From UHGV virus genome UHGV-0260700: a stretch of 5,875 bases of DNA. The stretch is one strand, 5' to 3'. Positions 1 through 5,875 of the stretch are shown here, one piece after another. The notes beneath the pieces were generated by a model, which was given only the letters and a program-made list of their open reading frames with translations, was not told where the DNA came from and ran no database searches. Within the stretch, counting starts at the first letter, position 1; each line of letters opens with the position of its first letter. The position numbers and the translations under genes were made by a program. The DNA is from a virus.

Positions 1-206
1 GGTTTCATGGGCAGAGCTTTGATCTTAATAAAACGCAAGTTCAGACTCACCGTGCGAGATTACGAAAAATCGGTATTGATATTGCTCAAAAATGCAATAT
101 TGCTAAGTTCTCTCCGGTTATCATGAAAGAAAGCCGCGAAATTCATGTTTCACAATGCGTTATTCCAGACTGGTATATTAAACCTTCTCATTTACGTGTA
201 GCTTAA
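1..206 (+). CDS. 3' end of replication initiator gene (gII, with nested gX), partial, start outside window
   Basis: Frame starting at position 3 is open to TAA at 204..206 (67 codons, ends ...DWYIKPSHLRVA). Assigned by synteny only, immediately upstream of the gV-position gene; I did not recognise the sequence itself. Confidence 0.55.
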   Translation, partial: FHGQSFDLNKTQVQTHRARLRKIGIDIAQKCNIAKFSPVIMKESREIHVSQCVIPDWYIKPSHLRVA

Positions 207-222
207 AACAGGAATATTAATT

Positions 223-540
223 ATGTCTCACTACGGATTATTTGTTAAAGGTAAAATGCTTGGTTCGCGCCAGCGCAATAAGATGAATAGTGATTTAGTT
301 TATAATGAAATTGGCGTCGGCATGGAAAAGCCTGATGGTTTTGGCGGCACGAAAACAGAACAATTAATTATTCGTGTTTCTTCTTCTCTCGTTAAGGCTG
401 GCGTAATGAATCAGGCTAATAGCCTTATTGGTAAACTGGTTCAGGTTCCTGTCTATGCTAAAGCATGGTCTTTTGACGGAAAGGATGGCATTACATACAA
501 CCTTTCTAATGATGGTGGTATTAGCGAAATAAAGGTTTGA
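223..540 (+). CDS. Putative ssDNA-binding protein at the gV position (105 aa)
   Basis: ORF 223..540 with AGGA 9 nt upstream of ATG; sits between the replication gene end and gVII/gIX/gVIII as gV does in Ff phages. Longer than Ff gVp (87 aa) and no similarity to M13 or IKe gVp that I can see; function is by position only. Confidence 0.55.
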   Translation: MSHYGLFVKGKMLGSRQRNKMNSDLVYNEIGVGMEKPDGFGGTKTEQLIIRVSSSLVKAGVMNQANSLIGKLVQVPVYAKAWSFDGKDGITYNLSNDGGISEIKV

Positions 541-542
541 CT

Positions 543-629
543 ATGGATGATGTTATTCAGGTTTTGATAGCGTCTGGCATCGTTATTTCTTTTGGCCTCG
601 GCGCGATTACTGCGGGGGTCTTTCGTTAA
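543..629 (+). CDS. VII: Minor coat protein pVII-like (28 aa, MDDVIQVLIASGIVISFGLGAITAGVFR)
   Basis: Not in the ORF track (too short). ATG at 543 three nt after the gV stop, AAGG upstream; small hydrophobic peptide like M13 pVII (33 aa); stop TAA 627..629 overlaps the next start. Confidence 0.6.
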   Translation: MDDVIQVLIASGIVISFGLGAITAGVFR

Positions 630-724
630 TGTATATCGTTTATTTCTTCGGGGCTTATACCTTTGGTTTTGCCCTTTTCTATGCGGTCGGTTCATTTAAA
701 TCATTTTCTGACCGATTAATGTAA
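629..724 (+). CDS. IX: Minor coat protein pIX-like (31 aa, MYIVYFFGAYTFGFALFYAVGSFKSFSDRLM)
   Basis: Not in the ORF track. ATG 629..631 overlaps the gVII stop as TAATG; hydrophobic peptide ending ...DRLM, compare M13 pIX ...FTRLMETSS; stop TAA 722..724. Confidence 0.6.
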   Translation: MYIVYFFGAYTFGFALFYAVGSFKSFSDRLM

Positions 725-743
725 CCTTAATGGAGTTATTTCT

Positions 744-986
744 ATGAAAATTCTGTCTACTGTTAAATCTAAAGTTGCTCTTGCTTCAACTGCGCTTTTT
801 GTTTCTGCAAGTTCTTTTGCGGCTGACGGCGCTACAGGCGGTACTGATTATGCAGGTCAGGCAATGGACGCTTTGTTGACTCAGGCAAATGATCTCATTG
901 GTAAAGTATGGCCTGTTGTTGTTGCTGTAGTTGGCGCAGGCCTGGCTATTCGTCTTTTTAAAAAGTTCTCTTCCAAAGCAGTTTGA
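744..986 (+). CDS. VIII: Major coat protein pVIII precursor (80 aa)
   Basis: GGAG 8 nt upstream of ATG; signal peptide ending SFA followed by an acidic amphipathic N-terminus, a hydrophobic core (VWPVVVAVVGAGLAI) and a basic C-terminus RLFKKFSSKAV, the last matching the IKe coat protein C-terminus and close to M13 (KLFKKFTSKAS). Confidence 0.92.
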   Translation: MKILSTVKSKVALASTALFVSASSFAADGATGGTDYAGQAMDALLTQANDLIGKVWPVVVAVVGAGLAIRLFKKFSSKAV

Positions 987-1001
987 TTTCCATTTTACAC
1001 A

Positions 1002-1020
1002 GGGGCAGATTCTGCCCCTT
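1002..1020 (+). terminator. Hairpin terminator after gVIII
   Basis: GGGGCA(1002..1007) / TGCCCC(1013..1018) stem with loop GATTC, followed by TT; the same position as the strong terminator after gene VIII in Ff phages. The T-tract is short. Confidence 0.45.
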
Positions 1021-1037
1021 CATCTAAGCGGGTCATT

Positions 1038-2252
1038 ATGAAACGCAAATTATTAGCCCTTTTATTTATTATTTCTCCAGCTTCTCATGCTGCTATATGG
1101 GATAGTTTAAGCCAAAGCACTATGGAGGTTGATGTTTGGTCTGTAAGAAACGAGACCACACATAAACAATATATAAATTCTGATATGCTTGCTTCTGGTT
1201 GTTCTCAAGCAAAAGAAAAGGCTAACGATTTTTTCACGAGAACCAAATCAATTTTTCAGGATGTGTATCCGCCAAATGCTGAGTATAGATTAGTCCTTGA
1301 TGATTCTTGTTCGTTTAGTTTGCCACCGGGCGAAAAAGATAGCTCTTGGAGAATAGAGACTACAATTAATGCAGATGTTCAAGTTTCAGTTCCTGATGAA
1401 ACATCACCCGAACCTACACCAGAAGAAGTTTGTCAGACTAAACAACCTGAAGATGGTGTATTTAATAATGTTTTTTCTGATTCTGGCAATCGTTATATCA
1501 ATTATGATGGTTGTGAGTATGAAGCAACAGGGGTAATTGTTTGTCAAAGTGACGGTACTGTTTGTGCTGCTACGTGGAAACCAACTGGGCGTGTTTCAGA
1601 TGGTTCACATAATTCATCATCACCTGCCGATGATAATAATGATAATGGTTCAGAAAATGGTGGGTCAGAGGGTGGGGATGATGGTTCTGGCGGTGGTAAC
1701 AATAATTCAGGGGGGAGTTCTGGCGGCTCTTCATTAAGTAAGCAGGATATGATTGACGCAGTTAACTCCGGTGTATCTGGGGCTTCGTCTAATGTTGCTG
1801 ATGAGATAAGAAAGAAACTCTCTGAGCCTGACACGAGCTTTCAGGATAAAGAACATGCTGACGCGCAAAAATCTAAATACCTAAGTGATATAACTGATTC
1901 CCTTAACAATATTACACGTGGTGCTGGACGTTATGCAGATCCATCCCGTGGTGATTATTATGGGCAAGGTGATTCTGCTTTAGATAGTGCTACAAGCCTT
2001 GCAGAAAGCAACCTGGGTATTTCTAAAGATTCCAATGGGATTTGGGATTTATTTTTAAATGAAACTAATGCCTTGCCAAATGGTGATGGTTGTTCTGATT
2101 TTATTATGTTTCCCGGAGAAATTTACCAGATAGATATTCAATGCGATAAGTTGCAGTCAATTAAAGATGCACTTTCATGGGTGTTTTACTGCATGACATT
2201 TTGGTATGTCTTTACTTCATTAACATCCTTGCTTAGAAAAGGGAGTGAATAA
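1038..2252 (+). CDS. III: Minor coat / adsorption protein pIII (404 aa)
   Basis: Signal peptide [18 protein letters not shown]; internal motif [34 protein letters not shown] resembling the M13 N1 (TolA-binding) motif DRYANYEGCLWNATGVVVCTGDETQCYGTWVPIG; Gly/Ser/Asn/Asp linker; C-terminus [22 protein letters not shown]...[24 protein letters not shown] resembling the M13 pIII C-terminus. Confidence 0.92.
1590..1727 (+). repeat. Low-complexity Gly/Ser/Asn/Asp-rich linker region inside gIII
   Basis: Residues about 185..230 of pIII ([44 protein letters not shown]) encoded by repetitive ggt/ggc/aat/gat-rich DNA; this produces the artefactual ORFs on both strands in the track. Confidence 0.6.
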
Positions 2253-2593
2253 TGCCGTTCCTATTGGGTATACCTGCATTGCTTAGATTTCTTATCGGTC
2301 TTGTTCCATTATCCCTTGGATATATTGCAAGTTTCTTAGCTCGCTTGGCGACTAAAACAGGAATAATTGCCTTTGCTCTGGTTACGTTAATCACATCTAC
2401 GGTCTTGTTGTTAGTTCAATATTTATCAGAGATTACTTTTAGTAGCCTTCCTGCTGACTTTTCTCATTTAATAGCATCTGTATTACCTGATCATTTTCAT
2501 GCCTGCGTAAATGTCATTATGGTTACTCGAATTAGTGTATTGATTTTCGATTTAAAAGAAAAATTTCTTGATTATGCAAACAGGGTGATTTAA
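2252..2593 (+). CDS. VI: Minor coat protein pVI (113 aa)
   Basis: Start overlaps the gIII stop (TAATG). [17 protein letters not shown]... aligns with M13 pVI MPVLLGIPLLLRFLGFLL... over its length. Confidence 0.85.
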   Translation: MPFLLGIPALLRFLIGLVPLSLGYIASFLARLATKTGIIAFALVTLITSTVLLLVQYLSEITFSSLPADFSHLIASVLPDHFHACVNVIMVTRISVLIFDLKEKFLDYANRVI

Positions 2594-3688
2594 ATGGCGG
2601 TTCATGTAGTAACAGGTAAATTAGGCTCAGGCAAGACACTTGTTAGTGTTTCCAGAATACAGGAGAGACTTGCTAAGGGTTGTCCTGTTGCCACTAATCT
2701 TGACCTTAAATTGCATAATATGCCTATGGTTGGGCGTTATGCGAAAAAAACGCGCGTTATTCGCGTTCCTGACAAACCTTCATTAAATGATTTGCTGGCT
2801 ATTGGCATTGGAAACACATCTTACGATGAATCCCGTAATGGCCTCCTTGTACTTGATGAATGTGGTACTTGGTTTAATTCCCGCTCATGGGGTGATAAAG
2901 ACAGACAACCTGTTATTGACTGGTTTTTACATGCCAGAAAATTAGGCTGGGATATTATATTTTTGATTCAGGATATTTCGATAATGGATAAGCAAGCTCG
3001 TTTGGCGCTTGCTGAGCATGTTGTTTATTGTCGCCGTTCAGATAAATTAAACATTCCTTTTGTTGGCTCCATTATGAATTTGGTTTCAGGGGCACGATTT
3101 TCTTTACCAAAGGTACACTTTGGCATTGTCAAATATGGTGATAATGTTAATTCAATCACTGTTGATAAATGGATATATACAGGAAAATCTCTTTATTCTG
3201 CTTACAATACCAAACAAGCGTTCACAGATAATTATCCTCATGGCGCATTTTCGCTTTTGCCACCATTTATCACGCACGGTCAATTTTCTGTTCACAGAGG
3301 ATTTAATTATTATATGCGCCTCACTAAAATTTATTTTCGCAAATCGAACCGTCTTATATTAATGCTTTCTTTTTTGGCGCTGGGGCTTGGGCTTGGTTTC
3401 TGGCTCCAGTCTGGAAAGAATGTTGATGAAATCTCAGCTATTAAATCTGCTTATGCTGAACAGGCGAGGGCGGTAACGCCTGATTCGTCCAGTGACTTAC
3501 CCCGACTTTCTATTAATTCTTTTTCACAACTTGGCTTTGACGTTTCCGTTACGTTTGTTGATGCTAAAGGTATGAAATATCAGTATTTTGATTTGATTAA
3601 AGATGGTTATTCCGTTGATATTAAAGATGCCTGTCGTATTGTTATTAGAAAAGGTCGTTATTTACAGACTGTTACCTGTCAGGAGTAA
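2594..3688 (+). CDS. I: Assembly protein pI (Zot-like ATPase, 364 aa)
   Basis: ATG directly follows the gVI stop (TAAATG). N-terminus MAVHVVTGKLGSGKTLVSV with Walker A GKLGSGKT, then LLVLDECGTWFN and WFLHARKLGWDIIFL, all near-identical to M13 pI; C-terminal membrane segment present. Confidence 0.95.
   Translation: MAVHVVTGKLGSGKTLVSVSRIQERLAKGCPVATNLDLKLHNMPMVGRYAKKTRVIRVPDKPSLNDLLAIGIGNTSYDESRNGLLVLDECGTWFNSRSWGDKDRQPVIDWFLHARKLGWDIIFLIQDISIMDKQARLALAEHVVYCRRSDKLNIPFVGSIMNLVSGARFSLPKVHFGIVKYGDNVNSITVDKWIYTGKSLYSAYNTKQAFTDNYPHGAFSLLPPFITHGQFSVHRGFNYYMRLTKIYFRKSNRLILMLSFLALGLGLGFWLQSGKNVDEISAIKSAYAEQARAVTPDSSSDLPRLSINSFSQLGFDVSVTFVDAKGMKYQYFDLIKDGYSVDIKDACRIVIRKGRYLQTVTCQE
3314..3688 (+). CDS. 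XI: Putative pXI, in-frame internal initiation product of gI (124 aa)
   Basis: In-frame ATG at 3314 (MRLTKIYFRKSNRLILMLSFLALG...) just before the membrane segment, corresponding to the M13 pXI start (MKLTKIYLKKFSRVL...); GAGG about 13 nt upstream. Inferred by analogy only. Confidence 0.5.
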   Translation: MRLTKIYFRKSNRLILMLSFLALGLGLGFWLQSGKNVDEISAIKSAYAEQARAVTPDSSSDLPRLSINSFSQLGFDVSVTFVDAKGMKYQYFDLIKDGYSVDIKDACRIVIRKGRYLQTVTCQE

Positions 3689-3695
3689 TATTATT

Positions 3696-4961
3696 ATGCG
3701 CTCTGTTATTGTTGCTTTTTTATTTGCCTGTTCATTCTGCGTTTCTGCTGAAACTGTTAATTTAAATAATTCATCTGTTCGCTCATTTGTTCAGTGGTAT
3801 TCTTCAAAAACTGGCAAGCCTGTTATTGTTAATCCTGATGTTAAAGGAAACGTAACCGTATTTAATGCTGATGTTAATCCAACAAATATTGATGATTTCT
3901 TTAAGTCTGTTCTGAATGCTAACGGGTTTGTCATGCTTTCTGGCAATCCTGCGGTAGTCTCTTTGCCGTCTAAATTACCTTCACAGATGGTTTCGGGTTC
4001 CGATGATTCTGATAACCAGTCTTATGATACTTTTCCTTCTGAGCCATCTTACCAGCCAGTACCTGTGGCGCTTACGGTCAGAAATTTTAAGCTGACAAAA
4101 GTTAGATCGTCCGATGTTCAGCAACTGGTTAAAATTTATCTTGATTCTAATGGCGGTGGTAATGTCGTGGATTATCCAGGCAATAACTCGCTGATTGTTT
4201 CTGCGCCTGACGAGCTGCTGCCGGTTCTGTCCGATTTTATCAATTCTGTGGATGTTGCCCGTGACCAAGTATTGATTCAGTCGCTGATGTTTGAAACCAG
4301 CCTATCCGATGGTGTTGATTTGTCGTTTGCTGCGGGTTCTGCGTCTGGCCATAAGGTGGCGGGGGGCTTTAATACTTCTGCGCTCGGCAGTGCGCTTTCC
4401 ACGGCTGGCGGCTCTTTTGGTATTTTTGATGGTAACGTACTGGCTTTGTCTCTGCGTGCCGTTCAGAGCAATTCACGCTCTAAGGTGATTTCAACGCCGC
4501 GCATCCTTACTCAGTCCGGTCAGACGGGTTACATTTCTGTAGGTAAGAACGTGCCGTTTATCACCGGAAAGGTAACGGGCGAATCTGCCGGGGTAAATAA
4601 TCCGTTCCAGACTATCGAACGTCATGATGTGGGTGTTTCTCTCAAGGTAACGCCTGTTGTCATGGGTAACGGGCAATTAGTTCTGACTATCGACACTCGC
4701 GCCGATTCAATCAGCAATGATGACCAGGCATCCGATATTATTACTAATCAGCGCCAGATTCAGACTACTGTTCAGATTAAGGATGGTCAGACATTGTTGC
4801 TTGGTGGTCTTATTGATTCATCTTCCAGTAATGCTGACCGTTCAGTGCCTTTTATCAGTAAAATTCCTCTTATCGGCTGGCTTTTCACGAGTAAGGCTGA
4901 CAGCAATGAGCAGCGCATCATGTATGTTCTCCTGACCGCCCATATCATTCGCGCGCTGTAA
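3696..4961 (+). CDS. IV: Secretin pIV, outer-membrane export channel (421 aa)
   Basis: AGGAG 10 nt upstream of ATG 3696. Signal peptide MRSVIVAFLFACSFCVSA; strong similarity to M13 pIV throughout (VPFITGKVTGESAGVNNPFQTIER, DGQTLLLGGL, VPFISKIPLIGWLF). The track ORF from 3603 extends upstream into gI and is not the real start. Confidence 0.95.
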   Translation: MRSVIVAFLFACSFCVSAETVNLNNSSVRSFVQWYSSKTGKPVIVNPDVKGNVTVFNADVNPTNIDDFFKSVLNANGFVMLSGNPAVVSLPSKLPSQMVSGSDDSDNQSYDTFPSEPSYQPVPVALTVRNFKLTKVRSSDVQQLVKIYLDSNGGGNVVDYPGNNSLIVSAPDELLPVLSDFINSVDVARDQVLIQSLMFETSLSDGVDLSFAAGSASGHKVAGGFNTSALGSALSTAGGSFGIFDGNVLALSLRAVQSNSRSKVISTPRILTQSGQTGYISVGKNVPFITGKVTGESAGVNNPFQTIERHDVGVSLKVTPVVMGNGQLVLTIDTRADSISNDDQASDIITNQRQIQTTVQIKDGQTLLLGGLIDSSSSNADRSVPFISKIPLIGWLFTSKADSNEQRIMYVLLTAHIIRAL

Positions 4962-4965
4962 TGGG

Positions 4966-4999
4966 TTGCGGGATGGGTGCGTTAAGCCCCGTCCCGTAA
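4966..4999 (+). other. Imperfect hairpin immediately after gIV; candidate packaging signal and/or gIV terminator
   Basis: Arms 4969..4977 (cgggatggg) and 4988..4996 (cccgtcccg) pair with one T-G mismatch, loop about 10 nt; occupies the position of hairpin A (packaging signal) in the Ff intergenic region but is much shorter. Confidence 0.4.
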
Positions 5000-5039
5000 A
5001 CCATGAAGCGGCATCGTGTTTTCACCGTCTGTTTGTATT

Positions 5040-5220
5040 CTTTTACGCTTTTCTTCCTGTCTGCGTTCTCTGTGGCCTGATTCGTCCAGCAGAATGGCGG
5101 GGGTTCCCTTTAGGGTTCCGCTATTGTGCTTGACGACACGTTGCAAGATAACCTTATTGCGGGGTGATGGTTCACGCAGTGGGCCATCGCCCTGTAAAGC
5201 AGGTTTTTGTTTTTTGGTGT
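5040..5220 (+). other. Intergenic-region segment homologous to the Ff minus-strand replication origin
   Basis: 5099..5120 GGGGGTTCCCTTTAGGGTTCCG versus f1 GGGGGCTCCCTTTAGGGTTCCG; 5162..5194 GGGTGATGGTTCACGCAGTGGGCCATCGCCCTG versus f1 GGGTGATGGTTCACGTAGTGGGCCATCGCCCTG (one mismatch), followed by GGTTTTT. f1 sequence recalled from memory, not computed. Confidence 0.7.
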
Positions 5221-5252
5221 TACGTGGTCTGATACTGCGGGGATTTCCGAGG

Positions 5253-5270
5253 ATGCGCACTGGTGCGCAT
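5253..5270. repeat. Perfect 8-bp inverted repeat with 2-nt spacer overlapping the XerC arm of dif
   Basis: ATGCGCAC (5253..5260), spacer TG, GTGCGCAT (5263..5270); the arms are exact reverse complements. Confidence 0.8.
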
Positions 5271-5289
5271 AATGTATATTATGTTAAAT
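5262..5289. other. dif: dif chromosome-dimer resolution site (XerC/XerD target), prophage right attachment junction
   Basis: GGTGCGCATAATGTATATTATGTTAAAT is identical to the canonical 28-bp Escherichia coli dif (XerC arm GGTGCGCATAA, spacer TGTATA, XerD arm TTATGTTAAAT). Phage-like sequence ends here and the following DNA has host character. Confidence 0.85.
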
Positions 5290-5484
5290 TGAATTTATGA
5301 CGCCCAATACAGGCTTACTCCCTTGACTCATAATGCATCCCTCGCCTTTTCTGCACGCCTTCCATCGTGCCCTGTGTGAATTCTGCAAACTGTTGGCGGT
5401 TATCCTGCGTCAGATTTCACGTAGCGCACGCATTAAAAACCCGGCCACTGTGACCGGATAAGCCGACGGGACCTGCGTTTTTCA

Positions 5485-5875
5485 CTATCTGGCGGCAATT
5501 ACCGCATCTGCAATTTCCACAAAACCAGCACCTCCCGGGCCACGGGTAATCCACTGCGGAGGTTTCGGGATTTGATCAAGGTAATCTGATACCGTGCTCA
5601 CTCCAACCGTATGTTCAAAGAATGAAAACATCGGCGCATCATTCGTCGAGTCGCCGCTATACAATACGGCAGAACGTTCGGCATCAATGTCGAGATCGTA
5701 AAAATCCCTGAGCACTCGTCGGGCCATAGATAACTTGTCATATTCTCCAGACCAGCCAAGAATCCAGAGATTGTTTACGGTGGTTGTAGCACCTGCTTGC
5801 GTCAATGCGTTAAGTATTAATGAACACTGATGGGCTTCTGGCGGTTTAGCAAAGGCAATGGACGTCATCCTGAAA
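5485..5875 (-). CDS. HAD-superfamily hydrolase (Cof-type phosphatase-like), C-terminal part; start lies beyond the window end
   Basis: Minus-strand ORF ending at TAG (5485..5487), open to the window edge; contains the HAD motif-IV-like YSGDSTNDAPMF. Codon usage and GC differ from the phage genes. Confidence 0.65.
   Translation of the reverse strand, partial: FRMTSIAFAKPPEAHQCSLILNALTQAGATTTVNNLWILGWSGEYDKLSMARRVLRDFYDLDIDAERSAVLYSGDSTNDAPMFSFFEHTVGVSTVSDYLDQIPKPPQWITRGPGGAGFVEIADAVIAAR

Follow-up and report, generated by a model that had tools for sequence, protein, structure and literature searches.

Organization of the locus

The window, that is, the whole stretch of 5,875 nt analysed here, contains phage DNA that gives way to bacterial chromosome at a dif site (Table 1). 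Positions 1-5272 are the right-hand 5.3 kb, or about three quarters, of an inovirus prophage with a unit of ~7.06 kb (~7,058 bp). The order is gII(3′ end)-V-VII-IX-VIII-III-VI-I-IV, followed by a packaging-signal-like hairpin, an Ff-like minus-strand origin and dif. Each of the nine genes that the window contains in full is intact and free of frameshifts (ORF list and Pfam), and the same sources reveal no integrase or other recombinase ORF in the window. The left junction, the second attP site and the plus origin lie outside the window and are deduced from copies elsewhere that are at least 99.8% identical; in these sibling loci the complete prophage adds just two small ORFs, of 88 and 62 aa. 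On the chromosomal side, one copy on an E. coli plasmid carries the annotation HAD-IIB family hydrolase.

The first-pass annotation had described an Ff/IKe-like inovirus with canonical gene order, ending exactly at a dif 28-mer and using XerCD in place of an integrase of its own. All of the elements that it listed are present where it had placed them, the gene order agrees with the IKe annotation, and the proposal of an XerCD-exploiting element at chromosomal dif is strongly supported at the sequence level.

Table 1. Features of the window.
Feature	Position	Strand	Basis
Gene II 3′ end (and overlapping gene X), last 67 codons and stop; replication initiator	3..206	+	Pfam G2P_X_C, E 2.9e-17
Gene V, ssDNA-binding protein, 105 aa	223..540	+	Pfam Putative_G5P, E 4e-40
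Gene VII, minor coat protein, 28 aa	543..629	+	Pfam Inovirus_G7P_2; 74% identity to IKe and I2-2 gVII
Gene IX, minor coat protein, 31 aa	629..724	+	53-57% identity to IKe and I2-2 gIX; phrog_28333
Gene VIII, major coat protein precursor, 80 aa	744..986	+	Pfam Phage_coatGP8, E 5e-20
GC-rich stem-loop GGGGCAG-ATT-CTGCCCC, then TT; candidate terminator	1002..1020	+	Read from sequence, just 3′ of gVIII
Gene III, attachment protein, 404 aa	1038..2252	+	Pfam G3P_pilus-bind (aa 38-118), Phage_Coat_A (aa 127-169)
Gene VI, minor coat protein, 113 aa	2252..2593	+	Pfam DUF5455
Gene I, assembly ATPase, Zot family, 364 aa	2594..3688	+	Pfam Zot, E 5e-40
Gene IV, outer-membrane secretin, 421 aa	3696..4961	+	Pfam Secretin, N0, Secretin_N domains
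Long imperfect hairpin overlapping gIV end; candidate packaging signal	4951..5012	+	ssDNA fold, position
Ff/IKe-like minus-strand (complementary-strand) origin	5053..5219	+	Similarity to IKe, M13
Phage-borne XerC-binding arm GGTGCGCATAA, last phage-derived bases	5262..5272	+	Same in all copies
Reconstituted dif (attR)	5262..5289	+	Phage XerC arm, host central region TGTATA, host XerD arm TTATGTTAAAT
Citrobacter koseri chromosome	5290..5875	.	DNA 98% identical to C. koseri NCTC10786
Terminator-like hairpin of HAD-IIB hydrolase gene	5439-5459		Terminator scan
HAD-IIB hydrolase gene, 3′ part	5485-5875	minus	Protein 100% identical to C. koseri NCTC10786

A mosaic genome

The virion and assembly genes (VII, IX, VIII, III, VI, I and IV), together with the packaging-signal region and the minus origin, are of IKe/I2-2 (Lineavirus) or Ff type. 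pI is 65% identical to the IKe/I2-2 proteins, 64% to those of the Erwinia PEar phages and 53% to that of M13. Identities to IKe/I2-2 and to M13 are, respectively, 72-75% and 52% for pIV, 58-60% and 43% for pVIII, and 47-48% and 38% for pVI. For gIX the identity to IKe alone is 57%, and its PHROG match is to a minor coat family. The g3p is laid out as a pilus-binding domain, a TolA-binding N1-like domain, a Gly/Ser/Asn-rich linker and a C-terminal anchor; its C-terminal domain is 41% identical to that of IKe, and an identical g3p is found in 110 indexed blocks of the public collection. The Ff-likeness claimed in the first-pass annotation stands for pI, pIV, pVI, pVIII and the intergenic region, with the correction that these are closer to IKe/I2-2 than to f1/M13.

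It does not extend to the replication genes. The gII product, whose full length is 371 aa in sibling locus L006 (8054-9169), has 73-76% aa identity to that of If1 and no BLAST match in IKe or M13. For gV the only match is to I2-2, at 45% identity, BLAST giving none to IKe, M13 or If1. A candidate plus origin lies upstream of gII, in the form of a 50-nt element that matches a segment of the If1 major intergenic region at 96% identity. The phage is a mosaic, with a replication and integration module that is If1/Ypfφ-like rather than Ff-like.

Three non-coding elements have counterparts in related genomes. The candidate terminator behind gVIII is positioned like the annotated stem-loop terminator of IKe (2031-2050), and was missed by a consensus terminator scan because its T tail is short. 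The hairpin at the end of gIV, where the ssDNA fold of 4940-5060 has an energy of -21.3 kcal/mol (z = -3.7), is placed like the annotated morphogenetic signals of IKe (6141-6196) and I2-2 (2260-2330), and may have the same function. The minus origin aligns at 73% identity with IKe 6305-6465, which spans the annotated minus-origin stem-loops, and at 79% with M13 5640-5750 (111 nt).

Junctions with the chromosome

The E. coli dif 28-mer, GGTGCGCATAATGTATATTATGTTAAAT, is matched exactly at the right end of the prophage, and in 0 of 200 shuffles. Phage-phage homology across hosts stops at 5289, and homology to an empty site begins at 5263. That empty site occurs in the related genome C. koseri NCTC10786, where it reads AGTGCGCATAATGTATATTATGTTAAAT, followed by the flank seen in the window; its XerC arm is AGTGCGCATAA. 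The right-end arm GGTGCGCATAA does not vary between copies or hosts, and recurs unchanged at internal tandem junctions. At the left end of sibling loci there is a second, hybrid dif-like site, in which the XerC arm differs by host (GGTA-, AGTA-, AGTG- or GGTG-CGCATAA). Because the left arm is host-specific and the right arm constant, the crossover must fall between dif positions 4 and 15, an interval that contains the XerC cleavage site. The left hybrid site of this copy is predicted to be AGTGCGCATAA followed by TGTGTGACTCG.

The same phage, at least 99.8% identical, is present at dif in at least eight distinct chromosomal contexts, and homology always stops at the last dif base. Complete 7.06-kb copies have host-specific left arms and form tandem arrays, including in the complete chromosomes OW967014.1 and CM132669.1, where the internal junction is the predicted intact attP. 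This combination of near-identical complete copies, varied contexts, host-specific arms and tandems indicates recent horizontal spread.

Structure of attP

The attP consists of a first site with a perfect XerC arm (GGTGCGCATAA), an 11-nt spacer starting with TGT and a XerD-like arm (TTATGTTGAAA), then a GC-rich stem-loop, and then a second dif-like site, ~34 nt from the first, in inverted orientation and with a 5-nt spacer. Both spacer lengths are conserved, and the initial TGT does not vary. As single-stranded DNA the region folds at -35.8 kcal/mol (z = -8.35), and a variant attP gives z = -5.9. Across seven attP variants, the same sequences from which the structure was derived, 96.5% of cells stay paired, compared with 29-55% after sliding of the 3′ partners. 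Compensatory changes occur in five pairs, four of them contributed by a single divergent variant. The GC stem also resembles a terminator that would act in both directions and serve the reverse-oriented accessory genes, and ColV plasmids that lack an intact first site have a copy of it; some of its conservation may thus be due to other causes. The attP and small-ORF module is shared, at 89.5% nt identity, with an otherwise unrelated Ypf/CUS-like inovirus in E. coli PEC148 (L095).

Mechanism of integration

The phage has no recombinase of its own and is very probably an IMEX, integrating through host XerC and XerD. With respect to the form of DNA that is used, there are two possible scenarios, of which a CTX-type single-stranded route is the one that we consider probable. 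In the packaged (+) strand, as in those of CTXφ and Ypfφ/CUS-1φ, pairing of the two attP sites would produce a dif mimic in the form of a forked hairpin. Host XerC would then exchange one pair of strands at the border of the XerC arm and the central region, and replication would resolve the junction. The left product would have the host XerC arm joined to phage sequence, and the right product would combine the phage XerC arm with the host central region and XerD arm to give the functional dif at 5262-5289. Progeny ssDNA would probably arise by rolling-circle replication of tandem copies rather than by excision. The model is built on the observed gene content, junctions, crossover interval, tandem arrays, empty site and attP fold with its covariation; catalysis by XerC, the single-stranded substrate, irreversibility and rolling-circle production are what these would imply.

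In the second scenario, which we think rather unlikely, the same element integrates as its double-stranded replicative form, as in the VGJφ class, by XerC exchange between the first attP site and dif, and XerCD excision would be possible later. The observed junction geometry would be identical under either route. In its favour, the XerC arm of the first site is perfect and TGT is common to this site and the dif central region; VGJ-class sites likewise depend on exchange by XerC alone, their XerD side being non-homologous (PMC4246890). However, direct reading finds a poor XerD arm at the canonical 6-bp spacing (ACTCGTTATGT, 5/11 bases), whereas a good XerD-like arm (9-10/11) lies 11 bp away in every variant, a spacing that reportedly renders CTXφ attP1 unusable as dsDNA (PMC4246890). 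The conserved inverted partner site and the compensatory stem would moreover have no purpose in a double-stranded mechanism, and the related Ypfφ/CUS-1φ module is classed as CTX-type.

It is also conceivable, though very improbable, that the prophage is a decayed and immobile remnant lying beside dif by chance. The window truncates gII and includes a single junction; dif sites often harbour relics of filamentous prophages, and ColV plasmids carry attP-like ones. Against this are the intact genes, the complete copies at dif in varied contexts with their host-specific arms and tandem arrays, the recurrence of an identical g3p, and the detection of DNase-protected DNA of close relatives, the UPφ phages, in treated culture supernatants (PMC7307601). 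These data suggest instead an intact and recently mobile filamentous phage.

Relationship to known filamentous phages

The prophage is very likely an XerCD-integrated IKe-like element of an already known, UPφ-like kind, residing at the dif of C. koseri. The first-pass annotation had taken dif integration to be unknown in the Ff group, and one could argue from this that the phage is the first of the group with such a lifestyle, and hence a new kind of element. A dif-like attP is indeed absent from classical IKe, I2-2, M13 and If1, and among deposited genomes in the phage collection, similarity to the window is confined to a ~80% identical 190-bp stretch of gIV. Nevertheless, this idea is scarcely tenable, as IKe/I2-2-like ‘UPφ’ prophages, often in tandem, were reported in 2020 at dif in >200 Enterobacterales genomes, including 8 of 28 C. 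koseri assemblies as well as E. coli, S. enterica, K. pneumoniae and Y. enterocolitica, and were proposed for Lineavirus (Shapiro & Putonti, Virus Evolution 2020; PMC7307601); hundreds of complete E. coli genomes also have relatives, ~90% identical, annotated at dif beside hipA. Finally, although an intergenic stretch resembles the f1/M13 origin region, vector contamination (an f1-ori phagemid or M13), an assembly chimera or a misjoined episomal replicative form has a negligible chance of being correct and is excluded, since identity to M13 is too low for laboratory phage DNA (79% over just 111 nt; proteins 38-53%), the identical junction is also found in assemblies of independent isolates, in complete long chromosomes and in a metagenome assembly, left arms are host-specific, the empty site exists, and there is no vector or chimera signature.

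The phage belongs to the published UPφ group as a mosaic sibling of UPφ901, not as UPφ901 itself. In common with UPφ it has a core of IKe/I2-2-like genes arranged in Ff order, an integrase-free insertion at dif, tandems, reverse-oriented accessory ORFs beside the left junction, and hosts among E. coli, Salmonella, Klebsiella, Yersinia and C. koseri; its pI and pIV are 97-99% and 95-98% identical to those of the E. coli relatives L001 and L002. It differs in its unit length (7,058 bp vs 7,560 bp for UPφ901) and in a g3p that lacks GGGES repeats and whose N-terminal receptor domain is just 49% identical to the GGGES type of UPφ901-like relatives. Its gV is 70-71% identical to those of relatives, and their gII is either 74% identical or of a wholly different type. 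It has no homologue of the HTH_3 repressor-like ORF or of the h1/h2-like ORFs of the gIV-dif interval, which carries the Ff/IKe-like minus origin instead.

IKe and I2-2 are episomal. With these phages and Erwinia PEar the window phage shares gene order, the identities given above and the order of g3p domains (pilus-binding, then TolA-binding); IKe and I2-2 differ in having neither a dif-like attP nor reverse-oriented accessory ORFs, and gII and gV of IKe are unrelated at the BLAST level. The Ff phages (M13, f1, fd), which are strictly episomal, have the canonical order and an N1-like g3p segment that is 46% identical, but are far more distant, with no attP and no BLAST match for gII, gV, gVII or gIX. 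If1 (Infulavirus) resembles the phage in gII and the upstream element, whereas its other genes are no closer than those of M13 and it lacks attP.

In integration, the parallels are with other phages. Ypfφ of Yersinia pestis and CUS-1φ of E. coli O18:K1:H7, listed members of the CTX class (PMC4246890), are described as having accessory ORFs at both ends (PMC4266046, PMC4246890), and Ypfφ has inverted XerC/XerD site pairs, a dif reconstituted at the 3′ end and tandems (PMC4266046). Their structural and assembly genes, compared through the Ypf/CUS-like L095, are unrelated: BLAST finds no match there to window gV, VII, IX, VIII, III, VI or I, and only part of pIV aligns, at 31%. CTXφ of Vibrio cholerae has no sequence homology to the window phage, which lacks toxin cargo and inhabits enterobacteria, and its sites are 90 bp apart; it nonetheless has attP1 and attP2 in inverted orientation with central regions of 12 bp and 5-7 bp (PMC4246890), against 11 and 5 nt here, and the predicted forked hairpin in (+) ssDNA, the XerC-side crossover and the tandem prophages would be common to both. 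Two things are new here: a mosaic that combines a gII of If1 type with a different N-domain of g3p and lacks h1/h2-like ORFs, and an attP that appears to be an inverted dif-like pair of the CTXφ/Ypfφ class, predicted to fold into a forked hairpin in the (+) strand.

Gene content of the window

Inovirus genes occupy the plus strand in an unbroken run across the 5,875-bp window (ORF map and Pfam), and their order, II/X-V-VII-IX-VIII-III-VI-I-IV followed by an intergenic region, is the canonical Ff/IKe order of the IKe and M13 annotations. No integrase is present among the window ORFs, all of which are accounted for, and complete copies of the same phage add just two ORFs, of 88 and 62 aa, to this gene set. 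The first-pass annotation had pointed to an Ff gene order ending on a dif 28-mer with no integrase, and the ORF map, the Pfam assignments and the exact dif sequence bear this out. ORFs of 92-94 aa (4982-5260, minus strand; 5016-5300, plus strand) were taken as spurious in view of their overlap with the minus origin and dif and the lack of any homologue with a known function. The tRNA and Rfam scans of the window gave no match, and matches to promoter and terminator consensus sequences were not above those in shuffled sequence and were not used as evidence.

Features of the window, with the basis of each assignment
Feature	Position	Strand	Basis or remark
Gene II/X, 3' end (last 67 codons)	3-206	+	Pfam G2P_X_C
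Gene V, 105 aa	223-540	+	Pfam Putative_G5P
Gene VII, 28 aa	543-629	+	Pfam Inovirus_G7P_2
Gene IX, 31 aa	629-724	+	IKe similarity and PHROG family
Gene VIII, 80 aa	744-986	+	Pfam Phage_coatGP8
Gene III, 404 aa	1038-2252	+	Pfam G3P_pilus-bind and Phage_Coat_A
Gene VI, 113 aa	2252-2593	+	Pfam DUF5455
Gene I, 364 aa	2594-3688	+	Pfam Zot
Gene IV, 421 aa	3696-4961	+	Pfam secretin with N0 and Secretin_N domains
Long hairpin at gene IV stop codon	4951-5012		ssDNA fold z = -3.7
Minus-origin-like segment	5053-5219		73% identity to annotated IKe minus-strand origin stem-loops
Perfect 8-bp inverted repeat	5253-5270		ATGCGCAC-TG-GTGCGCAT
dif	5262-5289		exact E. coli dif 28-mer, GGTGCGCATAATGTATATTATGTTAAAT

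Downstream of gene IV there are about 300 bp of non-coding DNA. The hairpin at the stop codon stands in the same place as the annotated morphogenetic signals of IKe and I2-2, and the minus-origin-like segment is also 79% identical to M13 5640-5750; by homology, the two would function as a packaging hairpin and a minus-strand origin. E. coli plasmids have about 200 sequences that are 76-79% identical to part of the latter (5092-5194), some of them next to RepA4; presumably these act as single-strand initiation signals of the plasmids and share ancestry with the complementary-strand origins of filamentous phages. The inverted repeat, which is made up of phage sequence and the phage XerC arm, is kept at all right ends and tandem junctions, and may be a competing or regulatory hairpin or may provide extra XerC-arm symmetry.

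Insertion at chromosomal dif

The dif 28-mer was matched in 0 of 200 shuffled sequences, and the DNA to the right of position 5289 is chromosomal. On it lies a minus-strand HAD-IIB hydrolase gene; the encoded protein has 100% identity, and the flanking DNA 98%, to Citrobacter koseri NCTC10786, a match identified by a peptide-based scan with the HAD fragment. A 37-mer across dif and flank has no exact match in genome contigs, because of SNPs in the flank. NCTC10786 itself provides the empty site that had been sought: a dif sequence, AGTGCGCATAATGTATATTATGTTAAAT, followed by the window's flank. Its homology to the window begins at dif position 2, which makes the G at position 5262 of the window a phage base.

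The phage is present on many public contigs, the exact g3p and gV of the window being found in 110 and 81 index blocks, respectively. Copies at least 99.8% identical in nucleotide sequence to window 1-5289 occur in at least eight distinct chromosomal right-flank contexts, which include E. coli (hipBA to the left, fimbrial genes to the right), several other enterobacterial chromosomes and one metagenome contig, and in every context the copies cease to be homologous after the last base of dif. Their left ends carry the second dif-like site that the first-pass annotation expected outside the window. It is a hybrid, consisting of an 11-bp host XerC arm followed by phage sequence (TGTGTGACTCG... 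or TGTGTGACTCGTTATGT...). The left arm varies by host (GGTACGCATAA, AGTACGCATAA, AGTGCGCATAA or GGTGCGCATAA); the right-hand dif arm is invariably GGTGCGCATAA.

Two complete chromosomes contain tandem arrays, of at least three copies in OW967014.1 and at least two in CM132669.1. The internal junctions of these arrays (...GATGCGCACT-GGTGCGCATAA-TGTGTGACTCG-TTATGTTGAAA...) are the attP expected from a circularised prophage, present as intact sequence; the attP junction of a circular RF or ssDNA form is accordingly predicted to read ...GATGCGCACTGGTGCGCATAATGTGTGACTCG... The C. koseri flank was absent from all 18 contigs examined for the window's own left junction, and the left end is therefore deduced from the near-identical copies elsewhere. 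In C. koseri it is predicted to comprise the flank, AGTGCGCATAA, TGTGTGACTCGTTATGTTGAAA, a GC stem-loop, an inverted site, the minus-strand ORFs of 88 and 62 aa (orf88 and orf62) and gII.

Vector contamination, an assembly chimera or an episome misjoined to the chromosome, any of which would have made the insertion an artefact, are excluded by the multiple contexts, the host-specific left arms, the empty site and the tandem junctions. A decayed remnant is likewise rejected, as near-identity across hosts and intact ORFs argue against it. The phage has no integrase of its own and lies precisely inserted at dif between a reconstituted dif and a hybrid site, as is characteristic of IMEXs, the mobile elements that integrate through host XerC/XerD. 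With the hybrid left sites, the empty site and the tandem attP junctions all in agreement at the sequence level, integration at dif can be regarded as established, and the host XerCD recombinases, as originally proposed for this stretch, are very probably responsible.

A different arrangement is seen in one E. coli contig (L002), in which a UPφ-like prophage is directly followed by a second, unrelated filamentous prophage (16300-21215) with a Rep_trans initiator, DUF2523 and Zot. This locus is an array of different IMEXs at dif.

Predicted structure of attP and probable route of integration

The crossover maps between dif position 4, which is host-specific at the left junction, and position 15, the first difference between phage and dif, i.e., within positions 5-14. 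Included here is the point at which XerC cleaves, where the arm meets the central region. The main alternative to the ssDNA route favoured below is a VGJ-type route acting on double-stranded DNA. In double-stranded DNA the XerC arm of the phage site is perfect, but the XerD side at the canonical 6-bp spacing is poor (5 of 11 bases). An XerD-like arm that fits well, TTATGTTGAAA or TTATGTTGAAT (9-10 of 11 bases), is found after an 11-nt spacer, and directly downstream of it are a GC-rich stem-loop and a second, inverted dif-like site with a 5-nt spacer (...TTTAGCATAA-CGTCA-TTATGCGCATT).

The (+) strand of this region has a predicted fold of -35.8 kcal/mol (z = -8.35; z = -5.9 for one variant), and is predicted to form one forked hairpin consisting of an XerC-arm duplex, an asymmetric internal loop, an XerD-arm duplex, an extension stem and a loop. 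In an alignment of seven attP variants from relatives, 96.5% of pair cells are kept paired, compared with 29-55% if the 3' partners are shifted. Compensatory double changes are seen at five pairs, four of which come from one variant with a completely different stem sequence. The spacer lengths of 11 and 5 nt are invariant among the seven, as are the first three spacer bases, TGT, which are those of dif.

This organization matches that of CTXφ, in which attP1 and attP2 have central regions of 12 bp and 5-7 bp and lie in inverted orientation (PMC4246890), compared with the 11- and 5-nt spacers here, for which the support is computational. In CTXφ, recombination acts on the folded (+) ssDNA: one strand pair is exchanged by XerC, and the resulting junction is resolved by replication. 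The integration cannot be reversed, and tandem copies are the templates of the rolling-circle replication that yields progeny (PMC4246890). Ypfφ and CUS-1φ, from enterobacteria, have been assigned to the same class (PMC4246890), and have inverted XerC/XerD site pairs, dif reconstituted at the 3' end and tandem copies (PMC4266046). The window-type phage, as we call the phage of the window together with its near-identical copies, has the predicted inverted-site hairpin and the tandem arrays of this class. We consider the CTX-type ssDNA route to be the most likely mechanism, and hold this with reasonable confidence. By analogy, the folded (+) ssDNA would serve as the integration substrate, host XerC alone would catalyse exchange of one strand pair, and replication would resolve the junction. 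Integration would then be irreversible, and progeny ssDNA would be produced from tandem arrays by rolling-circle replication.

A mosaic genome

Among deposited phages, those closest to it are IKe, I2-2 and the PEar phages of Erwinia, rather than f1 or M13, as is seen for each virion and assembly protein compared. At the nucleotide level, megablast against deposited phage genomes gave only about 80% identity over 190 bp of gIV (IKe and PEar phages).

Amino acid identity of virion and assembly proteins to IKe/I2-2 and to M13
Protein	IKe/I2-2	M13
pI	64-65%	53%
pIV	72-75%	52%
pVIII	58-60%	43%
pVII	74%	no hit
pIX	53-57%	no hit
pVI	47-48%	38%
g3p C-domain	~41%	not detected

The replication genes have other affinities. 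gII is 73-76% identical to that of If1 and has no match in IKe or M13, whereas gV is 45% identical to that of I2-2 and has no match in IKe, M13 or If1. The structural and assembly genes are thus homologous to those of the IKe/Ff group, and the replication module (gII/X, gV and plus origin) is not of that type. The earlier description of the phage as Ff-like therefore holds for the homology of pI, pIV, pVI, pVIII and the intergenic sequence, but the relationship is closer to IKe and I2-2, and does not extend to replication. Because gII is If1-like and gV is similar only to that of I2-2, alongside IKe-like structural genes, the genome is a mosaic, in which Lineavirus-like virion and assembly genes and a minus origin are combined with a replication module from another inovirus lineage. 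No dif-like sites beyond chance-level short matches were found in IKe, I2-2, M13 or If1.

Two elements outside the window, on a contig with a complete copy (L006), bear on the replication region. A 50-nt element with two small hairpins (7657-7706) is 96% identical to the If1 major intergenic region at 5052-5101, and is a candidate for the plus-strand origin at which the If1-type gII would act. Immediately before gII (7960-8050), repeated TTTCT(A/G/T)AGAA motifs flank a TTGACA/TATAAA promoter-like pair and are possibly an operator for the small reverse-oriented ORFs.

A portable attP module

An inovirus of E. coli PEC148 (contig L095, 9001-18878) has a Ypf/CUS-like gene architecture and forms a tandem at dif. 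It and the window-type phage have the attP-orf88-orf62 module in common (89.5% nucleotide identity; 99% aa identity for orf88), but the structural genes of the two are unrelated. Since the module is common to phages with unrelated structural genes, it is portable between inoviruses, and we take this as evidence for modular exchange of an integration and regulation cassette. An implication is that integration capacity would travel as a small module, made up of the attP hairpin with its 11- and 5-nt spacers, accessory ORFs and a matching initiator, and able to join more than one set of virion genes.

A 67-nt core of this hairpin, at the left end of the prophage (L006 7190-7256) and comprising the XerD-like arm, the GC stem-loop and the inverted site, also has about 900 matches on E. 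coli plasmids, at about 94% identity (for example, NZ_CP069678.1 15644-15709, which is 3001-3066 of contig L094). In the one ColV-type virulence plasmid examined, the core lies between a truncated IS200C tnpA and an opposite-strand gene of the STM4504/CBY_0614 family, and is preceded by a degenerate CACTGG-CTCATTATAA, similar to CACTGG-TGCGCATAA of the phage. The plasmid copies may be relics of an IMEX module of attP plus cargo.

A broader reading is possible, which we put forward tentatively and rate at somewhat below an even chance. The window-type phage would represent an undescribed recombinant lineage with IKe-like virion and assembly genes, an Ff-like minus origin, an If1-type initiator and a CTX/Ypfφ-class cassette, made up of the attP hairpin and reverse-oriented cargo, that is exchanged by structurally unrelated inoviruses and turns episomal Ff-like phages into dif-integrating ones; degenerate copies of the cassette would persist on ColV virulence plasmids; and the lineage would now be spreading among enterobacterial genera, at 99.8% identity or more, with a new g3p receptor domain.

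Relation to the UPφ viruses and other known systems

The first-pass annotation had held that dif integration was not known from the Ff/IKe group. This is contradicted by UPφ901 and the UPφ viruses, IKe/I2-2-like prophages that have integrated at dif and usually form tandems (Shapiro & Putonti, Virus Evolution 2020, PMC7307601), and by relatives of about 90% identity, for which hundreds of complete E. coli genomes have annotations at dif, next to hipA. UPφ viruses occur in 8 of 28 assemblies of C. koseri, and their other hosts are E. coli, S. enterica, K. pneumoniae and Y. enterocolitica. Phage DNA protected from DNase was found in culture supernatants, and UPφ viruses and Ypfφ have gII and gV in common; the authors proposed that an integrating ancestor gave rise to IKe and I2-2 (PMC7307601). 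The window-type phage agrees with this description in being IKe/I2-2-like and located at dif in Enterobacterales, and its host C. koseri is among those published.

In other respects it differs. The UPφ901 unit is 7,560 bp and that of the window-type phage 7,058 bp. The UPφ core set consists of nine genes, including the accessory h1 and h2, with at least 98% aa identity even in distant members (PMC7307601). Such high identity to UPφ901 core genes was not found when measured against UPφ901-like prophages with GGGES repeats in g3p, which stood in for the UPφ901 reference. The window-type g3p is without these repeats and its N-terminal part is only 49% identical to theirs; pI and pIV are 95-99% identical, gVI 81% and gV 70-71%, while gII is 74% identical or, in some, gives no hit or is of another type. 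The gIV-dif interval holds the Ff-like minus origin, in contrast to the ORFs found there in two E. coli relatives (L001 and L002); these ORFs, presumably h1 and h2, have no homologue in the window-type prophage, and neither has the HTH_3 repressor-like ORF of the relatives; the window-type phage has its own 88- and 62-aa ORFs instead. By these comparisons, the window-type phage is a sibling lineage and not UPφ901 itself.

Exchange within the group is also apparent. Relatives of the L002 type have the same g3p (1038-2252, 100% aa) and gVI as the window-type phage, and differ in gII (74%), gV (70%) and gVIII (87.5%); in GGGES-type relatives the N-domain of g3p is a different one. This pattern of shared and differing genes points to recombination breakpoints around gene III. 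Receptor specificity probably differs between the g3p types, and a different receptor domain would imply a different host or pilus range.

The main value of these results is confirmation and refinement; they add no new category to biology. In line with the 2020 publication, dif-integrating relatives of IKe, I2-2 and Ff, all of them laboratory phages, are real and intact and occur widely in clinical Enterobacterales. The text of that description makes no mention of attP, a hairpin or inverted sites and does not discuss attP structure; what is new here is the mosaic variant and an explicit attP model, which is concrete and testable for the UPφ-like group. The phage of the window belongs to a kind already published, that of Lineavirus-like prophages integrated at dif, and is probably an IMEX of the CTX/Ypfφ class.

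Follow-up and report, generated by a model that had tools for sequence, protein, structure and literature searches.

A predicted OB-fold protein of the PF17426 family in the gene V slot of a filamentous prophage

What takes the place of gene V protein in a filamentous phage genome whose gene V slot holds a protein unlike that of M13 or IKe? We met this question in UHGV virus genome UHGV-0260700, in a 5,875-nucleotide stretch of DNA that was analysed as a whole (hereafter, the window). The gene at positions 223–540 of the window encodes a 105-amino acid protein – hereafter the gene V-slot protein – in the position where Ff-like phages encode their ssDNA-binding protein. A preliminary description, made from the sequence by eye, had offered two readings of this gene: a non-orthologous replacement of the ssDNA-binding and translational-repressor function, or a different small regulator in the same slot.

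Layout of the prophage

The window contains most of a filamentous prophage of the Ff/IKe/I2-2-like type. Its features are as follows.

3–206, plus strand: C-terminal end of gene II/X, replication protein (Pfam G2P_X_C, E 2.9e-17; phrog_702 replication protein, E 1.6e-15)
210–213, plus strand: Shine-Dalgarno-like AGGA, 9 nt before the ATG at 223, as read from the sequence
223–540, plus strand: gene V-slot gene, PF17426; 105-amino acid basic protein
538–546, no strand: homology breakpoint; DNA similarity to IKe and I2-2 starts here, at the gene V stop and gene VII start
543–629, plus strand: gene VII, minor coat protein (Pfam Inovirus_G7P_2, E 3.3e-12; 74% identity to IKe and I2-2 gene VII); the neighbour that defines the slot
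629–724, plus strand: gene IX, minor coat protein (phrog_28333, E 7.6e-9; 53–57% identity to I2-2 and IKe gene IX)
744–986, plus strand: gene VIII, major coat protein (Pfam Phage_coatGP8, E 5.4e-20)
1038–2252: gene III
2252–2593: gene VI
2594–3688: gene I
probably 3696–4961: gene IV, 421 amino acids, like close relatives
5485–5868, minus strand: HAD-IIB family hydrolase gene in the flanking DNA, continuing past the window end

The gene V-slot gene follows gene II/X and precedes genes VII, IX and VIII, in that order; in an Escherichia coli relative, PGAP annotation places G7P-2 3 nt past the gene V stop. The preliminary description had called the genes on both sides recognisably Ff-like. This holds well downstream, where the structural and assembly gene products from gene VII to gene IV are about equally similar to those of IKe and I2-2, with 41–75% amino acid identity. 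It holds loosely upstream, where the gene II/X C-terminus is recognised by the G2P_X_C profile listed above and aligns to IKe gene II with 28% identity over 43 amino acids.

The automatic ORF for gene IV opens at 3603, inside gene I. Because the gene IV product is 421 amino acids long in relatives, the true start is most likely the ATG at 3696 (MRSVIVAFLFACSF…, signal-peptide-like), 8 nt past the gene I stop. GC content rises from ~0.38 to 0.48–0.50 within the 3′ two-thirds of gene IV (window ~4000–5000) and stays high through the window end; a mosaic origin of gene IV is one possibility.

An E. coli-type dif site of 28 bp (GGTGCGCATAATGTATATTATGTTAAAT) is matched perfectly at window positions 5262–5289, and the similarity of the window to sister prophages (L021–L023; 96% DNA identity) ends at ~5294. 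We therefore place the junction with the host here, with the prophage integrated at dif (XerCD). The HAD-IIB stretch beyond it is 96% identical to genes of large Citrobacter, Klebsiella and E. coli plasmids. E. coli UPphi prophages are flanked by hipBA/ydeT instead, and this copy therefore lies in a different replicon or species. Prophages on E. coli chromosomes are ~90% identical to the window over genes III–IV, and correspond to the ‘UPphi’ group described previously (PMC7307601).

Only ~300 nt (window 4962–5261) separate the gene IV stop from dif. Two hypothetical genes located after gene IV in an E. coli UPphi prophage (L017, 8836–9630), named h1 and h2 in the UPphi paper, are missing from the window. 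Window positions 5053–5219 are 73% identical to IKe 6305–6465, annotated in the IKe record as minus-strand-origin stem-loops, and because of this identity the intergenic region between gene IV and dif probably holds the complementary-strand origin. A search for inverted repeats after gene IV with a 6-nt seed found none, an Rfam scan of the window returned no family, and a promoter and terminator scan of the window gave no enrichment relative to shuffles. Directly past gene VIII we observed a GC-rich hairpin (AGGGGCAG-att-CTGCCCCT, window 1001–1022), which the simple terminator scan missed because its T-run is short; in the IKe record, a stem-loop and potential terminator are annotated at the matching place past gene VIII.

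Two further observations concern genes III and II. The N-terminal half of gene III (window 1056–1895) has little or no DNA similarity to an otherwise 84–90%-identical E. coli UPphi prophage – the sole match is 76% over 1385–1588 – and a Gly/Ser/Asn-rich linker (residues ~190–225) comes after the N-terminal part of the protein. The missing similarity suggests that this half may be a swapped receptor-binding region. Gene II of the closest relatives (L021 6869–7984; L023 591–1706) encodes 371 amino acids with G2P_X_C as the sole Pfam domain on record, and is without the Phage_CRI N-terminal domain found in gene II of other PF17426-bearing contigs. The N-terminal nuclease part of gene II in these relatives may be divergent or of a different family.

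Family membership and predicted structure

The gene V-slot ORF runs from the ATG at 223 to the TGA at 538–540. Homologues align to its N-terminus from residue 1–5, and this conservation confirms the start codon. Compared with the 72%-identical homologue from an E. coli prophage, the gene has a dN/dS of ~0.11 (with dS saturated), and is under purifying selection. A chance ORF or miscalled gene is suggested by the small size of the gene and by nothing else; this reading is refuted by the dN/dS value, meets further opposition from 156 clusters of homologues in public data, a Pfam match at 4e-40 and a confident structure model, and has in our estimate next to no probability.

By sequence, the gene V-slot protein is no orphan but a member of a catalogued family. 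Its Pfam match is PF17426, named ‘Putative_G5P’, with an E value of 4.4e-40 (136.6 bits, against a cutoff of 25). The match is above the gathering threshold and full-length – residues 3–104 on model positions 2–108 of 108. It also matches phrog_1547 (E 3.4e-43), which PHROGs labels ‘unknown function’; an NCBIfam search with the protein returned no family. The gene V product of phage I2-2 (NP_039617) is 45.1% identical over 97% coverage (tblastn E 1e-23; blastp E 3.9e-32). The two proteins are alike in length class (105 vs 108 amino acids) and in their slot between gene II/X and gene VII. I2-2 differs in being a non-integrating phage, whereas the window copy lies in a dif-integrated prophage, and the gene II C-terminus of the window differs from that of I2-2.

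NCBI proteins 98% and 72% identical to the gene V-slot protein are named ‘DNA-binding protein’ – in the case of the 72%-identical homologue, which is of the E. coli UPphi type, by PGAP. In a set of 1.84 billion representatives, the family forms 156 clusters at 50% identity. Distant members (25–35% identity) occur in inoviruses from human and lemur mouths, in inoviruses and prophages of Pseudomonas, in a Terasakiella contig and in numerous metagenome contigs. As the family name implies, PF17426 proteins would bind ssDNA. The Pfam name is itself ‘putative’, and we found no experimental, biochemical or structural work on any PF17426 member or I2-2-type gene V protein in the searchable literature. 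The PF17426 profile also matches very large proteins (P0081, P0141, P0155, P0170, P0189, P0190 and P0192; up to 4298 amino acids) through many short repeated stretches at profile positions ~20–60, with 21 of them in P0081 (4298 amino acids), and five family members give weak matches to NosD, a beta-helix repeat. These matches are probably compositional or repeat noise, and both the large repetitive proteins and the weak NosD matches were left out of the family alignment.

We modelled the gene V-slot protein with AlphaFold2, using as input a 73-sequence alignment made up only of the window protein and proteins from homology searches. The model (mean pLDDT 90.2, pTM 0.80) predicts, with high confidence, an OB fold in the canonical order b1-b2-b3-alpha-b4-b5: strands b1 (residues 6–19), b2 (26–37) and b3 (43–51), a helix (54–67), and strands b4 (72–84) and b5 (87–94). 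The preliminary description had proposed looking for an OB fold by structure prediction, and the confident OB model, with SSB and PriB as its nearest neighbours, answers that proposal. SSB chains account for almost all of the 50 best Foldseek matches in the PDB (E ~1e-4, TM ~0.5); a PriB chain and three editosome OB chains are also among the 50. The best viral structural matches are to phage SSBs, to a DUF3127 protein and to the SSB of Thermus inovirus OH3.

The best structural matches overall are the OB domains of bacterial and mitochondrial SSB, SsbB and PriB proteins (for example PDB 1EYG, 1QVC, 3VDY, 6CQK and 1WOC), which have the b1-b2-b3-alpha-b4-b5 topology in common with the model over ~90–105 residues. 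The b2-b3 and b4-b5 loops are much shorter in the model than in cellular SSBs. Because the gene V-slot protein stops 11 residues past b5 (…GGISEIKV, ending at residue 105), it is also missing the disordered linker and the acidic C-terminal tip (…DDDIPF) with which cellular SSBs recruit partners. Unlike cellular SSBs, it is a product of the replication module of an inovirus.

Sequence comparison with SSBs gave nothing significant. PF00436 (SSB) had no listed match at E<=10 to the query or the 73 members of the family alignment and none at E<=1 among 143 members, and hhalign against the N-terminal domain of E. coli SSB returned a probability of 0.5%. Searching PDB sequences returned only noise (E ~1), whether the query was the protein alone or an 11-sequence profile. 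A deep profile searched against the PDB gave a marginal match to PrgE of pCF10 (PDB 8S4S; E 0.025), and PF24083 (Phage_ssDNA_bind) and DUF3127 matched a few family members weakly. These echoes point towards non-canonical OB-type ssDNA binders of plasmids and phages, but all of the matches are below significance, and we do not claim membership in any of the three groups. The marginal echoes lie over b4-b5 of the gene V-slot protein, which is, like PrgE and the PF24083 and DUF3127 proteins, a small tail-less OB protein of a mobile element.

Conservation across the family fits an OB ssDNA-binding protein. The glycines at positions 10 and 14, in the strongly bent b1, are present in 100% and 96% of members. 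Position 40, at the tip of the b2-b3 loop (F40 here), is aromatic in 96%; positions 78 and 82 in b4 (Y78 and W82 here) are aromatic in 71% and 76%, and positions 16 and 71 (R16 and K71 here) are basic in ~70%. W82, near the end of b4, and F40 in the b2-b3 loop may occupy the places where E. coli SSB uses W88 and W40/W54.

The preliminary description had seen no similarity between the 105-amino acid protein and the gene V proteins of M13 and IKe, and BLASTP, Pfam, HMM and profile-profile comparison all bear this out. BLASTP against the IKe protein found only a 13-residue match (E 0.096 in a single comparison), and the M13 protein, whose sequence was checked against its record, gave nothing up to E 100. 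Neither the window nor I2-2 yielded a match to a profile HMM built from nine diverse Ff-type gene V proteins (best E 2–5, the window's best being 5), and PF02303 is absent among the Pfam matches listed for the query, for the 73 members (0/73) and for the 143 members (0/143). Profile-profile comparison with the Ff family by hhalign returned a probability of 0.5% from a 73-sequence profile and 10% from a 143-sequence profile.

Could the gene V-slot protein nonetheless be a true, extremely diverged orthologue of the Ff/IKe protein, rather than a descendant of another OB lineage? The Ff/IKe gene V proteins (PF02303 Phage_DNA_bind; PDB 1VQB and 8ACZ) have the genomic slot in common with it, are similar in size and basic charge (pI 9.2 for M13 gene V protein, 9.4 here), and are, like the model, five-stranded OB-type barrels (PMC9837838). 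The 43 columns of the 143-sequence hhalign match pair residues 15–57 with M13 residues 13–54, approximately b1–b3 in register, although at that 10% probability only. Ff gene V protein has eight strands and two 3-10 helices, and no alpha-helix (PMC9837838), so the predicted b3-b4 helix of the gene V-slot protein is absent from it. The gene V-slot protein departs from this all-beta architecture, and the Ff DNA-binding hairpin loop (13–31) and dyad loop (68–78), together with their defining residues, have no evident counterpart in it. Ff gene V protein is not among the top structural neighbours listed for the model. The helix and the SSB-like neighbours point to a different OB lineage, and we regard orthology with the Ff protein as improbable. 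Across these analyses we found neither clear gene V protein homology by profile search nor an unrelated fold with no link to nucleic-acid binding, the two outcomes that would have spoken against the preliminary description.

Slot conservation, exclusivity and role

In every case examined, the PF17426 gene is downstream of a replication gene and upstream of small coat genes, beyond which follow an adsorption protein gene, a pVI-like gene and Zot/pI. This arrangement is conserved in I2-2, Pseudomonas phage 42-1, D_HF2_144, blackswan219-1, and Terasakiella and metagenome contigs; in two contigs a single small ORF separates the PF17426 gene from the replication gene. The two gene V types do not occur together. 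Tblastn matches of the gene V-slot protein and of IKe gene V protein among phage records do not overlap, and profile HMMs of both families found exactly one type in each genome or locus examined. The PF17426 type and the Ff-type gene V protein are mutually exclusive in the genomes examined.

I2-2, complete at 6.7 kb and viable as a phage, is informative here. Ten features are given in its record, with gene VI unannotated (11 genes), and all genes other than gene V have Ff counterparts, so that there is no second candidate ssDNA-binding gene. We assign the gene V-slot protein the role of gene V protein because I2-2 has no alternative supplier of this essential function, because the two types are mutually exclusive, and because ssDNA-binding proteins have the fold predicted for it. 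The gene at 223–540 is, with good probability, the gene V analogue of the prophage: a stand-alone basic OB protein of the I2-2/UPphi/Ypfphi type that replaces Ff gene V protein, with which it would share the presumed role of coating plus-strand ssDNA ahead of assembly. That it binds ssDNA, and does so cooperatively, is what we infer, as are its oligomeric state and any repression of gene II and gene X translation; the gene II leader lies outside the window.

An OB protein of this kind could in principle do something else – act as a protein-protein adaptor, as a regulator of gene II or as an accessory factor for XerCD/dif integration – with host SSB doing the job of gene V protein. The family is present in the non-integrating I2-2, and it never accompanies an Ff-type gene V protein, where an accessory factor would be expected to co-occur with it. 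The aromatic and basic positions that are conserved and exposed fit nucleic-acid binding, and ssDNA binders make up the overwhelming majority of the top structural neighbours. Read from its sequence, the protein lacks a signal peptide and cysteine pairs, which speaks against a toxin-like role. We consider such another role very unlikely. The different small regulator of the preliminary description is likewise disfavoured, since the protein has no HTH or regulator signature and I2-2 has no other gene V protein candidate. Its first reading, that a non-orthologous protein has taken over the ssDNA-binding function, has the best support given the OB fold, the gene V slot and the exclusivity of the two types, with qualifications: ssDNA binding and translational repression are predicted functions, a deep common ancestry of the OB barrels is possible, and the protein was already recognised as PF17426 ‘Putative_G5P’.

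By analogy with the Ff paradigm, and drawing on the fold and the position of the gene, the gene V analogue would act as follows. It would be produced from the replication operon directly after gene II/X, accumulate, and coat new plus-strand ssDNA. Binding would use the groove formed by b2, b3 and b4 together with the b2-b3 loop, which bears the conserved aromatics F40, Y78 and W82 and the basic residues R16 and K71; the aromatics may stack on bases and the basic residues may touch the backbone. Coating would block conversion of the strand to the replicative form, and the resulting rod-shaped nucleoprotein would be handed to the pI/pIV export machine, where pVIII would displace the gene V-slot protein.

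Module exchange and its meaning for filamentous phages

We mapped where the similarity of the window to other filamentous phages begins. In blastn comparisons, similarity to IKe starts at position 538 and similarity to I2-2 at position 546. Upstream of this joint, the window gene V matches I2-2 only, and the gene II C-terminus matches neither IKe nor I2-2 well; in the window, genes II and V do not co-vary with those of I2-2.

Two lemur oral inoviruses provide the clearest example of an exchange. Dulem virus 55 (L006, 602–915) carries the PF17426 type and Dulem virus 57 (L010, 2757–3070) the Ff type. The two are 91% identical at the DNA level from ~20 nt before the gene V stop onward, and unrelated over gene V and the end of the replication gene. 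The unit exchanged between them is the end of the replication gene plus gene V, not gene V alone, a further qualification to the replacement reading. In a published comparison, likewise, UPphi901 and Ypfphi have a gene II plus gene V module in common at >85% identity, with <15% similarity of this module to that of IKe and M13 (PMC7307601).

Because the breakpoints, the Dulem 55/57 pair and the published module agree, we interpret gene V here as a family-level replacement by recombination. The replacement gene V would arrive by recombination with a breakpoint at the gene V/gene VII junction and, as the Dulem pair suggests, may come together with its cognate replication gene. The 1992 paper on the I2-2 genome reportedly already described module evolution involving the replication region.

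The gene V-slot gene is a case of ordinary module swapping – ordinary because the family is catalogued and the predicted fold is SSB-like – and no new kind of system is revealed. A bolder reading is that PF17426 represents a second, independently recruited solution to the gene V protein problem in the Inoviridae: an SSB/PriB-like OB domain from a cellular or plasmid source, travelling with a particular class of gene II replication initiators and forming a pre-assembly nucleoprotein filament unlike the dimer rod of Ff gene V protein. We put this forward tentatively, as possible rather than probable.

That the family is named as a putative gene V protein (PF17426), and that genes II and V of this group are dissimilar to those of IKe and M13 (PMC7307601), was already known. 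Our analysis adds the confident SSB-like OB model, the test of mutual exclusivity and the mapping of the breakpoints. The main value of these results lies in annotation, as they provide a firmer label for a family found in UPphi/Ypfphi prophages of E. coli, Salmonella, Yersinia pestis and Pseudomonas. They also raise the question of what shape the pre-assembly ssDNA rod takes when it is built on an SSB-like OB domain rather than on the Ff gene V protein dimer. For filamentous phages more broadly, the locus offers a clean example of modular evolution, with the recombination joint at the gene V/gene VII boundary.

Follow-up and report, generated by a model that had tools for sequence, protein, structure and literature searches.

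A divergent pilus-binding domain in the IKe-type attachment protein of a filamentous prophage

Described relatives and the setting of gene III

The filamentous phage IKe attaches to the tips of pili, and uses pili of the IncN and IncI2 types. In its attachment protein, p3 or G3P, a first domain (D1) binds the retracting pilus, while a second one (D2) binds TolA (PMC6431161). IKe does not integrate; its relatives UPphi901 and the other UPphi viruses, also related to I2-2, integrate at dif (Shapiro & Putonti 2020, PMC7307601). The hosts of the UPphi viruses include E. coli, Salmonella, Klebsiella, Yersinia and Citrobacter, g3p is the most variable of their genes, and an amino-acid identity of 98% to UPphi901 is reported for the core genes of even distant members (PMC7307601). 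Infection of new hosts by UPphi901 was attempted and failed; IncI pili are suspected, and IncI plasmids were present in every UPphi901 host studied (PMC7307601). A further group, the PEar phages of Erwinia amylovora (Lineavirus pear), occurs as free, non-integrated phages. In the Ff phages (M13, fd, f1), the order of the domains is different: the protein begins with the TolA-binding domain, and next to it stands N2, which binds the F pilus.

The window, that is the whole stretch of 5,875 nucleotides analyzed, carries a complete block of IKe-like phage genes, from gV to gIV, on the plus strand. The C-terminal end of gII/X (frame 3, stop at 204-206) is followed by gV (223-540, PF17426), gVII (543-629), gIX (629-724), gVIII (744-986, PF19199), gIII (1038-2252), gVI (2252-2593, 113 amino acids, Pfam DUF5455), gI (2594-3688, Zot) and gIV (3696-4961, secretin); the starts of gVII and gIV were set by comparison with the genes called in a related prophage, L011. 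From gV to gIV the genes are found in the conserved Lineavirus order, with intact ORFs. A dif site, the substrate of XerCD, is located at 5262..5289 on the plus strand, 300 bp past the gIV stop, is an exact match to the 28-bp E. coli sequence GGTGCGCATAATGTATATTATGTTAAAT, and marks the right prophage junction. The block of filamentous-phage genes, with an exact dif adjoining it, identifies an IKe-like prophage integrated at dif. The locus L012 corresponds to window positions 1-5289 with an identity of 99.94%, and does not match the window beyond dif: the element is thus integrated by XerCD, and the same phage is present in different host backgrounds.

The interval between gIV and dif (4962-5261) folds, along its whole 300 bp, into long hairpins. 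Within it, positions 5053-5219 match IKe 6305-6465 with an identity of 73%; in IKe, this portion of the intergenic region contains the minus-strand origin hairpins. Another stem-loop is found at 1001-1020 (CAGGGGCAG-ATT-CTGCCCCT), between the gVIII stop and the gIII start: it lacks a clear T-run, and its position is equivalent to that of the annotated terminator hairpin of IKe (IKe 2031-2050).

The UPphi901 type is represented here by L002, a prophage of E. coli SCU-118, located at dif between hipA and ydeT and provided with GGGES repeats. Location and repeats fit the description of UPphi901, and are the features by which L002 was typed as UPphi901-like, rather than by direct comparison with UPphi901. 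Architecture, gene order and integration at dif are shared with the window, and nucleotide identity is 98% for gI, 93% for both gIV and gVIII, 76% for gVI and 70% for gV. The window differs from L002 by the absence of GGGES repeats and of the accessory genes h1 and h2 between gIV and dif: when searched by tblastn, neither the two L002 genes nor a 103-aa ORF of L011 gave significant matches in the window. The pIII proteins are only 56% identical (amino acid) overall, so that the very high core-gene identity reported for the UPphi viruses is not reached; the window phage is a relative of the published UPphi set, rather than a member.

A few observations concern the surroundings of this and related prophages. 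Beyond dif, a truncated gene for a HAD-IIB family hydrolase is found on the minus strand (5485-5868); its closest DNA matches (96%) are located in large plasmids of Citrobacter, Klebsiella, Enterobacter and E. coli, while the flank to the right of dif has no match in any E. coli chromosome. In L011, the related prophage is followed downstream by another filamentous-phage module, unrelated to it (L011:14825-21215, with Rep_trans, DUF2523 and Zot), which suggests that two different inoviruses occupy the dif region in tandem. A 7,938-bp Salmonella "plasmid" (NZ_CP140410.1) consists of UPphi-like phage genes, and probably represents a replicative form, or the assembly of an episomal phage, instead of a true plasmid.

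Parts of the attachment protein

Gene III (1038..2252, plus strand) encodes the attachment protein pIII/G3P, of 404 amino acids, followed by the stop codon. The product matches PHROG phrog_4150 over its full length (E=9.6e-146), and in a full-length alignment the pIII proteins of IKe, I2-2, PEar6 and the E. coli prophage L002 are colinear with it throughout. Positions 1092-1589, on which the preliminary description had focused, correspond to codons 19-184 of this ORF, residue 19 being the first after the signal peptide. Residues 1-18 (1038..1091, plus strand) form a Sec signal peptide, which matches the annotated 19-aa signal peptide of IKe; judging from the sequence, cleavage would take place after SHA, at residue 18.

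Residues 19-121 (1092..1400, plus strand) constitute the first domain, assigned by Pfam, PDB, AF2 and Foldseek comparisons. The Pfam model PF21443, "G3P pilus binding domain", matches residues 38-118 over profile positions 26-105 of 105, with 47.3 bits (E=2.5e-12), the gathering cut-off being 27 bits. When the PDB was searched with phmmer, the sequence of the crystallized IKe pilus-binding domain, 4eo0, was found to match residues 40-121 (E=1e-11). Among isolated phages, searched by tblastn, gene III of I2-2 aligns to query positions 21-166 (about residues 39-184 of the protein), and gene III of IKe and of the Erwinia PEar phages produces slightly shorter alignments, with E values, I2-2 included, of about 1e-30 to 1e-32. 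For the Ff phages, the match is confined to the TolA-binding part.

The same assignment is obtained from the predicted structure. An AF2 model of residues 19-130, backed by an alignment of 41 sequences, has a pLDDT of 91.7, and only its final 12 residues, those of the linker, are modeled with low confidence; single-sequence AlphaFold on residues 19-184 reached a pLDDT of 53, too poor for use, and the alignment-based model was used instead. Compared with the PDB by Foldseek, the model retrieves 4eo0 (E=3.6e-10, probability 1.00, TM 0.78/0.82, 30% identity) as the sole match at E<=0.001, the next one having E=0.3. In the viral structure library BFVD, one significant match was found, a 115-residue protein with 29% identity. 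The first domain is therefore predicted, on the basis of the model, to adopt the 4EO0 fold, shared with IKe. Taken together, the PF21443, 4eo0 and Foldseek matches indicate that it is a divergent member of a characterized family of pilus-binding domains, with which residues 19-130 align confidently. The preliminary description had regarded this domain as unrecognized, a view that is refuted by these three comparisons. It had also left the receptor specificity unassigned: this still holds, for a different reason, namely the divergence of the domain (34% identity to IKe) and not its belonging to a new kind.

The first domain is followed by a Pro/Glu-rich interdomain linker, TSPEPTPEE (residues 122-130, 1401..1427, plus strand), which aligns with the linker EPSEQTPEE of IKe. 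Here the pLDDT of the AF2 model falls to 50-60, which is consistent with domains folding independently; the two domains of IKe G3P are reported to do so by Jakob et al. (2012), the TolA site being always exposed.

The TolA-binding domain spans residues 131-186 (1428..1595, plus strand), and is recognized by both PDB and Pfam matches. The IKe TolA-binding domain, 4eo1, matches residues 125-188 (E=6e-25 by phmmer), and Pfam PF05357 is found (E=7.6e-9) downstream of PF21443 in the same protein. Residues 130-185 match fd N1 residues 4-61, both in 1fgp (E=2.3e-10) and in 1tol, the fd N1/TolA fusion (E=2e-13). The four cysteines, C132, C159, C169 and C176, are invariant in the alignment of five pIII proteins, IKe included. 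With an identity of 73% to the IKe domain, this second domain may be expected, by analogy, to bind the C-terminal domain of TolA.

The domain order proposed by the preliminary description, that of IKe, is borne out by the succession of 4eo0 (residues 40-121) and 4eo1 (residues 125-188). About 100 residues and a short linker had been described ahead of an N1-like motif, and about 103 are found (19-121), followed by TSPEPTPEE. The motif itself is present, its matches lying far above what chance would give, but had been placed too far downstream: it starts at about residue 125-131, not at 150, and ends at about 186-188, residues 150-184 being its most conserved core. The location of N1 at the extreme N-terminus in M13, given in the same description, agrees with the alignment of the motif to mature residues 4-61 of M13/fd; the order in the window thus differs from that of the Ff phages.

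A flexible linker, rich in Gly, Ser, Asn and Asp, follows (residues 187-231, 1596..1730, plus strand); it aligns with the Gly-rich regions of IKe and of L002, and is shorter than in either of them. The protein ends with the C-terminal domain (residues 232-404, 1731..2249, plus strand), the virion cap and membrane anchor, which by BLASTP is 41% identical to residues 260-434 of IKe pIII (E=5e-45), and by phmmer matches the C-terminal domain of fd in the cryo-EM entry 8b3o.

The architecture is therefore the one described for IKe G3P (Salmonella phage IKe, NP_040576; 4EO0, 4EO1), from the signal peptide to the C-terminal anchor, and it is shared, together with a first domain of PF21443 type, by the PEar phages. 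With Ff G3P, the homology extends to the TolA-binding N1 domain (E of about 1e-10 to 1e-13), the Gly-rich linkers and the C-terminal domain. The N2 domain, in contrast, is unrelated to the first domain of the window protein: homology to Ff N2 was not found in the phmmer search against the PDB, where the N2 region scores -2.8 bits. As far as annotation is concerned, the window pIII is an ordinary attachment protein of IKe type, both N-terminal domains of which belong to families with solved structures.

Types and evolution of the first domain

Similarity to the relatives is distributed unevenly among the domains. For the pilus-binding domain, amino-acid identity is 34% to IKe, I2-2 and PEar6, and 36% to the E. 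coli dif prophage L002 (55% at the nucleotide level). The corresponding values are 73%, 73%, 67% and 81% for the TolA-binding domain, and 43%, 44%, 44% and 65% for the C-terminal domain. For scale, the pilus-binding domains of IKe and I2-2 are 91% identical, and those of IKe and PEar6 54%. The family is hypervariable: when its first domains are compared all against all by BLAST, at least 14 types can be told apart at 60% identity. One of these, the window type, contains the window protein and three clusters from the protein search (P0001, P0006 and P0007). When the 57 pIII sequences from that search are compared together with the window protein, the identity of the first domain does not exceed 38% for any comparison outside the window type.

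Relative to all other aligned types, the window type features a deletion of seven residues, located in the loop that joins the first predicted strand to the second, and an insertion of one residue (YPPNAE). These two changes, together with an identity to IKe of 34%, imply that the binding surface could be quite different; to our knowledge, the pilus-contacting residues of the IKe domain have not been mapped. Four residues, W21, C55, A58 and C91, do not vary among the 41 family members compared.

The family of the first domain is narrow: when 1.84 billion representatives were searched exhaustively by HMMER, with this domain as query, no more than five proteins were retrieved at E<=0.001. A word-indexed search of proteins, with the domain alone, gave no match, a result attributed to its 5-residue word filter, while the full-length query retrieved 60 clusters. 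None of the NCBIfam models matches the window pIII. First domains of the window type were not found by tblastn in the collection of isolated phages, and the 5' half of gIII has no megablast match either in L002 or in 5,426 complete E. coli genomes.

The exact 404-aa sequence is already public, under the name "attachment protein", and occurs in many assemblies; the index of the assembly collection lists it in 110 blocks. The same name is given to deposited members of its 90% cluster, which come from six genera with one species each (E. coli, Salmonella enterica, Yersinia enterocolitica, Enterobacter asburiae, Citrobacter freundii and Franconibacter helveticus). The window pIII is thus a distinct sequence type within a known family.

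In six other pIII relatives (P0049, P0050, P0056, P0057, P0061 and P0062), found in E. coli/Citrobacter, Pantoea, Pectobacterium and Arsenophonus, both the TolA-binding domain (43-68% identity) and the C-terminal domain are conserved. Their N-terminal domains, for which a PF21443 match is not recorded, are only 15-20% identical to that of the window; these may be receptor-binding domains that have diverged still further, or have been replaced.

Within the window type, three comparisons of the first domain gave dN/dS values of 0.04, 0.26 and 0.36. Judged from these ratios, the domain is under purifying selection, as expected of a working receptor-binding domain. Between types, dN reaches 0.57 in the first domain, far above its values in the TolA-binding domain (0.15) and in the C-terminal domain (0.30); dN/dS is also higher in the first domain than in the neighboring TolA-binding domain. 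Positive selection on the first domain was considered and rejected, as dN/dS stays below 1 (0.04-0.42): the domain evolves faster than its neighbors, with no gene-wide signal of such selection.

Exchange of sequences between phages is indicated at two levels. The segment including gIII and gVI (1038-2593) is 99.5-100% identical, at the nucleotide level, to the loci L011 and L014. In the rest of these loci identity is much lower: 68% for the gII end, 72% for gV, 84% for gVIII, 92% for gI and 89% for gIV. This distribution points to a recent exchange of a gIII-gVI cassette between phage backbones. Within gIII, one of the clusters of the window type, P0007 (L015:2787-4010), is a chimeric pIII: the first and the C-terminal domains are of the window type, while the linker, the TolA-binding domain and most of the Gly-rich region correspond in type to those of the E. 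coli/Salmonella dif-prophage clusters. The dS is 2.7 in the swapped segment and 0.15-0.32 in its flanks, which places the breakpoints at the two flexible linkers, one of them being TSPEPTPEE.

The end of gII/X (window 1-209) has no BLAST match to L002, and is 68% identical to L011. The replication module is apparently a different allele from the assembly genes, a further sign of a modular mosaic.

Receptor and entry

It is highly probable that the product of positions 1038-2252 serves for attachment in a filamentous prophage which is IKe-like (Lineavirus/UPphi-like) and integrated at dif, with the architecture and, most likely, the entry mechanism of IKe. According to this mechanism, residues 19-121 would bind the tip of a retractile pilus, most probably a conjugative one, and probably other than the IncN/IncI2 pili of IKe. 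Retraction of the pilus would bring the phage tip into the periplasm, where residues 131-186, folded independently, would engage the C-terminal domain of TolA; the C-terminal domain of pIII would then mediate uncoating and entry.

With fold and mechanism as in IKe, the receptor may, instead of a conjugative pilus, be a surface filament or an outer-membrane component encoded by the chromosome, and conserved across Enterobacterales. The spread of the 90% cluster over E. coli, Salmonella, Yersinia, Enterobacter, Citrobacter and Franconibacter would fit such a receptor, as would the fact that the phage is a chromosomal dif prophage, and not an isolated plasmid-dependent phage. Yet a plasmid pilus of broad host range accounts equally well for the spread over several genera; the only characterized members of the family named in the literature consulted, IKe and I2-2, depend on conjugative plasmids (IncN/IncI2 and IncI), and the hosts in which UPphi901 was studied had IncI plasmids without exception (PMC7307601). 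A chromosomal receptor is accordingly regarded as unlikely, a conjugative pilus being preferred.

As to the kind of conjugative pilus, a first domain which, despite its divergence, still recognizes the IncN/IncI2 pili of IKe and I2-2 seems rather improbable. Fold and core residues are conserved, and IKe itself is not restricted to a single pilus type, using both IncN and IncI2. Identity is low, however, and the deletion and insertion described above include a change in the loop between predicted strands; moreover, the family comprises at least 14 types, and the pilus-binding domain evolves faster than the TolA-binding domain (dN 0.57 against 0.15). The occurrence of many types and the fast evolution of this domain form the pattern expected if types track different receptors. 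On these sequence grounds, the IncN/IncI2 specificity of IKe is not one that can be transferred to a domain with 34% identity, and the proposal of a pilus different from those of IKe is retained.

That gene III may be the decaying remnant of a defective prophage, no longer functional in infection, is very improbable. Filamentous prophages at dif are often defective; here, the UPphi genes h1 and h2 are absent, and the window does not reach the left end of the prophage. Against this, all ORFs for structural and assembly proteins, gV through gIV, are intact, with the Pfam domains expected of them, gIII is under purifying selection, and an almost identical phage (L012, 99.94% over 1-5289) is found at dif in a different host background. 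Finally, residues 19-130 can hardly be a new receptor-binding domain, unrelated to any characterized one, as the empty word-indexed search with the domain alone, the five representatives among 1.84 billion at E<=0.001 and the absence of a NCBIfam model might suggest, given the PF21443 match above gathering score, the matches to 4eo0 both by sequence (E=1e-11) and by structure (TM 0.78/0.82, probability 1.00), and the alignment with IKe, I2-2 and PEar6, with W21, C55, A58 and C91 invariant.

A wider proposal can be advanced, tentatively and with slightly more doubt than trust. The window-type domain may represent a receptor specificity not used by the filamentous phages characterized so far, directed to another conjugative pilus or to a chromosomal filament; PF21443 domains may be swappable cassettes, recombined at the linkers among dif prophages; and the type of the domain could then predict the plasmid or pilus.

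Filamentous prophages of the window group occur frequently in Salmonella, E. coli, Yersinia and Citrobacter, and their value lies in receptor biology. If each type of first domain maps to one conjugative pilus, it is plausible that the family provides a ready source of plasmid-targeting specificities, and that the domains found in a lineage indicate the plasmids that lineage has met.

Follow-up and report, generated by a model that had tools for sequence, protein, structure and literature searches.

An Ff/IKe-type minus-strand origin beside a CTX-type attachment hairpin at the right-hand end of a probable filamentous prophage

The 300 nucleotides between gene IV and the dif site (positions 4962-5261) represent, with a probability of roughly 75%, the right-hand non-coding end of an integrative filamentous prophage of 7,058 nt that resides at the host dif and combines IKe/I2-2-like morphogenesis with If1-type replication and CTX-type attachment. 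Positions refer to the window, which is the whole stretch of DNA analysed and has a length of 5,875 nt. The region is a mosaic: an IKe-type packaging hairpin comes first, then a cassette with an Ff/IKe-type minus-strand origin and then a CTX-type attachment hairpin, and the phage carrying them has an If1-type replication module. The original prediction had framed it as an Ff intergenic region without its plus origin, and the mosaic with its If1-type replication module takes the place of this framing. Functional statements made here are based on homology, folding and comparative distribution.

The window starts with the 3′ end of gene II and continues with the genes V, VII, IX, VIII, III, VI, I and IV in the Ff order. 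An exact look-up of its pIII revealed the same phage in L160, L163, L165 and L168, which are 99.9% identical over window positions 1-5289 and have different host flanks. L160, L163 and L165 are single copies, whereas L168 is a tandem pair. The repeat unit in L168 gives a circular genome of 7,058 nt with the complete intergenic region at L168 6867-8053. The left prophage end was read from these 99.9%-identical copies in other assemblies, outside the window's own contig stretch; the full copies place the 5′ part of gene II, the promoter, a candidate plus origin and attL to the left of the window. On the virion strand, gene IV is followed by the packaging hairpin, the minus origin, a spacer of about 50 nt, the attP hairpin and a leftward ORF of 88 aa, and then by the candidate plus origin, a leftward ORF of 62 aa, a promoter region with repeated AGTTTCTNAGAA motifs and gene II. 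The features are as follows.

1-206, plus strand: 3′ end of gene II (If1-type pII), from the ORF list and the comparison with full copies.
3696-4961, plus strand: gene IV (secretin), the last phage gene, from the ORF list and homology to gene IV of IKe, PEar and f1.
4961-5004, plus strand: hairpin resembling the IKe-type packaging (morphogenetic) signal, from the single-strand fold and the alignment to the IKe stem-loop.
5082-5136, plus strand: equivalent of minus-strand origin hairpin B, from folds and a six-sequence consensus structure.
5152-5203, plus strand: equivalent of minus-strand origin hairpin C, from BLASTN to f1, alignment and structure.
5209-5250, plus strand: spacer between the minus origin and the attachment site, with no detectable plus-origin homology and no promoter-like site.
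5251-5261, plus strand: inverted half-site GGATGCGCACT resembling a XerC arm, from sequence and fold.
5262-5289, plus strand: attR, a reconstituted dif with a phage-derived XerC arm (5262-5272) and a host-derived centre (5273-5278) and XerD arm (5279-5289).
L168 7653-7710, about 1.26 kb left of the window start: three-hairpin element H1-H3 (candidate plus origin), from conservation and folds.

The boundaries of the region were clearly defined. Pfam Secretin families are recorded for the identical gene IV in L160-L168, and positions 4962-5261 are the entire gap between gene IV and dif, which is non-coding. The dif sequence GGTGCGCATAATGTATATTATGTTAAAT is a perfect 28-bp site at 5262-5289, and 5261, which had been proposed as the end of the region, is exactly the last base on the phage side. 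Beyond dif, unrelated host DNA follows. It carries, on its minus strand, a gene for a HAD-IIB hydrolase, which matched only one record, named as E. coli, at 96%. Since the gap is homologous to origin DNA that does not code for protein, its open reading frames of 55, 92 and 94 aa were taken as spurious. The Rfam search of the whole window gave no match and a promoter scan of 4900-5400 found none; the two terminator-like matches in the latter interval correspond to the stem ahead of the T-run and to the palindrome at the junction.

When the whole intergenic region was folded as single-stranded DNA, a z-score of −4.8 was obtained with hairpins at 4961-5004, 5082-5136 and about 5152-5203. The first of these (−16.1 kcal/mol, z −6.1) aligns with IKe 6141-6196, annotated as the morphogenetic signal, and with the corresponding hairpin of the relatives. 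A short hairpin had been noted where Ff has its packaging signal and is indeed present, but the match to the IKe morphogenetic signal shows that it is of the IKe and not of the f1 type. Possibly, it serves as the terminator of gene IV as well.

The two hairpins at 5082-5203 are homologous to the minus-strand origin of f1 and IKe. Positions 4962-5261 were used as a BLASTN query against 50,697 phage records, and only inoviruses of the Ff and IKe groups were matched. Positions 5640-5750 of f1, M13 and fd aligned to the window at 5098-5208 with 79-80% identity over 111 nt (E 1e-17), and IKe 6305-6465 and the Erwinia PEar phages matched from 5053/5056 to 5219, with IKe being 73% identical over about 170 nt. 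The IKe match includes both stem-loops that are annotated as the minus-strand origin (IKe 6333-6438). Within the aligned segment, a core of 33 nt at 5162-5194, GGGTGATGGTTCACGCAGTGGGCCATCGCCCTG, differs from f1 by one base, and in the alignment of six sequences this is the only position at which the core varies, namely in the window. The consensus structure derived from these six (the window, f1, IKe, PEar1, L103 and L105) has 41 pairs, of which 8 are changed on both sides, several of them contributed by hairpin B of the window, and both hairpins are kept. The near-identical copies of f1 minus-origin motifs that had been noted in the sequence are thus significantly similar to f1, and folding of the plus strand preserves both hairpins. 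They are located on the plus strand, 3′ of gene IV and of the packaging hairpin. In the Ff phages, the host RNA polymerase uses the minus-origin hairpins as a single-strand promoter and makes the primer for the complementary strand. By this homology, the host enzyme would prime at the minus origin of the present phage in the same way.

The distribution of the segment among the relatives bears on whether it is the minus origin of the present phage. Relatives of about 90% identity, corresponding to window positions 210-4989, were found in 338 complete E. coli genomes, and they keep the packaging-type hairpin as far as about 4989-5008. The Ff-like intergenic region was found in none of 5,426 complete E. 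coli genomes, no relative in IMG/VR and GTDB continues into it either, and an exact search of IMG/VR for the phage-side junction gave no match. In the relatives, gene IV and dif are about 740 bp apart, and this interval contains an ORF of 103 aa and a different structured non-coding stretch that is unrelated to the Ff-type origin. It could be argued that the segment is an inert remnant of a recombination with an Ff/IKe-like phage, since no close relative carries it and yet the relatives evidently replicate, and since its flank at 5209-5250 has no recognisable function. However, the hairpins have both stayed intact, a single base separates the core from f1, and the changes in hairpin B are compensatory rather than random decay. 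In addition, the segment fills the exact slot from the packaging hairpin to attP, where the relatives carry their own structured segment, and a phage that keeps 99.9% identity across at least five distinct chromosomal settings has been mobile recently. We therefore regard an inert remnant as very unlikely and the segment as the probable minus origin of the present phage.

The similarity to Ff ends at 5208 after the GGTTTTT tract, as had been noted. When the following 42 positions (5209-5250) were aligned locally to the plus origins, 1778 of 2000 dinucleotide shuffles scored at least as high as the real sequence with f1, and 1355 of 2000 with IKe. A decayed f1 nick site in 5209-5261 was considered when a three-way MAFFT alignment set ACGTGGTCTGATACTGCGG under the f1 sequence ACGTTCTTTAATAGTGGAC, and was rejected as chance by the shuffle test. 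The f1 nick hairpin GTTCTTTAATAGTGGACTC had no match in the window at up to 3 mismatches, in agreement with its noted absence ahead of dif, and the parts of the Ff nick hairpin, GAGTCCAC-GTTCTTTAATA-GTGGACTC, gave only a chance-level match in a 21-kb locus with two phage copies. It had also been expected that the f1-type nick hairpin and the gII-binding repeats would turn up at the left prophage end. This was not borne out, as neither was found across the complete phage of 7,058 nt. Since pII is of the If1 type and not of the Ff/IKe type, there was no reason to expect an f1 nick site in the first place.

The attachment site itself is of the CTX type, that is, an inverted pair of dif-like sites that folds in the plus strand, with the crossover on the XerC side and dif rebuilt at attR. 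Within the window, only the XerC arm and the 11-nt inverted half-site at 5251-5261 are present, and the rest of attP is outside. The half-site forms a palindrome with the XerC arm, ATGCGCA-CTGG-TGCGCAT, which extends the base of the attP hairpin in single-stranded DNA, and a related GCGCACT precedes attP in L107 and L108. The complete site was read at the tandem junction of L168, where the phage sequence continues past the XerC arm with TGTGTGACTCG and the order is GGATGCGCACT GGTGCGCATAA TGTGTGACTCG TTATGTTGAAA AGGCCGCTGCG-loop-CGCAGCGGCCT CTTTAGCATAA CGTCA TTATGCGCATT. It consists of two inverted dif-like sites, GGTGCGCATAA-11 nt-TTATGTTGAAA and the inverted AATGCGCATAA-5 nt-TTATGCTAAAG. The plus strand of attP (L168 7140-7275) folds into one long hairpin of −40.5 kcal/mol (z −8.0), which is forked: a XerC-arm duplex is followed by a bubble of 11 nt on one side and 5 nt on the other, and then by a XerD-arm duplex with imperfect pairing.

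The junctions with the host were then compared. At attL, the host XerC arm is followed by TGT and by the long 11-nt spacer and the hairpin of the phage, and at attR, the phage XerC arm is followed by the host TGTATA and XerD arm. The arms at the two ends differ in L160 and L165, being that of the host at attL (GGTACGCATAA) and that of the phage at attR (GGTGCGCATAA), and this swap of the arms places the crossover after the XerC arm. Homologies, folds, junction sequences, the arm swap and the tandem copy are directly observed. The comparison with CTXφ suggests that the strands would be exchanged by XerC alone and that the junction would be resolved by replication.

As an alternative, the phage might integrate through its double-stranded replicative form as in the VGJ- or TLC-type, reversibly by XerCD and not through a folded single strand. 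The XerC arm and the first three central bases are the same as in dif, and a weak XerD-like arm can be read at a spacing of 6 bp, as this mode would have it. On the other hand, the arms of the duplex attP are 11 bp apart and not 6 as in dif, and a second, inverted dif-like site about 60 nt downstream leads to the hairpin of −40.5 kcal/mol, both arms of which are conserved in the relatives. The layout is the same as in the CTXφ attP, and the junction with the long spacer is kept in the tandem copies. Integration of the duplex is therefore highly improbable, and the folded single strand is the preferred substrate.

It had been predicted that the attachment site lies between the minus and plus origins. 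Its position between the minus origin and the remaining replication region is supported by the full copies, in which the remainder is found past attL at the left end: the rest of the attachment hairpin, both leftward ORFs, the promoter of gene II and the candidate plus origin. The arrangement is explained by the attachment site being a CTX-type single-strand hairpin. The hairpin nature of the attachment site had escaped the earlier reading of the sequence.

The replication protein was examined in the full copies. The complete pII has 371 aa and is 73% identical to pII of If1, and it is 51-57% identical to the Rep of the Alteromonas phage phiAFP1 and of several oral inoviruses. BLAST comparison with pII of fd, PEar and IKe gave no similarity; only the Pfam G2P domains are shared with them (N-terminal 24 bits, C-terminal 91 bits). 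Pfam assigned no family to the leftward ORFs of 88 and 62 aa or to the 103-aa ORF of the relatives.

Two non-coding blocks are conserved among the relatives over the full intergenic region, the attP hairpin and the three-hairpin element of about 55 nt. In this element, H1 is CCGC-GAA-GCGG, which is the very stable GCGAAGC mini-hairpin. H2 is GTTCGGG-GTTCTGTGACA-CCCGAAC with a stem of 7 bp and a loop of 11 nt, and it is almost invariant. H3 follows four bases past H2 and is an inverted repeat, the sequence of which varies between the phages while the symmetry is kept; at four of its pairs, both bases have changed in 3-5 of 12 sequences. H2 and H3 have the same architecture as the hairpins D and E of f1, and the H2 loop in its GTTCTGTTACA variant shares 8 of 11 bases with the f1 sequence GTTCTTTAATA.

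Of 32 loci with an If1-type pII, 25 had the H2 motif. The seven loci without it comprise three cut contigs, a compensated variant (L069), and L064, L071 and L072, where pII is only 38-49% identical. L109, L114 and L118 were dismissed as true losses of the element; their contigs are cut where the neighbouring leftward ORF has its stop codon and are hence uninformative. H2 was absent from the loci with other replication proteins in nearly all cases, namely from 8/8 of the Ff/IKe type, 7/7 with RstA only, 20/21 with an I2-2-type Rep and 19/20 of the GPA type. Among the relatives with an I2-2-type Rep, the element is intact once (L080), H2 is cleanly deleted twice (L098 and L082), and otherwise the element is gone, so it looks vestigial there. 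It was also found in the If1-type-pII phages phiAFP1, Dulem 53/55 and D_HF2_144, and it is always located just 3′ of a leftward regulator-like ORF and upstream of the Rep gene. From homology, folding and distribution, the three-hairpin element is probably the plus origin of the phage.

The element was, however, found once beside a Rep of the I2-2 type (L080) and, in a Vibrio record, once beside one of the Phage_GPA type. Such a distribution is unexpected if a nick site is specific for its Rep, and it would fit a priming site that depends on the host. The element may then be a second, host-dependent origin for the complementary strand, of the primase or PriA type, and the nick site of pII could lie anywhere, which would leave the separation of the minus and plus origins by attP unproven. 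The occurrence with three Rep families fits such a site, and so does its near-identity in Enterobacterales, Alteromonas, Vibrio and oral inoviruses, as for the target of a conserved host enzyme. The compensatory pairing in the stems of H1 and H3 points to a single-strand structure. The triplet CTG is the start site of primase, and it is present in the H2 loop, next to the stable mini-hairpin of H1. In If1, the element is found about 200 nt past gene IV, in the place of the Ff minus origin. Against this, the linkage to the If1-type pII is near-perfect even though the intervening genes are shuffled, and the element decays or is lost in the relatives with an I2-2-type Rep, although these have the post-gIV region in common with the If1-type relatives that retain it. 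In its architecture and its 11-nt loop, the element also resembles the nick hairpin of f1. No likeness to the complementary-strand origin of G4 was found beyond GC-rich hairpins with small purine-rich loops. The copies on 442 plasmids, taken for a plasmid single-strand initiation site, also carry the remainder of the attP hairpin about 1 kb away; they are therefore remnants of prophages and not independent evidence. We consider a second complementary-strand origin unlikely and keep the element as the candidate plus origin. One match in a CTXφ record was rejected as the mapped origin of CTXφ; the homology to the canonical ig-1 ends 17 nt short of the element, and the Rep beside the element is of the GPA type.

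A wider proposal is put forward only tentatively. The hairpins H2 and H3, with the 7-bp stem and the loop GTTCTGT(G/T)ACA, might serve the entire lineage with an If1-type pII as its plus origin, so far undescribed, and the position of attP about 50 nt 3′ of the minus origin might be functional. The invariant hairpin might then be the nick site and the covarying repeat might set the specificity for Rep. Complementary-strand synthesis, for its part, might start beside attP and run away from it, with attP being the last part to become double-stranded. If true, this delay would maximise the time for integration by XerCD.

The organisation was compared with known filamentous phages. As in the present phage, the intergenic region of Ff and IKe has a packaging hairpin and then two origin hairpins after gene IV. 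In Ff and IKe, however, the plus origin follows directly after the minus origin, where the present phage has the attP hairpin, and the replication protein is of a different type. If1 shares, besides the similar pII, the same three-hairpin element at 5035-5101 in its major intergenic region, beside a leftward ORF; it showed no match to the attP hairpin region and the Ff-type minus origin is absent from it.

With CTXφ, the present phage has in common the forked attP of inverted dif-like sites and the restoration of dif at attR, and a tandem copy was observed in L168. A plus-origin region, here the candidate, and a leftward regulator gene are likewise found beside attL and upstream of the Rep gene in both. 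The CTXφ attP (DQ012295) has AGTGCGTATTA-12 nt-TTATGTTGAGG opposite an inverted arm with a spacer of 7 nt, compared to 11 and 5 nt in the present phage. Such a paired inverted-site attP is the published substrate for the XerC-mediated single-strand integration of CTXφ (PMC4439123, PMC4246890). In Ig-1 of CTXφ, RstA nicks in a hairpin loop, at a site 3′ of the leftward regulator gene and upstream of Rep (PMC4439123, PMC8265649). Unlike CTXφ, the present phage has IKe-like morphogenesis genes and its own secretin, its Rep is an If1-type pII (G2P) and not RstA, and an Ff-type minus origin is placed beside attP. YpfΦ and CUS-1Φ have been listed as enterobacterial members of the CTX type (PMC4246890, PMC4266046), and the same kind of paired inverted sites was described for YpfΦ (PMC4266046). 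The present phage is thus another filamentous phage with CTX-type integration, set apart by its Ff-type minus origin and by the absence of any gene from the stretch between gene IV and attP.

The UPΦ viruses (Shapiro and Putonti 2020) are IKe/I2-2-like prophages of Enterobacterales at dif, often in tandem, with gII and gV resembling the YpfΦ counterparts (PMC7307601). Their description is without an analysis of attP or of the origins, and the terms attP and hairpin are absent from its text; for UPΦ901, two hypothetical genes were reported at the place of the IKe intergenic region (PMC7307601). The UPΦ viruses and the present phage share the IKe/I2-2-like core genes, the Ff order, the dif of Enterobacterales and leftward ORFs at the left junction. 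UPΦ901 could be compared by its description, from which the present phage is set apart by its 300-nt region after gene IV without a credible gene and by its Ff-type origin. The phage belongs to the UPΦ group or adjoins it, with an Ff-type minus origin swapped in.

From these comparisons, a model of integration and replication can be proposed. For the entering strand there would be two routes, priming at the minus origin to give the replicative form or recombination with dif through the folded attP. XerC would exchange one pair of strands with dif just past the XerC arm, and replication would resolve the junction. The phage XerC arm would thereby be joined to the host centre and XerD arm, and the perfect dif at 5262-5289 would be the product. 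With the circle opened at attP, the minus origin would become the last phage feature ahead of dif, and the rest of the attP hairpin would come to lie about 7 kb away at attL, followed by the two leftward ORFs, the plus origin and gene II. It had been claimed that integration separates the two origins. This holds for the positions, with attP beside the minus origin and the remainder at the far end; the plus origin is a candidate only and is not of the f1 type. With the origins split, a solitary prophage could start rolling-circle synthesis but not terminate it, as the fork would run through the window into the host DNA and meet no second origin. For complete genomes with attP restored to be released, tandem copies such as those of L168 would be required, in line with CTXφ, whose phage genomes are released from tandem copies (PMC8265649, PMC4246890). 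Judged by this analogy, the release of the phage should depend on tandem copies.

No new mechanism is revealed by this arrangement, and the splitting of the origins by attP is already known from CTXφ. The finding indicates, however, that the signals acting on single strands, namely the packaging hairpin, the minus origin, the attachment hairpin and the plus origin, are swapped as separate cassettes, and that this exchange takes place between the non-integrating Ff/IKe phages and the dif-integrating prophages. A candidate plus origin is supplied for the If1-type replication proteins. In conclusion, the results provide exact prophage boundaries and a usable model for a widespread group of enterobacterial prophages, from which it is expected that a lone copy would be unable to release phage and that tandem copies would be able to do so.

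For hosts that carry GGTACGCATAA as the XerC arm of dif, the consequence of integration was followed at the two prophage junctions of L160 and L165, two other assemblies that carry the same phage as the window.

Junctions compared, L160 and L165: attL (left prophage junction) at about 7167-7177, attR (right junction) at 14225-14235

After integration, the functional dif at attR of these hosts has the GGTGCGCATAA of the phage, and one base of the host dif is therefore rewritten by the phage. At the phage/dif boundary itself, a 7-bp palindrome, ATGCGCA-CTGG-TGCGCAT, was observed (window 5251-5270), which places an inverted XerC-arm-like half-site back-to-back with the dif XerC arm and, in ssDNA, lengthens the base of the attP hairpin. 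A related 'GCGCACT' is found just before attP in the loci L107 and L108. In one assembly (L159, 14825-21215) a second, unrelated filamentous prophage with a Rep_trans-type Rep, DUF2523 and Zot lies directly to the right of a UPΦ-like (IKe/I2-2-like) prophage; a single dif site thus bears a stack of two different inoviruses.

Upstream of gII, outside the window, repeated AGTTTCTNAGAA / TTTCTTAGAAAC motifs flank a TTGACA...TATAAA promoter-like pair in the gII promoter region (7934-8053 of L168, the tandem pair of the window's phage). They are probably operators for one of two small leftward ORFs, and no Pfam family was found for either ORF (62 and 88 aa). The If1-like contig L114 shares 95-98% identity with If1; its segment at 6440-6690 stands in place of If1 4933-5118 and contains GGTGGAACAAATCGCCG as three direct repeats and two direct repeats of AAAGGTGGGG(A/T)G(C/T)TATGCCG(T/C)G. 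These direct repeats are iteron-like.

H1-H2, the first part of the candidate plus origin H1-H2-H3 at the left prophage end, was matched in 442 enterobacterial plasmids, mostly conjugative (392 predicted), of which pECOS88 was the one examined.

pECOS88: L173, NC_011747.1 116207-122262; regions 1933-2003 and 3001-3056 of L173

There, H1-H2 is adjoined by the remainder of an attP hairpin and an STM4504-family gene, and the homology ends within H3; pECOS88 thus holds a left-end remnant of the window's phage family, which suggests an earlier Xer-mediated integration into a plasmid site.

An H1-H2-H3-like element (3751-3810) was also observed in Vibrio cholerae O139, joined to a CTX-type attP and ig-1.

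Hybrid replication module: L174, AF416590.1, 3100-5728, downstream of a pre-CTX prophage

Here ig-1 is 95% identical to the canonical one up to 3734. The module also has a different gene for an HTH repressor, and its Rep gene, of the Phage_GPA type, takes the place of rstA.

The Ff-type minus-origin hairpins (window 5092-5208) were likewise matched in plasmids. In E. coli plasmids of the IncFII type, 60-68 kb in size, the match is about 80% and lies within the 'repA4' pseudogene, about 470-900 bp downstream of repA; in RepL plasmids of 2.75 kb it is 82%.

Plasmid matches to the hairpins: L181, 2501-2602
Plasmid matches to the hairpins: L182, 831-926

From these similarities, the hairpins look like a single-strand initiation module common to phages and plasmids.

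Follow-up and report, generated by a model that had tools for sequence, protein, structure and literature searches.

A partial HAD-IIB hydrolase gene of Citrobacter koseri type beside a filamentous prophage at dif

The prophage junction and its non-coding spacer

The whole stretch of DNA analysed here (5,875 nt, UHGV-0260700; hereafter the window) begins with an element (1-5261) that is a filamentous prophage encoding G5P, G8P, G3P, DUF5455/g6p, a Zot-like pI and a pIV secretin. Its right junction is the dif site at 5262..5289 (strand not assigned), which agrees with the E. coli dif consensus GGTGCGCATAATGTATATTATGTTAAAT at all 28 nt and consists of the XerC arm GGTGCGCATAA, the centre TGTATA and the XerD arm TTATGTTAAAT. 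The first-pass annotation had described a host flank that starts beside dif at position 5290 and contains a HAD-family hydrolase gene truncated by the window. Since the dif consensus ends at 5289, the flank indeed begins at 5290, past the XerD arm.

Between dif and the stop codon of the HAD gene there is a non-coding spacer of 195 nt (5290..5484), delimited by alignments and BLAST boundaries. Its dif-proximal part (5290-5403) was common to C. koseri-type chromosomal contigs and was absent from plasmid islands carrying the gene and from Enterobacteriaceae bacterium G50. The remainder (from approximately 5401/5423 to 5484) represents the 3' untranslated region of the HAD gene and accompanied this gene everywhere. 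A 42-aa open reading frame on the plus strand within the spacer (5333-5461) is unsupported, and an Rfam scan of the window yielded no family at gathering score.

On the minus strand, the spacer contains a terminator-like hairpin (5429..5459) about 26 nt past the HAD stop codon, in which a T run follows the stem-loop at 5459-5439. In a consensus scan it had nine base pairs, five of them G-C, a loop of 3 and the tail TTTTAATGCG. The terminator scan returned 2 such sites against 1.0 in shuffled sequences, which alone is only suggestive. The hairpin was also kept in the plasmid and G50 copies of the locus, and its position after the stop codon together with this conservation makes it a likely transcription terminator of the HAD gene. 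An exact 25-mer of the spacer, ATGACGCCCAATACAGGCTTACTCC, had no match among species-representative genomes; yet it was present in the C. koseri contigs retrieved, and its absence from the former is therefore uninformative on species; the representative may lack it or carry a variant, or the scan may have overlooked it.

The HAD-IIB gene fragment

The rest of the flank (5485..5875, minus strand) is the 3' half of a gene for a HAD-IIB hydrolase, with the stop codon at 5485-5487 (cta on the plus strand) and residues 131-259 encoded at 5488-5874. The frame comprises 129 codons and is open to the last full codon (5872-5874). Because two sense codons (Phe and Arg) precede the first in-frame ATG (5866-5868), the gene evidently runs off the window. 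The 129-residue translation is identical to residues 131-259 of two alleles, P0204 and P0206 (the latter WP_200090611.1), an agreement well above anything expected by chance. P0204 is a protein of 259 aa annotated as 'HAD-IIB family hydrolase [Citrobacter koseri]' (UniRef A0A078LHB6_CITKO; ASE84711.1, ATF97360.1 and others) and was found on 376 contigs of up to 5.09 Mb. The truncated HAD-family hydrolase was thus correctly recognized from the start, and its assignment can be refined to subfamily IIB.

All models matched by the fragment were HAD-IIB models, but both its match to TIGR01484 (HAD-SF-IIB; E=5.6e-6, 26.5 bits) and a weak one to Pfam Hydrolase_3 stayed below the respective cut-offs, because only half of the protein is present. 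Full-length P0204 and P0206 scored 60.7 and 59.7 bits against the TIGR01484 cut-off of 41.8, in an alignment covering profile positions 2-221 of 221, cap region included. The product is a predicted HAD-IIB phosphatase, and its windowed part should correspond to the second half of the C2 cap plus the C-terminal part of the Rossmann-like core.

Motif IV of HAD proteins carries two Mg2+-coordinating aspartates. Here it reads GDSTND (residues 204-209; 5638..5655, minus strand) and aligns with GDSNND of Thermoplasma TA0175 and with GDSLND of mannosyl-3-phosphoglycerate phosphatase. Lys177 within EYDKLS (codon 5734..5736, minus strand) was aligned by phmmer with the DK of TA0175, and this pairwise alignment points to it as the motif III lysine. 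Motif I (DMDET, residues 21-25) and motif II (PVTAAP, 52-57) are situated outside the window; both are present in P0204, in P0206 and in the source scaffold of the window, where a gap of 10 Ns separates them from the windowed part. By analogy with its family, the protein would act as a Mg2+-dependent phosphomonoesterase that uses the lysine of motif III, the aspartates of motif IV and, as nucleophile, the Asp of motif I (DMDET).

Motifs I, III and IV could be aligned with those of the two nearest characterised relatives, namely archaeal phosphoglycolate phosphatase TA0175 (PDB 1kyt/1l6r; E=7e-5) and mannosyl-3-phosphoglycerate phosphatase (PDB 3ztw; TIGR01486; E=4.5e-3), both of which belong by sequence to the same HAD-IIB fold class. 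As these similarities are very weak, substrate specificity is not transferable from either enzyme. Furthermore, the scores fell short of the equivalog/subfamily cut-offs (NF002245 / TIGR01487, TIGR01486 / TIGR02461: 43.1 vs 198, 37.1 vs 122.75, 43.1 vs 164.75 and 32.6 vs 244.35 bits).

Source scaffold and integrity of the gene

Over all of its 5875 nt, the window is 100% identical to positions 5596-11470 (reverse strand) of a 13,276-nt metagenome scaffold (L094; ENA ERZ28661169 scaffold_2365). The sample label of this scaffold, YACH19-1_SAMD00114805, presumably refers to a human gut metagenome series. L094 contains three gaps of 10 Ns (approximately 881-890, 5552-5561 and 11471-11480), and the window occupies the interval from the second to the third one. 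The second gap interrupts the HAD gene at a distance of 35 nt from the window end and caused the gene caller to split the gene into pieces of 133 and 127 aa. When the Ns are replaced by the 8 nt seen in all relatives, a 780-nt frame results, whose product P0206 is intact in three Citrobacter assemblies.

It could be argued instead that the frame is a decaying pseudogene in the source strain and that the 127-codon ORF (5485-5868) is its remnant. On 12 contigs the gene caller lists the 127-aa ORF as a gene of its own, and damaged copies do occur: L093/L095 carry a GAA>TAA nonsense codon, Enterobacteriaceae bacterium G50 (L012) a TAC>TAA change plus a 10-bp deletion, L005, L096 and L097/L101 deletions, and C. 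freundii complex sp. CFNIH2 a relocated fragment. However, the split coincides with the 10-N gap, both sides are open and the frames join once the 8 nt are restored, the reconstructed protein is found intact in isolates, and intact 259-aa alleles are far commoner (376+44+34+30 contigs). A look-up by the exact 127-aa sequence can moreover find broken or gapped alleles only. We therefore regard decay in the source strain as unlikely and prefer an intact gene interrupted by the assembly gap. The idea of a pseudogene had come from a homologue search with the 129-aa fragment, which gave almost only short proteins, together with the 127-aa look-up, and it was dropped once intact alleles were shown to be dominant.

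Two independent metagenome scaffolds share the spot of the 10-N gap in HAD (L094 5552-5561 and L100 1098-1107). This spot corresponds to the AAAAAGGG stretch that directly precedes the GAA/TAA codon, which is polymorphic among isolates, and mixtures of strains may break the assembly there.

A minority of C. koseri-type contigs bear independent lesions on the XerD side of dif (L005 13285-13300, L096 5881-6076, L097 6441-6505 and L093 9959-9961). The lesions comprise deletion of the C-terminal half of HAD, a deletion that joins the enolase gene to mid-HAD, one of ~8.5 kb that joins hipA to the MTSIAF codon, and the GAA>TAA nonsense mutation; dif and the adjacent 114 nt are retained in all of them.

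Chromosomal neighbourhood and host of the flank

Beyond HAD, L094 continues with a gene of the USP family, a second enolase gene and MutS-related genes. Two isolate contigs, L093 (GCA_010588075.1, 442 kb) and L005 (GCA_045727665.1, 502 kb), match it collinearly at 98.8% and extend further to digH, hipBA and a chemoreceptor gene. The local order in C. koseri is MCP, hipBA, digH, a fluoride riboswitch with two MutS-related genes, the second enolase, USP with another fluoride riboswitch, HAD-IIB, dif, acetyltransferases, GFA and tagaturonate reductase. The gene studied here and that of C. koseri HAD-IIB (A0A078LHB6_CITKO) thus agree in their neighbours (USP, second enolase, MutS-related pair) and in their place beside dif, and no difference between the two is detectable in the windowed part.

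The gene next to dif had initially been judged foreign to the dif neighbourhood of E. coli K-12, with the suggestion that the host may be another strain or species, and both suppositions proved right. In 5,426 complete E. coli genomes, the flank had no chromosomal match beyond dif; the sole longer E. coli match was to plasmid p027_SK3a (293 kb, 96.1%). The L094 USP is an exact match to a C. koseri protein present on 602 contigs, and the enolase an exact Citrobacter match. Similarly, L093 and L005 encode exact matches to DigH of C. koseri (394 contigs), HipA of C. koseri and tagaturonate reductase of Citrobacter / C. koseri; digH of L005 is ~76% identical to that of E. coli. In E. coli loci with related prophages, dif is located between hipBA and ydeT-type fimbrial genes.

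Chromosomal contigs matched 5261-5875 at 98.4% and 5278-5875 at 100%. As for the gene fragment itself (5485..5875), its DNA was 100% identical in L094, L092, L098 and L099 and 98.4% identical in the C. koseri isolate contig L093. A relocated fragment in C. freundii complex sp. CFNIH2 likewise matches the 598 nt of 5278-5875 at 100%, and the flank is for this reason not strictly unique to C. koseri. Furthermore, L094 ends at the left dif-like site of the prophage and has no left host flank, so that the species call rests on the right flank only. With a probability of about 0.92, we consider 5290-5875 to be terminus chromosomal DNA of C. koseri or of a very close Citrobacter lineage, situated directly on the XerD-arm side of dif.

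The relocated fragment is a piece of 708 bp at L092 9886-10591 (CP025757.1, C. freundii complex sp. CFNIH2, at ~4.603 Mb), which consists of the 3' 60% of HAD, the spacer and the last 12 nt of dif (ATTATGTTAAAT). The same piece, 100% identical to window 5278-5875, is present in the metagenome contigs L098 and L099. In CFNIH2 it is flanked by ycgJ and a resolvase gene and has no intact dif within 20 kb; its exact-match neighbours VirK and YcgJ occur in some C. koseri genomes as well.

Copies of the gene on plasmids

Part of the flank also occurs on large plasmids. Positions 5423-5875 were found at 95-96% identity in 14 plasmids of 134-359 kb from Citrobacter, Klebsiella, Enterobacter, Salmonella and E. 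coli. In the plasmid islands, a riboswitch is followed on one strand by the genes for ClC-F, DUF190 and HAD, then by PAP2, and then by a riboswitch with PPase, USP, eno, gpmA, crcB and a P-type ATPase. The plasmid HAD-IIB proteins (WP_020996177.1 / WP_046499061.1, for example on p027_SK3a and the C. amalonaticus Y19 plasmid) share 256/259 residues with the chromosomal one, with 96% DNA identity over 5423-5875. The plasmid copies resemble those of C. koseri in having the same 3' UTR and terminator hairpin, with riboswitch-controlled USP-enolase genes nearby. They differ in that HAD follows ClC-F and DUF190 away from dif on plasmids, whereas in C. koseri it is oriented divergently to the riboswitch-USP-eno unit. 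The 10-kb C. koseri stretches examined contained no ClC-F, DUF190, PAP2, PPase, gpmA or crcB. A ppaC-uspA-eno-gpmA-crcB operon related to the plasmid island has been studied experimentally in GI3 of Enterobacter cloacae FRM (PMC5533749); a HAD gene is mentioned 0 times in that paper.

These copies raise the question whether the flank itself comes from a large conjugative or mobilizable plasmid with a fluoride-resistance island, in which case the phage would occupy a plasmid dimer-resolution site instead of chromosomal dif. The 14 matches, and an island in which HAD follows ClC-F and DUF190 and which includes two fluoride riboswitches, PAP2, PPase, USP, eno, gpmA and crcB, would fit this. However, their identity of 95-96% is lower than the 98.4-100% of chromosomal contigs, and the plasmid match stops at 5423, so that the dif-proximal ~130 nt are missing and no dif adjoins the gene on plasmids. 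The dif-proximal positions 5290-5422 were seen beside an intact dif only in C. koseri-type contigs. In addition, L094 runs on into USP-eno-MutS-related genes collinear at 98.8% with the 442-502 kb C. koseri contigs that carry digH and hipBA, and the FtsK-orienting motifs described below converge on the site. We give next to no credence to a plasmid source; the flank is most readily assigned to a chromosome, and a match to a plasmid or vector backbone, which the first-pass annotation had named as the outcome that would speak against its view, did not hold up.

The dif site in the replication terminus

An intact dif is present at the homologous position of L094 and of the other loci compared. 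Two C. koseri-type contigs, L096 and L097, have no prophage here. In these empty sites, dif differs from the consensus by one mismatch (A at position 1) and is followed by the same flank; the gene order is the HAD flank, dif and then the acetyltransferase/GFA genes which lie left of the prophage in L005. Lysogens have a G at dif position 1 where empty C. koseri sites have an A, and this G could be imagined to come from a phage-derived XerC arm. This explanation was rejected in favour of a strain polymorphism, because the left junction of L005 also has a G beside host DNA.

Further evidence for the position of the site was obtained from KOPS motifs (GGGNAGGG), which orient FtsK and were counted on both sides of dif in 11 loci. 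In all 11 loci they converge on dif, with 14 forward and 1 reverse motifs on the left and 0 forward and 17 reverse on the right, the loci being related and not independent. The source scaffold L094 has 1/0 (forward/reverse) on the left and 0/2 on the right, these per-locus counts being small, and the HAD side of C. koseri-type loci has 0 forward and 1-2 reverse motifs. The empty C. koseri sites (HAD-dif-acetyltransferases) and the converging KOPS place the prophage, as far as sequence can tell, at the dif of the replication terminus. The expectation that identification of the flank would assign the prophage to the terminus of a specific host is in agreement with these data and with the C. koseri protein matches.

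In our model, the HAD gene is transcribed towards dif, where a UPφ-type filamentous prophage has entered by XerCD recombination. Such integration puts the phage DNA on the XerC side and leaves the HAD flank untouched.

The neighbouring filamentous prophage

The isolate contigs L093 and L005 contain related prophages at the same junction, L093 with two copies in tandem. In the aligned part, prophages from C. koseri, E. coli and Salmonella are 92-94.5% identical to that of the window, and the 364-aa pI protein is identical throughout. The window prophage (1-5261) is 99.9% identical to dif copies in an E. coli draft (L004 7408-12705, GCA_019656475.1) and in a gut metagenome contig of the C. freundii complex (L006 7408-12696). 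Essentially one phage genotype is thus found in three host species.

At their far junction, the prophages end with a partial dif repeat, GGTGCGCATAATGT(A/G)(c/t)gactcgTTATGTTgAAA, in which the XerC arm is followed by an altered centre and a degenerate XerD arm (L094 13263-13276; L005 4547; L004 5612; L093 18547). A search of a phage collection gave no match to the flank, and only the pIV gene matched, at only ~80%, to IKe and PEar phages.

Prophages of the UPφ group have been described as occupants of dif in E. coli, C. koseri, K. pneumoniae, S. enterica and Y. enterocolitica (Shapiro & Putonti 2020, PMC7307601), and members from E. coli, C. koseri, Salmonella and Klebsiella share >98% identity (PMC7307601). 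The window element has in common with them the gene series g2p-g5p-g7p-g8p-g3p-g6p-pI(Zot)-pIV, the dif site and the partial dif repeat at the far end (PMC7307601). Its gene content, integration site and host range fit the UPφ group; Ypfφ and CUS-type prophages are more distant kin.

Given that L094 is a metagenome scaffold with N gaps, the phage-dif-HAD join might also be an assembly artefact, in which the prophage of a co-resident E. coli or C. freundii-complex strain was joined through dif to the flank of a non-lysogenic C. koseri. The 99.9% identical prophage copies were retrieved from E. coli (L004) and the C. freundii complex (L006), whereas the prophages of the C. koseri isolates (L093, L005) are 92-94.5% identical, and L094 alone shows this precise phage variant next to a C. 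koseri flank. However, the lysogen junction and the empty C. koseri site share only ~30 nt (all of dif except its first base, and 'tga'), which is short for modern assemblers to collapse. Related prophages occupy exactly the same junction in C. koseri isolates, and the published identity of >98% among UPφ prophages extends across genera (PMC7307601). We thus consider a chimeric join very unlikely, and even if it were true, 5290-5875 would still be C. koseri DNA. A genuine junction between the prophage and the C. koseri terminus is the reading we retain.

Relatives of the HAD gene and the link to fluoride

In Enterobacteriaceae, the HAD gene is rare: among species-representative genomes, it was found in Enterobacteriaceae bacterium G50 (97% protein identity) and Klebsiella indica (84%). 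Other relatives of the protein belong to Rhizobiales and Burkholderiales and are at most 76% identical. In G50, the same gene (96% DNA identity; L012 9611-10621, JALNTX010000006.1) likewise adjoins the XerD side of dif; its 111-nt dif-proximal spacer is unrelated, and the gene is the pseudogene mentioned above.

Fluoride riboswitches (RF01734) were detected at L094 4928-5002 (minus strand) and at L093 4160-4222 (plus strand) and 9328-9402 (minus strand). In the C. koseri terminus, one of them precedes the pair of MutS-related (MutS_V) genes, and the other precedes USP and the second enolase. The riboswitch nearest to HAD (L094 4928-5002) faces away from it, towards USP-eno, and no RF01734 was found upstream of HAD on its own strand in C. 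koseri, i.e. the gene has no such riboswitch leader there. On the plasmids, a riboswitch precedes ClC-F-DUF190, and HAD follows 339 nt further downstream.

To what extent the gene and fluoride belong together was assessed at 78 homologue loci (55-84% identity). ClC-F plus CrcB were encoded within 10 kb in 1/78, and the MutS-related pair in 1/78, which does not amount to a conserved fluoride linkage. A clue to the substrate was sought in the same neighbourhoods and rejected: no neighbour family occurred in more than 20 of the 78 loci (Rhizobiales, Burkholderiales and others), and the common neighbours were generic, such as ABC transporter parts, a sensor kinase, an AMP-binding enzyme and an AraC regulator. 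As fluoride genes are almost never near and no neighbour family is conserved, the association of HAD with fluoride looks like co-transfer in enterobacterial islands and not like a family-wide functional link. Because the same gene (95-96%) stands at the edge of the plasmid fluoride-resistance islands, it was probably acquired together with fluoride-responsive genes.

About a role of HAD in fluoride tolerance, we can only speculate. In such a scenario, HAD-IIB would be a working component of mobile fluoride-tolerance islands, for example a phosphatase replacing a housekeeping enzyme inhibited by fluoride, and its site beside dif in C. koseri and G50 would record acquisition of an island at the terminus, followed by recurrent deletions on the XerD side. 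We find this scenario rather doubtful, and co-transfer is the interpretation we prefer.

Conclusions

The HAD gene, the spacer and the dif-prophage setting are ordinary and already known or annotated, with nothing unexpected in sequence, position or context. Two leads may be mildly useful, namely that HAD travels together with fluoride-resistance islands and that a minority of strains carry deletions next to dif. The main implication is that the host of the prophage would be C. koseri and not E. coli, and its site the chromosomal dif. This host assignment should be useful for the cataloguing of UPφ-type filamentous prophages and of their spread across genera.
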